A DNA stretch of 46,295 bases from Candidatus Buchananbacteria bacterium CG10_big_fil_rev_8_21_14_0_10_33_19. Lineage in GTDB: Bacteria > Patescibacteriota > Patescibacteriia > 2-01-FULL-39-33. The notes beneath the pieces were generated by a model, which was not told the origin of the DNA, ran no database searches, and saw only the letters and a program-made list of their open reading frames with translations. Numbering within the stretch: position 1 is the first letter of the stretch; each line of letters opens with the position of its first letter. The translations under genes were made by a program, and so were the position numbers. The stretch lies in assembly GCA_002773855.1 (NCBI GenBank), contig PEZY01000005.1, positions 74,237 to 120,531 of the forward strand, given 5' to 3'. Positions 1 through 46,295 of the stretch are shown here, in pieces.

Positions 1-1
1 T

Positions 2-3000
2 GTTGAGTAAATTAAAAATAACAGCAATCAAATTCCTCTTAACCTCAAATAGTTTAACTTCACTGGGTAAACTTTTAACTTTCGCCACTGGATCAACGGT
101 CACCGCAAAAATAGAATGTTGTCCTGGAGCCAACTCTACGATATCTTGAGAATGGTTTATTGTCCAATTACCATCCTTATCAGCTTTGGTTTGATAAATC
201 AGAGCCTGATCACTATGGATATAAACCACTATATCTTGATTTGGTAATGATTTACCACTAAACTGAATTATATTATTATTAATAACCGACACTGAAGCTG
301 CAGATACTTCTGGTACCATAATACTTGGCACTTCAGTTGATTCTATTATTTCATTGATATTAACTTCTGATGGCAATGGTAGTGATGGGGTTGTTAACCC
401 AGTTTCTAAAGATATTGAACTAGATGGCAATGATATTGTTGGCACTCCTGATCCAGTTTCTAATGGTGTCATCCTAGAATCTAGCGATATTACTGGTATG
501 GCATCAATATCAGCGGGTAGTGTTGTTGGATTAATCATTATAATCAACTCATCAGATGGTTCACTAGTATTACTAGAAAAATCTATAGATTTGACCGTTA
601 AAATATGAGCGCCATCAGAAAAATTAAAGCCTTGGCCAAAGCGTCCATTATTATCAACTGTAGAGATCAACCGCCCTACTAATAACCCATTGTCATATAA
701 ATCTATTATAGAACGTGGCTCAGCTAAGCCAGAAATAAAAATATTATTAAAGCTAGTTGGAATGTCTACTGGATTTAAAATTGGTTTAACTGGCGATATG
801 ATATCTGGTGATATAAATTCTAATGTCGGACCACCACCACTACTACTACCACCACTTGGTTCTGCAATAACAGGAGCTTCATAAATATTAATAGCCTCTA
901 AAGTCGCCTCATTACCATAATTATCTACCGCCCAAATCTTCATATAATAATCATTACTTATATCTAAGCCAGTGATCACTGTGGAAATTGTATTAATATT
1001 GCTTAAATTAATATCATCTACTTGATCCCATTTTTCAGCTATGCCAGCTCTATTATTTACATCACTAATAATTGAGCCATGCCAAATTTCATAATGATCA
1101 AAGTGGCCATCGGTTATGCCCTCTGACCACTTTAAGGTCACAGTAGTGTCTGTTGATGAAAATTTAGATAAATTAATAAGCCCTGATGGTCCAGCAGTGT
1201 CTACGCTAAAATCAGTTGATTCAACATAATCACTAATATTACCATAAGCATCAGTTGCCCTTAATCTAATTCTGATATCATTTTGTTCTTGATTAGAAAA
1301 ATCAGTATCTGCCGACCAAGTAATCGATTTGCCAGTACTCGTAGCAATATTACTGCCAATATCTCCGGAAGTGCTAGTAGTTGGCACTACCCAAGTACTA
1401 CCACCATCATCAGAAATACTAATCTCCACCAATAAACTATCAGCAGTATCATCACTTAAATCATAAGTAATAGTGACGTCACCGGAACCAAGCACTTGTG
1501 AAGCCAATAAATTAGTAATTACCGGTGGTGCATAATCAACTGCCACCGTAGAAGTAGCATAGTCACCATTATTAATACCATCATTGCCTCTTAACCTAAT
1601 ATAAACATTGGGGTTATAAATCGCTCCTAATTGAGACTGAGCATCCCACACAAAAGTCTGAGCAACGCCAGCTGGCGAACTACTCAAATTAACAACACTA
1701 TCGTGTAATGAGTCGGTAGTGGAAGCGGTCATAATCACCTCTTCACCGGCAAAATCACCAGTTAAGGAATATTCATAAGTGACTAATGAAGCCCGATCAC
1801 TTTGATCATCTTTTAATTCATAATTAACATAGACTAAGCTTGACGTTGTGTTTTGAGTTGGATCTAAATTTTGAATATGAGGCGGATCATTTTCGGTATA
1901 ACCAATAACTACATTATCCAAAATTACCTCTTGACTACCATCACCTTCCAAAAAAGCTTTCCATCTTATTTTATGATTAGTGACGTCAAAAGTAGCAATA
2001 TTACTATTAACAACTGAAGCTGTATTGTAATTTGTCTCCCCGGCTGTCGTCCAAGCGCTACCATCATAGTACTGCCAGGTAGCCCCATCGTCATTGGATA
2101 ATTGATAATAAATTTCACCACCATTTTTAGTCGCGGTCTCAATAAATGAATCCCAAATAGTCACTAGCTCATTAAAAAGTGAGGTTGTAGGATTAATTGT
2201 TGGCTTATCGGAAGCATAAGACACTGTGGTCTTTGACCAATTAACTATCACATTATCAAAGCCAGCTACAGTAGTATATTTGCCGTTATCGCCTGGCGTA
2301 TCATGGTAAGCAACAATTTTTAAGTAATAAGTGCCAGCTATTGGCAACTTGCTAGCTATATCGATAGTGGCACTACTAGCCCAAGGAGTTATATTGGATA
2401 TTTCACCACTACTCCAAACTTCCTGACCTAATGTCGGATTACCGCTGGTAGTGTCAATAAAAACATAAAGTTGATAAGTATCAAGAGCGGCTGGCACTGA
2501 ATAACTAATTGATGACCAATCAAAATTTAAGGTAGCTGTATCGGGAGAATTAATGGTAGTAATAAAAGATTGCCTATACAAGCCAGCCGTTGTTTTATTT
2601 TTAGCCGAACTTAAAGTAATTTCAATATTACCGTCGGGGTTACCACCAGTTGAATAATAAGCGCCACTAGCACCGGGGTTATTAAGCCAATCGGCATAAG
2701 TCCAACCAGTTGCATCACTATCAAAACCGGAGTTAGTAGTCGCCCCAGAAGTAGTGGCTCCAATATTTTTAAGCTGTGCTACTCCACCAACAACTTCAAT
2801 TTTAGCGCTGTCATAGGTATAATCTTCAGCGCTGTCAAAAGCCCAATTCTCCGTCGCCGCTAACAAGGCCTGCCCACCCAACAAATAAAACGAGGTAAAA
2901 ATAATCAAAAGCACCTTTAAAATTATAAAAGTGCCAGCACCAAAACCAGTAGTTAAGCTAATGCGTCTTCTAGCGGTATAAGCCCAGATAATGCTTTCCT

Positions 3001-3235
3001 TATTATTTTCTTTTTCTTCGTTAATTGAAAAAATAAAACCTTTTTCTTGAACTTTTTTAGGAGAAACAATAAAATACATTGGTAAAGAAATAATCGCAAA
3101 GCCAAGCTCAAAAAATATTATAATCAAAACCTGTGGGAAAATTTTAATCCAATTATCGGATTCGATCACTTTCTTCTTGATCTTAAAAATAAAATTGGAA
3201 AGCTTAAAAAATAAATTGAACCATTTGGCCGACAT
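2..3235 (-). CDS. Large membrane-anchored surface protein with Ig-like/FN3-like domains (>1078 aa, 3' end beyond left edge)
   Basis: Hand-translated and absent from the ORF track because it has no stop in the window. ATG at 3235 (MSAKWFNLFFK...), frame open to the edge (...FEVKRNLIAVIFNLLN). Two N-terminal hydrophobic segments, Thr/Ser/Asp-rich beta-type ectodomain, two tandem similar domains (PPHIQNL..VYVNYELKDD..YIRLRGND / PPVITNL..VTITYDLSDD..IRIRLRATD), C-terminal Ig-like domains (FSGKSLPNQDIVVYIHS..DKDGNW). Confidence 0.9.
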   Translation of the reverse strand, partial: MSAKWFNLFFKLSNFIFKIKKKVIESDNWIKIFPQVLIIIFFELGFAIISLPMYFIVSPKKVQEKGFIFSINEEKENNKESIIWAYTARRRISLTTGFGAGTFIILKVLLIIFTSFYLLGGQALLAATENWAFDSAEDYTYDSAKIEVVGGVAQLKNIGATTSGATTNSGFDSDATGWTYADWLNNPGASGAYYSTGGNPDGNIEITLSSAKNKTTAGLYRQSFITTINSPDTATLNFDWSSISYSVPAALDTYQLYVFIDTTSGNPTLGQEVWSSGEISNITPWASSATIDIASKLPIAGTYYLKIVAYHDTPGDNGKYTTVAGFDNVIVNWSKTTVSYASDKPTINPTTSLFNELVTIWDSFIETATKNGGEIYYQLSNDDGATWQYYDGSAWTTAGETNYNTASVVNSNIATFDVTNHKIRWKAFLEGDGSQEVILDNVVIGYTENDPPHIQNLDPTQNTTSSLVYVNYELKDDQSDRASLVTYEYSLTGDFAGEEVIMTASTTDSLHDSVVNLSSSPAGVAQTFVWDAQSQLGAIYNPNVYIRLRGNDGINNGDYATSTVAVDYAPPVITNLLASQVLGSGDVTITYDLSDDTADSLLVEISISDDGGSTWVVPTTSTSGDIGSNIATSTGKSITWSADTDFSNQEQNDIRIRLRATDAYGNISDYVESTDFSVDTAGPSGLINLSKFSSTDTTVTLKWSEGITDGHFDHYEIWHGSIISDVNNRAGIAEKWDQVDDINLSNINTISTVITGLDISNDYYMKIWAVDNYGNEATLEAINIYEAPVIAEPSGGSSSGGGPTLEFISPDIISPVKPILNPVDIPTSFNNIFISGLAEPRSIIDLYDNGLLVGRLISTVDNNGRFGQGFNFSDGAHILTVKSIDFSSNTSEPSDELIIMINPTTLPADIDAIPVISLDSRMTPLETGSGVPTISLPSSSISLETGLTTPSLPLPSEVNINEIIESTEVPSIMVPEVSAASVSVINNNIIQFSGKSLPNQDIVVYIHSDQALIYQTKADKDGNWTINHSQDIVELAPGQHSIFAVTVDPVAKVKSLPSEVKLFEVKRNLIAVIFNLLN

Positions 3236-3239
3236 ATAT

Positions 3240-4064
3240 TTAAAGAGTTAAAATGGTTAAAAAGATACCTAAAATTATAATTATAGTTATCGATGAATTT
3301 ATAAAAATATCACTGTTTTTTAATAATTTATTAATTAATATATCTTGTGATTTAAAATATTGCCTATAAGACAACTGACTACGAACTTCTTTTTCTTCAT
3401 CAAAACCAAACGCTAAAATCGAATGATTACCTTCACTTAATTTAAGTTCATCTCTAACCAAATCAACTTGCCATTCGCCTTGATCATCAATATCACCAAC
3501 TAAAATAATAGTTTGACTATCAGAAATTAGTAATACTATTTTTGTCTGGGGTTGGCCGATACCATAAAAACGATAATCTCCGCCCCTAAGTTTATCTATT
3601 TTAGTCAATTCCGGAATGATCATTTCATCAAACACCTTAGCTGTTTGGATACCTGTTTCAGACATAATTACTTCTTCTTGCAATAAGTCAACGGATTTTA
3701 AATCAGAAACAGAATATAGCTGAATTGGTCCAAAAATAACCGGTGCCAATATAATTAACAAAAGCTTAACCAGCCAAATAAAAAAAATCACACTAACACT
3801 GGTTAAAGTGAGAATGCGACGTAAATTATAATCAAAATTTATTTTAGTATAATCACTTTTTTCTTCTAAGTAGGCAGTCACTCTTGATGATTTCATACCA
3901 ACATAAAGTGGGAGCGACACGAAACTAAGTAGTAACTCTAAAAAAATTAAATTAAAAACGTTAAATATAGCTTTAAAGCCAGATCTTCTTGTTAGCTGCT
4001 GTTTTTGCTCATAAATTCTACTAGTGAGAATTAAAACTAGATTCAACCAACGAGCCTGAAGCAT
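3240..4064 (-). CDS. Membrane protein with one Ig-like domain; short paralog of the adjacent large surface protein
   Basis: 274 aa; two N-terminal TM segments, a beta-rich domain (FYGIGQPQTKIVLLISDSQ..DDQGEW..LSEGNHSI), C-terminal TM. Confidence 0.8.
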   Translation of the reverse strand: MLQARWLNLVLILTSRIYEQKQQLTRRSGFKAIFNVFNLIFLELLLSFVSLPLYVGMKSSRVTAYLEEKSDYTKINFDYNLRRILTLTSVSVIFFIWLVKLLLIILAPVIFGPIQLYSVSDLKSVDLLQEEVIMSETGIQTAKVFDEMIIPELTKIDKLRGGDYRFYGIGQPQTKIVLLISDSQTIILVGDIDDQGEWQVDLVRDELKLSEGNHSILAFGFDEEKEVRSQLSYRQYFKSQDILINKLLKNSDIFINSSITIIIILGIFLTILTL

Positions 4065-4073
4065 ACAATTATA

Positions 4074-4484
4074 TTAATAGTTATTTATTTTTTCTAATAT
4101 CACAGTTAAATCGGTATTAGCTTTTACATAATAATCGGATGCCCCCATATTTTTAGCCTTTTCTATATCGCCACTATCACCTAAATTAGATAAAATTATA
4201 ACTGGTATATCTTTCATTTTAGGATCAGCTTTAAGTGACTTTAGGACCGAAAAACCATCCATTTTAGGCAAGATTAAATCCAATAAAATAATATTTGGCT
4301 TAAGTCTCTGAGCCATTTTAAGAGCAGTATCGCCATCACTGGCAGTAGCAATAGTACAAACAGATCTTCTTTTTAAGAATAAATAAAGCGCTCGTAAAAG
4401 TACTTGATCATCTTCTACTATTAAAATCATTTTATTCTTTTTACTGGTCAACACTTTTTCAGTCTTATTGACTTTTTTAACCAT
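4074..4484 (-). CDS. Single-domain response regulator (CheY-like receiver)
   Basis: ILIVEDD, phosphoacceptor LLDLILP, DGF, LSN, YYVKA; no output domain. Confidence 0.93.
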   Translation of the reverse strand: MVKKVNKTEKVLTSKKNKMILIVEDDQVLLRALYLFLKRRSVCTIATASDGDTALKMAQRLKPNIILLDLILPKMDGFSVLKSLKADPKMKDIPVIILSNLGDSGDIEKAKNMGASDYYVKANTDLTVILEKINNY

Positions 4485-4489
4485 ATAAT

Positions 4490-4888
4490 TTATTTAACTC
4501 TGGCTTTAACAGCTTTAATTATTTTAAACATATCAGTATTAGCTTTAATAAAATAGTCTTCAGCGCCTAAAGCCTTAGCTGATTTTACTTCAGAAATACT
4601 ATCCAAATTAGAAATTATAAAAACTGGCACAGTTTTTAATTTGTCATCATCCTTTAATTGTCTTAAGACTTCAAAACCATCAAGACCTGGTAAAATTAAG
4701 TCCAATAAAATTAGATGAGGTTGGAATTTACTAGCCAAATCATAAACTTGCAAGCCATTATTAGCATTAGCTACATCAAAATCTTCTCTAATTAGCAAAT
4801 CCATCAAAGCTTTAGCTAAAAGAGCATCATCCTCAACTAATAATATTTTTTTATTTTTTACGCTAGTTTTTCTGCCAAATATAACCAT
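4490..4888 (-). CDS. Single-domain response regulator (CheY-like receiver)
   Basis: ILLVEDD, LLDLILPGLDGF, ISNL, YFIKA. Confidence 0.93.
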   Translation of the reverse strand: MVIFGRKTSVKNKKILLVEDDALLAKALMDLLIREDFDVANANNGLQVYDLASKFQPHLILLDLILPGLDGFEVLRQLKDDDKLKTVPVFIISNLDSISEVKSAKALGAEDYFIKANTDMFKIIKAVKARVK

Positions 4889-5041
4889 ACAAAACTTTAT
4901 TTTAATTTAAAAATAGATAACTCATTTTAATATAAAACACCTATCTATACTATTATTATTTAAATATTTCTTTAATCTCGTCGCCTAATATATTAATTAA
5001 ATAAATTACTTCTAATAATATAATTTTAACGCCTAACTTAC

Positions 5042-5413
5042 TTATTTTTGTACTTCTTCTTTTATTTTTTCAATCATTTCGTCCAAAGAATACTTGGATT
5101 TAATAAAATAACCATTAGCTCCTAAATCCATACACTTAGAGATGCTATCTTCACCCTCATAAACAGTTAAAACAAAAACTGGTATATCTTTGGATTTTTC
5201 ATCTTTTTTTAAAGATTCTAACACCTCCCAACCATCTTTTTTAGGCAACAATAAATCCAACAATATCAAATCTATATCGCCATTTTTAGACATTTTAATA
5301 CCATCATCTCCGTTAAACGCCTGTTCTACATCAAAATCGGACTGTTTTAAAGACGTAGCAATAGCACTTTGCAATATATTATCATCTTCAATAACTAATA
5401 TTTTTTTATTCAT
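5042..5413 (-). CDS. Single-domain response regulator (CheY-like receiver)
   Basis: ILVIEDD, LLDLLLPKKDGW, LTV, YFIKS. Confidence 0.93.
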   Translation of the reverse strand: MNKKILVIEDDNILQSAIATSLKQSDFDVEQAFNGDDGIKMSKNGDIDLILLDLLLPKKDGWEVLESLKKDEKSKDIPVFVLTVYEGEDSISKCMDLGANGYFIKSKYSLDEMIEKIKEEVQK

Positions 5414-5417
5414 AATA

Positions 5418-5804
5418 TTATTTAATATTTAAAACTTCGTTAATTTTATTAATGATATCAGAGATTTTAAAATGGGCCTTAATGATATAACCAACTGCCC
5501 CTAAATCCAAGCCTTTTTTAACATCCTCTCTTTGCCCTAAATTAGTAATAAATATTACTGGTATTTTAGCTAATTTAGTATCTGCCTTTAAGTCTTCCAG
5601 CACCTCAAAACCATCTTTCTTGGGTAAGATAATATCCAGTAGAATCAAATCTAAGCTTTCTTTTTTAGCCAAAACCATAGCCTCTTCACCATCAACCGCC
5701 GAAAAAATCTCAAAATTATTTTCCTGTAGCGCATAGCCTAAAGCTTTTTGCAAAAAATTGTCATCTTCTACAATTAAAATTTTCTTTTTCATAGTATTAT
5801 TCAT
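5418..5804 (-). CDS. Single-domain response regulator (CheY-like receiver)
   Basis: ILIVEDD, LLDIILPKKDGF, ITNL, YIIKA. Confidence 0.93.
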   Translation of the reverse strand: MNNTMKKKILIVEDDNFLQKALGYALQENNFEIFSAVDGEEAMVLAKKESLDLILLDIILPKKDGFEVLEDLKADTKLAKIPVIFITNLGQREDVKKGLDLGAVGYIIKAHFKISDIINKINEVLNIK

Positions 5805-5809
5805 AATAA

Positions 5810-8800
5810 TTATTTTTTAAGAATAGAAAAATAAAATGTTGTGCCTACACCTAATTTAGACTTAAACCAGATTTTACCACCATGACCTTTAACTATAGCA
5901 TTAGCTATATACAAACCCAGGCCAGTGCCAGACGTTTCTTTGGTAATAACATTATCCGCTCTAAAGAATTTCTCAAAAACTCTTTTTTGTTGTCCAAGTG
6001 GTATGCCTATTCCATCATCCTTGATAAAAAAAGTAACATCTTTTTTATCAGGTTTGTAACCAATTTCAACAATTCCATTTTCATTAGAATATTTAATAGC
6101 ATTACTAATTAAATTTTGAAACACCTGTCTAATATGCTCCGCATCTGCTAAGGCTATAATTTTGGCCGGTGCCGATTTGCAGACAATAATTTTTACTTTT
6201 TTTTCTTGAGCTAAGGCAGTATTATCAACAATAACACTCTTAATAATAGGAAAAATATCAATGTTAGACTTGATAATAGAAAATTTTTGATCACCAGTTT
6301 CTATTTTAGATACGCTCAACAAATCAGCCACCAAACTTATCATTCTTTCATTACTTTCAGATATTTGATTCAAAAACTCCAATTGTTTATCATTTAATTT
6401 ACCAATATTTTGATTTAATAATAATTCTAAAAACCATTTAATGCCGGTTAATGGCGTCCTAAGTTGGTGAGAAGCTATGGATACAAATTCGGTTTTTATT
6501 TTATCGATATTTCTTTCCCTACTGACATCACGAAAAACCACCACACAACCTGTAATATTCCCAGACTCATCTTTAATTGGAGCAGCGCTGTCATCAACTG
6601 GCATAGCATCATTATTTTTTTGCACTAAAATAGTATGATTGGATAATTCACTGATAGTGCCATTTTCCATAGCCTGTATTATAAATTGATCATTTATTTG
6701 ATGATTTTTTTCATAAACAAAGTTAAACACTTCTTTATAATTTTTACCGATCACCTCTTCTGGCTTACAGCCTAATAACTGATAAGAAACCTTGTTTAAC
6801 ATAGTTATTTTATAATCAGTGTCAATCACAAACACATAATCACCAATATGTTCCAAAACCGCTTGCAATCTTTCTGATTTTTCAAAATTTAAATTATTAA
6901 TTTTTTCCAATTCTTTTTCCGATTCAACAATCTTGGTAATATCTGAAGTTACCGTCAAGGTACCAATTACCTTACCATTTAAATCAAAAAATGGCACTTT
7001 AGAATACAGCCCCCACATACTGTTATTGTTATATGGGCTAGTAAATTGTCTCACTATATTAAATTTGGGTTTACCAGATTTAATAACTTCTAAATCATCT
7101 TTTCTGGTTATTTTAGCTACTTTTTTATCCTTAATAAAATCAATGCTCCTCTTACCAATAATTTTAGATTTTGGTAAACCAATCCAATCAACAAAAGCCT
7201 TGTTAACCTCTAAAAATTTATCATCAGCACTTTTATAAATCACAAAATCTGGCAATACATCAAAAATAGCCTCAAATTTAGACTTTTGATTAACTAATTC
7301 ATTTTTAATACCCTCTCTAATAGTTATATCTTTTAAAGTAACCATTAGACCTATTATTTTGCCAGACATTTTTCTAATAGATATTGATGGCTCTAATGTG
7401 GTGTCCTGATTTCTAGAATTCTTTAATATTAAATTATCTAATTTAACTGGTTTTCCAGTCACTACTTTCCTAAAATTTGAAGCCATGGTTTTTAATCTAG
7501 TTGGTGTCATAATATCTTTCAACTGAGAAAAATGTTTACCAATAAAAACCTTGGGACTATAACCAATTATTTTTTGCCATTTACTATTCACATCAATAAT
7601 ATGACCAGATTTATCAAATAAAACTATTATATCATTAGAAGCATTGAATACACTTCTATATCTTTCTTCATTTTGAATGATTTTTTCTTCATCATTTTTT
7701 TGTTTAGTTATATCTCTAACTATAGCTTGAATTAGAACATCACCGCCAACTACTACCCTATTTAAAGACACTTCGGCATCAAACAAAATACCAGTTTTAG
7801 TCTGATGTTGCCAATAAAATCTTTGAGACTGGCCATTTAAAACTTTCTTTATAAAAGCCATACCTTTTTTACTAGATTTTTTGCCATCAGGTTGTGCTAC
7901 TGGTGAAAAATCAAAAGGCGTATGGTCTACAACATCTTTTTTATCATGACAACCAAACATCTTTATAACCGAAGAATTACAATCAATAAATTTTTCACCA
8001 ACCATCAAAAATATGCCATCATCAGCTGAGTCAAAAATACTTCGATATTTCTCTTCACTTTCTTGCAATTCCCTTTCAGCTAGCCGACGCTCTGTTAAAT
8101 TATGCACATTACCAAACACTGCATAAACATCGCCATTTTTATCTAGTAATGGCACCAAGGTAGTACCAATATATAACGTTTGACCATTAACTGACATTGT
8201 TGATTCCTCAGTCAAAACTTGCTTAGTTTTTACTACCTTATTTAGACTCTCAATATAACCCTTGCTAATCTTTGGTGGAAATAAACTTTTAATTGATTTG
8301 CCAATTAATGATTTAGACTTACCACGAAAAAGTTTAAAGGCTGACTTATTTAAACTCAAAATATTATAATTCCTATCAAGTGTAAAAATAAAATCAGAAT
8401 TATTATCAGAAAGAACTTGATAATCGCTTAATTGTTTTAGTAATTTTTCTGCTAACTGATGCTCTTTTGTCACATCATTAAATATCCCCTGAATATAACC
8501 ACGACCATTAATATTAATTAAGCCAGCACTAATATTCACATTCAATAATTTGCCAGATTTGGTTAATACTGAAACTTTACTAATAGTACCACCACCACTC
8601 TTAATATGTTTTTGAAAAGAACCACTGAATTGTTTGTTAGCTTCTTTGGGATGCAAATCTCTTTGATGCATAGTTCTTAATTCCTTAAGAGACCAGCCAG
8701 TCATTTTTTGAGCGGCCTTATTAGCATCAATAATTTTACCATCCGTGTCCGCAATAAAAATAGCATCTGACACCTTATTAAAAAAACTACCACGCTCTTT

Positions 8801-8830
8801 TTCTATTAATTTGTAAATTTCTTTTTTCAT
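5810..8830 (-). CDS. Cytoplasmic multi-PAS (about six PAS/PAC) sensor histidine kinase
   Basis: Repeated PAS motifs (DAIFIAD..G.I..AN, ending DVT/DIT/DVS); H-box SIASHQLRTPL; HATPase NLISNAIKY, DDGIGI, FFRA, GTGLGL; no TM segment. Confidence 0.95.
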   Translation of the reverse strand: MKKEIYKLIEKERGSFFNKVSDAIFIADTDGKIIDANKAAQKMTGWSLKELRTMHQRDLHPKEANKQFSGSFQKHIKSGGGTISKVSVLTKSGKLLNVNISAGLININGRGYIQGIFNDVTKEHQLAEKLLKQLSDYQVLSDNNSDFIFTLDRNYNILSLNKSAFKLFRGKSKSLIGKSIKSLFPPKISKGYIESLNKVVKTKQVLTEESTMSVNGQTLYIGTTLVPLLDKNGDVYAVFGNVHNLTERRLAERELQESEEKYRSIFDSADDGIFLMVGEKFIDCNSSVIKMFGCHDKKDVVDHTPFDFSPVAQPDGKKSSKKGMAFIKKVLNGQSQRFYWQHQTKTGILFDAEVSLNRVVVGGDVLIQAIVRDITKQKNDEEKIIQNEERYRSVFNASNDIIVLFDKSGHIIDVNSKWQKIIGYSPKVFIGKHFSQLKDIMTPTRLKTMASNFRKVVTGKPVKLDNLILKNSRNQDTTLEPSISIRKMSGKIIGLMVTLKDITIREGIKNELVNQKSKFEAIFDVLPDFVIYKSADDKFLEVNKAFVDWIGLPKSKIIGKRSIDFIKDKKVAKITRKDDLEVIKSGKPKFNIVRQFTSPYNNNSMWGLYSKVPFFDLNGKVIGTLTVTSDITKIVESEKELEKINNLNFEKSERLQAVLEHIGDYVFVIDTDYKITMLNKVSYQLLGCKPEEVIGKNYKEVFNFVYEKNHQINDQFIIQAMENGTISELSNHTILVQKNNDAMPVDDSAAPIKDESGNITGCVVVFRDVSRERNIDKIKTEFVSIASHQLRTPLTGIKWFLELLLNQNIGKLNDKQLEFLNQISESNERMISLVADLLSVSKIETGDQKFSIIKSNIDIFPIIKSVIVDNTALAQEKKVKIIVCKSAPAKIIALADAEHIRQVFQNLISNAIKYSNENGIVEIGYKPDKKDVTFFIKDDGIGIPLGQQKRVFEKFFRADNVITKETSGTGLGLYIANAIVKGHGGKIWFKSKLGVGTTFYFSILKK

Positions 8831-8843
8831 ATTTTATAAGATC

Positions 8844-8868
8844 AAAAAAAATAGTCAAAATGACTATT
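8844..8868 (-). terminator. Hairpin plus U-tract just upstream of the kinase start
   Basis: Minus strand AATAGTCA-TTT-TGACTATT followed by a T run. Confidence 0.5.
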
Positions 8869-8995
8869 TATTAATTTGATTATATTTTTCTAAGATTATT
8901 AAATTTTTATTGACACCCGTTAAGACATTATCAATATTTAAAGAAATTGAAGTTATAATTAAACCGACTAGATTTAAATTGTTTTGCCTAGTCAT
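8864..8995 (-). CDS. Possible 43-aa leader/small peptide (MTRQNNLNLVGLIITSISLNIDNVLTGVNKNLIILEKYNQINK)
   Basis: ATG at 8995 just downstream of a good promoter; its TAG lies in the 5' arm of the hairpin at 8844-8868. Confidence 0.3.
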   Translation of the reverse strand: MTRQNNLNLVGLIITSISLNIDNVLTGVNKNLIILEKYNQINK

Positions 8996-9014
8996 AAAGG
9001 TAAGTTGTATTAGT

Positions 9015-9043
9015 ATTATAAATAATATTACAAAAAATTACAA
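9015..9043 (-). promoter_or_regulatory. Sigma70-type promoter for the kinase/receiver operon
   Basis: TTGTAA-17 nt-TATAAT on the minus strand. Confidence 0.6.
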
Positions 9044-9048
9044 CAAAT

Positions 9049-9084
9049 AAAAAAACCACCAGAAATTTCTGGTGGTTCTTTTTT
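9049..9084. terminator. Bidirectional intrinsic terminator
   Basis: Perfect palindrome AACCACCAGAAA/TTTCTGGTGGTT flanked by A and T tracts. Confidence 0.8.
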
Positions 9085-9097
9085 GAATATTAATAAC

Positions 9098-9298
9098 TTA
9101 AGAGAAAGTATGGCCACAACCGTAACAGTGATACCAATCATCGACCTTAGTCTGATTAAGATTGGGATTCATGCCCACTCGGTGTCTTTGCTGACACAAT
9201 TTATTAGGACAAAGGCCATTTTTATCAATTCTCTTAACTGTAAATCTAAACTTTTGACCAAAAATACTAATTATTTTGAAAACTGATTTTACTGACAT
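9098..9298 (-). CDS. Small zinc-ribbon-like protein (66 aa)
   Basis: CPNKLC ... HCYGC; likely start MSVKSV at 9298 after GGGAG/GGTGG; own promoter TTGACT-17-TATGGT near 9369-9397. Confidence 0.6.
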   Translation of the reverse strand: MSVKSVFKIISIFGQKFRFTVKRIDKNGLCPNKLCQQRHRVGMNPNLNQTKVDDWYHCYGCGHTFS

Positions 9299-9399
9299 TT
9301 TACCACCACTTCTCCCTTTTGTTGTTTTTGAGCCCCTGTGGGCCAATGGTATTCAAAAAAGTTTTATAACCATAGCATATTTATGATTAAAAGTCAAGT

Positions 9400-9915
9400 T
9401 TAGAATTCAATTCCCGCTCGCGCTGGTACTTTCTGTTCAAAATAATGTTTAACCATCCTCATCTCCGTTATCAAATCAGCCCGAGCTTCTATTTCTGGCC
9501 ATAATCCTCTACCAGTCAATATCAATTCTAAATCTTGAGGCAAAGAATTATCCAAATAGTCTAACAAATCAACTAGTGGCAACATTTTTAATCTCACCGC
9601 ATTTAAAACTTCATCTAACACAATTAAATCATAATTATGTTGGATATCTAATAATTTAGCCATGGATTGTTGAGCCATATCCAAATCTTCTGATTCAAGA
9701 GAAAAATCAAAACGACCATCACTAGAACGCCTATCACGACCAAAAGAAAAATAATCAATACCCAAGTCCTCTAATATCTTGCGTTCATTATAATTATCAC
9801 CACCTTTGTCAAAAAAAATTATCGCCACTTTACTACCAAAACCCTTAGCTCTGAGTACTAAGCCCAGAGAGGCGGTAGTTTTTCCCTTGCCATCGCCATA
9901 GTAAACCTGAATCAT
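9400..9915 (-). CDS. cobO: Cob(I)alamin adenosyltransferase (CobO/BtuR/CobA family)
   Basis: MIQVYYGDGKGKTTASLG P-loop, LIVLDE, ELILTGR, ADLITEM..VKHYF..ARAGIEF; true start at 9915, 2 nt after the nrdJ stop. Confidence 0.93.
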   Translation of the reverse strand: MIQVYYGDGKGKTTASLGLVLRAKGFGSKVAIIFFDKGGDNYNERKILEDLGIDYFSFGRDRRSSDGRFDFSLESEDLDMAQQSMAKLLDIQHNYDLIVLDEVLNAVRLKMLPLVDLLDYLDNSLPQDLELILTGRGLWPEIEARADLITEMRMVKHYFEQKVPARAGIEF

Positions 9916-9917
9916 AG

Positions 9918-12284
9918 TTAAATTGAACAAGCACTTACGCCACAATTTTGACAAGTATAGCAACCCTCTGAAATCATAATCGCCCCACCACACTCTGGAC
10001 AAACACCGCTAGCAATAACTTCTTTTTTATTAGCTGATTTTACTGGGTTATGACCGTTAGTTACTACTTTACTTTGATTAACCATCGGCATTTCATCGGT
10101 CACACCAGCATTAGGATCTAACTGCTCTTTATTTTTATCTTCATCTTTAGCAATATTTAAAATTTGTTTATCCCGACTACCATCTCGATACACCGTACAA
10201 CCCTTACAGCCAGCTCGCCAAGCCATTAAGTAGCCATCCATAACATCTTTCTTGGTAGCTGAATATGGAAAATTAACTGTCTTAGAAATAGCATTATCAC
10301 AGTGCTTTTGAAAAGCTGCTTGCATTTTAATATGATCCGAGGCCGAAATATCCATGGATGTTACAAATACCTTCTTAACACTATCTGGGATACCTGCGAC
10401 ATTTTGCAAACTACCATTATTAATAATTTGTTTCTTAATACTATCAGACCAACAACCATTTTCTTTTAGGGCTTTTTCTAGATGTTTATTAAAATAAGTT
10501 AAATCAACATTACCACCCAACACATGTTTATAGTAATAAGCCAAAGCAAAATATGGCTCAACGCCACCAGACACATCCATCGTCATAGATATTGTACCAG
10601 TTGGGGCAATGTTGGTTAAAGCGGCATTACGCATTTTAACACCTCGTTCTTGATAAACAGATTTATCATAATTCTTAAATACGCCCTTTTCCTCGGCTAA
10701 TTCCTGAGACATTTGATGGGAAGCCTCTTGGATAGTCTTCATCACTTTATCAGCCATGTCAAAACCTTCTGGAGTGTTATAGCCGATATCTAATTTATAA
10801 AGCATGTCAGCAAAGCCCATAATACCCAAGCCAATTCGACGATTATCTTTAGACACTGTATTTACTTTTTCTGCCTGATACTGAGTAATATCAGTCACAT
10901 TATCCAACATTCTAACCGCTGATTTTGTCACATGCTTTAATCTCTCCCACAAAACCTCACCATTTTTAGCAAACTTTTCTAAATTAATAGAACCCAAGTT
11001 ACAGACATCGCCATCGTGTAAAAATTGCTCACCACAAGGATTACAAGCCTCTATCCGACCCAAGCCAGGTAACGGGTTAACCTTGTTAACAGTGTCCAAA
11101 AATACACAACCCGGCTCACCATTACTCCAAGCGGCGGAAATAATTTCATTAAAAATTTCACGAGCGGTCATTTTTTCTTCAACTATATCCAAAATCGTAT
11201 CATGTTCATCCCGCACTACTCGATGTAATGGATAATCTTTACCATTAAACCTTGGGATCCAAATGCTTTCATCATTTTTCTCGACCGCTTCCATAAATCG
11301 ATCAGTTAAACCAACCGAAATATTAAAATTCTTAATTTCCCCTTCTCGAGCTTTGCAATGTACAAACTCCAAAATATCAGGGTGTTCGACACTCATCACT
11401 GCCATATTAGCTCCATGACGATTTTGTTGTTTAATTACCCCAAAAGCCCGGTCATACACTTTCAAAAAAGATACTGGACCAGAAGCTACACCTCGAGATT
11501 TTTTAGCTCCCGAGCCAGCTGGCCTTAAGGTATGAAAAGGAAATCCTAAGCCAGAACCAGATTGTTGCAATAGTGCGGCATCTTTTAAAGTATCAAAAAT
11601 ACTGGTCATAGAATCAGAAATATTCAGCACAATACAATTAGCTACTACTGGCAACTCTGTCCCAGCATTGGTTAAAGTTCTACCAGCTGGTGTAAATTCA
11701 AAATTACTCAAAACTTCATAAAAATCCTTTTCAATTTCGGCTATTTTTTCCGAGCTTTTATTATATCTTTGTTCTACTGCCGCCAAAGAATTAGCTACTC
11801 TCTCCATCATTTGTTCTGGAGTCTCGATAACCTTCTCATTTTGATCTTTTTTAAGGTATCTTTTAGCCATCACCTTTAGAGCATTATCGGAATATGGCAA
11901 GGCAGTTACTAGGCCGTCCAAAATACCCTGCTGTCTTTCACGAGATTTAGACCTTTCTTCACGGTAAATAATATAGTTCTTAGCTACGGCGGGTAAATCA
12001 CTGTGAATTAGGATAATTTCTACAACATTTTGAATATCTTCAATAGATGGTATGCTTTCGGCATTGTATCTATTATTTAAGATATTAATAACACTTTCTA
12101 CTAAATTATCAACTATATTATAGTCATAATTATTAGAAGCCGTAAAAGACTTAATAATAGCTTGTTTGATTTTGTCCTTATTAAAATCAACAACTCGACC
12201 GTCTCTCTTACGGATCTTAGAAATTGTCTTTGATTCTGAAACATTGTCCTCAGAACCAGGTAAATTATTGGAGTTATCCACCAT
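9918..12284 (-). CDS. nrdJ: Class II (adenosylcobalamin-dependent) ribonucleotide reductase with N-terminal ATP-cone and C-terminal zinc ribbon
   Basis: ATP-cone IRKRDGRVVDFNKDKI; VANC, NPCGEQ, CNLGSINL, IAPTGTIS, KGCTVYRDGSR; CPECGG..EGCYTCQNCG tail; no beta-subunit gene; adjacent cobO. Confidence 0.93.
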   Translation of the reverse strand: MVDNSNNLPGSEDNVSESKTISKIRKRDGRVVDFNKDKIKQAIIKSFTASNNYDYNIVDNLVESVINILNNRYNAESIPSIEDIQNVVEIILIHSDLPAVAKNYIIYREERSKSRERQQGILDGLVTALPYSDNALKVMAKRYLKKDQNEKVIETPEQMMERVANSLAAVEQRYNKSSEKIAEIEKDFYEVLSNFEFTPAGRTLTNAGTELPVVANCIVLNISDSMTSIFDTLKDAALLQQSGSGLGFPFHTLRPAGSGAKKSRGVASGPVSFLKVYDRAFGVIKQQNRHGANMAVMSVEHPDILEFVHCKAREGEIKNFNISVGLTDRFMEAVEKNDESIWIPRFNGKDYPLHRVVRDEHDTILDIVEEKMTAREIFNEIISAAWSNGEPGCVFLDTVNKVNPLPGLGRIEACNPCGEQFLHDGDVCNLGSINLEKFAKNGEVLWERLKHVTKSAVRMLDNVTDITQYQAEKVNTVSKDNRRIGLGIMGFADMLYKLDIGYNTPEGFDMADKVMKTIQEASHQMSQELAEEKGVFKNYDKSVYQERGVKMRNAALTNIAPTGTISMTMDVSGGVEPYFALAYYYKHVLGGNVDLTYFNKHLEKALKENGCWSDSIKKQIINNGSLQNVAGIPDSVKKVFVTSMDISASDHIKMQAAFQKHCDNAISKTVNFPYSATKKDVMDGYLMAWRAGCKGCTVYRDGSRDKQILNIAKDEDKNKEQLDPNAGVTDEMPMVNQSKVVTNGHNPVKSANKKEVIASGVCPECGGAIMISEGCYTCQNCGVSACSI

Positions 12285-12316
12285 ATTATTAGAGAGTTAT
12301 TTATAAGAGTTTATAT

Positions 12317-12345
12317 ATCTTATCACAAAATAAAAAGGCGAGCAA
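12317..12345 (-). promoter_or_regulatory. Putative nrdJ promoter
   Basis: TTGCTC-17 nt-TAAGAT with TG extension. Confidence 0.45.
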
Positions 12346-12374
12346 AATAAGTAGGGAATAAAATTAAAGATTCT

Positions 12375-12401
12375 AAAAAAACACCATTTTTTGGTGTTTT
12401 T
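12375..12401 (-). terminator. Intrinsic terminator after the MEDS gene
   Basis: AAAAACACCA-AAAAA-TGGTGTTTTTTT on the minus strand. Confidence 0.7.
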
Positions 12402-12449
12402 CCTATTAAAAAATAAAATAACAGACCTAATATTATATTTAGTAAATAT

Positions 12450-13094
12450 TTATTTTTTTAAAATTTTTAACATTTTTTGCCTAGCACTGCTAAATTCTTC
12501 ATCTGATAAATAAATTGGGTTTTGAATAATTTTCTTACCATATATTACATAAGGATGTGTTTTAAAAACATCTACTAACAACTCTTCAGAAAAACGTTTT
12601 TGGTTGTACTGACAAATAGCACAAACCCCATACTCCTCAAAAAAATCATTTAATTTATATTCATATTCTATTAACTTTTCTGACCCTGGATCACCGCCAA
12701 ACATCCAAGTCATCTCTCCGGTTATTCTCAAACCAGTATAACCATTTTTAATGGCTGTCCGAGCAGTCTTTTTTATAAAAGCTACCATCTTTTTAGGACT
12801 AAAATACCCATCCTTTAAATAGGTTTCATTTTTAGTTAACAGTAATAAATTACCTTTTTTAATCGCTGATAAAAATAACTTGGAATCATCTAATTTCATA
12901 GCCTTAATTACTGCTTCAGTTGTGTTATCATCAGCCACGTAAATACATTTCTCGTTCCTATCTAAGCCAATTTTAATAAAAGGAATGATAGAAGAAAATT
13001 GCTCGCTGAGCGTATTGTAAATCAAACACAAATGATCACCTAACTTAATATCGGCTAACTGATTAAAAAATTGTGACTTTTTAGTCTTATTCAT
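12450..13094 (-). CDS. Stand-alone MEDS-domain sensory protein
   Basis: DHLCLIY..FIKIGLDRNEKCIYV..GYTGLRITGEMTW..LIEYE..AICQY..THP matches the MEDS family. ATG at 13094 lies 6 nt after TATAAT (leaderless-type); the track start at 13109 is a GTG. Confidence 0.85.
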   Translation of the reverse strand: MNKTKKSQFFNQLADIKLGDHLCLIYNTLSEQFSSIIPFIKIGLDRNEKCIYVADDNTTEAVIKAMKLDDSKLFLSAIKKGNLLLLTKNETYLKDGYFSPKKMVAFIKKTARTAIKNGYTGLRITGEMTWMFGGDPGSEKLIEYEYKLNDFFEEYGVCAICQYNQKRFSEELLVDVFKTHPYVIYGKKIIQNPIYLSDEEFSSARQKMLKILKK

Positions 13095-13186
13095 ATAATT
13101 ATTATACACCCATTCATATTTAAATTAAATACCAAGGACTTGGGCCTAGATCTGATATTTTAAAATGCCTTAAAATATTAACCAAT

Positions 13187-13211
13187 AAAAAAAGTGCGAA
13201 ATTATCGCACT
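13187..13211 (-). terminator. Intrinsic terminator
   Basis: AGTGCGA-TAATT-TCGCACT followed by a T tract on the minus strand. Confidence 0.7.
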
Positions 13212-13224
13212 AGTAAACATAACT

Positions 13225-13758
13225 TTATTTTTTTATTTCCCTGGGACCATTAACACCAGAAATTCCACAACCAATCCAATGTACTTCAGCACTGTTTGTA
13301 TCTGGTGCATCTAAAACCACCAAATAATCATCAGCATCATAAGTAGTCCAGCCATTATCACTTTTAATGATATTGTTAACCAATGGCTCAACATCACCAT
13401 AAAAATGCACAAATCCACAACCATAATCCACGGCAATTATCATTTTTCCAGCGAAGGGAGAAATGGCCTTAAAGACATTAAATTCTGGACTATCCTTAAG
13501 ACTAAATAGCAATTTAGACCAAGCTTGCTTGTCTCCTTTTTTTAAAAGTTCAATTTTGTCTTCTATATCACGAGCCAAAGAAGTTCTAACGCCACAAAAT
13601 CCTCTTGGCACATCATCAACTGTGCTAACTGACTTTACGACTGCGACTTTATTTTCTTCCGTTGGATCTAAAATAAATAATCTCAATGAATTTAAATAAT
13701 CATTAAATAATCGACTACGACGTTCATCTCGAGCCATATCTGTTAAGGCATCACTCAT
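13225..13758 (-). CDS. Hypothetical protein
   Basis: 177-aa ORF, AAAGGAG SD upstream, terminator downstream. Confidence 0.75.
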   Translation of the reverse strand: MSDALTDMARDERRSRLFNDYLNSLRLFILDPTEENKVAVVKSVSTVDDVPRGFCGVRTSLARDIEDKIELLKKGDKQAWSKLLFSLKDSPEFNVFKAISPFAGKMIIAVDYGCGFVHFYGDVEPLVNNIIKSDNGWTTYDADDYLVVLDAPDTNSAEVHWIGCGISGVNGPREIKK

Positions 13759-13801
13759 TTTATGTCTCCTTTGGTAACTATAAATTACAAATTAAATAAA
13801 A

Positions 13802-14137
13802 TTAAATAAGATGTAATTTATATTTACCCCAAAGTGAACTACAGATATACGATCTATCGCCATTTTTTTTATAAGCCACCGGACAAATAGCCACTTCATA
13901 ACCTCGGGACTTAAACTGTCTGATAACCACTCCAGGACGAGGATCCATCATGGAAGTTGGTACATTTATAATATTAATTAATGGTTGATAACCTTCTGCT
14001 AAAAGATCAGCTGGATCACCAACTACTCTCACACCAGCAATTTCAACCTCTAAATCATTATTACTTTCTACTGCTCGACGCATTAGTGTGGCAATTAGCA
14101 GAGCTATAACCAAAACCACTAAAGTAGCAACTATCAT
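13802..14137 (-). CDS. Hypothetical membrane-anchored protein
   Basis: N-terminal TM; strong AAGGAGG SD. Confidence 0.75.
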   Translation of the reverse strand: MIVATLVVLVIALLIATLMRRAVESNNDLEVEIAGVRVVGDPADLLAEGYQPLINIINVPTSMMDPRPGVVIRQFKSRGYEVAICPVAYKKNGDRSYICSSLWGKYKLHLI

Positions 14138-14419
14138 ATTTGCCTCCTTCTTTGGGGTTTATTTAAGGTACGATACCTAATAATTACCATTTGCACGGAA
14201 ATTTGTCAATATAATTTATTACGTAACAAATTAATCATATTTTAAATTAAAAATAAAAAACAGCCGCGTTGCGCTAAAGGGAGTAATTTGGGAAAAAGTT
14301 TCATAACAGGTGGCTGACCTCATTTTCAGTAAATCTTAACACATACTCCTTATTGACTTAATTATTTTTATACTACAATCATCTTACATAGATGTTAACA
14401 AAGTGTTAAAATACTAAAT

Positions 14420-16315
14420 ATGAAAATGCCAAATATCAATCAATTTTATAACAAATTTAATTCTAAAATAGAATATTTTATGAAATACTATTACCTGTTG
14501 ATTATTGGAGTATTATTGATTATCGGAGCATTATTAATTAGTCTATTCTATTTTGGAGAACAAAAAAATCAATTTTTTAAGCTAGTCGATATCTGTCAAG
14601 ATAGGCATACTATTGAATGTAGGACTGACCAATTACCTTATAACAACCCCAAACTCCCCCTAGAGAAACGAGTGGATGATCTTTTGAGCAGAATGACGCT
14701 GCCAGAAAAAATTGGCCAGATGATGTTAATTGAAAGAAATAGTCTAAAAAATGACAATGATATAGCTTTATATGGCCTAGGTGGACTGCTGAGCGGCATG
14801 GGTTCAAAACCAGATCTAGACACACCAGAGGGTTGGCTAAGTATGGTAAATGAGTACGGTCGCATTAGCAAAACTACTAGACTAGGAATACCAGTCTTAT
14901 ACGGAGCTGATGCTATCCACGGACATACTAATATAAAAGAAGCGACTGCTTTCCCTCATTTTATTGGTTTAGGAGCTACTGGTGATGTCGAACTAGTCAA
15001 AAAAGTTGCGCTGGCAACCACTCAGGAATTAGCAGCCAGCGCTATTTATTGGAATTTTTCACCGAATGTGGATGTTTTAGGCGACCCCAGATGGGGCCGA
15101 TTTTATGAATCATTTGGTTCTGATCCATCACTAGTAACCAGACTGGGAGTGGCCTATTTGGAAGGAATTGCAGCATATGATTCCAGTCCTTATCATCCGA
15201 TTGGCACCGCAAAACATTTTATTGGAGCTGGAGCTATGCTTTGGGGAACATCAGTTAATAAAAACTTTAAAATTGATCAAGGAGAATCAGATATTAGTTT
15301 AGATGAACTTCGCCAGCGACATTTGCCATCATTTAAGGCTGCTATCGCAGCTGGTGTGCCAAGTGTTATGATTGGTCTCAATAATTGGCAAAACAAAAAA
15401 ATTTCTGAAAACCAGTATCTAATTACCGATGTCCTAAAAAAAGAAATGGGATTTAGTGGTTTTGTAATATCTGATTGGTATGGCGCCTATGAAATTGAAA
15501 ACAATAAATATAAAGCTACGGTCACCGCTGTCAACGCTGGTATTGATATGATTATGCTACCTTTTGAATATAAAAGATTTATGGCAGATATACAGACAGC
15601 TGTCGACAAAGGAGATATTAGTCAGGAGAGAATAGACGATGCCGTAGCGAGAATCCTGAAAGTAAAATTTCAAATTGGCTTATTTGATAATCTAAATTAC
15701 AATCCAGCAGCTATAGCTGACATTGGTTCCGCCGAACATCGTGCAATAGCTAGAGAAGCAGTCAGCAAATCAATCGTTATTTTAAAAAATGAAAAACAAT
15801 TAATCCCAATTTCTAAATTTTCAAAAAAAATATATGTCGCCGGAGACGCAGCTGATAATTTAGGCATACAACTAGGCGGTTGGTCGGTCGAATGGCAAGG
15901 TATAAATGGTAATTGGACTCCTGGCACGACAATATTAGATGGAATACGGGAAGTAGTATCACCTCAGGTTAATTTGGTATATAATAAAGATGGAAACTTT
16001 AATGACAATAGTAAACTAGCTGATATTGGCATTATGGTGGTTGGAGAGAAGCCATACGCCGAAGGCTGGGGAGATAAAGAGGATTTATCTTTAAGTGATA
16101 ATGATTTAGAAATAATTGATAAATTGAAAAAAAATTCTAAAAAAATTATAGTTATAATCATATCTGGACGTCCTTTAGTAATAAAAAATGAAATAAAAAA
16201 TTGGGATGCTACCGTGGCTGCCTGGCTTCCCGGCAGTGAAGGTGCCGGAGTTGCTGACATTATATTTGGCAACAAACCAATAACTGGCAAACTACCGGTC
16301 AATTGGAGTCTATAA
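14420..16315 (+). CDS. Membrane-anchored glycoside hydrolase family 3 (beta-glucosidase/exo-glucanase)
   Basis: RMTLPEKIGQM, DAIHGH, DPRWGRFYES, AKHF, nucleophile VISDW, GEKPYAEG, AAWLPGSEG; N-terminal TM. Start may be the ATG at 14480. Confidence 0.93.
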   Translation: MKMPNINQFYNKFNSKIEYFMKYYYLLIIGVLLIIGALLISLFYFGEQKNQFFKLVDICQDRHTIECRTDQLPYNNPKLPLEKRVDDLLSRMTLPEKIGQMMLIERNSLKNDNDIALYGLGGLLSGMGSKPDLDTPEGWLSMVNEYGRISKTTRLGIPVLYGADAIHGHTNIKEATAFPHFIGLGATGDVELVKKVALATTQELAASAIYWNFSPNVDVLGDPRWGRFYESFGSDPSLVTRLGVAYLEGIAAYDSSPYHPIGTAKHFIGAGAMLWGTSVNKNFKIDQGESDISLDELRQRHLPSFKAAIAAGVPSVMIGLNNWQNKKISENQYLITDVLKKEMGFSGFVISDWYGAYEIENNKYKATVTAVNAGIDMIMLPFEYKRFMADIQTAVDKGDISQERIDDAVARILKVKFQIGLFDNLNYNPAAIADIGSAEHRAIAREAVSKSIVILKNEKQLIPISKFSKKIYVAGDAADNLGIQLGGWSVEWQGINGNWTPGTTILDGIREVVSPQVNLVYNKDGNFNDNSKLADIGIMVVGEKPYAEGWGDKEDLSLSDNDLEIIDKLKKNSKKIIVIIISGRPLVIKNEIKNWDATVAAWLPGSEGAGVADIIFGNKPITGKLPVNWSL

Positions 16316-16456
16316 TTTAAAACATTTGATACTAATTATAATGTTATCTATCTTTGATAAATCAAAAATCATCAATACAACTTTAATTTTTTTGTACTAA
16401 CACTAATATATACTTAATAAAAAAATAATATATAATTAATCATTAAATTTAAATTT

Positions 16457-16705
16457 ATGGGAATTATTCTTTGGATTATATTCGGTGGCCTAGTGGGCTG
16501 GATCGCCTCCATCATCATGAATACCAACGCCCAACAAGGTATTATTATGAATATACTAATCGGCATTATTGGTGCAGTCATCGGTGGCTGGCTCATGAGC
16601 TTTTTCGGCAAAAGTGGTGTTGGTTCTTTTAATTTATACAGTTTTTTAGTGGCCCTACTTGGAGCCCTATTCCTGATTTGGATTTTTAAAATGTTGCGCC
16701 ATTAA
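16457..16705 (+). CDS. GlsB/YeaQ/YmgE family (transglycosylase-associated) membrane protein
   Basis: WIIFGGLVGWIAS..NILIGIIGAVIGG..SFLVALLGA. Confidence 0.9.
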   Translation: MGIILWIIFGGLVGWIASIIMNTNAQQGIIMNILIGIIGAVIGGWLMSFFGKSGVGSFNLYSFLVALLGALFLIWIFKMLRH

Positions 16706-16725
16706 TTACTGTTCATTACACTAAT

Positions 16726-16753
16726 AAAAAAGACCCCTAGGGGGGTCTTTTTT
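16726..16753. terminator. Bidirectional intrinsic terminator
   Basis: AAAAAAGACCCC-TAGG-GGGGTCTTTTTT between convergent units. Confidence 0.85.
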
Positions 16754-16762
16754 ATTTTATAT

Positions 16763-16889
16763 TCCGCGAACTGGACTCACCTTCCACTCTAATCGGCTTC
16801 CGCCTCTTCGGTTACACGCCGGCTCTCGCGGTTTGCTTCGCCCAAAAGTGCGTCATCAAACATCGCTCCGGACTTCGAGTCCAGACGCG
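16763..16889 (-). repeat. tRNA-Asn 3'-end fragments (one sense, one antisense) enclosing a structured insert
   Basis: 16763-16778 identical to 16961-16976; 16874-16884 is the reverse complement of 16969-16979. Confidence 0.85.
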
Positions 16890-16918
16890 ACACAAGCTAT
16901 TGTGTCGCTTTCGCTTCA

Positions 16919-16959
16919 CAAAAATAAAAACAGGCACAAAGTGCCTGTTTTTATTTTTG
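16919..16959 (-). terminator. 19-bp perfect inverted repeat/terminator directly 3' of tRNA-Asn
   Basis: CAAAAATAAAAACAGGCAC-AAA-GTGCCTGTTTTTATTTTTG. Confidence 0.8.
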
Positions 16960-17031
16960 CTCCGCGAACTGGACTCGAACCAGTAACCTACCGGTTAACA
17001 GCCGGTTGCTCTACCATTGAGCTATCGCGGA
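16960..17031 (-). tRNA. tRNA-Asn(GTT), CCA not encoded
   Basis: TCCGCGA-TAGCTCAATGGTAGAGC-A-ACCGG-CTGTTAA-CCGGT-AGGTT-ACTGG-TTCGAGT-CCAGT-TCGCGGA-G folds into a full cloverleaf. Confidence 0.97.
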
Positions 17032-17060
17032 ATATATTTTTACTTTCTGATCAATTTAAT

Positions 17061-17210
17061 CGGTTGCTCTTCCGGGGCAGCGCCAAATGCTCCCACTTGG
17101 TCGCATCTGTCGATCTTTCGCTTCGCCTTACGGCTCGCTCAATTCTGCCCGTTCATCCGGCTACGCCTTCTGAACCCATTGAGCTATCGCGGAATATATT
17201 TTTACTTTCT
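17061..17210 (-). repeat. Duplicated 5' part of tRNA-Asn with a 105-nt insert in the D-loop
   Basis: 17176-17210 is an exact 35-bp copy of 17014-17048; 17061-17070 copies 17003-17012; insert is 17071-17175. Confidence 0.88.
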
Positions 17211-17271
17211 AAACAATTTAAAAAAATATAAGTTGATATTAAAGGCGAGCCGTTACAGACTCACCTCAAAC

Positions 17272-17300
17272 ATAATATCAACTATATCGACTATTGTCAA
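17272..17300 (-). promoter_or_regulatory. Strong sigma70 promoter for the tRNA-Asn locus
   Basis: TTGACA-17 nt-TATTAT with TG extension. Confidence 0.75.
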
Positions 17301-17303
17301 CAA

Positions 17304-18620
17304 TTAAAAATCCCGAAGTTTTTCCACACCTTTAATTTTTTCTATCTTTTCCAAAGCTTTCGCTTCGATTTGCCTAATACGTTCACGTGTTACATCAAAC
17401 TCCTGACCCACTTCTTCTAGTGTATGAGCTACTCCATCTTTAAGTCCAAATCTCATTTCCAAAACTTTCTGTTCTCGGGGTGTTAATTGAGATATCACTT
17501 CTTGAACATAATCACCCAAAATCTGCAAAGCGGCTACTCTATCTGGAGTGACAGTTTTTTGATCCTCAATAAAATCTTCTAACACGCTATCATCACTATC
17601 ATCACCTACTGGCGTACCCAGTGATATTGTTTCTTGAGAAATTTTTATAATGTGATTAATCTTTTCAATATCCTCTCCCATTTCAGCCGCAATTTCCTCG
17701 GGCATTGGTTCCCGTCCTAAATCCTGAACTAATCTTCTTTCCACTTGTTGGAATTTATTAATATTTTCCACCATATGCACTGGAATTCTAATAGTTCTAG
17801 ATTGATCAGCTAGCGACCTAGTAATAGCCTGACGAATCCACCAAGTGGCATAAGTCGAAAACTTATAACCCTTATGGTAATCAAATTTATCCACGGCTCT
17901 AAACAAGCCAATATTACCCTCTTGAATTAAATCCAAAAGCGACAAACTCTTACCAGTAAATCTTTTGGCAATAGAAACTACTAATCTTAAATTGGCTTTA
18001 ATTAATTGATGTTTGGCTTCCATATTGCCTCGCTCAATTTCCTTGGCCAACATAATCTCCTCATCAGACTTCAAAAGTGGCACCCGACCAATTTCTCGCA
18101 AATACATCTGAATGGAATCAGTAGAAATATCACCCAAATTAATATCAATTTCTGCTAATTCTTTTAACTTAGCCATAGTGCGGCTTTTGGTTTTATCAAC
18201 TTTCTTAGGTTTAATTTCTTCTTTGAGCGCAAATGGGCTCTTTAGCATAGTACTGCCAAAAAAACCACCACTTTCCACCACACTGACACTGGCAGATGAT
18301 AAATCCTCTAATAATTCTTCGTATCTATCGACATATTCTTCCAACTCAGGGAAGATAATCATAATTTCTTGTTCTGTAATAAAACTTCGCGATCTACCTT
18401 TTCTGATAAGATTTATAATCGCTTCTTCGTCTGGTTTTATTTCTACCTTGGGAATTTTTAAAGTTTTAACCTTCTTTTTTAAAACAGCTGATTTTTTCGG
18501 CTGAGTTTTTTTCTTACTTATCGGGTTAACTTTTTTCCTAGTAGATTTTTTGACGGTTTTTTTTACAGAAACTTTTTTATTGGCCTTGGCTACAGCCTTA
18601 TTAACAATTTTTTTCGTCAT
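17304..18620 (-). CDS. rpoD: Primary RNA polymerase sigma factor
   Basis: [64 protein letters not shown]; Lys-rich N-terminal extension. Confidence 0.97.
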
Positions 18621-18724
18621 GAAAATTTTATGATTAAGACGGTTTAGTAATTTTATTTATCTAACAACCAAATTAAAAAAATAATACCAAACCAAACAAA
18701 ATAAAATATTTATTATTTAACTTA

Positions 18725-20626
18725 CTACTCTTTTCTTTTTAATAACTCTGATAATTCCAGCGACAAGCTATTGATCTTATTCGAATCAGATCTTTTTTCA
18801 GCTTCTTGCAAATCCTGGTTTAACAAACTTATTTTTTTATTTAAGTAATCGTTATTAAGTATTTTGAGAGTGGCGCTTAATTCGGCCTTAGCTTCCTTGG
18901 CTGTTAAATCAGCGAAATCTTTAGCGGAAAGCAAAAATGACTCGTCAAGCAAGTTAATAAGCTCTTGGTTACTTAAATTGTCTTCTTCTTTGAGAAAATC
19001 TTTAATAATACTGTGCAAATCCATTTCGGCTTTATCCACAGATAAAAGAGATTTTAATTCATTACTTTTACTATAGAATAACACTAATCTTTTGTAAAGG
19101 TCAAGGGCTACTCTGGTATATAAGTATTCGACCAATAAATCATCCACTAATTTAGGTAATAAAACTGGAAATTTTAAAATAATGGCTAAAATCCGGCTAA
19201 ACAACTGCAAATCCTTGGTTAACGCCTCATTGTTTACTACGCTTTTTATCTCGGAATTATTGCTGTCTGATACTATATTTTTTGGCAAATTAGACATTTC
19301 TTCTTGCAAAATACTCTCAGAAATACCAGTTTTTTGTGACAAGACTTTTCTCCAATGACCTATTTCTAATTTGTTATTAATTTTATTAATCCGTGGCAAC
19401 AATTTTCTAACCACTATTAATTTTTGATCAACATTATTAATGTCTATAGCTGAAAACTCTTTATCAAAAAAATATTCCATAATCGGCCTAGCCCGTGCTA
19501 CTGCCTCCTGCCAATTAGCTGGATTATTTTTAATCATTTCATCTGGGTCCTTGGCACCAATAATATTAACCACTTTTATGGTTATGCCATGACTGCCAGC
19601 ATAATCTTGTAACTTACCTCTTCTATCTTTTGATTGAAATCTGTAATTATTTAATGAATCTAATAAAGCATCGCCTTTAGTCGTAGCATTTTGACCAGCT
19701 ATATCAGCATCTAGGGCAAATAAAAAATTATTAGTATGTCTTTTGATTAATTCAAATTGATCCATAGTTAAAGCCGTGCCAGACGAAGCTACGACATTTT
19801 TAAAACCATGTTGGTGAGCAGTTATGGCATCCATTTGACCCTCAACTATCACAGCACTATCTTGTGATTTAATATAAGACTTAGATTTACTAAGAGCAAA
19901 AACAATTCGACTCTTATCATAAATATCAGTTTGAGGACTATTAATATATTTACCCATCACTTCTGTGGCTTCTTTGTCTGGACTGACTCGAGCCGTAAAA
20001 GCCACTGTATTGCCACTGGCATCATCAATTGGAAACATAATACGACTTCTAAAACGATCAAAAAAACCAAAGCCACTTTTCTTTTTCAGTGACAGACCAG
20101 CCAAAAATATTTCCTGATCATTAAAACCACGCTTTTTTAAAAAGTCATAAATATTAGTCCAACCATCTGGACTATAGCCAATTTGCCAATCAATAATTGT
20201 GTCCTCCGTTAAACCACGATTTAATAAATACTGTAAAGCCGGTTTGGCTGATTCACTATTGAGCAAGACATAATGATAATACTTCTTAGCTAGCTCCATG
20301 GCCTGCAGTAATCTGGTTTTTTGACTATTATCTTTGTGATCATAATTACTTAAAACCACACCAGCCTTTTTGGCCAAAACTTTCTTAGCCTCTGGAAACT
20401 CCAAGCCCTCTATTTTCATTAAAAATTCAAAAATATCACCACCCGCCCCACAACCAAAACACTTAAAAATCTTCTTTTCTGGACTAATCATCATTGATGG
20501 GGTTTTTTCGTTATGAAACGGACAAAGAGCTCTAAAATTAGAGCCCGCTTGAACCAATTTAACATACTCCGACATTAAATCGGTGATACTAATTCTATCT
20601 TTTATTTCATCAATTTCACTGGCCAT
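18725..20626 (-). CDS. dnaG: DNA primase
   Basis: CPFHNEKTPS..CFGC zinc finger, DRFRSRIMFPI, KYINSP, TOPRIM VEGQMD..DAD.AG, KDPDE. Confidence 0.97.
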   Translation of the reverse strand: MASEIDEIKDRISITDLMSEYVKLVQAGSNFRALCPFHNEKTPSMMISPEKKIFKCFGCGAGGDIFEFLMKIEGLEFPEAKKVLAKKAGVVLSNYDHKDNSQKTRLLQAMELAKKYYHYVLLNSESAKPALQYLLNRGLTEDTIIDWQIGYSPDGWTNIYDFLKKRGFNDQEIFLAGLSLKKKSGFGFFDRFRSRIMFPIDDASGNTVAFTARVSPDKEATEVMGKYINSPQTDIYDKSRIVFALSKSKSYIKSQDSAVIVEGQMDAITAHQHGFKNVVASSGTALTMDQFELIKRHTNNFLFALDADIAGQNATTKGDALLDSLNNYRFQSKDRRGKLQDYAGSHGITIKVVNIIGAKDPDEMIKNNPANWQEAVARARPIMEYFFDKEFSAIDINNVDQKLIVVRKLLPRINKINNKLEIGHWRKVLSQKTGISESILQEEMSNLPKNIVSDSNNSEIKSVVNNEALTKDLQLFSRILAIILKFPVLLPKLVDDLLVEYLYTRVALDLYKRLVLFYSKSNELKSLLSVDKAEMDLHSIIKDFLKEEDNLSNQELINLLDESFLLSAKDFADLTAKEAKAELSATLKILNNDYLNKKISLLNQDLQEAEKRSDSNKINSLSLELSELLKRKE

Positions 20627-20631
20627 AGTTA

Positions 20632-21213
20632 TTATAATTTATTCAACCTCTTGAAAAGATATCTTATCACAAACAATATTAATAAGCCAAACAAAGCATA
20701 ATACCTAGCATAACCACTATATTGACCTAAATATGTCCAAGATATGCCAATAAAATAACCAAAAAAAACAATAATGGTCATTTCTGATACTGTGCCAATT
20801 AAATTAAAAACTAAAAATTTTTTATATGGTATTTTTTGATAACCAGATGTCAAAACCGTTAATATTCTAAAGCCGTAAATAAACTTACTCATTACCAAAT
20901 AATAACGATAGTTATTATGAAATTTTTCGCCAAAAAGTGTTAATTTTTTCTGATATTTATTACCACCAAAATATTTTTTAAAATAATCTAAAAATATTTT
21001 TAACTTTGTACCCACTAAATACCACAAATTATCAGCCACAATTACTCCCGCCAAACTAAACAAAATAACCAAATAGATATTTAAAATATTAAGGGTAGCC
21101 AAAAATACAGCCGCTAACACTACTATTTCACCAGCAAAAATAGTCCCAAAAAATACTATAACATAACCATATTGTTTGATGATTTCAATAATAATCGGTA
21201 TTAAAGTTTCCAT
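20632..21213 (-). CDS. DedA/VTT family membrane protein
   Basis: YGY.IVF.G...GE, G...ADNLWY.VG, SKFIYGFR, Y..FL.FN. Confidence 0.85.
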   Translation of the reverse strand: METLIPIIIEIIKQYGYVIVFFGTIFAGEIVVLAAVFLATLNILNIYLVILFSLAGVIVADNLWYLVGTKLKIFLDYFKKYFGGNKYQKKLTLFGEKFHNNYRYYLVMSKFIYGFRILTVLTSGYQKIPYKKFLVFNLIGTVSEMTIIVFFGYFIGISWTYLGQYSGYARYYALFGLLILFVIRYLFKRLNKL

Positions 21214-21221
21214 AATTATTG

Positions 21222-21590
21222 TTAATTGTTTTGGCTTAAATCACCAACATAATAACTACTTAACAAGTCCCAAGCAAAATTAGAATGAATAGAAGCAAAA
21301 ACACCAGTCACCTCGCTACCACAGTTATCAGTAATATTATCGCGACCACCCGGATGCTTACCGATATACGACGACAAATCATAAATTTTACTATTAATAA
21401 CCAAATAACAATCATCCGGCGATGAATGAGCCGACACCTCGCTAAAAACTAGGTTAATTGTCGGCGAAATATTAACATTATTATCAACACTATAATTAAA
21501 ACCTGCCCAAGTATTAAAAAAATTAACAGTAAAAATACCGCCAACTATAATCACAAAAACTAACAAAAAAACCAAAGTTATTTTTTTCAT
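21222..21590 (-). CDS. Membrane-anchored cytochrome b5-like heme/steroid-binding protein
   Basis: EVSAHSSPDDCYLVINSKIYDLSSY..HPGG..CG.E.T..F...H. Confidence 0.88.
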   Translation of the reverse strand: MKKITLVFLLVFVIIVGGIFTVNFFNTWAGFNYSVDNNVNISPTINLVFSEVSAHSSPDDCYLVINSKIYDLSSYIGKHPGGRDNITDNCGSEVTGVFASIHSNFAWDLLSSYYVGDLSQNN

Positions 21591-21595
21591 TTAAT

Positions 21596-22891
21596 TTAAA
21601 AATTAAATTCTTCTGAATGGATTAATTTTTTATCAACACCCAAACCCACAATTTGCTGTTTCAAAGATTCTATCATAGACATTGGTGCGCAAATAAAAAT
21701 ATCTTTTTCAGCCAACGCTCCAGACACATTATTTATAGTATCAGCGTTAAGATAGCCACTCTTATCATAACAAAAAAGATGTACTTTTAATTTGGGATTC
21801 AAACTTCTAAGAAAATCCAAATATATTGACTCACTATCATTTTTAAGACAATAAAAAAGATCAATGGAATAATCATCATCCTTTTGGAGTGATTGAGCCA
21901 TACTCAAAAATGGCGTAATACCAATACCACCAGCAATCCAAATTTGATTTTTATAAACAGCATTTTGATGAGAAAAAGATCCAAATGGTCCCTCCACCTT
22001 AGCTATAGATCCTGGTTTCAAATTAACCATTTTATTAGTATAGTCACCCAAACCTTTAACTGTAATTTTCAACAAATCATCTTCGGGCCTAGACGAAATA
22101 GTAAAAGGATGGCTTTCTTTGGAAATTGACGGATCAATAAAACTGATAAAAATAAACTGTCCCGCTCTAAACTTTAATTTTTTAGTTTGTGGCTTCAGAC
22201 TTATCTCCCACACCTTATCATTTAAAAGCACTACACTCTCAATTATATAACTATATTTTTTAACCAAATATTTACCCAATATAGTTCTGTAAACAAAAAC
22301 AGTTACCCCTAGAAATGCCAAACTAAACATATAAAACTTAAGCGGTGCATATCTAGATATATCACTAGGTATTAACAAAGCATGAAGAGATCCCAGAAAA
22401 AAAGCTAAGCCAAAAAATTTATGAGTTATCTTCCACAGATTATACTTTGGGCGCAGATACAGAGTTAAAACAATCAACAATACCATTAAACCTAAGGACA
22501 TAATGCCTAAATTTTTTGGTAAATCAGAACTTAAAGAAAAAAAGTAGACTGCTCCAGCCAATGAACCACCGGCATATTTAAAAATAAGTAACAAAGGATG
22601 AATTAAAAATAATATAAAAGCCCATTGACCAATCAAACTATGCTTAGCATAAACATTATTTAAACCCTTAAAATATTTATCCAGAAAAATAAACCGACCA
22701 CTTAAAATCAAACTAATAGAAAACAAGGCCATGCCCACCAAGGCGGTTAGCTGTCCAAAGCTCGAGGCTATAGCTAGTAAACTACTAAACCTAGGCAAAC
22801 TTGGTGGTGCTAAAAACCATAAGCCAATTGGTATAATCGCCAAAACTACAATAGTCAACCAAGCATGATTTAATTGAGAGTTTTTTTTCAT
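21596..22891 (-). CDS. Ferric reductase-like transmembrane oxidoreductase with FAD/NAD-binding domains
   Basis: Six TMs with paired His (KHS..IHP; THK..LHA), HPFTISS, VEGPFG, IAGGIGITPF, C-terminal EEF. Confidence 0.9.
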   Translation of the reverse strand: MKKNSQLNHAWLTIVVLAIIPIGLWFLAPPSLPRFSSLLAIASSFGQLTALVGMALFSISLILSGRFIFLDKYFKGLNNVYAKHSLIGQWAFILFLIHPLLLIFKYAGGSLAGAVYFFSLSSDLPKNLGIMSLGLMVLLIVLTLYLRPKYNLWKITHKFFGLAFFLGSLHALLIPSDISRYAPLKFYMFSLAFLGVTVFVYRTILGKYLVKKYSYIIESVVLLNDKVWEISLKPQTKKLKFRAGQFIFISFIDPSISKESHPFTISSRPEDDLLKITVKGLGDYTNKMVNLKPGSIAKVEGPFGSFSHQNAVYKNQIWIAGGIGITPFLSMAQSLQKDDDYSIDLFYCLKNDSESIYLDFLRSLNPKLKVHLFCYDKSGYLNADTINNVSGALAEKDIFICAPMSMIESLKQQIVGLGVDKKLIHSEEFNF

Positions 22892-22900
22892 ATCAATATT

Positions 22901-24007
22901 TTATTTGATTTTTAAATAATTAGACGCTAAATAAGTAGACACCGGCAAAGACAAAGCCACTCCAACACTACCGACTAACGACCTGACAATTTCGGTGGCA
23001 ATAATTTCATTATTAATCACTGACGAAACAGACAAAAATGGCTGCTGATGAACCACAAACAATAATAGAAGTGGCAAAGAAGCACCGGCATAAGTTAAAA
23101 ATAAAGTATTAATAATTGCTCCCAAATGAGTATTGCCAATTTTATAGGCCCGTCTAAAAACCTCTACCTTAGATAAATCAGGATTAGCTTCTTTAATCTG
23201 TTCGACTGCCTCTATTTGACCAACAATCACATCGTCTAATACGCCAACTGTACCAATAAGTATACCAGCTAACAACAATCCCTTAAAATCTATAGCCTGT
23301 TTACCAATACCAATCAAAAAGGCGGCCTCTTCCTGAGCCATACCGGTTAACCTAGTTAAATTAGTAAAAATTACTGATAAAACCATTGTAGCAACCAAAG
23401 ACAATAAAACACTAACAATCGCTAAATGTGATTTTTGATTAAACCCCCCTGTTAAATAAATCATAATGGCCAGAATCAAAAAAGCTCCAATTACACCAAC
23501 AACTAACGGATTACTACCAGCTAAAATTTGCGGTAAAATTAATTTAATAATTACAAAAAAACTTAAAACCAAACTAATCAAAGCTTTTACCCCCTTTGAT
23601 CTGCCAGCCACTACGACAATAACCGCAAACACAATAGTCAGTATATACAAATAGCCTCGTCTAACAAAATCAACAATATAAAATTTATCAATGTTATCTA
23701 AATCCAGACTCCCTTGCACTAAAACTCTATCACCTACTCTATAGACATTAGCACCTACCACCTCAAATTCCGAAATACCATTATATTCTATCTCTTGATT
23801 CTTAAAATTACCGTCCAAGCCTCTCAACAAAATATTTTGCTGGATTAATTTACTGCTATCGTCTCTGATAATTTCTTTTTGATCTAATATTTTAATTACT
23901 TTAGCTTCAAAAATTTCACTACTAGCACTGGAATTATCTTGAGCTAAAATTGATAGTGGCACCAACAACACAATCAGTGATATTAAAATTGTTATTTTTT
24001 TAATCAT
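22901..24007 (-). CDS. YibE/F family membrane protein
   Basis: GILIGTVGVLDDV, G..H.GA.INTL.L.YAGASLPLLL, EIVRSLVGS.G. Confidence 0.9.
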   Translation of the reverse strand: MIKKITILISLIVLLVPLSILAQDNSSASSEIFEAKVIKILDQKEIIRDDSSKLIQQNILLRGLDGNFKNQEIEYNGISEFEVVGANVYRVGDRVLVQGSLDLDNIDKFYIVDFVRRGYLYILTIVFAVIVVVAGRSKGVKALISLVLSFFVIIKLILPQILAGSNPLVVGVIGAFLILAIMIYLTGGFNQKSHLAIVSVLLSLVATMVLSVIFTNLTRLTGMAQEEAAFLIGIGKQAIDFKGLLLAGILIGTVGVLDDVIVGQIEAVEQIKEANPDLSKVEVFRRAYKIGNTHLGAIINTLFLTYAGASLPLLLLFVVHQQPFLSVSSVINNEIIATEIVRSLVGSVGVALSLPVSTYLASNYLKIK

Positions 24008-24056
24008 ACTAAAATTATTTAGCCATCATCACAAAATATTTTGTTGATTTAATTAA

Positions 24057-24680
24057 TTATATTTTTTTAGCAATAAAATTTAAATAATTTTTTGACCTGG
24101 GTTTAAATTCTTCAAAATAGATTATTTCAAAACCAGCAAATCTGAGTAATTCTTCGACTTCTGATTTAGTATAAAAACTAAACCATCTTGTCATATCACT
24201 ATCAAAGCTATCACGGTACCCTTCGGTGTCACCTTCTATTAAACCTAGTCCAAATACACCATCAGTTTTTAATACCCGCTTAATTTCTGACAACACTTGA
24301 GATACTTCTGATTTAGGTATATGTAATAACGAAGTATAAGACCACACCCCACCAAAAGTCTGATCAGCAAAAGGCAAATTATTAAAATCTCCTAAAACAG
24401 AATTAAGGCCTCTAGCCTGGCAAATTTCCACCATAGCTTCTGAAGCTTCCAAGCAAGTCACCTCTAAGCCCTCTTGTTTTAAAATTAAGCCATCACGCCC
24501 TGGCCCACTACCAATATCTAATACATTACCTACTGCTAACTTTTTAAATTGACTAATAAAAGGTTTAGGAAAAAGTTGCCAAAAATCAATCGTCTCCTGA
24601 TCATAGTCTTGGGCTTTTTGATTATAAGTTTGAATGGTTTTAAGATCCATAAAATTTAGACTACTATCATTAATAAACAT
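24057..24680 (-). CDS. Class I SAM-dependent methyltransferase
   Basis: VLDIGSGPGRD, GDFNNLPF, SLLHIPK; start may be the ATG at 24650. Confidence 0.88.
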   Translation of the reverse strand: MFINDSSLNFMDLKTIQTYNQKAQDYDQETIDFWQLFPKPFISQFKKLAVGNVLDIGSGPGRDGLILKQEGLEVTCLEASEAMVEICQARGLNSVLGDFNNLPFADQTFGGVWSYTSLLHIPKSEVSQVLSEIKRVLKTDGVFGLGLIEGDTEGYRDSFDSDMTRWFSFYTKSEVEELLRFAGFEIIYFEEFKPRSKNYLNFIAKKI

Positions 24681-24857
24681 GGTACTATAACTAGATATTA
24701 CAAGTAATATAAGAGTATCTTAGCACGATTTTAAGCCTTTTTTCAATATATCTGAATCGAGCTCCAATTTTATTAACATATGATTAAAGCAAGACACTTA
24801 TTTTAAATTTAATAATAACAAACAGACACCATCAAATAATGTATTTTTGTTAACTAC

Positions 24858-25325
24858 TTAGATATTTATGGCTTGCTTGATTGTCATTTCCAATTTACTG
24901 GAATCATCTGTCCCTACACGATAAATTTTTCTGTTTTTCATTGTTATTTCAACCGCATCAAAACCAGAAACATTATATATCCACATTTTGGGCCATAACC
25001 ATAGTCTTATTCCCCAGCCATAATACCAATGATTTTTTACTTGTTTTACTGATATTATTTCACTAAGCAAAAACTTTTTTCTAAAAATTCCATAACCAAA
25101 TTTAATCCTAAGATATTTTTTATCAATGGAAGTTGTCAAGACGGTAAATGATGTCAAAATAACCAGAATTAATGTCATTACACTCGTAACCAATAAATTT
25201 GTACCGGAATCAACAGACGGTGATTCAGCTCTAGCCGTTATTTGAAGCCATGCAAAAAACATCAACACAGCCAGCACAACCACTAACATTAAATATCCAA
25301 TTTGAGTGTGTTTGTATGAAGTCAT
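24858..25325 (-). CDS. Hypothetical membrane protein (2 TM plus PH-like soluble domain)
   Basis: Two TMs then FGYG..GWGIR..YNVSG.DAVEI..GTDD. Confidence 0.7.
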   Translation of the reverse strand: MTSYKHTQIGYLMLVVVLAVLMFFAWLQITARAESPSVDSGTNLLVTSVMTLILVILTSFTVLTTSIDKKYLRIKFGYGIFRKKFLLSEIISVKQVKNHWYYGWGIRLWLWPKMWIYNVSGFDAVEITMKNRKIYRVGTDDSSKLEMTIKQAINI

Positions 25326-25334
25326 AAGTTATGT

Positions 25335-26144
25335 TTATTTAATTGTTTGGATAATTTTATCAACCATTGCGTCAACATCAAAAGTTTCTCTTTCACTGAC
25401 ACAAGCCTTATTTTGTGCTTCATCGTAATTGTTGCAGTTAGGATAACGCAAAATAAAACTAACCTTAACTAGTTTGTCATTTTTAATAGTAGTATAGGTA
25501 TATGACGAGTACACACTACCAGCCGCACCTTCGTTTTTTATATTCATGCAGTAAATTCTGTCATCAACTAACCTCTGATAAGTTACATCCGCCAAGCTAC
25601 TTACTTCCATTGGTGTAGTTTTGCAGGAAAAAGTTCCTGTTTCTATTTTCACGACTGGTGGCCAGTCTACAACGCTGATATATTTTGCCAGTAACCCTTT
25701 GGGGTATTGATATGTTATTCCATCGTCATTAGTGATTATCGTCCAGTGATTATTATTGGCATTATTGCTGTTTTCAATAATAGTCCAAAGCGAATAGTAA
25801 CGGCTGTAATATTTGTGAGTGGCAACCGCGCTGGCTCCTGTTGATGATTTAAAAATATAACCCGAGCCCATTTGCTCTATAAAATAATAATCCTTTTCTT
25901 TCATAAAAGACTTTATTATCTCCAAATTACCACTTTTGGTAATGTATTTATTTTCTCCAATATCTAATTTAACAACATCTCTATTGCCAAAAGTTAGCTG
26001 GGAAATACCTTTAATTTGTGGCCAAGGATTGCCTTCTTGGAAAATTACTGACGAGTAGAAAAACATAAAAATACCCAACACTAAGATAGTGACGGATATA
26101 AGCAACAAAACCTTTTTATTTTTTGATGAGTGTTCAAAAATCAT
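25335..26144 (-). CDS. Hypothetical membrane-anchored protein
   Basis: N-terminal TM; second domain with 4 Cys and EGAAGSVY..Y.Y. Confidence 0.7.
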   Translation of the reverse strand: MIFEHSSKNKKVLLLISVTILVLGIFMFFYSSVIFQEGNPWPQIKGISQLTFGNRDVVKLDIGENKYITKSGNLEIIKSFMKEKDYYFIEQMGSGYIFKSSTGASAVATHKYYSRYYSLWTIIENSNNANNNHWTIITNDDGITYQYPKGLLAKYISVVDWPPVVKIETGTFSCKTTPMEVSSLADVTYQRLVDDRIYCMNIKNEGAAGSVYSSYTYTTIKNDKLVKVSFILRYPNCNNYDEAQNKACVSERETFDVDAMVDKIIQTIK

Positions 26145-26150
26145 AATAGA

Positions 26151-26333
26151 TTATTTTTTCTTTCTGCCTCTAACTACAATAACAATAGTAGCAATAATTA
26201 GGACGAGACCAATTCCTTGTAATCCAGGACTATCGTCAAATTCACCAAATATAATAAAAAATATTCCCAGTAACACTGCTAGAATTTTCGGGATCCAATA
26301 TAAGATTTTATTTTTTATGTCAGAGTAGTTCAT
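26151..26333 (-). CDS. Small two-TM membrane protein
   Basis: TM-DDSPGLQGIG-TM-RGRKKK; TATACT just upstream. Confidence 0.65.
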   Translation of the reverse strand: MNYSDIKNKILYWIPKILAVLLGIFFIIFGEFDDSPGLQGIGLVLIIATIVIVVRGRKKK

Positions 26334-26393
26334 TTACTTATAGTATAGCTCAAAAATTAACTTTATTGAATGGCTGATTTTTATAGCAAAAAC

Positions 26394-26423
26394 AAAAACA
26401 GCGACCAAAAAGTCGTTGTTTTT
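26394..26423 (-). terminator. Terminator downstream of tRNA-Ser
   Basis: AAAAACAGCGAC-CAAAAA-GTCGTTGTTTTT. Confidence 0.65.
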
Positions 26424-26497
26424 ATTTAACTATTTATGCATGCGAGTCGCACATTTGTCATAGACAAATGGGTTGACCTCGATAATAAATTGTAACT

Positions 26498-26587
26498 TGG
26501 CGGAGAGAACAGGATTCGAACCTGCGGTACCTTTTACAGTACACACGCTTTCCAAGCGTGCGCCTTCAACCACTCGGCCACCTCTCC
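26498..26587 (-). tRNA. tRNA-Ser(GGA), CCA encoded
   Basis: GGAGAGG..GCCGAGTGGTTGAAGGC..CACGC-TTGGAAA-GCGTG, long variable arm, GCAGG-TTCGAAT-CCTGT, TCTCTCC-GCCA. Confidence 0.97.
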
Positions 26588-26685
26588 AAATTTACTCGGC
26601 AAGGCCTCGAACAAAAAAATGTTGTCCTCGCGTTTCCAGGGTTCCTTTTTGTCACCCGTAAAATACTCAAAAGTAGACTACCCCA

Positions 26686-26714
26686 ATTTTAACCAAAATA
26701 ATGAATTTTGTCCA
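26686..26714 (-). promoter_or_regulatory. Promoter for tRNA-Ser
   Basis: TGGACA-17 nt-TAAAAT. Confidence 0.55.
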
Positions 26715-26721
26715 TAAAAGC

Positions 26722-26752
26722 CAAACACTTCAGACTAGGTCTGAAGTGTTTG
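26722..26752 (-). terminator. 14-bp perfect inverted repeat ending the gatC-gatA-thioredoxin unit
   Basis: CAAACACTTCAGAC-TAG-GTCTGAAGTGTTTG. Confidence 0.75.
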
Positions 26753-26788
26753 ATTTATGGTAATTTAGCCAAATTCTAAAATTTGATT

Positions 26789-27388
26789 TTATTTGATCAT
26801 ATCTTCAATCAAAGCCTCGAATTCTACTTTCTCAGCCGCTAAATCTTGCTTTTGTTCATAACCATTACCAATCCGAGAATACTTACAACCAAAAACGAAA
26901 GTTGGAATAGAACCACCTGGGTTAAATTCTTTGTAAATTGCTAAATCCTTTGCTGGCACGACAGATTCTTTTTGAGCAGTTAAGGTATTATCATTTGTGT
27001 CTACTTCCCAATGATAAGCTACGATTTTACCTTCAGCTACATATTTACTAACCACTTCATCAAAAGTATCTTTGATCCATTGGCAATGAGGACACCAAGT
27101 CGTCGAAAATAAATAAACCACTGGTTTACCATCTTCGGTACATATTTCAGCTTCAGACTTTTCTGAAAAAGTAGTCACACCCGGCACATTAGCCTGATTT
27201 TGAGCTACTGGTTGTTGCTGATTATTATCACCAGTTACCACATTTTGTTGCCCAGCCACACTAGGAGTGTTACCACTCTTACCACTTAGAAACACTACAC
27301 CCAAAATTATTAAACCAATAACACTAATAGAAGCTATACCGCCAAAAAGGCCTAAGAGAAATTGTTGGTTTTTAACACCTTCACTCAT
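26789..27388 (-). CDS. Membrane-anchored thioredoxin-like (DsbA-type CPHC) protein
   Basis: FSTTWCPHC, cis-Pro SIPTFVF, N-terminal TM. Confidence 0.85.
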   Translation of the reverse strand: MSEGVKNQQFLLGLFGGIASISVIGLIILGVVFLSGKSGNTPSVAGQQNVVTGDNNQQQPVAQNQANVPGVTTFSEKSEAEICTEDGKPVVYLFSTTWCPHCQWIKDTFDEVVSKYVAEGKIVAYHWEVDTNDNTLTAQKESVVPAKDLAIYKEFNPGGSIPTFVFGCKYSRIGNGYEQKQDLAAEKVEFEALIEDMIK

Positions 27389-27422
27389 ATTTTTTTAAAA
27401 TTATTTATTATCTTTAAATTTA

Positions 27423-28883
27423 TTATTTTATGTCTGGCTTTTTATTGTGCCAGCTGGTTACTTGTTGATACTGATAACCGGCTCGCAAAATAGTTTTTTC
27501 ATCAAAACGTTTACCCAGCAATTGAATACCAACTGGCAAACCACCAGCAAATCCAGCTGGCAAGGACAAACCACAAATACCGGCTAACGAGGCTGGAATA
27601 GTAAATATGTCAGCCAAATAATCCTTCAGTGGATTATTAGTATTCTCCCCCAACTTCCAAGCTGGCGTTGGCGACACTGGTGTCAGTATAACATCAATAT
27701 CCTCAAATGTCTTGTCAAAATCTTGTTTAACCAAAGTTCTAACTTGCATAGCCTTTTTGTAATAAGCATCATAATAGCCAGACGACAAGGCATAAGTGCC
27801 AATCATTATTCGTCTTTTTACCTCAGCACCAAAGCCACTGGTCTTAGTATCTAAATAAAGATCTAACAACTCCCTACTATCACGCTTAGACAAGCCATAC
27901 CTAATACCATCATATCTAGCCATATTAGAACTCACCTCACTGGGACAAATAATATAATAAGCCGCGACTGCTAAATCCGTATGTGGCAAACTAACATCAA
28001 TCACTTCAGCACCCATCTCTTCAAACTTTTTGGCTGCTGACAAGATAATATTTCTAACTTCTTCATCAACCCCTTCAATAAAATATTCTTTGGGCAAGCC
28101 AATCCTTAAACCTTTAATATCTTTTTTAATCTCTTGTAAATAATCATCCACTTTTTCTGCCGGAGTAGTCGAATCTTTTTCATCACGCCCAGCTATCTGC
28201 TGTAAAATAAAAGCCGCATCTTCCACATTTTTAGTAATTGGACCAATAGTGTCCAGTGATGAGGTCATAGCCATTACTCCATATCTAGAAACTCGGCCAT
28301 AAGTTGGTTTTAGTCCAGTAGCGTTACAAAACGACGCTGGCTGACGAATAGATCCGCCAGTATCTGTGCCCAATGAATAAGCACACATATCAGCTGCTAC
28401 GGCTGCCGCACTACCACTCGAACTACCACCTGGCACTCGACTAATATCCCACGGATTATGAGTGGGGAAAAATCCAGAATTTTCACCAGAACCACCCATC
28501 GCAAATTCATCCAAATTAGTCTTACCAATAATAACTCCCTTAGACTCTCTGATGGTTTTAACCACTGAAGCATCATAGGGTGGGACATAATTCTCTAAAA
28601 TTTTAGAAGCGCCGGTTGATTTAATACCTTTAGTGCAAAAAAGATCTTTTATAGCTACTGGAATACCAGCTAGTGGCGACAATGATTCATTGTGTTTGAT
28701 TTTTGCATCCACTAATTTAGCCTGAGACAATGCTTCAGTTTCATTTAAAGTAATAAAAGCACCAACTTTAGAATCAAAAGATTTTATTTGTTCTAAATAT
28801 TTTTTCGTTATTTCCTCACTAGAAAATTTCTTATCTCGTAAGCCTTCAAATGTTTCTAGAGCGGTTAATTTATTTAAATCCAT
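27423..28883 (-). CDS. gatA: Asp/Glu-tRNA amidotransferase subunit A
   Basis: Amidase signature PGGSSSGSAA, GTDTGGSIRQPA, EVKRRIMIGTYALSSGYYDAYY. Confidence 0.97.
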   Translation of the reverse strand: MDLNKLTALETFEGLRDKKFSSEEITKKYLEQIKSFDSKVGAFITLNETEALSQAKLVDAKIKHNESLSPLAGIPVAIKDLFCTKGIKSTGASKILENYVPPYDASVVKTIRESKGVIIGKTNLDEFAMGGSGENSGFFPTHNPWDISRVPGGSSSGSAAAVAADMCAYSLGTDTGGSIRQPASFCNATGLKPTYGRVSRYGVMAMTSSLDTIGPITKNVEDAAFILQQIAGRDEKDSTTPAEKVDDYLQEIKKDIKGLRIGLPKEYFIEGVDEEVRNIILSAAKKFEEMGAEVIDVSLPHTDLAVAAYYIICPSEVSSNMARYDGIRYGLSKRDSRELLDLYLDTKTSGFGAEVKRRIMIGTYALSSGYYDAYYKKAMQVRTLVKQDFDKTFEDIDVILTPVSPTPAWKLGENTNNPLKDYLADIFTIPASLAGICGLSLPAGFAGGLPVGIQLLGKRFDEKTILRAGYQYQQVTSWHNKKPDIK

Positions 28884-28894
28884 AAAAGTTTTAG

Positions 28895-29179
28895 TTATAA
28901 AATCTTTGGCACCTTAACGTAACCATTGCTATTTTCTGGAGCAGAGCCAACTAACTCATTACTAATACCAGATTCTTGTATTTCATCATCTCGCATAACA
29001 TTAACCAAACCAGTAACTTGAGACGTTTCTTCTACGCCATCGGTATTAATGGTTTGTAATTTTTCAACATAATCCAAAATATCAGACAACTGCTGACTGT
29101 ATAAATTAGCATCTTGATCGGTTAAATTTAACCTAGCCAATTTAGCAATATGTTCTACTTCTGCTTTAGATAATTTCAT
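28895..29179 (-). CDS. gatC: Asp/Glu-tRNA amidotransferase subunit C
   Basis: EVEHIAKLARL..IL.YVEKL..NVMRDD..VKVPKIL. Confidence 0.95.
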   Translation of the reverse strand: MKLSKAEVEHIAKLARLNLTDQDANLYSQQLSDILDYVEKLQTINTDGVEETSQVTGLVNVMRDDEIQESGISNELVGSAPENSNGYVKVPKIL

Positions 29180-29205
29180 GAAATTTATAGTTAATAACTA
29201 AAAAG

Positions 29206-29234
29206 ATTCTATCATTTATGACATTTTTTGGCAA
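29206..29234 (-). promoter_or_regulatory. Promoter for gatCA
   Basis: TTGCCA-17 nt-TAGAAT with TG extension. Confidence 0.7.
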
Positions 29235-29246
29235 TATCTCAAATAA

Positions 29247-32149
<2,903 letters not shown>

Positions 32150-32151
32150 AA

Positions 32152-32760
32152 TTATCTTTTATAAACTCGACTAGAAATTGTAGTCTGAATAAATATTTCC
32201 TTTTCAAATTTGGGATTAATATTTTGATTTTTTAATTTTAAAAATATTACCACTCGAGGTTGTTTGTTGGTCGCTGGGTTAGTGTTATAAATATCTTCTA
32301 AGTTTGGGATGATATAAAACTTAACATCAGTTACCGCTACGTCATCAGCATTCAAATTGGCCGCTTGGCCATTGACAATATATTCCAAATTATTACCACT
32401 AGCTGATTTAACAATCGAAGTCTCATTACCAAGCTCATCTTTTAGAAAATCAATTCTATCCTGTGGCTGGACCGCCTCCACTGGATATTTTATTTGCCGA
32501 GCTCTTATTTCTCTGGCTATTTTTTCGACAATATAGCGACCGTCATTTTGTAATCGTTGATAGCTAGCAGTGTGCTGATGTAAGCTACTAGCATTAAGAT
32601 AAACCGCAGAGATAATAACTGAGGCAATAGAAAAAATACCAATAGCAATGACTACTTCAGCGAGACTGAAACCAAAACATAAAACATCTAACGTGTAACG
32701 TCTAACATTTTTTCTATTATTTTTTGATAATGCTCCAAAGCATTTTACCAACTTTATCAT
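32152..32760 (-). CDS. PilW-like minor pilin with long repeat-encoded leader
   Basis: G|FSLAEVVIAIGIF, IAREIR, C-terminal QTTISSR; the only in-frame ATG lies inside the upstream four-helix gene. Confidence 0.8.
   Translation of the reverse strand: MIKLVKCFGALSKNNRKNVRRYTLDVLCFGFSLAEVVIAIGIFSIASVIISAVYLNASSLHQHTASYQRLQNDGRYIVEKIAREIRARQIKYPVEAVQPQDRIDFLKDELGNETSIVKSASGNNLEYIVNGQAANLNADDVAVTDVKFYIIPNLEDIYNTNPATNKQPRVVIFLKLKNQNINPKFEKEIFIQTTISSRVYKR
32674..32708. repeat. Heptamer array A (5 units)
   Basis: aaaacat aaaacat ctaacgt gtaacgt ctaacat. Confidence 0.85.
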
Positions 32761-33064
32761 TTAATTTAAGTATTTCTTTATAATCTATTTCTTTTATTAA
32801 ACCTTGTTCATAAGAAAAATATAATAAATATTTTGACTCCTTCAATGAACCATAAGATATTTCTAAAAAATTTATATAGACTTTACAATTTACACCTTTT
32901 CTTCTAGCATAGCCCTCTATATAATTTAAGATAACCGACATAGAAGATCTTCTAATCTGAGAAGTAATGCCATACAATTCATCTTTAGGAAAACTTTTTG
33001 TAATATTATAAATCATTTTTACATACTTGTGCATTGTTATCTTTAAATCATCATGAAAATTCAT
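32717..33064 (-). CDS. Four helix bundle protein (23S rRNA IVS-protein / TIGR02436-like family)
   Basis: IY.ITKSFPKDELYGITSQIRRSS.SV.LNY.EGYAR..FLEISYGSLKE. Confidence 0.92.
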   Translation of the reverse strand: MNFHDDLKITMHKYVKMIYNITKSFPKDELYGITSQIRRSSMSVILNYIEGYARRKGVNCKVYINFLEISYGSLKESKYLLYFSYEQGLIKEIDYKEILKLNDKVGKMLWSIIKK

Positions 33065-33070
33065 ACTACT

Positions 33071-33100
33071 ACGTTTTATGTTATAAGTTAAACGTTACAT
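33071..33100. repeat. Heptamer array B (4 units), inverted relative to A
   Basis: acgtttt atgttat aagttaa acgttac. Confidence 0.85.
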
Positions 33101-33105
33101 ATAAT

Positions 33106-33759
33106 TTATTTCCAATTAAAAATTCTTTCTTGAACTGATATATTTCTATTTTGACCAACTAAAGTCCAAGAAACTGCTGATTTAACATCAATACCAACTT
33201 TCAATTCTGAAGCTAAGCAACTAGAACTCTTAACTGTAAAATCAACATTAAAATCATCACACTGTAAATCATTATTAGCATCACTACAACAAATATTTTG
33301 AGTTTCAATTAAACGATGATAAGTGGTTGGCTGTCCAGAATTATCATGACTATACAAGCCAGTAATCGGATCACTATAAATAGTTGTAGCACCATCGTTT
33401 AAATTATCGGCAGCCAAGTAGTCTAATAACACATTTTCAGAAAATGGATTGACAATTATGCCACTACCGTCGCCATCTAAACCACTATCCCAATAACACG
33501 GATCATAAGTCACGCTATTGTGAAAACAGCTATCGTTATTTTCTATAGCCAACCAATTAGAATCTCTAATATTTTTTACAATTTCTACCCCTTCTCTGGC
33601 CAAATTAATAGATAATATCCTAGCTCCAGCCTCTTGTTCACCATTAAAATTAGAAATAAAAAGACCCCAGACACTAAAAAGACCAACTGTAATAACACCA
33701 ATCGCCACTACTAATTCCAGCAGTCCCTGACCCTTTTGATTTTTAATATCAAAATCCAT
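33106..33759 (-). CDS. PilV-like minor pilin
   Basis: KNQKG|QGLLELVVAIGVI, NLAREGVEIVKNIRDSNW, C-terminal V.W..IFNWK. Confidence 0.8.
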   Translation of the reverse strand: MDFDIKNQKGQGLLELVVAIGVITVGLFSVWGLFISNFNGEQEAGARILSINLAREGVEIVKNIRDSNWLAIENNDSCFHNSVTYDPCYWDSGLDGDGSGIIVNPFSENVLLDYLAADNLNDGATTIYSDPITGLYSHDNSGQPTTYHRLIETQNICCSDANNDLQCDDFNVDFTVKSSSCLASELKVGIDVKSAVSWTLVGQNRNISVQERIFNWK

Positions 33760-33771
33760 TAATTACAAATT

Positions 33772-34344
33772 TTAATTATTTAAAATATCCATTCGACCAG
33801 AAATGCTATTAACTCTAATATTTTTAGAGACGCTCAAATCATCGGCGTGTTTCAAATTAATCAACACTTCATTACTAGCAACCAGTAAATCATCCAGATA
33901 CATTTTAATATCACTCCGTGGTGGTGTTATTTCTATAATCAAATTATTACCTGACATATCAACTATAGTTTTTTCTAATTGCACAGTGGCTATATCAATA
34001 ATAGCATTGACGCTATTTTTGGCTTTTAATGAATATGAACAGTTAACTGAACATTTATCTATCTCAAAAATATATGACACTGGTACTTGTCCGGCTACCA
34101 CTTTACCAGACAAAGATGAAGTTTGCATTTGTTTAATACCATCCAAAATTAGTCTTGATTCATTATCCATATACCGAGCTTTTTCATTGCCTCTAAAATT
34201 TACCACCGTTAAAGTTGAAAATATCCCAACAATAGCAATGACAATTATCATTTCGGCTAAAGTAAAGCCATTTTCAGATAGCGCAAAACGCCTAACGTAT
34301 AACGGTTTATTTCTTTTTAAGAGTAGTCTAACTAATTTTATCAT
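33772..34344 (-). CDS. FimT/FimU-like minor pilin with repeat-encoded leader
   Basis: ENG|FTLAEMIIVIAIVG; C-terminal IRVNSISGRM. Confidence 0.82.
   Translation of the reverse strand: MIKLVRLLLKRNKPLYVRRFALSENGFTLAEMIIVIAIVGIFSTLTVVNFRGNEKARYMDNESRLILDGIKQMQTSSLSGKVVAGQVPVSYIFEIDKCSVNCSYSLKAKNSVNAIIDIATVQLEKTIVDMSGNNLIIEITPPRSDIKMYLDDLLVASNEVLINLKHADDLSVSKNIRVNSISGRMDILNN
34278..34305. repeat. Heptamer array C (4 units, A-like orientation)
   Basis: atagcgc aaaacgc ctaacgt ataacgg. Confidence 0.7.
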
Positions 34345-34369
34345 TAAATTTAAATTAAATTAACAAAAT

Positions 34370-34397
34370 ATGTTATATGTTATGCGTTACGTATTAC
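34370..34397. repeat. Heptamer array D (4 units, B-like orientation)
   Basis: atgttat atgttat gcgttac gtattac. Confidence 0.78.
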
Positions 34398-35176
34398 ATT
34401 AAACTTAAATACCAATTCACAACCACATCTCCCCAAAGTATCGCCACCAATGTCCCGACGGCCAAAAAAGTGCCGAAAGGAATTTGAGATTTAAATTTTT
34501 TTGTTCCCCAAATTAACAAGAATATAGACACCATCGAACCAATAATATAAGAAAAAAACAAAGCCACTACTACAGACTTAGCTCCCAACATCAAGCCCAT
34601 CAAAGCTCCCATCCGTAAATCACCACCACCTATCCATTTACCAGCTGATATTAAAAACTGTACAACAAAAAACCCTAAGCCAATCACCAGTCCAACTAAC
34701 AAACTAATCCAGCTAAAGCCCAAGGTCAAATTAAACAAGAAAGCTATTAGCATGGCCGGTATAGTAATCCTATCTAATATTAAATACCATTTTAAATCAT
34801 AAACAAAAATAATTATCAAAAAACTAACAAAAACCAAATTTCTTAACCATAAAAGCCAGATATCAGAATTATAAAAAAGATTGTCAAAACTCAACATGCC
34901 AATAATATTATAAGTAACTAACACAAATAATAAACCAGTTACTATTTCCATTACTGGATATTGCCATGATATTTTTTTCTGACAATAACGACATTTACCC
35001 AATTGAATAATAAAACTAAGTAATGGTATTAAATCAATTGGCATTAAGATATGATGACAATGCGGACAATTAGAACGAGACCTAACAATATCAGTGCTGC
35101 TATGCATTCTAATAACAACCACATTCAAAAAACTGCCGATTATCAAACCCAAAATAAATATAAAAATATAAAACAC
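34394..35176 (-). CDS. pilD: Prepilin peptidase
   Basis: GSFLNVV..R, RSNCPHC..GKCRYC, YDLKW, GGGDLR, IPFGTFL. Confidence 0.95.
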   Translation of the reverse strand: MFYIFIFILGLIIGSFLNVVVIRMHSSTDIVRSRSNCPHCHHILMPIDLIPLLSFIIQLGKCRYCQKKISWQYPVMEIVTGLLFVLVTYNIIGMLSFDNLFYNSDIWLLWLRNLVFVSFLIIIFVYDLKWYLILDRITIPAMLIAFLFNLTLGFSWISLLVGLVIGLGFFVVQFLISAGKWIGGGDLRMGALMGLMLGAKSVVVALFFSYIIGSMVSIFLLIWGTKKFKSQIPFGTFLAVGTLVAILWGDVVVNWYLSLM

Positions 35177-35180
35177 GGGA

Positions 35181-35215
35181 TAATTTTTAATTTCTAATTT
35201 TTAATTTTCAAATTT
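35181..35215. repeat. Heptamer array E (5 units, different unit)
   Basis: taatttt taatttc taatttt taatttt caaattt fills the gap upstream of pilD. Confidence 0.6.
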
Positions 35216-35621
35216 ATCTATCCAACCCCTCATTGGTTAGCGCATACTTACCACTAGTAAGTCCCAACAAGCCTGACTCTAAATAAAATTCTACTCTAAA
35301 ATTATCATCAGTCATTTGTGTTAAAACATATCGTAAACTATCAGTATTGACCGGATCAATAAGCGTTGAAACATTTGGTGATTGACCGCTACGACCAGTA
35401 CAAAAGTTTATTAGCATACCTTCGCTGCATTCTGGTATTTTATAAGTATTAAACTTCAAAAAATAAATATTCATTTCTGATTCTAAAATCCGCATATCGC
35501 CAAGTCGTTGATAATCCTTTATTCTAATTGAGTTATAAATAAACCACCAAACCAGCAATGAAACGGCAGTTATTAGTAAAACAACATAAATAATTATTTT
35601 TATATTCTGTTTTTGAGTCAT
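35214..35621 (-). CDS. Pilin-like protein lacking a class III cleavage site
   Basis: TM then KDYQRLGDMRILESEMNIYF (pilin alpha-1 like), Cys pair, DP motif; no G|FxxxE. Confidence 0.65.
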   Translation of the reverse strand: MTQKQNIKIIIYVVLLITAVSLLVWWFIYNSIRIKDYQRLGDMRILESEMNIYFLKFNTYKIPECSEGMLINFCTGRSGQSPNVSTLIDPVNTDSLRYVLTQMTDDNFRVEFYLESGLLGLTSGKYALTNEGLDR

Positions 35622-35654
35622 TTAAATCAATAATATTAGCTAATTTATAGTCAT

Positions 35655-35667
35655 ATTATACCACAAA
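35655..35667 (-). promoter_or_regulatory. Extended -10 promoter for the pilD/minor pilin unit
   Basis: TTTGTGGTATAAT. Confidence 0.6.
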
Positions 35668-35680
35668 AATAACCATAACA

Positions 35681-35706
35681 AAAATCCCCCATTGCTGGGG
35701 GATTTT
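35681..35706 (-). terminator. Terminator after the major pilin
   Basis: AAAATCCCCCA-TTGC-TGGGGGATTTT. Confidence 0.85.
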
Positions 35707-35728
35707 ATACTAAATTGCCAATAAAAAA

Positions 35729-36133
35729 TTATGGGCAAACAGTCTCAGTACCAGCTAAACTAGCAACTTCCTTAGCCTGACCAGTTGAATCGACGCAGAA
35801 ATCTACAGTTTCATCAGAACACAAACCAGCCCAAGCAACCCAAGCCGAATCATTAATGCCACCAACATTGATCTGATAGGTTGCGGAATCAGGACTACAG
35901 CTTGGAGGCAATAGATTGGAAATTTCAGTGTTAGTCATATCAAAACCAGTAAAAACACCTGAATCATACTGCACGGCAGCAAAAGTTCTGATTTGTGATA
36001 AGTCACTTTTGATTTGGGCATCACGAGCCTTATTTCTAGCGGTGTTTAAAGAAACCACAGCTAGCGAAGAAAGCATACCGATAATAGCAATAACCACCAA
36101 AAGTTCGATTAAAGTAAAACCTTTTTTATTCAT
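35729..36133 (-). CDS. pilA: Type IV major pilin
   Basis: MNKKG|FTLIELLVVIAIIG, ARNKARDA..KSDL, FCVDSTG; own promoter and terminator. Confidence 0.9.
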   Translation of the reverse strand: MNKKGFTLIELLVVIAIIGMLSSLAVVSLNTARNKARDAQIKSDLSQIRTFAAVQYDSGVFTGFDMTNTEISNLLPPSCSPDSATYQINVGGINDSAWVAWAGLCSDETVDFCVDSTGQAKEVASLAGTETVCP

Positions 36134-36274
36134 AAAACTAAATTATTAATTTTTTATTGATTTTTGTCCACTCGAGTGGATGAAAACCTGAATTAAAAAC
36201 TATTTCTAATCCAAGGATTCTAGACATTTTTTCGACCTTTTTTATTTATTAAACAATATCCACAATCTACTTAC

Positions 36275-36287
36275 AGTATACCACAAA
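36275..36287 (-). promoter_or_regulatory. Extended -10 promoter for the major pilin
   Basis: TTTGTGGTATACT, same motif as at 35655-35667. Confidence 0.6.
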
Positions 36288-36378
36288 TTACCAAAACAAA
36301 AAAATACAAAAACATTTATTTTTTATAAATTTTTCTCAATCAAACATTCTAGTGATTTTTAGTTTTTTATGGTTTATT

Positions 36379-37590
36379 CTAAAAAGCGGCTGATAATTGC
36401 CAAATTGGCATAATAACTGCTGCCACAAAACCACCAACTACAATACCCAAGAAAATCATAATAATTGGCTCTATTAAAACTGATAAATTAGCCACGGAAT
36501 TATCAATTTCTCGACCATAAAACTCAGTTAATTTTTCCAACACTTCTTCTAATTTACCAGTTTCCTCACCAACACTTATCATTTGAGACACTAAAACCGG
36601 CACGTATCTGTTGGCTACAATACTATCTGCCAAAGAACTACCCTCATCAACATCAGAAATGGCTTGTTCTAACATTCGATCATATACGGTATTGCCAACC
36701 ACCCGTCGGACCACTCTTAAAGCTTTAGAAGCTGGTACACCACCCTTAAGTAGAGTATTTAAACTTCTAGTGATGCGCACCACATAAACATAGGTAGCAA
36801 TTTTACCAAAAACTGGTACTCGAATCTTAAACAAATCAAAAATTCTACGGCCACTGACAGTTTTATTAACAGTAAACCAAAAACCACCAAGCACTGATAA
36901 TATGCCAATCACAACTACATACCAATAATCCTTAAAAAAATCGGAAGTACCTAGTAGTATCCTGGTCATTAAAGGCAATTTGACCCCAGACTCTCTTAAC
37001 ATTTGAGTCATTTGTGGTACTACAAAAACCATTACCACAATACCCACAATAACTAATCCGGACAAAATAAAAGCTGGGTAGATCATTGCGCCCTTAACTT
37101 TTGATTGCAAATCATAATCCTTTTCTTGTTGATCCGCTAAATAACTCATCACCTCACTTAAACGACCAGAAGTTTCACCAGAACCCACAATATTAGTATA
37201 AAAATCACTAAAAACATTGGGATAAAGAGCCATAGCCTGAGACAGTTTAGCACCACCATCTACTTCATCGGCTATGCCAGAAATAATCGCCTTAAAATAT
37301 TTATTACCAGCCTGCTTGACCAATATTCTAAGTGCTTTAACAATTGGTAAATTAGCATCTATCATTACTGACAACTGTCTAAAAAATATAACTTTTTCTT
37401 TAGTTTTAATACGATTTAGAAAGCCCATCATTTGATTTTCAAAATCTTTGGCTGTTTGTTTTTTAATACTAATAACCGACAAACTTTTTTCTAAAAGCAA
37501 AGAAACAACTACATCTTCAGATATGGCATCTATTTCACCTTCAACTAATTGATTATTTAAATTTTTAGCTTTGTAAGAAAATAAGGACAT
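36379..37590 (-). CDS. pilC: Type IV pilus platform protein (T2SSF family)
   Basis: FFRQLSVM, GETSGRL, KVKGAMIYP, VGEETGKL, LIEP. Confidence 0.95.
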   Translation of the reverse strand: MSLFSYKAKNLNNQLVEGEIDAISEDVVVSLLLEKSLSVISIKKQTAKDFENQMMGFLNRIKTKEKVIFFRQLSVMIDANLPIVKALRILVKQAGNKYFKAIISGIADEVDGGAKLSQAMALYPNVFSDFYTNIVGSGETSGRLSEVMSYLADQQEKDYDLQSKVKGAMIYPAFILSGLVIVGIVVMVFVVPQMTQMLRESGVKLPLMTRILLGTSDFFKDYWYVVVIGILSVLGGFWFTVNKTVSGRRIFDLFKIRVPVFGKIATYVYVVRITRSLNTLLKGGVPASKALRVVRRVVGNTVYDRMLEQAISDVDEGSSLADSIVANRYVPVLVSQMISVGEETGKLEEVLEKLTEFYGREIDNSVANLSVLIEPIIMIFLGIVVGGFVAAVIMPIWQLSAAF

Positions 37591-37600
37591 GATTTTAAAT

Positions 37601-38671
37601 TTATCTTAAAAGTGATTCTAATATTTTTCTATCTGTAGTATTATCCAGAGCATCTTCTCTGGTTATTTTAGATGACTTAACTAATTTTGCCAAACCATAA
37701 TTAAATGACACCATACCTTCGTTTCTGGAAGTTTGAATTAAATTATTTAAACCAGCAATATTACCATTGATAATCATAGACTTAACCGCTTCATTCATAA
37801 CCAATACCTCCTGAACTACTGCCACGCCACCACCAATTTTAGGTATAATCTTTTGACAAATAACGGCCCGCAAAGCAGTTGCTAGCAAATCTCTAATTCT
37901 TTCTTGATCATAAGCTGGAAACATATCCAATATTCTAGCAATAGCATTGGTCGATGAATCAGCACTAATAGCACTAAAAACCAACGAACTCCCCCTAGCA
38001 ATTTCCAAGACCGCTGGAATAACCTCTGACTTATTAATCTCTTCTAAAAAGAGAATATCACCGTCTTCCTCTTCAAAATATTTTAAAGCCTCGGCAAATG
38101 AATTAGTATCAATGCCTACCTCTCGCTGTTCAATAATACTTTTATTATTGGTAAAAATGTATTCTATTGGATCTTCAATGGTAATAATATACTCTTTTCT
38201 GGAACGGTTTATTTCTTCGATTAAAGCGGCTATGGTAGTTGATCTACCAGATCCAAATGGACCAGATACTAATATTAAACCATTTTTATTTTTAACTAAA
38301 TTAGACAGAATTGAATTTAATTTTAAAGATTCTAATGTTGGCACCTGATAAGGAATATGTCTCAAAGAAACTGACAAAAAACCGCGTTGATAAAAAATAT
38401 TTACCTTAAATCTCAAATTGTTATCAAAATTATAAGCCAAAACAATTTCTTTGTTAACTAATAACTTTTCTTTTTTTTCTTTAGTGAGCAAAAAATCCAC
38501 TAAACCTTGCATAAAATCTTGGGTTACCACTTCTTGATCTTCCAAGTAAACCAAATGATCATCTATTCTAAGAATCGGATTATTCCCGACAGAAAAATGT
38601 AAATCAGATGCTCCTCTCTTAACAGCATCAGTTAGGATATTTTTAATAGTTAATTCTTGACCAACCGACAT
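37601..38671 (-). CDS. pilT: PilT/PilU-family ATPase with degenerate catalytic motifs
   Basis: ASDLHFSVG, TIEDPIEY, QREVG.DT.SF; but Walker A GPFGSGRST, Walker B DILFLEE, no His box. Confidence 0.85.
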   Translation of the reverse strand: MSVGQELTIKNILTDAVKRGASDLHFSVGNNPILRIDDHLVYLEDQEVVTQDFMQGLVDFLLTKEKKEKLLVNKEIVLAYNFDNNLRFKVNIFYQRGFLSVSLRHIPYQVPTLESLKLNSILSNLVKNKNGLILVSGPFGSGRSTTIAALIEEINRSRKEYIITIEDPIEYIFTNNKSIIEQREVGIDTNSFAEALKYFEEEDGDILFLEEINKSEVIPAVLEIARGSSLVFSAISADSSTNAIARILDMFPAYDQERIRDLLATALRAVICQKIIPKIGGGVAVVQEVLVMNEAVKSMIINGNIAGLNNLIQTSRNEGMVSFNYGLAKLVKSSKITREDALDNTTDRKILESLLR

Positions 38672-38692
38672 AATTTAATTTTAGACTTATTA

Positions 38693-39088
38693 CTAAGCAA
38701 TGTGATTGCTTTTAATTAAATCCTTTATTTTAGCCACTACCTCCGAAGGCATAAAATGAGCTTTAATTAAATAATCAGTCGCTCCCAAGCTTAGGCCTTT
38801 TTCCACATCAGCCTTTTGACTTAAATTAGTCAATAATATAACTGGAATATCCTTTAACTTTTTATCCTTTTTAATATTTTCTAAAACTACAAAACCATTT
38901 AATTTTGGTAGTATTAAATCCAACAAAATCACGGCTGGTCTTTTTTTGCCGACTAATTCTAAACCCTTTTCGCCATCATAAGCTGTATAAACATCAAATC
39001 CTTCGAGTTCGAATTTTGTTCTATAAAGATCTGCTAAAAAAACATCATCTTCCACAATTAGGATTGGAATATTATTTTTTTGAATCAT
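38693..39088 (-). CDS. Single-domain response regulator inside the pilus operon
   Basis: ILIVEDD, LLDLILPKLNGF, LTNL, YLIKAHF. Confidence 0.93.
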   Translation of the reverse strand: MIQKNNIPILIVEDDVFLADLYRTKFELEGFDVYTAYDGEKGLELVGKKRPAVILLDLILPKLNGFVVLENIKKDKKLKDIPVILLTNLSQKADVEKGLSLGATDYLIKAHFMPSEVVAKIKDLIKSNHIA

Positions 39089-39112
39089 AATATAATAAAT
39101 TATTAATAATAA

Positions 39113-40858
39113 TTAAATCTGAGAAGCCCTCATTACCTCTTCCATAGTAGTAATACCTCGTAATCCTTTAATAATACCATCTTGCATTAAAGTTACAAAA
39201 CCTTGTTTTTTCATTAAAGCTCGAACATCCTCCATAGTAAAGTCTCTGGCAATTAAATCTCTAAATTCAGAAGTGATATCTAAAATTTCCGCAATCACAG
39301 TTCGACCATAATAACCAGTATCACCACAATCACTACAACCAGCTCCTTTGTAAAATTTATACTTACCACCGAATTCTTCTAAATATGTTTTTGGCATATT
39401 TTCTATTTCCTTCATAACGACTTTTTCGGCTGATGGTGGTAGTTTTATTTCTTGTTTGCAATTAGGGCATACCTTTCGAACTAAGCGCTGAGCCATTAAA
39501 ATATTTAAAGTGGATGCCAGCAAAAAAGCCTCGCCTTTCATATCTATCAAGCGTGGTATAGCCCCCCAAGCACTGTTAGTGTGTAATGTAGAAAAAACTA
39601 AATGACCAGTTAAACCAGCATGAACTACTAATTCCGCAGTTTCATTATCACGAATTTCTCCCACCATAATTACATTAGGATCTTGACGCAAAATTGCTCT
39701 AAGACCAGAAGCAAAATCAAAACCAATTTCTGGAATAATTTGTGATTGATTAATGCCTTCAATATAATACTCAATTGGATCCTCTAACGTCGTTATATTT
39801 ACACCTTCGCTATTTAACATATTTAAAACGGAATAAAGAGCCGTGGTTTTACCACTACCGGTTGGACCAGTTAACAAAAATATGCCGTGAGGTTTAATAA
39901 TATTTGCTTCAATAATTTTAATGTGATAGTCACTAAAACCTAATTCGGTTAAAGTAGGAATACCAGCCGATGTATCCAAAACTCTCATCACCACTTTTTC
40001 GGCATTTAACATAGGGAAAACAGAAATTCTCAAATCAATTTCTTTATCGCCTAACTTCATTCTAATTCTGCCGTCTTGCGGTTTTCTGGTTTCATCTAAT
40101 TTTAGATTAGCCAAAACTTTTATTCTAGACACCACTGAACTGTATAAATATTCTGGCAAGGTAATGGTAGTATGTAAAACGCCATCAACTCTATATCTCA
40201 CTCGACCTTCATGATGTTTGGGTTCAATATGAACATCTGAAGCTCCACCTTCAACAGCATGGCGAATGATTACTGATACAATTTTAGCAACTGGCGCCGA
40301 TTTAATAACATCTATATTATCTGTAATCTCTTCAACTCTAGTAACGTCCTCTTTACCTTCTTCGGTAAACTTTTCTCGAGCCGATTCTAGGGCTGTGCCA
40401 ATTTCTTTCTTAAAGCCACTATATTGTCTAAAAATGTCTCGGTAATCAGCCAAAGATATTACATAATACTTTGGATTTAAGCCTTGTTGTTGGGCCAAAA
40501 ATTCAATAGCCTCTTGAGCTATAAAATCATTAGGGTTAACCATGCCCACTTTTATCATATCTTCTGCTTTTTCAAAAATTATCATTTCATAATTCTTGGA
40601 AACCTTTTGTGGTAATAAATTCAAGACTTCACCTGCTACTTTAACATCTGCTAAATCAATAGCTTCCATGTTAAAAGCCTGACCCTTAATTCTAGTAAAC
40701 TCTTCGGCTGAAAATATACCATCAGACACCAAAATATCTTCCAATTTTTTATCTGAAGTTTCTAATTTATTCTCTACTTCCAACAACCGCTTAGGATCTA
40801 TTAAACTTTTTTGTAATAGAAAATCTTTTATTTTTGATAATTTGTCTTTACTATTCAT
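39113..40858 (-). CDS. pilB: Type IV pilus assembly ATPase (GspE/PulE family)
   Basis: ASDVHIEP, PQDGR, GPTGSGKTT, LRQDPNVIMVGEIRD, TGHLVFSTLHTN, CPNC/CSDC. Confidence 0.96.
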   Translation of the reverse strand: MNSKDKLSKIKDFLLQKSLIDPKRLLEVENKLETSDKKLEDILVSDGIFSAEEFTRIKGQAFNMEAIDLADVKVAGEVLNLLPQKVSKNYEMIIFEKAEDMIKVGMVNPNDFIAQEAIEFLAQQQGLNPKYYVISLADYRDIFRQYSGFKKEIGTALESAREKFTEEGKEDVTRVEEITDNIDVIKSAPVAKIVSVIIRHAVEGGASDVHIEPKHHEGRVRYRVDGVLHTTITLPEYLYSSVVSRIKVLANLKLDETRKPQDGRIRMKLGDKEIDLRISVFPMLNAEKVVMRVLDTSAGIPTLTELGFSDYHIKIIEANIIKPHGIFLLTGPTGSGKTTALYSVLNMLNSEGVNITTLEDPIEYYIEGINQSQIIPEIGFDFASGLRAILRQDPNVIMVGEIRDNETAELVVHAGLTGHLVFSTLHTNSAWGAIPRLIDMKGEAFLLASTLNILMAQRLVRKVCPNCKQEIKLPPSAEKVVMKEIENMPKTYLEEFGGKYKFYKGAGCSDCGDTGYYGRTVIAEILDITSEFRDLIARDFTMEDVRALMKKQGFVTLMQDGIIKGLRGITTMEEVMRASQI

Positions 40859-40864
40859 AGAGCA

Positions 40865-41149
40865 CTATTTTTTAGGACTAAATGGATCACCTCTATCTGG
40901 ATTTTCCTGATTTATTAAAATTGGCCACTCACCGTATTGCCTAAATTTTCCTAATTCTGATATTATTTTTTGTTTTAAGTTCTTATTTATAACAGTGCCA
41001 GTAATTGGTGGAGCGATAGATTGATAGTCTTCACCAATTATCTTTTTTTCTATATTTGGCCAAAAAAACCAGACCACAGTAAACACCACAACTACTAAAG
41101 CCATAATATAAATGAAACTCTTGGACACTTTTTTTCTAATTAAATCCAT
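40865..41149 (-). CDS. Small membrane-anchored protein in the PilP position
   Basis: TM and C-terminal RGDPF motif; follows pilO. Confidence 0.65.
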   Translation of the reverse strand: MDLIRKKVSKSFIYIMALVVVVFTVVWFFWPNIEKKIIGEDYQSIAPPITGTVINKNLKQKIISELGKFRQYGEWPILINQENPDRGDPFSPKK

Positions 41150-41153
41150 AACT

Positions 41154-41777
41154 TTATTTACTAGGATAATAATAAGTTGACAATTCTAATTTATAGCCAA
41201 CTTCATCAGGTGAAAAACTAATCGCCTTAACATCAAAAATCATCAAACTAGATTCTAAGGCTTCAATAAAACGACCAAAATTACCATAATCATTGCCAGC
41301 CGAACTAATAACTGTCATATTAATATCAACTCTTTTAAGCTTCGAGTCCCCTAAACCATTAGCTACTACTTCATTGGCCTCAATATTTTCAACAATAAAC
41401 TTATATTCACTAGCTAGTCGGCTTAATTGAACTACTATTGATGATAAATCAAAACGACTAGGTAGGGCTAAATTAAGTTTTCTCTCTTCATCAGGCGTAA
41501 ATTCAATTATTTTACTAGAATATTGACTCAAAAAATTACCGTCAGATTTAAGCTTATTAACTTCACCTTCTAATTGCAATAAAACTGTTTCTTTGTTTGA
41601 TTTTACTTCCCACTTAGGAACAATTACAAAATAATACCCAATGTACAGAATAATCACTCCAACCAAAATAAGAATTAATTTAAAATATTTATTTAAAACT
41701 TCCAGTAGTCTTTTATCTGGTTCAGTTTTTTTAGATTGATTATCGATAAGATTGTCGATATCTTTAATGTCTGCCAT
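41154..41777 (-). CDS. pilO: PilO-like protein
   Basis: TM, coiled coil, ALP, F..FIEALESSL.IFDV..I; position in the pilMNO block. Confidence 0.75.
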   Translation of the reverse strand: MADIKDIDNLIDNQSKKTEPDKRLLEVLNKYFKLILILVGVIILYIGYYFVIVPKWEVKSNKETVLLQLEGEVNKLKSDGNFLSQYSSKIIEFTPDEERKLNLALPSRFDLSSIVVQLSRLASEYKFIVENIEANEVVANGLGDSKLKRVDINMTVISSAGNDYGNFGRFIEALESSLMIFDVKAISFSPDEVGYKLELSTYYYPSK

Positions 41778-41782
41778 TACTT

Positions 41783-43033
41783 TTAATTATTTTCATTAGT
41801 AAATACACCGTCATTTAAAGTTAAATTAATATCAAATTTAACACCTTTAATTCCAGCTTTATCACCACTAACCACTTCTAAATTATTAACTTTAACCTGT
41901 TTCACAAAATCACTAGCTTTTTCAAAGGCGGTTATTTGTTGAGCGACTTTTCTATAGCTATCAGCGATTTGCTCTTCAATAGTGCTACCACTACCTATTG
42001 CGGCAATAGCTGGTAACATAAACTTACCAGAAGTATCAGCTGTAAACTCACTATAATAAACATTATCCAGAGTATACTTTTCCAGCAGTCCAAAAAACTT
42101 AGTCCAATAAATATGTTTAGTTAATAATTTATTAATAGCCAATAATTTATCTTGTAAAATAATATTTTTTTCTTGAACTCCCTTAAAATCATTAATGTAT
42201 GCCGCTAGTTTATTTTTATTTTCAGTTAAACCAGCAATATTAGACTCAATCTTTTTTTCTTGTTGATCAATAGTCAGATAAACAGCAGTAATTATTAAAG
42301 CTGGCATTAAAATTGCCAAAATAGTGCCAATAATTTGTTGTTTATTTTTAGGATAAGTTTTAAATAATAATTCTTGAGGCACCAAATTAATGTCTATCTT
42401 TGATTTTTCGGCTTTTGGTGCTGTGTGATATTTAGTTTTAACGCCCACTACTGGCCTACTATTATTAGATTGATTTGGCTTTACTGGCATCACCAAAGGC
42501 TTACCAGGCATGGTCATTTTTGGCTTTGGCGAAAATAGATTCATCAAACTAACCATAAACCCTGGTTTTTTTCTTCTAAGTTCTGGGCTATTTTTAAAGT
42601 TAACTTTAGTTTTTTGTGATTTATTTTTTAATTCAAATGATGGCATAGCTGGTGAAATTTGATTCTCAACTGTCGACTTAACTGGAGACTGGGCCGGGCC
42701 GATAGCATTTAAAAAAGTATTTTTTTGTTTGGGCAGACTTTTTATAGGGGCAGAGCTATGTCTAATATCATTTTTATTACTAAATTCTGAAGTATTAATT
42801 CGATTACCAAAAGAAGTGCTAGGTCTGACAACTGATGCTGATTTTATTTTACCACCAAAAATACCTGACCATAAAGATTTTTTAGGTCTAGATGGTTTAA
42901 TTGGCATAATCGGTTTTTCGGCCTTACCAGCTGACAGATTAACAGTAAAAGTCTTCGGCTGTTTAGCCGCTTTTAGAATCTCCTTCTTTTCCTTATTCCG
43001 CATTTCTTCTGGTAATAAGTTTATATTAGCCAT
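41783..43033 (-). CDS. pilN: PilN-like protein with long low-complexity N-terminal extension
   Basis: INLLP and INLVP motifs, TM, coiled coil, H.YW..FF..LE, KF.I.L. Confidence 0.75.
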   Translation of the reverse strand: MANINLLPEEMRNKEKKEILKAAKQPKTFTVNLSAGKAEKPIMPIKPSRPKKSLWSGIFGGKIKSASVVRPSTSFGNRINTSEFSNKNDIRHSSAPIKSLPKQKNTFLNAIGPAQSPVKSTVENQISPAMPSFELKNKSQKTKVNFKNSPELRRKKPGFMVSLMNLFSPKPKMTMPGKPLVMPVKPNQSNNSRPVVGVKTKYHTAPKAEKSKIDINLVPQELLFKTYPKNKQQIIGTILAILMPALIITAVYLTIDQQEKKIESNIAGLTENKNKLAAYINDFKGVQEKNIILQDKLLAINKLLTKHIYWTKFFGLLEKYTLDNVYYSEFTADTSGKFMLPAIAAIGSGSTIEEQIADSYRKVAQQITAFEKASDFVKQVKVNNLEVVSGDKAGIKGVKFDINLTLNDGVFTNENN

Positions 43034-43054
43034 TACTCTTTAGTCTTAATTTAA

Positions 43055-44167
43055 TTATTCGATGTCACGCATAGACAAGCCGATAGACACCGCAAATTTA
43101 GAACCCAATCTATCCAAAATTGGTTTTAATTCGGTGGGAAAAATAACTCTAGCCCAAGGATCACCAACGTAGGTATTTATATTCAAGGTATTAGACAAAT
43201 AACCAGACAAATTACCTAAAAGCGATGAACCGCCAGTTAAAATTATTTTTTCTACTTTTTTATTATTTTGTTCCTGATAAGCGCTAAGTGTGTACTTAAT
43301 TTCGTTTAAAATTGGTACAAACGCTTTTTCAACGGTTTGTGGTAAGGAGTTATCAGCAGTTTCTGAACCTAAAGACAAATCTTGCTTAAACTGTTCAGCT
43401 CTATCAAAATTAATATTTAAACTATTAGATATGGCTCTAGTAATCATTGTACCACCCATTTCTAGACTTCGACTTAAAACTGGTATACCTCTTTCAACAA
43501 TGGCAATGCTAGAAGTACTAGCTCCTAAGTCAACCAACATAATTATAGATTTATCATTACCAACCAGTGATCTAATTAAGGCAAAATTTTCTGTTTCTAA
43601 ACTAAGCAAAGTTAAACCAGCTCTATTAAAAATGTCCACGTATTTTTTAACTAATTTTTTACTGGCACCAGTTAAAAGTATTTTTAAATTTTTTTGTGGT
43701 TTAGAAAATATTTTACCAATTGGCTGATTATTTTGTTCTCCAGAAATATTTTCATTTTTAGCAGATATCACAACATCGTCTTCTAATTCTTCAATGATTT
43801 TCCAATCCAAAATAATATCTTCTAGAGGCATGGGAATTATTTTTTTGGCTTCCCAACTAATAGCCGAGGCTAACTCTTTCTTAGGTAAATTTGGTAAATT
43901 TAAAATAGAAGTAAACACCGAAAAATTTGGCAAAGCAGCAATTACTTTTTTTGATGAAGTTTTTGACTTGGCACAAATTTCAGAAATCATTGCAGCTGTG
44001 CCATCAGTATCATCGATTAAGTTTTTGATTTCACCTGGTTTTTTTTCAATAAAACCATAAGTTACTAGTCGTGGTCTACCTTTAAAATTAGATAATTCAA
44101 TAATCTTAATAGATGATGTGCCTATATCAATACCTAAGTAACTTGATTTTGAGGAAAAAATTCCCAT
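43055..44167 (-). CDS. pilM: Type IV pilus assembly protein PilM
   Basis: LGIDIGTSSIK, EAKK.IP, VDLGASTS, AEQFK, ILTGGSS, A.S.GL.MR. Confidence 0.95.
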   Translation of the reverse strand: MGIFSSKSSYLGIDIGTSSIKIIELSNFKGRPRLVTYGFIEKKPGEIKNLIDDTDGTAAMISEICAKSKTSSKKVIAALPNFSVFTSILNLPNLPKKELASAISWEAKKIIPMPLEDIILDWKIIEELEDDVVISAKNENISGEQNNQPIGKIFSKPQKNLKILLTGASKKLVKKYVDIFNRAGLTLLSLETENFALIRSLVGNDKSIIMLVDLGASTSSIAIVERGIPVLSRSLEMGGTMITRAISNSLNINFDRAEQFKQDLSLGSETADNSLPQTVEKAFVPILNEIKYTLSAYQEQNNKKVEKIILTGGSSLLGNLSGYLSNTLNINTYVGDPWARVIFPTELKPILDRLGSKFAVSIGLSMRDIE

Positions 44168-44189
44168 ATTTATTAATGAATTTACTATT

Positions 44190-46016
44190 TTAATAAGAAA
44201 AATCTCTCACTACTGGCAACCCCTCAACAAAACCGCTCAAGGCTTTAGGCGGATTAGCTGTTAGTCTGCCATCGTATATTATTCTCTCTGAACCCTGTAA
44301 TAAATCAGCATAATTTCTTTCTAAATCGAAAGCTTTGGCAATAACTAGTCCCAAAACACTCAATGGTTTATCAGAATCTCCAGAGAAAAACGCCCCACAA
44401 CCGGTTTTATTATAATTGTGATAATCAGTCTCAGACCCACTAGCTATTTGACAAGCAGTATCGTTACCTAAAACTACAAAGGCCCCTACAACTTTCTCTA
44501 CTGACGGATCAATTATTAAATCTCCTCTAATAATCCAGACAGCTGAGGCCAATTGATCTAACTTTGTTGGTACACCAGGCTCATAAGAAATGTTTGCTGA
44601 AATATTTAAATCACCGTCTACAATTATTATACCATTTCCTGACACGTTTGCGCTACTGTTAGTAAGTTGTAAACTATCAGGAATTTGTAAATCACCATCA
44701 AAGTGATAAACTTGTCCGCTTAAACTGCCACCAGTCGGTCCATTCCAAGCGCTAGCCGAAATATCATTGACAATTTGACCATATTTATTTCTAGTACCTA
44801 TGCCCGCTACTTTAGTTATTAAGCCAGTGATATCAATTTTTCCTAAAGCATTTCTATAAATACCGCCACTTGGCGATGACTGTAAGAATCCAGTATCCAC
44901 ACCCTGCACCAAACCAGTGGCTATGTCCTCACAATTTTGAGTTTTGATATTAACATTAATATCTTCAGCGAAAATACAATAGGTGGCATTTTTACCTTCA
45001 ACTCCAGATTTTTGTCGCACCCATTTGGGGGTATAAATAGAACCATACAAAGTTTGTAACCAAGGAAAAACAATATAACTAGATCCAAATTCAGTATTAT
45101 AGTGTAACCAACCAGCCCCAATTACTAAATCATCTGAAGTGGCATTATTATTATCAATATCAGCACCATTCCAAGACCAGCCCAATAACCGACCATCACT
45201 TAAATTTCTATTGACACCATACTGCTCCAAAGAAGTTGGCACTGAATTATTACAAGCTGAACAAGTAATTCTATCAGCTCCCAAAATACTTTCGGTAGTG
45301 CAAGTACTACATGATGTATAAATATAACCACTACCACCAGCTACAAAATCTTGTTCTCCCGGAACTATTGGATAATCAGTACCATTAAAATTGGTTTGGG
45401 CAAAGCAAGTATTACAAGTATCATAGTCATCTTCTGAATAAGTTATACATTTACCAGTGGGAATTAAATTACCTTCACCATCGTCAACCACTTCTGGAAC
45501 ATCACACTTTGGCTGACAATCATAACAAGCTTCGCCAGTCCCAGCTGGGATAATACCAGTTTCCCCACGACGCAATTTTATCCAACCATCATCATCTAGA
45601 GCATAAACCTTAGCCCAACCGGCTATTTTACCAGTAACATTATCCATTGTTGTATTTAATACACCGCTTGGTGGCACTCCCACGCAGCCTAATCTATCAT
45701 CGCCAGCACCATCACCAAAGCACACCCAACCCACATTCTCCGACCAAGCATAGCCAGATATTTTATTAGTCGGATCTATGATTACACTATAATCAACGCC
45801 AGGACCAGTAATTAAGCAATCACCGGGGTTTAACAACTGACAATTATTAGAATTAAGCGAAAACCAACCATAATTTTCTGACCACAACCAGCCAGCAAAA
45901 GAAAAGGTAATCCCCTGAGCTTTAGCGTCATAAAAACGATAACTAGTTATACTAATAACTACTATAATCAAAATTATTAATATCAAAGAACTGAATTTTA
46001 TAATTTTATATGCCAT
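44190..46016 (-). CDS. Secreted Cys-rich protein with G(W/Y)xWS-N-GW repeats (candidate adhesin)
   Basis: Signal/TM; GWLWSENYGW, GYAWSENVGW, GWAKV..GW, GWSWN..GW; CxxC clusters; C-terminal VDGDLxI beta repeats. Confidence 0.8.
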   Translation of the reverse strand: MAYKIIKFSSLILIILIIVVISITSYRFYDAKAQGITFSFAGWLWSENYGWFSLNSNNCQLLNPGDCLITGPGVDYSVIIDPTNKISGYAWSENVGWVCFGDGAGDDRLGCVGVPPSGVLNTTMDNVTGKIAGWAKVYALDDDGWIKLRRGETGIIPAGTGEACYDCQPKCDVPEVVDDGEGNLIPTGKCITYSEDDYDTCNTCFAQTNFNGTDYPIVPGEQDFVAGGSGYIYTSCSTCTTESILGADRITCSACNNSVPTSLEQYGVNRNLSDGRLLGWSWNGADIDNNNATSDDLVIGAGWLHYNTEFGSSYIVFPWLQTLYGSIYTPKWVRQKSGVEGKNATYCIFAEDINVNIKTQNCEDIATGLVQGVDTGFLQSSPSGGIYRNALGKIDITGLITKVAGIGTRNKYGQIVNDISASAWNGPTGGSLSGQVYHFDGDLQIPDSLQLTNSSANVSGNGIIIVDGDLNISANISYEPGVPTKLDQLASAVWIIRGDLIIDPSVEKVVGAFVVLGNDTACQIASGSETDYHNYNKTGCGAFFSGDSDKPLSVLGLVIAKAFDLERNYADLLQGSERIIYDGRLTANPPKALSGFVEGLPVVRDFSY

Positions 46017-46034
46017 TAACTATTTAATAATAGT

Positions 46035-46295
46035 TTATAATTCACAACATCGTATACTAGTAACTCCACCACTAGAATTTAATTGCACACCAGCCATAAA
46101 TTTATCTTGAAGACAAGCGTTTTGAGCTGAATTATTAACCAACTGCCAACCACAATTATCTGGTGAATTATTAGAAGCTGAAAAATTTCCAGTAGCGGAT
46201 ACATCGCCACCAAAAGTCACATCACGACCGTCAGCTTTAATAAAATAATTTAAACCAGGATTGACATTACTATTAGTTAAATAACTTGTAGTACC
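46035..46295 (-). CDS. C-terminus of a secreted/fibre-like protein (5' end beyond right edge)
   Basis: Frame open to the edge (GTTSYLTNSNVNPG..GDVSATGNF..C..C..MAG..IRCCEL*). Confidence 0.7.
   Translation of the reverse strand, partial: GTTSYLTNSNVNPGLNYFIKADGRDVTFGGDVSATGNFSASNNSPDNCGWQLVNNSAQNACLQDKFMAGVQLNSSGGVTSIRCCEL

Follow-up and report, generated by a model that had tools for sequence, protein, structure and literature searches.

Why should the sole tRNA-Asn gene of a 945-kb bacterial genome be preceded, on its own strand, by a truncated copy of itself whose D-loop holds a structured insert of 105 nt? The locus lies in the window analysed here, a stretch of 46,295 nt. A sequence-only reading of this DNA had proposed three natures for the insert, which we call D1: a small tRNA-targeting mobile RNA or MITE, an intron-like relic, or a regulator of tRNA maturation.

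Architecture of the tRNA-Asn locus

Read along the minus strand, the locus begins just past the end of a sigma-70 (rpoD-like) gene (17304..18620, minus strand), which is in the ORF list and carries the Pfam domains Sigma70 r1_1 to r4; further upstream than this gene lies dnaG (18725-20626; DnaG domains by Pfam). The features that follow, down to the last hairpin, are all on the minus strand. A promoter-like TTGACA-17-TATTAT had been reported upstream of the half copy, and it does lie there (17300-17272), TG-extended and with 11/12 matches; it is the sole strong promoter match upstream of tRNA-Asn, and by eye the same promoter position is occupied in relatives without the insert. A short hairpin, GAGGUGAGUC-UGUAAC-GGCUCGCCUU (17242..17267), read from the sequence, stands where the transcript is predicted to begin, and a hairpin can be made out by eye at the equivalent place in two other genomes (G001 and G014).

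The half copy and the working gene both open with a 46-nt direct repeat that joins 28 nt of leader to nt 1-18 of tRNA-Asn. The upstream copy occupies 17176..17221, with its tRNA part at 17193-17176, and the downstream copy, which runs into the working gene, occupies 17014..17059. A repeat search gives 96% identity between them; their starts are 162 nt apart with no ORF between, and an exact 16-mer of tRNA-Asn recurs at -162, in the upstream half copy. The leader duplication described earlier is present, but it is longer than had been stated. D1 itself (17071..17175), delimited by its fold, by the covariance model R1 and by covariation, takes the place of U20 in the D-loop. It is followed by AGAGCAACCG (17061..17070), a copy of nt 21-30 that contains the D-stem 3' strand closing the insert and that is also picked up as a second repeat (17061-17073 versus 17003-17015, 92% identity). 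The tRNA homology of the interrupted copy stops at nt 30 (17061), and a single base separates the copy of nt 21-30 from the second 46-nt repeat. The order given in the sequence-only reading (leader, tRNA 5' part, 105 nt, tRNA part, and then an end to the match) is borne out on the minus strand, as is the GC- and purine-rich character of the insert: 59% G+C and 65% purine, against 33% G+C in the window. The ORFs that overlap it are spurious frames, on the opposite strand only.

The working gene, tRNA-Asn(GTT), is intact (16959..17031; ARAGORN, and Rfam RF00005 at 74.6 bits). Nothing else is called at the locus by either program, and the gene is single-copy, one among the genome's 44 tRNA genes. 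Behind it comes a terminator-like hairpin with a U-tract (16920..16958), detected as inverted repeat I1 (16910-16937 / 16941-16968), whose arms reach into the tRNA acceptor 3' strand; a terminator scan of the minus strand does not list it. Next is D2 (16779..16919; predicted fold -58 kcal/mol, z -2.4), a second, distinct structured element with the architecture of the downstream family members described below, namely a 5' stretch complementary to the T-arm/acceptor 3' strand and an internal domain. D2 has a paralogue after tRNA-Pro and BLAST matches in relatives. It is closed by GAGUCCAGUUCGCGGA (16762..16778), a copy of the tRNA-Asn 3' end from T-loop to acceptor 3' strand with 1 mismatch in 16, and the locus ends with a palindromic terminator-like hairpin from the terminator scan (16723..16756, no strand assigned).

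The precise D-loop placement and the preserved D-stem are what one would see if there were a second tRNA-Asn gene with D1 as a spliced intron in its D-loop. Interruptions away from the canonical position 37/38, including in the D-loop region, occur among the non-canonical introns and the split or permuted tRNAs of archaea, as PMC3241643 and PMC3978253 describe them. Unlike those cases, the host here is bacterial and the half copy is truncated, with an intact gene following. No rejoinable exons were found at the locus: nt 31-56 are missing from the interrupted copy, and the sole downstream 3' fragment (16762-16778) belongs to D2. The earlier suggestion of an intron-like relic is thus not supported, since the copy ends at nt 30 and the intact tRNA that follows makes splicing unnecessary.

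Support from independent metagenomes

The arrangement could also be a misassembled repeat, given that the 46-nt repeats break the contig graph, and a misassembly had been named as what would undo the sequence-only reading. We examined Logan contigs from four independent aquifer/groundwater DNA runs (X1, X2, X8 and X13). No single piece spans the whole stretch across the broken graph, but a 187-nt piece (17019-17205) links both repeats with 0 differences, and at a depth equal to that of the flanks, in X1, X2 and X8; the equivalent piece in X13 measures 192 nt (17014-17205). Depth in X1 is 70.8 for the insert piece and 68.2 and 68.5 for the flanks, and the 35-nt repeat core (17176-17210) stands at about double depth (129). 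Among the joints listed for the contigs of the four runs, none skips the insert, and no excision or empty alleles were seen in the source population at the level of contigs. The same architecture is present at this locus in five other genomes. The arrangement is supported by all four runs. We regard an intron or an assembly artefact as highly improbable.

Fold of the insert and covariation across the family

The predicted MFE fold of the insert (-45.8 kcal/mol, z = -2.2; 5/200 shuffles equally stable) is closed by the D-stem, GCUC/GAGC, and has the form that recurs throughout the family, a P1 hairpin beside a three-way junction of P2, P3 and P4. P1 occupies 17175-17151. P2 pairs GGGCAG (17150-17145) with CUGCCC (17080-17075), and inside the junction stand P3 (GCC-GUAA-GGC) and P4 (CAGAUGC...GCAUUUG); a conserved 3' tail, CGGA here (17074-17071) and NGGA in the family consensus, completes the element. 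Every helix that had been named from the letters is in this fold: GUUCA/UGAAC around GGC..GCC, GGGCAG/CUGCCC, GCC-GUAA-GGC and CAGAUGC/GCAUUUG. The fold of a single sequence is modest evidence; it becomes more than chance because of covariation at the level of the family. The covariance model built for the family (R1) matches the insert at 88.8 bits (E 2.7e-17), and across 36 copies from 30 genomes a compensatory change is present at 25/27 pairs, which answers the earlier proposal to look for covariation. In those 36 copies 94.8% of cells are paired; shuffles give 73.9%, and sliding the partners gives 27-44%. With 8 copies aligned by plain MAFFT, compensatory change is still seen at 14/27 pairs.

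The syntenic Asn copies of this genome (G000) and of G001, two species of one genus, differ in 29/135 columns. The differences include 4 double compensatory changes and 1 GC-to-GU change, and no pair is broken. It looks as if the fold has been selected for where it stands, something that a purely selfish relic could do without. The counts of G-U and A-C are opposite in two sets (28 G-U vs 9 A-C in one, 15 A-C vs 5 G-U in the other), so they do not settle which strand or molecule, RNA or DNA, is the working one.

It is possible, then, to read D1 as a functional RNA domain on a tRNA scaffold, beneficial to its host, expressed from tRNA operons and trimmed by tRNA-processing enzymes. The scaffold would be the 5' half and D-stem at this locus and an acceptor/T-stem minihelix in the downstream form, and the domain could work as a small RNA, as a module that binds protein, or in cis by affecting how the adjacent pre-tRNA folds or is processed. 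Besides the compensatory changes, the closure by the D-stem speaks for such a domain, being retained or replaced by GCGA/GAGC in three genera. So does the placement of the promoter: at the Asn and Lys loci an 11/12 match lies upstream of the half copy, and none lies between element and tRNA. The genomic contexts described below weigh on both sides of this explanation.

Distribution of the family

The R1 scan of this genome finds 10 copies, all at most 77 nt from a same-strand tRNA gene, and 33/61 related genomes hold copies, so that the insert is multi-copy at home and has the homologs that the sequence-only reading had suggested looking for. By taxon, copies are present in 28/33 genomes of the same family and in 4/27 elsewhere in the class; the highest numbers per genome are 25, 18 and 12. 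In a phylum-wide sample 3/150 genomes have a copy, and the named records that match R1 are Moranbacteria/Moraniibacteriota MAGs. The elements are about 85-140 nt long and contain no protein gene, and many of the matches lie at contig ends. A loose sequence-pattern scan of genome contigs reported 120 loci; 4 of the 80 examined matched the model, with 5 hits.

Rfam leaves the insert unmatched, whether the cut-off is the gathering score or an E of up to 10, returning only tRNAs and chance hits from the locus, and the same holds for six further D1 loci at E up to 1; this agrees with the earlier remark that no named family could be recognised. The families to which the insert has no match include group I and II introns, riboswitches, ribozymes, sRNAs, T-boxes and tRNA-like families. 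The genes for tmRNA and RNase P RNA, considered as flanking structures, are located elsewhere in the genome. A full-text search of the published literature, mostly at abstract level, found no description of D1. D1 is a family absent from Rfam and confined mainly to one family of CPR/Patescibacteria.

Genomic contexts of the copies

We recorded the context of 82 copies. In 27 of them the element occupies the D-loop of a half copy that precedes the same tRNA, in 5 it sits in a variable-loop half copy, and 19 lie downstream of a tRNA and adjoin a copy of its 3' part; the remaining 31 have no tRNA nearby. Insertion follows G19 in the D-loop or G46 in the variable loop, or falls in the T-loop, and the first two points share the context GG|U. 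These points (19/20, 46/47 and the T-loop) are tRNA positions that tolerate variation in length.

The tRNA-linked copies are always on the same strand as the tRNA and are flanked by repeats of 18-50 nt of variable extent. Downstream copies are closed by a helix of 7-13 bp formed by the T-stem/acceptor 3' strand of the tRNA and its complement, followed by the discriminator base. The constant strand and the closing helix both favour the functional RNA domain. Many downstream copies, however, are placed behind an intrinsic terminator, which counts against it, as do the copies away from tRNA, one of which lies inside an ORF that runs on the other strand. A short form, present in two genera, has spread beyond the tRNA loci; C-rich/G-rich palindromic hairpins bound it on both sides, but they do not clearly amount to terminal inverted repeats.

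Six genomes from five genera have the Asn copy in synteny, and genome by genome the leader and acceptor strand of the half copy match the genome's own tRNA, for which gene conversion or selection is needed. Both observations weigh against reading D1 as a mobile element. A nested outer tRNA was considered as a general rule and rejected: of 25 D-loop loci examined, 24 were scored, one having no tRNA call, and 2/24 have a 3' fragment downstream. By eye, a third, divergent D-loop locus with a downstream 3' fragment can be seen (L221).

One intact and one partial tRNA copy as direct repeats are also what integrases leave behind, and D1 could be the scar of a larger phage, plasmid or island whose attL/attR partial duplicates remained when the rest was deleted down to a structured remnant. 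With such integration it is usually the 3' portion of the tRNA that is duplicated. At our locus it is the 5' part with its leader, and elsewhere trailers and terminators belonging to the host are duplicated, so that the repeats include host leader or terminator. More than 80 copies are uniformly 85-250 nt long, and in none of the 82 inspected is there an integrase or ORF within or beside the element. In PMC9897764 integration into tRNA genes is described as leaving attL/attR partial tRNA duplicates, the classic integrase footprint, and the elements in the examples considered measure 9-121 kb, compared with 105-250 nt and no integrase for D1 inserts. A protein-coding invader of the same layout does exist in these genomes, a GIY-YIG gene between a half copy of tRNA-Ser and the intact tRNA-Ser; no GIY-YIG gene was found near 93 D1 loci (183 kb). 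Viral contigs contain no match to the one core pattern searched, which represents one subfamily only. An integrative scar is accordingly improbable, in our view.

Evidence for mobility

In one relative (G009) five different tRNAs have partial duplicates whose D-loops hold near-identical copies, with branch lengths of 0.013-0.076 for three of them, in a tree of 51 copies whose signal is too low to distinguish orthology from homing where the Asn copies are concerned. In another (G010) a complete copy of D1 is inserted in frame in the gene for a DGR reverse transcriptase, when compared with the gene in G000: the G010 protein has 396 aa, including a 59-aa insertion, and the G000 protein 334 aa. 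No target duplication is evident at this insertion. At the rpoD-tRNA-Asn site, seven relatives have the syntenic spacer (78-143 nt) with no insert in it. Presence is patchy even within genera, with 0 to 25 copies among close relatives. The empty sites, the patchiness and the range of copy number all speak against a functional RNA domain kept for the host's benefit, and we hold that explanation to be unlikely, although the best placed of the rivals to mobility. At the level of the family, the small mobile element or MITE of the sequence-only reading is supported by multiple copies, spread over five tRNAs, insertion in frame and empty sites. The classical marks of a MITE were not found, however: neither terminal inverted repeats nor short fixed-length target-site duplications at tRNA-linked copies, nor a cognate transposase among the two families searched. 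D1 has company at tRNA-Asn: in G034 and G010, unrelated hairpin inserts sit within half copies of the same tRNA.

The transposase search covered PF07282 and PF01797 in 5 genomes. TnpB with an omega-RNA was rejected, PF07282 occurring in 0/5. A Y1 transposase of the REP kind was rejected as well: PF01797 occurs in 2/5 (G001 and G009) with no D1 within 1.5 kb, and beside these Y1 genes there is neither an R1 match with filters off nor a C/G-rich hairpin.

Many of these genomes encode reverse transcriptases of the DGR type, which, together with insertion at points tolerant of length variation and with the GG|U context, might suggest integration at the RNA level, D1 RNA entering exposed loops of folded tRNA, being reverse-transcribed and then fixed in the DNA by recombination, much as a SINE or retro-intron might be in a bacterium. 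RVT_1 is nevertheless not associated with the element (22/33 genomes with it vs 15/28 without), so the co-occurrence expected of a SINE-like element is not seen. The reverse transcriptases examined are of the DGR type, and DGR enzymes are specific for their own template; the one in this genome belongs to a DGR cassette with no D1 nearby. The duplicates, moreover, contain sequence that is untranscribed or present only in precursors (the 28-nt leader, trailers and terminators). We judge this route very unlikely.

Discussion

On balance, D1 is probably a new structured element, mobile but non-autonomous, with a preference for the loops of tRNA genes; it would survive only where the tRNA copy is partial and redundant and, at tRNA-Asn, would be co-transcribed in the leader of the gene. 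In these genomes of about 1 Mb each tRNA is essentially single-copy, and an interrupted segment may be tolerated as a redundant partial duplicate beside the intact gene; only insertions in such duplicates would therefore persist. The element may have arrived by single-crossover (Campbell-type) integration of a small circle, which would leave a tRNA segment directly repeated on its two sides; at tRNA-Asn the segment is the 46-nt stretch of leader and nt 1-18. Alternatively, it may have inserted into one copy of a short tandem duplication. Since the only strong promoter precedes D1 and the sole tRNA-Asn gene follows it, we infer that D1 and the gene are co-transcribed, D1 being carried within a 5' leader of roughly 230 nt and presumably set free by RNase P cleavage at +1 of the working tRNA.

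Several known systems resemble such a mobile element in part. Like MITEs and the Rickettsia palindromic elements (RPE), D1 is small, non-coding, multi-copy and lineage-restricted, with a conserved fold. It shares with RPE a home in tiny host-dependent genomes and insertion in frame in a protein gene, the open frame being kept in the one case seen, the DGR reverse transcriptase of G010. As those repeats are described, D1 differs from them in its preference for tRNA-gene loops, in the pairing of tRNA-linked copies with a partial tRNA duplicate, and in a core that is a three-way junction and not a simple palindrome. With REP/RAYT and other IS200/IS605-derived repeats it has in common a conserved fold, with no conserved coding capacity, and the lack of target duplication, but the Y1 genes are not flanked by D1. 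The closing helix of the downstream copies recalls tRNA-like modules such as acceptor/T-arm minihelices, the tRNA-like domain of tmRNA and YrlA; unlike these, the copy at tRNA-Asn has a 5' half only.

A rather doubtful alternative would make spread secondary. D1 would then be a new class of structured RNA on a tRNA scaffold, trimmed by RNase P and by the enzymes that process tRNA 3' ends, with a fold under selection and an action on tRNA metabolism in these minimal CPR cells; it could offer a tRNA-binding protein a decoy or a platform, or chaperone the pre-tRNA in cis. The patchy presence of D1 speaks against an essential role, and selfish DNA seems to us more likely than a new regulator.

As a mobile element of this kind, D1 is a structured motif new to Rfam, from poorly explored CPR bacteria, that is at home almost nowhere but in tRNA-gene loops. 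It accounts for tRNA "half genes" that annotation pipelines are prone to miscall. Together with D2, the unrelated hairpin inserts, the GIY-YIG gene and insertions in anticodon loops, it indicates that tRNA genes have invaders even in genomes of about 1 Mb in which each tRNA is single-copy. The family thus offers a test case for how essential single-copy RNA genes survive insertion, and for how a highly expressed tRNA leader might be co-opted as a functional RNA.

Organisation of the tRNA-Asn locus

The sole tRNA-Asn among the 44 tRNA genes of this genome (G000), tRNA-Asn(GTT), lies downstream of dnaG and rpoD on the minus strand (17031-16959) and is preceded by an interrupted partial duplicate of itself, which we call a half copy. 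Along the minus strand, a promoter-like TTGACA-17-TATTAT (17300-17272) and a short hairpin (17267-17242) are followed by a 46-nt block that combines 28 nt of leader with tRNA-Asn nt 1-18 (17221-17176), a 105-nt insert that takes the position of U20 (17175-17071), and AGAGCAACCG (17070-17061), which corresponds to tRNA nt 21-30. After a single A, a second copy of the 46-nt block (17059-17014; 96% identical) continues into the intact gene. Comparison of the repeats bears out the sequence-only reading of a leader, part of tRNA-Asn, a D-loop insert and a further part of the tRNA. The insert is 59% G+C and 65% purine in a window of 33% G+C. Its minimum-energy fold recovers the helices listed in that reading, closed by the D-stem, with a z-score of only -2.2 and 5 of 200 shuffles equally stable.

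The arrangement was checked at contig level in Logan contigs from four aquifer or groundwater DNA runs (X1, X2, X8, X13), which break, as expected, at the 46-nt repeat; no single piece from the four runs crosses the whole stretch. A 187-nt piece (17019-17205) in X1, X2 and X8 runs from the downstream repeat through the spacer and insert to the upstream repeat with no differences, and the equivalent piece in X13 is 192 nt. Depth in X1 is 70.8 for the linking piece, 68.2 and 68.5 for the flanking long contigs, and 129 for the repeat core, about double that of the linking piece. The exact link and its flank-equal depth therefore show that the arrangement is real in the sampled populations. No joint bypassing the insert was found among those listed, at a contig level where rare empty alleles would not show. 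The runs listed for the stretch include no RNA run.

A structured repeat family tied to tRNA genes

The insert is a member of a new, well-supported structured repeat family tied to tRNA genes, here called D1. Rfam returned no match for it at E up to 10, in agreement with the earlier view that it belonged to no named family, and none for six further copies. In the 945-kb genome, a BLAST search with the region turned up a single weak additional match; this led to tRNA-Lys(TTT), where the same architecture occurs. Exact upstream copies of the first 16 nt occur at 4 of the 44 tRNAs (Asn, Glu(CTC), Lys(TTT) and Ser(CGA)), and the first three carry a homologous insert immediately after the D-loop GG.

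A covariance model built from eight copies (R1) found 10 matches in G000 at E up to 0.3, every one on the same strand as a tRNA gene and at most 77 nt from it. Three lie in upstream half copies (Asn, Glu, Lys) and seven downstream of tRNAs (Lys, Ser-TGA, Gly-TCC, Trp, Gln-TTG, Gln-CTG, Asp). The wider CPR search proposed from sequence also recovered homologs, in 33 of 61 related genomes. The same family accounts for 28 (of its 33 genomes) and other families of the class for 4 (of 27), with up to 25 copies per genome (G022; 18 in G009, 12 in G001, 11 in G010). Across the phylum, only 3 of 150 other sampled genomes matched. Matching public records that carry a name comprise MAGs of Candidatus Moraniibacteriota and of Moranbacteria, one labelled Gammaproteobacteria and, weakly, one of Bdellovibrionales.

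The consensus fold comprises a hairpin (P1), a 5-7 bp stem closing a three-way junction (P2; GGGCAG/CUGCCC, GGGUUGG/CCAACCC and others), a short hairpin (P3), a longer hairpin with a GA...GA internal loop (P4) and a conserved NGGA tail. Both sides change in 25 of 27 pairs across 36 copies from 30 genomes in an alignment fitted to the model, and 14 of 27 pairs are compensatory on a plain MAFFT alignment of eight copies, so the covariation sought in the insert is present. Paired cells reach 94.8% in the model-fitted alignment, against 73.9% in shuffles (observed value reached by 0 of 500) and 27-44% with slid partners. The G-U to A-C ratio, 28:9 in one set and 5:15 in the other, indicates neither which strand nor which molecule is under selection.

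Genomic contexts of D1

We inspected 82 copies with their flanks. The D-loop form (27) consists of the leader and tRNA nt 1-19, the element, a few to ~20 nt from nt 21, a spacer and the intact same tRNA, and involves Asn, Met, Thr, Glu, Gln, Lys, Gly, Val, Ile and Asp. In five others (Val, Gly) the layout is the same except that the element follows G46 of the variable loop. In the downstream form (19), the element lies 3' of the intact tRNA and is followed by a copy of the tRNA 3' part; 31 copies have no tRNA nearby.

The downstream form is the commonest and most widely distributed, and the only one seen in the three phylum-level genomes and in the Moranbacteria MAGs. Its first stretch can pair with the T-loop, the T-stem and the 3' strand of the acceptor, and it closes with a GUCGUAA-like sequence, tRNA nt 59-76 and the trailer or terminator of the host gene itself, so that the unit is predicted to fold as a closed helix carrying the D1 core and a second hairpin. 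The 30 non-tRNA copies of G022, G009 and G010 are short (~85 nt), often near-identical and sometimes tandem, with C-rich/G-rich hairpins on their flanks.

Other elements at tRNA genes and elsewhere

A second, different structured element (D2; 16762-16919, minus strand) is found 3' of the terminator of tRNA-Asn, with a copy of the tRNA's last 16 nt at its end. A paralogue with identical layout follows tRNA-Pro (L039 ~340-480, minus; G000:C5:99847-100007), and BLAST finds relatives in other genomes. R1 does not match D2; a GAGGCGGAAGCCGA hairpin is common to D2 and the downstream D1 form. The terminator hairpins after tRNA-Asn (16910-16968) and tRNA-Lys (L003 ~1590-1650) have 28-nt arms, 86% complementary, that reach into the acceptor 3' strand, and so could compete with acceptor-stem formation.

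At tRNA-Ser(CGA), an exact copy of nt 1-37 lies ~381 nt upstream of the intact gene. Between them are two GC-rich hairpins and a 107-aa GIY-YIG nuclease ORF (Pfam E 1.8e-13; L243 1501-1824, G000:C11:14643-14843 region) that runs into the tRNA; this gene is a protein-coding invader with a half-copy footprint like that of D1. A comparable GIY-YIG ORF of 98 aa abuts tRNA-Asn in G032 (L016 725-1021). Upstream half copies of tRNA-Asn also carry inserts unrelated to D1: in G034 (L023) nt 12 is followed by two GC-rich hairpins, 30 nt together, and in G010 (L014) nt 10 is followed by ~75 nt of hairpins. Hairpins of a similar type (UCCRRCC...GGYYGGA) lie after D1 at tRNA-Lys of G000 and tRNA-Asp of G009. 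In several relatives, G023 (L012, G023:C69) and, judged by split BLAST matches, G002, G012, G016, G018, G019, G027 and G031, an insertion of ~250-570 nt, presumably a group I intron, interrupts the anticodon loop of tRNA-Asn; G023 has in addition a D1 half copy upstream and a D2 unit downstream. Nested genes at the tRNA-Val(CAC) and tRNA-Val(TAC) loci of G009 (L219, L221) look like an incoming tRNA gene replacing the resident one: the older tRNA-Val is split after the anticodon, nt 1-36 carrying D1 and nt 37-76 lying downstream, by a different intact tRNA-Val between 10-15 bp inverted repeats.

The two weak matches in the Bdellovibrionales MAG (L133 388-473 and 556-643; 24 bits each, with a common P4-like hairpin) flank a partial tRNA-Trp duplication, by eye just after an apparent protein-gene 3' end, and may be a distant D1 relative or a chance match. 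G000 also has a diversity-generating retroelement (DGR; L233, G000:C10:229740-233348), with a 334-aa reverse transcriptase bearing LGNLTSQ (L233 1285-2289), a four-helix protein resembling Avd (905-1246, minus) and, at 42-422, the C-terminal end of what is likely a variable target protein. Reverse-transcriptase frames of several relatives have 380-419 aa and may carry further insertions.

Evidence on possible movement and selection

Several observations favour the suggestion of a small mobile element that targets tRNA genes. Besides the multiple copies, five different tRNAs of G009 (Asp, two Val, Thr, Lys) have partial duplicates whose D-loops contain members of a single D1 subfamily, three of them on very short branches. 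In G010, a complete non-tRNA unit lies on the opposite strand within the DGR reverse-transcriptase gene, adding 59 in-frame residues to a protein otherwise closely similar to that of G000 and leaving the frame open. The rpoD-tRNA-Asn site is occupied by D1 in G000, G001, G014, G017, G013 and G023, and is syntenic but empty, with a spacer of 78-143 nt, in G028, G024, G007, G009, G004, G015 and G025. At least 11 of the 150 listed matches lie within ~250 nt of a contig start, as expected because repeats break assemblies.

The Asn copies point the other way. Those of G000 and G001 share an identical right-hand breakpoint. Of 135 columns, 29 differ between them; the differences include four double compensatory changes and one from GC to GU, and all pairs are kept. 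The half-copy acceptor strand and leader match the tRNA of their own genome (TCTGCGA in G001, TCAGCGG in G017 and G013), and GCGAAATGG replaces GCTCAATGG in the half copy of three genera. This pattern requires selection on a resident copy, or gene conversion plus repeated replacement, and is the main reason for our limited confidence in a purely selfish reading. On balance we lean, with reserve, towards D1 being a non-autonomous mobile element; the main rival reading, a functional RNA on a tRNA scaffold, seems unlikely to us.

The partial-duplicate footprint of D1 is the one left by integrase-driven integration into tRNA genes (PMC9897764), whereas the D1 insert is 105-250 nt without a gene, and at tRNA-Asn the 5' side and the host's own leader are duplicated. 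A tRNA intron was rejected because the interrupted copy is truncated, and the earlier idea of an intron-like relic is not supported.

In being multi-copy, folded and protein-less, and in its in-frame insertion, D1 appears to resemble MITEs and Rickettsia palindromic elements. No target duplication or transposase was found for D1, and no terminal inverted repeats at its tRNA-linked copies. TnpB domains were found in none of five genomes, Y1 transposases are rare and, like GIY-YIG genes, show no linkage to D1, and reverse transcriptases show no association, being present in 22 of the 33 genomes that have D1 and in 15 of the 28 that lack it. Literature listings and abstracts yielded no account of such an element.

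Proposed mechanism

If D1 is mobile, the direct repeats around it, with the intact gene at one end, are what would arise when the resident gene undergoes one crossover with a small circle (or tandem copy) in which the element lies beside tRNA homology. An identical layout would arise if the element entered one member of a short tandem duplication. A recombination event joining the two 46-nt repeats would delete exactly 162 nt and leave a normal gene, which would account for the empty sites. An insertion lacking an accompanying intact copy could not persist, because tRNA genes are single-copy and essential, which would account for the finding of all tRNA-linked D1 copies in partial duplicates.

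At the Asn and Lys loci, a single strong promoter precedes the half copy, and the search showed no other from the element to the tRNA. The primary transcript should accordingly include D1, and cleavage by RNase P, whose RNA gene is present in the genome, would release it from the pre-tRNA.

What the first reader, a model, noticed from the sequence alone, without database searches (positions are those of the whole stretch)
32674..33100. Four-helix-bundle gene bracketed by inverted heptamer-repeat arrays inside a pilin operon (IVS-like cassette in an mRNA)
Seen: on the mRNA strand the gene is preceded by GTAACGT TTAACTT ATAACAT AAAACGT and followed by ATGTTAG ACGTTAC ACGTTAG ATGTTTT ATGTTTT. The two arrays are degenerate 7-mers and are mutually complementary (e.g. 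AACATAAAACGT with ATGTTTTATGTT; TGTAACGTTTAAC with GTTAGACGTTACA). Known: this protein family was first found in 23S rRNA intervening sequences, which are closed by a stem and excised, and it shares a fold with the nucleic-acid-binding DGR accessory protein Avd; its function is unknown. Inference: gene plus inverted arrays is a self-contained cassette. The arrays could loop the gene out of the transcript, serve as binding sites for an oligomeric repeat-reading protein that controls minor-pilin translation, or be the ends of a mobile unit.
Basis: partly seen in the sequence, partly recalled or inferred. Interest (0 to 1): 0.85.

Follow-up and report, generated by a model that had tools for sequence, protein, structure and literature searches.

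The report
Four-helix-bundle gene cassette with heptamer arms
A small gene of unknown function sits inside a pilus operon, boxed in by two mirror-image runs of 7-base repeats; the same boxed layout surrounds most relatives of this gene in many bacterial phyla, so gene plus repeats looks like one self-contained, probably mobile unit.

Summary
On the minus (mRNA) strand, four RTAACRY heptamers (33071-33098) precede a 115-aa PF05635 gene (32717-33064). Five complementary RYGTTAY heptamers (32674-32708) follow it.

The layout is family-wide, not local. In 121 of 163 PF05635 copies examined, the two flanks are inverted complements. The copies come from 33 related CPR genomes and from 80 named GTDB loci that include Omnitrophota, Planctomycetes, Elusimicrobia and Bacteroidota. 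The arms abut start and stop codons. They consist of about 4 tandem units of 7 (less often 8-9) nt, and the unit differs between cassettes but tracks the protein subfamily.

At the same pilin-operon junctions, related genomes show a full cassette, a different cassette, a deletion relic or an empty site. One genome holds two near-identical copies whose identity starts exactly at the outer edge of the 5' array. Gene-less array pairs also exist, one of them 1.3 kb upstream in this window.

Here the cassette's 3' end supplies the start codon of the next pilin, and its 3' arm is translated as prepilin leader.

Best reading: an IVS-type selfish cassette whose arrays are its cis-acting ends. How the arms work (DNA ends, RNA stem or protein sites) is inferred only. 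Nothing ties it to pilin regulation.

The parts
33071..33098 (-). 5' arm: four degenerate heptamers, consensus RTAACRY
   Evidence: Read directly. It is one arm of inverted repeat I1. It is homologous over 48 nt to the 5' arm of a gene-less element upstream of mraZ.
32717..33064 (-). PF05635 (23S_rRNA_IVP) four-helix-bundle gene, 115 aa, net charge +8
   Evidence: Pfam E 6.5e-26. PDB 2GSC matches at E 1.1e-10. Charge count.
32674..32708 (-). 3' arm: five heptamers, consensus RYGTTAY. It is translated as part of the prepilin leader of the next gene.
   Evidence: The frame was read.
32152..32760 (-). Pilin-like gene ('pilinC', my label). Its start codon lies 44 nt inside the 3' end of the four-helix-bundle gene. 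The 31-aa leader ends in G|FSLAE.
   Evidence: ORF. N_methyl motif at E 0.0031, which is below the Pfam cut-off. Homologous long leaders occur in G001 and G005.
33106..33759 (-). Upstream pilin-like gene ('pilinB')
   Evidence: N_methyl motif at E 0.0011, below the cut-off.
34370..34390 (-). 5' arm of a gene-less pair of the same unit type (GTAACGC ATAACAT ATAACAT), starting 3 nt after the pilD stop
34285..34305 (-). 3' arm of the gene-less pair (CCGTTAT ACGTTAG GCGTTTT), lying inside the leader of 'pilinA'. The 64-nt loop holds the pilinA start codon and resembles the 3' end of the four-helix-bundle gene.
33772..34344 (-). Pilin-like gene ('pilinA') with a 26-aa leader that starts MIKLV, like pilinC
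   Evidence: N_methyl motif at E 2.5e-5, above the cut-off.
34394..35176 (-). Prepilin peptidase (PilD-like), which would remove the leaders
   Evidence: Pfam A24_N_bact E 2.2e-31 and Peptidase_A24 E 1.2e-11.

Best explanation
What it is (well supported): one copy of a widespread cassette. A promoterless PF05635 four-helix-bundle ORF is enclosed, from just before its start codon to just after its stop codon, by two inverted arrays of about four degenerate 7-nt units (8-9 nt in some lineages). Gene and arrays are inherited, duplicated, lost and inserted together. The cassette sits in transcribed spacers of host operons: here a type IV pilin operon, elsewhere tRNA operons, other mRNA operons and, according to the literature, rRNA genes.

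How it most likely works (inferred):
- The arrays are the cassette's cis-acting ends. Seen as double-stranded DNA they present the same short core in mirror orientation at both ends, like the multiple subterminal protein-binding repeats of transposon ends.
- They are probably read by the cassette's own basic protein, whose homologues form oligomers.
- Because the ends are complementary, any read-through transcript also carries a closing stem around the ORF. That stem is the structure RNase III cuts in rRNA intervening sequences. This 'RNA shadow' of the ends would make insertions into operons tolerable.

Local consequence (shown by sequence): the insertion replaced the original start of the downstream pilin. 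That pilin now starts at an ATG inside the cassette gene's 3' end and translates the 3' arm as extra leader peptide. The prepilin peptidase encoded 1.3 kb upstream would cut this leader off.
For: Family-wide bracket:
- 75 of 85 cassettes from 33 relatives have an inverted flank match with SW score at least 24. Arms end a median 10 nt before the ATG and begin a median 3 nt after the stop. Median arm length is 31 nt. The period is 7 in 46 of 75 5' arms and 50 of 75 3' arms.
- 55 of 77 analysed GTDB loci score at least 24, including non-CPR phyla.
- Own arms score a median of 29.5-32, against 14-15 for mismatched cassette pairs and 14-15 for the direct orientation.
- Neighbouring genes score a median of 14 against 32 for the cassettes, p 7e-10.
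- Flank periodicity is 0.57 against 0.37-0.39 for control gene flanks, p 1e-13 and 2e-11.
- Both arms share the same period in 59 of 71 cassettes. The modal number of units per arm is 4.

The unit type follows the protein subfamily:
- Mantel r 0.23, with 0 of 999 permutations reaching it. Arm 5-mer overlap rises from 0.05 to 0.24 as protein similarity rises.

Mobility or turnover:
- At the pilinB|pilinC junction, G000 has this cassette and G002 has a cassette of another subfamily. G001 has a relic: the 3' end of the gene and the 3' arm are kept, the 5' arm and the rest of the gene are gone. G003 has overlapping genes with no cassette.
- In G005 the same subfamily sits at pilD|pilinA instead.
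- G002 has a third cassette between the 301-aa gene and ligA, where G000 and G001 have 2-3 nt.
- Two copies in G038 are identical at 391 of 397 nt. The identity runs from the outer edge of the 5' array (-42) to +17 inside the 3' array, and the surroundings are unrelated.
- Gene-less pairs of the same unit type exist in this genome and in G037.

DNA-like symmetry of the arms:
- Mismatches that would be G.U wobbles on the sense RNA number 97. Their antisense counterparts number 122.
- The duplex is more stable in sense orientation in 27 cassettes and in antisense orientation in 45.

RNA shadow:
- Both the minimum-energy and the centroid folds pair the two arms.
- RNase III is encoded in the genome.

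Protein:
- Net charge +8, with a median of +5 over the 86 cassettes.
- The PDB homologue 2GSC has five chains in its entry.
- Avd is described as a pentameric basic barrel similar to these proteins (passage of 10.1101/2023.10.23.563531).

Local exaptation:
- The only in-frame starts of pilinC lie inside the cassette gene.
- G001 keeps exactly that piece after losing the gene.
Against: - No enzyme that could move the cassette was identified, and the ORF has no known catalytic motif.
- No target-site duplication could be defined. The filled and empty sites compared belong to species about 70% identical in protein, which is too distant.
- Only one recent duplicate pair was found among 163 cassettes.
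- Contigs of four metagenome runs showed no empty-site or inversion joint.
- Protein binding to the repeats is entirely untested.
- A 7-bp spacing on double-stranded DNA is tight for a barrel-shaped oligomer.
- The number of units per arm (mode 4, range 2-6 and more) does not obviously match a pentamer.
- The link between unit type and protein subfamily is also what plain common descent of the cassette would give.
- The absence of a wobble bias could merely mean the arms are young rather than DNA-read.
- 42 of 163 cassettes show no clear inverted match at my threshold.
Confidence: 0.45

Rival explanations
1. Purely RNA-level IVS. The arms matter only in the transcript. They form a stem closing the ORF, RNase III cuts it, and the gene's RNA is released (or the operon RNA is split) exactly as in 23S rRNA intervening sequences. 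The DNA has no 'ends' function.
For: - It has the same protein family and the same ORF-in-stem layout as the experimentally processed rRNA IVS.
- Predicted folds pair the arms.
- RNase III is present.
- Cassettes sit between tRNA genes and next to a group I intron, that is, in stable-RNA precursors.
- PF05635 ORFs are reported inside CPR 16S and 23S insertions (passages of 10.1101/2024.02.27.582315).
Against: - A stem does not need tandem periodicity, yet period 7-8 is conserved across phyla.
- There is no excess of G.U over A.C mismatches (97 against 122).
- Sense folding is no better than antisense folding (27 against 45).
- Fold z-scores are only -0.45 and -0.77.
- Cutting this stem would remove the start codon of pilinC.
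- It does not explain duplication with borders at the array edge.
Confidence: 0.25
2. Autoregulatory or operator arrays without mobility. The protein binds the repeats around its own gene, on DNA or RNA, to set its own expression or that of the neighbours. Cassettes spread only by ordinary recombination.
For: - The arms overlap the ribosome-binding region and the stop codon.
- The protein is basic.
- The unit type tracks the subfamily.
- Heptad and 8-bp arrays read by small repressors are known (omega repressor, MetJ; recalled, from no call).
Against: - It does not explain why different subfamilies occupy the same junctions in sister species, or why a copy appears at a new place with borders at the array.
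- It gives no reason for a mirror-image second array after the stop codon.
Confidence: 0.12
3. Generic intergenic palindromes (REP-like elements, terminators or processing sites) that belong to the host. The four-helix-bundle gene merely landed in one of them.
For: - Gene-less pairs of the same unit type lie after gene stops elsewhere in the genome.
- G003 and G010 have gene-less pairs at pilD|pilinA.
- G037 has two such pairs in a lexA-dinB operon.
Against: - The bracket travels with the gene across phyla, and its unit type follows the protein subfamily.
- The loop of the gene-less pair in this window aligns to the 3' end of the gene, and G001 is a demonstrable deletion relic. Gene-less pairs therefore look like decayed cassettes.
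- Such pairs are few. A strict scan found 10 hits in the genome, of which 5 were runs of masked N.
Confidence: 0.08
4. Retro-mobile cassette. The Avd-like protein recruits a DGR-type reverse transcriptase to the transcript with its paired ends.
For: - Avd works with a reverse transcriptase on an RNA whose distal flanks pair.
- This genome has one DGR-type reverse transcriptase.
Against: - That reverse transcriptase is on another contig and has its own adjacent Avd-like ORF.
- 14 of the 33 genomes with PF05635 have no reverse-transcriptase match at all. These include G038 (13 PF05635 matches, 100% complete) and G035.
- The window gene scores below the bAvd cut-off (31.9 against 40).
Confidence: 0.03
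5. Pilin-specific switch. The arrays regulate minor-pilin translation, or form an invertible or slippage-prone phase-variation element.
For: - Two adjacent pilin genes carry the arrays in their leaders.
- A 7-nt unit would shift the reading frame if it were gained or lost.
Against: - The same architecture occurs in many unrelated contexts.
- The units are degenerate, which makes them poor substrates for slippage.
- No inversion or length variant was seen in four runs.
- G001, G003 and G010 do without it at pilinC.
Confidence: 0.04

Closest known systems
ORF-bearing intervening sequences of 23S rRNA (Coxiella, Leptospira; 'S23p')
   Same: Same protein family. The ORF lies in the loop of a stem formed by the element's terminal inverted repeats. 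The size is similar (about 430-450 nt). It is regarded as a selfish element of unknown mobility. RNase III is the expected processing enzyme.
   Different: - It lies in an mRNA operon, not in an rRNA helix.
- The arms are degenerate tandem arrays (74% complementary here), not a near-perfect 28-bp stem.
- The 3' arm is translated.
- Excision is untested and would damage the downstream gene.
- Whether rRNA-borne copies also have periodic arms I could not check.
Avd, the accessory protein of diversity-generating retroelements
   Same: Homologous four-helix bundle (weak bAvd match). Avd is a basic, pentameric barrel. It acts on an RNA whose distal flanks pair around a looped-out segment.
   Different: There is no adjacent reverse transcriptase, template repeat or variable repeat. 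Cassettes abound in genomes with no reverse-transcriptase match. The genome's real DGR has its own Avd-like gene.
REP/REPIN elements with their RAYT gene (recalled, from no call)
   Same: A gene is flanked by inverted copies of a short repeat, and gene-less inverted pairs of the same repeat are scattered in intergenic DNA.
   Different: The protein is not a Y1/HUH transposase. The gene-less copies are few (single digits per genome). Each arm is a tandem array rather than one palindrome.
Transposon ends with multiple subterminal protein-binding repeats (Ac/Ds, En/Spm, Mu, Tn7; recalled) and MITE-like derivatives
   Same: Several short repeats lie at each end in mirror orientation. Shorter derivatives lack the gene.
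   Different: No transposase is present and no target-site duplication could be defined. The whole unit is only about 430 nt.
Arrays of 7-bp heptads (omega repressor of pSM19035) or 8-bp metboxes (MetJ); ring-shaped RNA binders reading spaced triplets (TRAP, HutP). All recalled, from no call.
   Same: They show the same 7-8 nt periodicity of a short core plus variable bases, read cooperatively by small oligomeric proteins.
   Different: The protein folds differ. Binding by PF05635 proteins has never been shown, to my knowledge.

Membership tests
PF05635 / 23S_rRNA_IVP four-helix-bundle proteins | Match to the Pfam model above its gathering score | tested here: met
   91.1 bits against a cut-off of 33.8, E 6.5e-26, residues 11-110 on model positions 9-105 of 106.
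PF05635 / 23S_rRNA_IVP four-helix-bundle proteins | Conserved polar residues of the family (Q..R...S...N..E and a later E) | tested here: met
   Q36, S43, N47 and E76 are invariant, and R39 and E50 are at least 90% conserved, in 30 diverse cassette proteins that include the window's.
PF05635 / 23S_rRNA_IVP four-helix-bundle proteins | Solved homologue with the four-helix-bundle oligomer | tested here: inconclusive
   2GSC matches at E 1.1e-10 and has 5 chains in one entry. No structure was predicted here. The four-copy complex prediction gave no verdict.
rRNA intervening sequence (IVS) | Inserted in a helix of 23S (or 16S) rRNA | tested here: not met
   It is flanked by pilin-like ORFs. There is no Rfam match in 31900-34700.
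rRNA intervening sequence (IVS) | Terminal inverted repeats able to close a stem around the ORF | tested here: met
   The arms are 34 nt and 74% complementary. They pair in the minimum-energy and centroid folds.
rRNA intervening sequence (IVS) | Excision from the transcript by RNase III | not testable with these tools
   An RNase III gene is present. No RNA run was listed.
DGR accessory protein (Avd) | Encoded next to a DGR reverse transcriptase with template and variable repeats | tested here: not met
   The only RVT_1 match is on contig C10 and has its own Avd-like ORF. The bAvd model scores 31.9, below its cut-off of 40.
Insertion sequence / transposon | Encodes a recognisable transposase or recombinase | tested here: not met
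   The 369 nt between the arms hold only the PF05635 ORF.
Insertion sequence / transposon | Presence/absence at orthologous sites, and copies in new contexts bounded by the terminal repeats | tested here: met
   Junction comparison of G000-G003, G005 and G010. The G038 duplicate is bounded at the edge of the 5' array.
Insertion sequence / transposon | Target-site duplication | tested here: inconclusive
   Nothing convincing was seen at the junctions compared. The genomes are too divergent and too AT-rich.
REP/RAYT (REPtron) | Y1/HUH transposase gene flanked by REPs | tested here: not met
   The flanked gene is PF05635. I did not search the genome for RAYT genes.
Type IV pilin / pseudopilin genes (the host operon) | N-terminal methylation motif after a G|F cleavage site, with a prepilin peptidase nearby | tested here: met
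   N_methyl hits on four ORFs: two above the cut-off, and 32152-32760 and 33106-33759 below it. PilD-like peptidase at E 2.2e-31.

The most novel reading that the evidence does not exclude
PF05635 proteins and their flanking inverted heptad arrays form a previously unrecognised class of minimal selfish element, spread through most bacterial phyla.

- A ring-forming four-helix-bundle protein reads about 4-5 repeats of a 4-6-nt core at 7-8-nt spacing on each side of its own gene. This brings the two ends together.
- By doing so it drives or protects the cassette's propagation.
- The classical rRNA 'intervening sequences' would be just the subset that landed in rRNA, and DGR Avd a domesticated offshoot.
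- Each protein subfamily would carry its own repeat 'code'.
Probability: 0.3. Interest if true: 0.9.

Novelty: new variant of a known kind. Interest (0 to 1): 0.78.

Why it matters
PF05635 is one of the commonest small proteins of unknown function in bacteria.

Its only described contexts so far are rRNA intervening sequences and DGRs. The origin and mobility of the rRNA elements have been an open question since the early 1990s.

This work shows that the gene almost always comes with mirror-image arrays of 7-8-nt repeats tight against its ends, and that the repeat type follows the protein subfamily. That gives the family a concrete, testable nucleic-acid partner: does the protein bind its own repeats, and in which form?

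It also gives a defined unit for studying mobility, and a unifying view of rRNA, tRNA-operon and mRNA-operon copies.

The local case further shows how such an insertion can be absorbed by a host gene. A prepilin leader that is cleaved off anyway now starts inside the cassette.

Tried and rejected
- **TRF.** Running TRF on the whole genome at a low score gave 2227 mostly trivial repeats and was of no use.
- **Generic genome scan for inverted periodic arrays.** Using 8-mer seeds and SW at least 30, the scan was too strict. It missed the known RTAACRY pairs and returned 10 hits, 5 of them runs of masked N. It did show two further gene-less pairs of other unit types, at C10:10941-11011 and C10:311091-311209.
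- **RNAduplex on 120-nt flanks.** It over-extends the duplexes. Own flanks gave -46.6 and mismatched flanks -33.4 kcal/mol, n = 31. I replaced it with local alignment.
- **Whole-element fold energies.** They are not better than shuffles (z -0.45 and -0.77).
- **Rfam.** No match in 31900-34700.
- **Promoter and terminator scan.** Nothing above chance at the cassette.
- **Target-site duplication.** A 9-nt direct repeat at the G002 cassette next to ligA was considered and dropped, because it does not fit the empty sites of G000 and G001.
- **Orientation bias.**
  - The downstream neighbour is co-oriented in 114 of 126 called cases.
  - The upstream neighbour is co-oriented in 101 of 129.
  - The genome baseline is 653 of 805 adjacent ORF pairs.
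  - This is at most a mild downstream bias.
- **Sequencing runs.** No RNA holder was listed among 24 rows.
- **Contigs of runs X12-X15 laid on 31900-34600.**
  - No joint, inversion or empty site appeared.
  - Contigs tend to break at the arrays.
  - One X14 record joins 34498 to 33774 with 17 other letters between. At 88% likeness it may come from another organism.
- **Complex prediction.** Four copies gave no verdict (median score 0.28, mark 0.42).
- **Units per arm.** Counted to test a pentamer match. The mode is 4, which is not decisive.
- **Literature.**
  - Five full-text searches found nothing that describes tandem-repeat arms around PF05635 genes or such cassettes outside rRNA and DGRs.
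  - The library lacks most subscription journals, and the early IVS papers were not read.
  - Papers seen as passages only: PMC4990558, 10.1101/2024.02.27.582315, PMC10053308 and 10.1101/2023.10.23.563531.
  - I did not ask for supplements. Table S4 of the CPR rRNA-insertion preprint may list the PF05635 ORFs and could bear on whether rRNA-borne copies have periodic arms.
Full report
**1. The observation**

All genes in this stretch run on the minus strand. Read on that strand, the order is as follows:
- The stop of a pilin-like ORF (33106-33759).
- Seven bases later, four heptamers: GTAACGT TTAACTT ATAACAT AAAACGT (33071-33098).
- Six bases later, the ATG of a 115-aa ORF (32717-33064).
- Eight bases after its stop, five heptamers: ATGTTAG ACGTTAC ACGTTAG ATGTTTT ATGTTTT (32674-32708).

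The ORF is a clear PF05635 (23S_rRNA_IVP) protein, with E 6.5e-26. It has a weak, sub-threshold match to bAvd and a solved relative, 2GSC (E 1.1e-10).

The two arrays are the longest inverted repeat of the region: 34 nt, 74% complementary, 369 nt apart.

Triplets of units that fit RYGTTAY in at least 19 of 21 positions occur 11 times in the 945-kb genome. Shuffled genomes give 0.3.

Two details were missed:
- The downstream array lies inside the reading frame of the next pilin-like gene (32152-32760). That frame has no start codon other than ATG 32760 or TTG 32751, and both lie inside the last 44 nt of the four-helix-bundle gene.
- The same kind of inverted array pair, without any gene, sits 1.3 kb upstream between pilD and the first pilin-like gene. 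Its arms are 34370-34390 and 34285-34305, and the start codon of that pilin lies in the 64-nt loop.

**2. The arrays in the rest of the genome**

The window is C2:74237-120531 of a 945-kb, 12-contig CPR-type genome. The nearest named relatives of the protein are Candidatus Falkowbacteria and Parcubacteria MAGs.

Further pairs of the RTAACRY type, always in the order TAAC arm then GTTA arm, lie directly after a gene stop at two other places:
- Upstream of mraZ (C2:10777-10906).
- Next to a tyrosine-recombinase gene (C10:320511-320645).

The 5' arm of the mraZ element aligns to the cassette's 5' arm over 48 nt, including bases outside the heptamers. These are therefore homologous elements, not convergent motifs.

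The genome's second PF05635 gene (C10:326725-327069, after pheT) is also bracketed by inverted tandem repeats. Its unit is different: GTCTATAAAGT upstream and ACTTTATAA downstream.

**3. The bracket is a property of the protein family**

PF05635 matches occur in 33 of 41 related genomes, with up to 13 matches per genome. I collected 91 copies, dropped 5 without an open frame, and analysed 85-86.

Inverted complementarity of the flanks:
- 75 of the 85 copies have an inverted flank match with SW score at least 24.
- The arms end a median 10 nt before the start codon and begin a median 3 nt after the stop.
- Median arm length is 31 nt.
- The best internal period is 7 nt in 46 of 75 5' arms and 50 of 75 3' arms, and 8 or 9 in most others.

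Controls:
- Neighbouring genes in the same loci score a median of 14 against 32 for the cassettes (p 7e-10). Several of the top controls are genes that touch a cassette or a gene-less pair.
- Flank periodicity is 0.57 against 0.37-0.39 (p 1e-13 and 2e-11).
- A cassette's own two flanks score 32. The 5' flank of one cassette against the 3' flank of another scores 15, and the same flanks compared in direct orientation also score 15.

These tests overstate independence, because relatives share ancestry. The effect is nevertheless plain to the eye in the listings.

In the best 80 loci, 55 of the 77 analysable copies show the bracket. Examples outside the CPR:
- Omnitrophota: GTCACAW units.
- Planctomycetes: GGGCAGT units.
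- Elusimicrobia, Desulfobacterales, Hyphomicrobiales (GAGTAGT units), and Chitinophagaceae/Flavobacteriales records.

Over both sets:
- 121 of 163 cassettes pass the threshold.
- Where both arms are clearly periodic (71 cassettes), they share the period in 59. The combination 7/7 occurs in 38 and 8/8 in 18.
- The modal number of units per arm is 4.

**4. Unit type follows protein subfamily**

Examples of subfamilies and their units:
- MKI.RFEDI proteins: ATAAAGTY units of 8-9 nt.
- FRFE.L.IW proteins: TATGGC/TAGC heptamers.
- YDLE.RT.KF proteins: AATTTTN.
- The window's subfamily: units with an AAC, AGC or ACA core.

Protein similarity and arm 5-mer overlap are correlated (r 0.23). None of 999 permutations reached that value.

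This is what a cassette inherited as a unit would show. It is also what a protein that reads its own repeats would show. The data cannot separate the two.

**5. Turnover at the very junctions of this operon**

The operon pilD-pilinA-pilinB-pilinC-(about 300 aa)-ligA is conserved in three congeners (G001-G003) and two other genera, G005 and G010.

At pilinB|pilinC:
- G000 has the cassette.
- G002 has a PF05635 gene of another subfamily with AATTTTT-type arms.
- G003 has overlapping genes and no cassette.
- G010 has an unrelated GC-rich spacer.
- G001 has a 20-nt spacer. Its pilinC leader still contains, in another frame, the last 14 codons and the stop of the lost four-helix-bundle gene, plus the 3' arm. 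The 5' arm and the rest of the gene are gone.
- A 13-nt near-identity between the end of pilinB and an internal site of the gene could have mediated that deletion. This is my inference.

At pilD|pilinA:
- G005 carries the window's own subfamily of cassette. The pilinA leader there starts inside the gene, just as pilinC does in G000.
- G000 and G002 have gene-less RTAACRY pairs.
- G003 and G010 have gene-less AATTTTN pairs.
- G001 has 4 nt.

Before ligA, G002 has a third cassette where G000 and G001 have 2-3 nt.

In G038, two copies 39 kb apart encode identical proteins and are identical at 391 of 397 nt. The identity begins exactly at the outer edge of the 5' array and ends 17 nt into the 3' array. 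Beyond these points the DNA is unrelated. This is the one direct sign of a recent copy-and-insert event, and it places the border at the array.

**6. Contexts**

- Among 135 cassettes with enough flank, both neighbours are co-oriented in 87. With a genome baseline of 81% for adjacent ORFs, that is about what is expected.
- The downstream gene is co-oriented somewhat more often than baseline (114 of 126).
- Six cassettes lie between or beside tRNA genes, and one lies next to a group I intron.
- One CPR study reports PF05635 ORFs inside 16S and 23S insertions.
- Around the window's cassette there is no promoter or terminator signal above chance. It is most likely transcribed with the operon.

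**7. RNA or DNA?**

Points in favour of an RNA stem:
- Predicted folds of the 446-nt element and of the gene-less pair close the arms in both the minimum-energy and the centroid structures. The energies, however, are not better than shuffles.
- RNase III is encoded.
- In the Coxiella 23S IVS, RNase III cuts the stem formed by the terminal inverted repeats, with the homologous ORF in the loop.

Points against a purely RNA-level role:
- A stem needs no tandem periodicity.
- Mismatches between the arms show no wobble signature. There are 97 G.T against 122 A.C, with A.A and T.T the commonest classes.
- The duplex is more stable in sense orientation in 27 cassettes and in antisense orientation in 45.
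- In this window, cleavage would cut the start codon off pilinC.

A retroelement mechanism is unlikely:
- 14 of the 33 PF05635-positive genomes have no reverse-transcriptase match.
- This genome's single DGR-type enzyme has its own Avd-like neighbour on another contig.

**8. Reading**

I conclude with high confidence that gene plus arrays is one unit of a widespread IVS-type cassette. The gene-less pairs are mostly its decayed derivatives.

My preferred mechanism is inference only. The arrays are the unit's ends, probably read by its own basic protein, whose homologues are oligomeric. The closing stem in transcripts is the by-product that lets operons, tRNA precursors and rRNA tolerate the insertion. 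I give this composite 0.45, and the RNA-only version 0.25.

Nothing links the cassette functionally to pili. The pilin operon seems to tolerate it because prepilin leaders are cleaved off. That tolerance let the cassette's 3' end become the start and leader of pilinC.

**9. Novelty**

ORF-bearing rRNA intervening sequences closed by inverted repeats are known. The suggestion that they are relics of mobile elements is old; it is cited in PMC4990558.

I could not find the following in five literature searches:
- The same layout being the rule for this family outside rRNA, across phyla.
- The arms being tandem arrays with a conserved 7-8-nt period and subfamily-specific cores.
- Filled, relic and empty sites existing among sister species.

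I therefore rate it a new variant of a known kind. There is a real chance (about 0.3) that it is a distinct class of minimal element with a protein-repeat recognition code.

Noticed in passing
G000:C10:229740-233348 (locus L105; outside the window): A DGR-like module. It has a 334-aa reverse transcriptase (RVT_1, E 2.3e-25), a divergently oriented 113-aa Avd-like four-helix ORF right next to it, and a 126-aa ORF upstream that could be the target gene.
   Followed up: partly
G000:C2:10777-10906 and G000:C10:320511-320645 (outside the window): Gene-less inverted RTAACRY array pairs. One lies between a tsaB-like gene and mraZ, and its loop holds a terminator-like hairpin. The other lies about 100 nt upstream of a tyrosine-recombinase (XerC/D-like) gene.
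   Followed up: partly
L009 (G037:C1:889756-893067), about 1440-2920 on the + strand: Three elements with the same GAGATTA/GAAATTA unit type lie in one lexA / small ORF / dinB-like operon. One carries a PF05635 gene, and two are gene-less hairpins in the next two intergenic spacers.
   Followed up: partly
L064, L065, L069, L070, L073, L074: PF05635 cassettes sit between or beside tRNA genes. The MDTFRFFQFQVY subfamily lies next to tRNA genes in G001, G002, G003 and G012. L051 has a cassette directly upstream of a group I intron match.
   Followed up: partly
window 35681-35706 (minus strand): A strong terminator-like hairpin with a T tail lies just after the major pilin gene (35729-36133). This is the usual arrangement that lets the major pilin be made in excess over the downstream minor pilins.
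   Followed up: no
L042 (G003), pilinB|pilinC junction: The leader region of G003 pilinC is a 16-nt tandem duplication rich in AAAAC. This resembles the AAAAC-type 5' arms of a cassette elsewhere in G003 (L067). It could be a solo arm or mere lysine-codon bias.
   Followed up: no
window 33774-34498, run X14: One metagenome contig joins 34498 to 33774 with 17 other letters between. That skips pilinA and the gene-less pair. At 88% likeness it may belong to a related organism.
   Followed up: no
G000:C10:10941-11011 and C10:311091-311209 (outside the window): Two more gene-less inverted array pairs of other unit types. One is the AAAGT type, like the genome's second cassette. The other is the AATTTTN type, for which this genome has no gene-bearing copy.
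   Followed up: no
G000 contigs C3, C9, C10:159624, C12: Runs of N (masked or withheld stretches) are present in the laid genome. They produced false palindromes in my scan.
   Followed up: no
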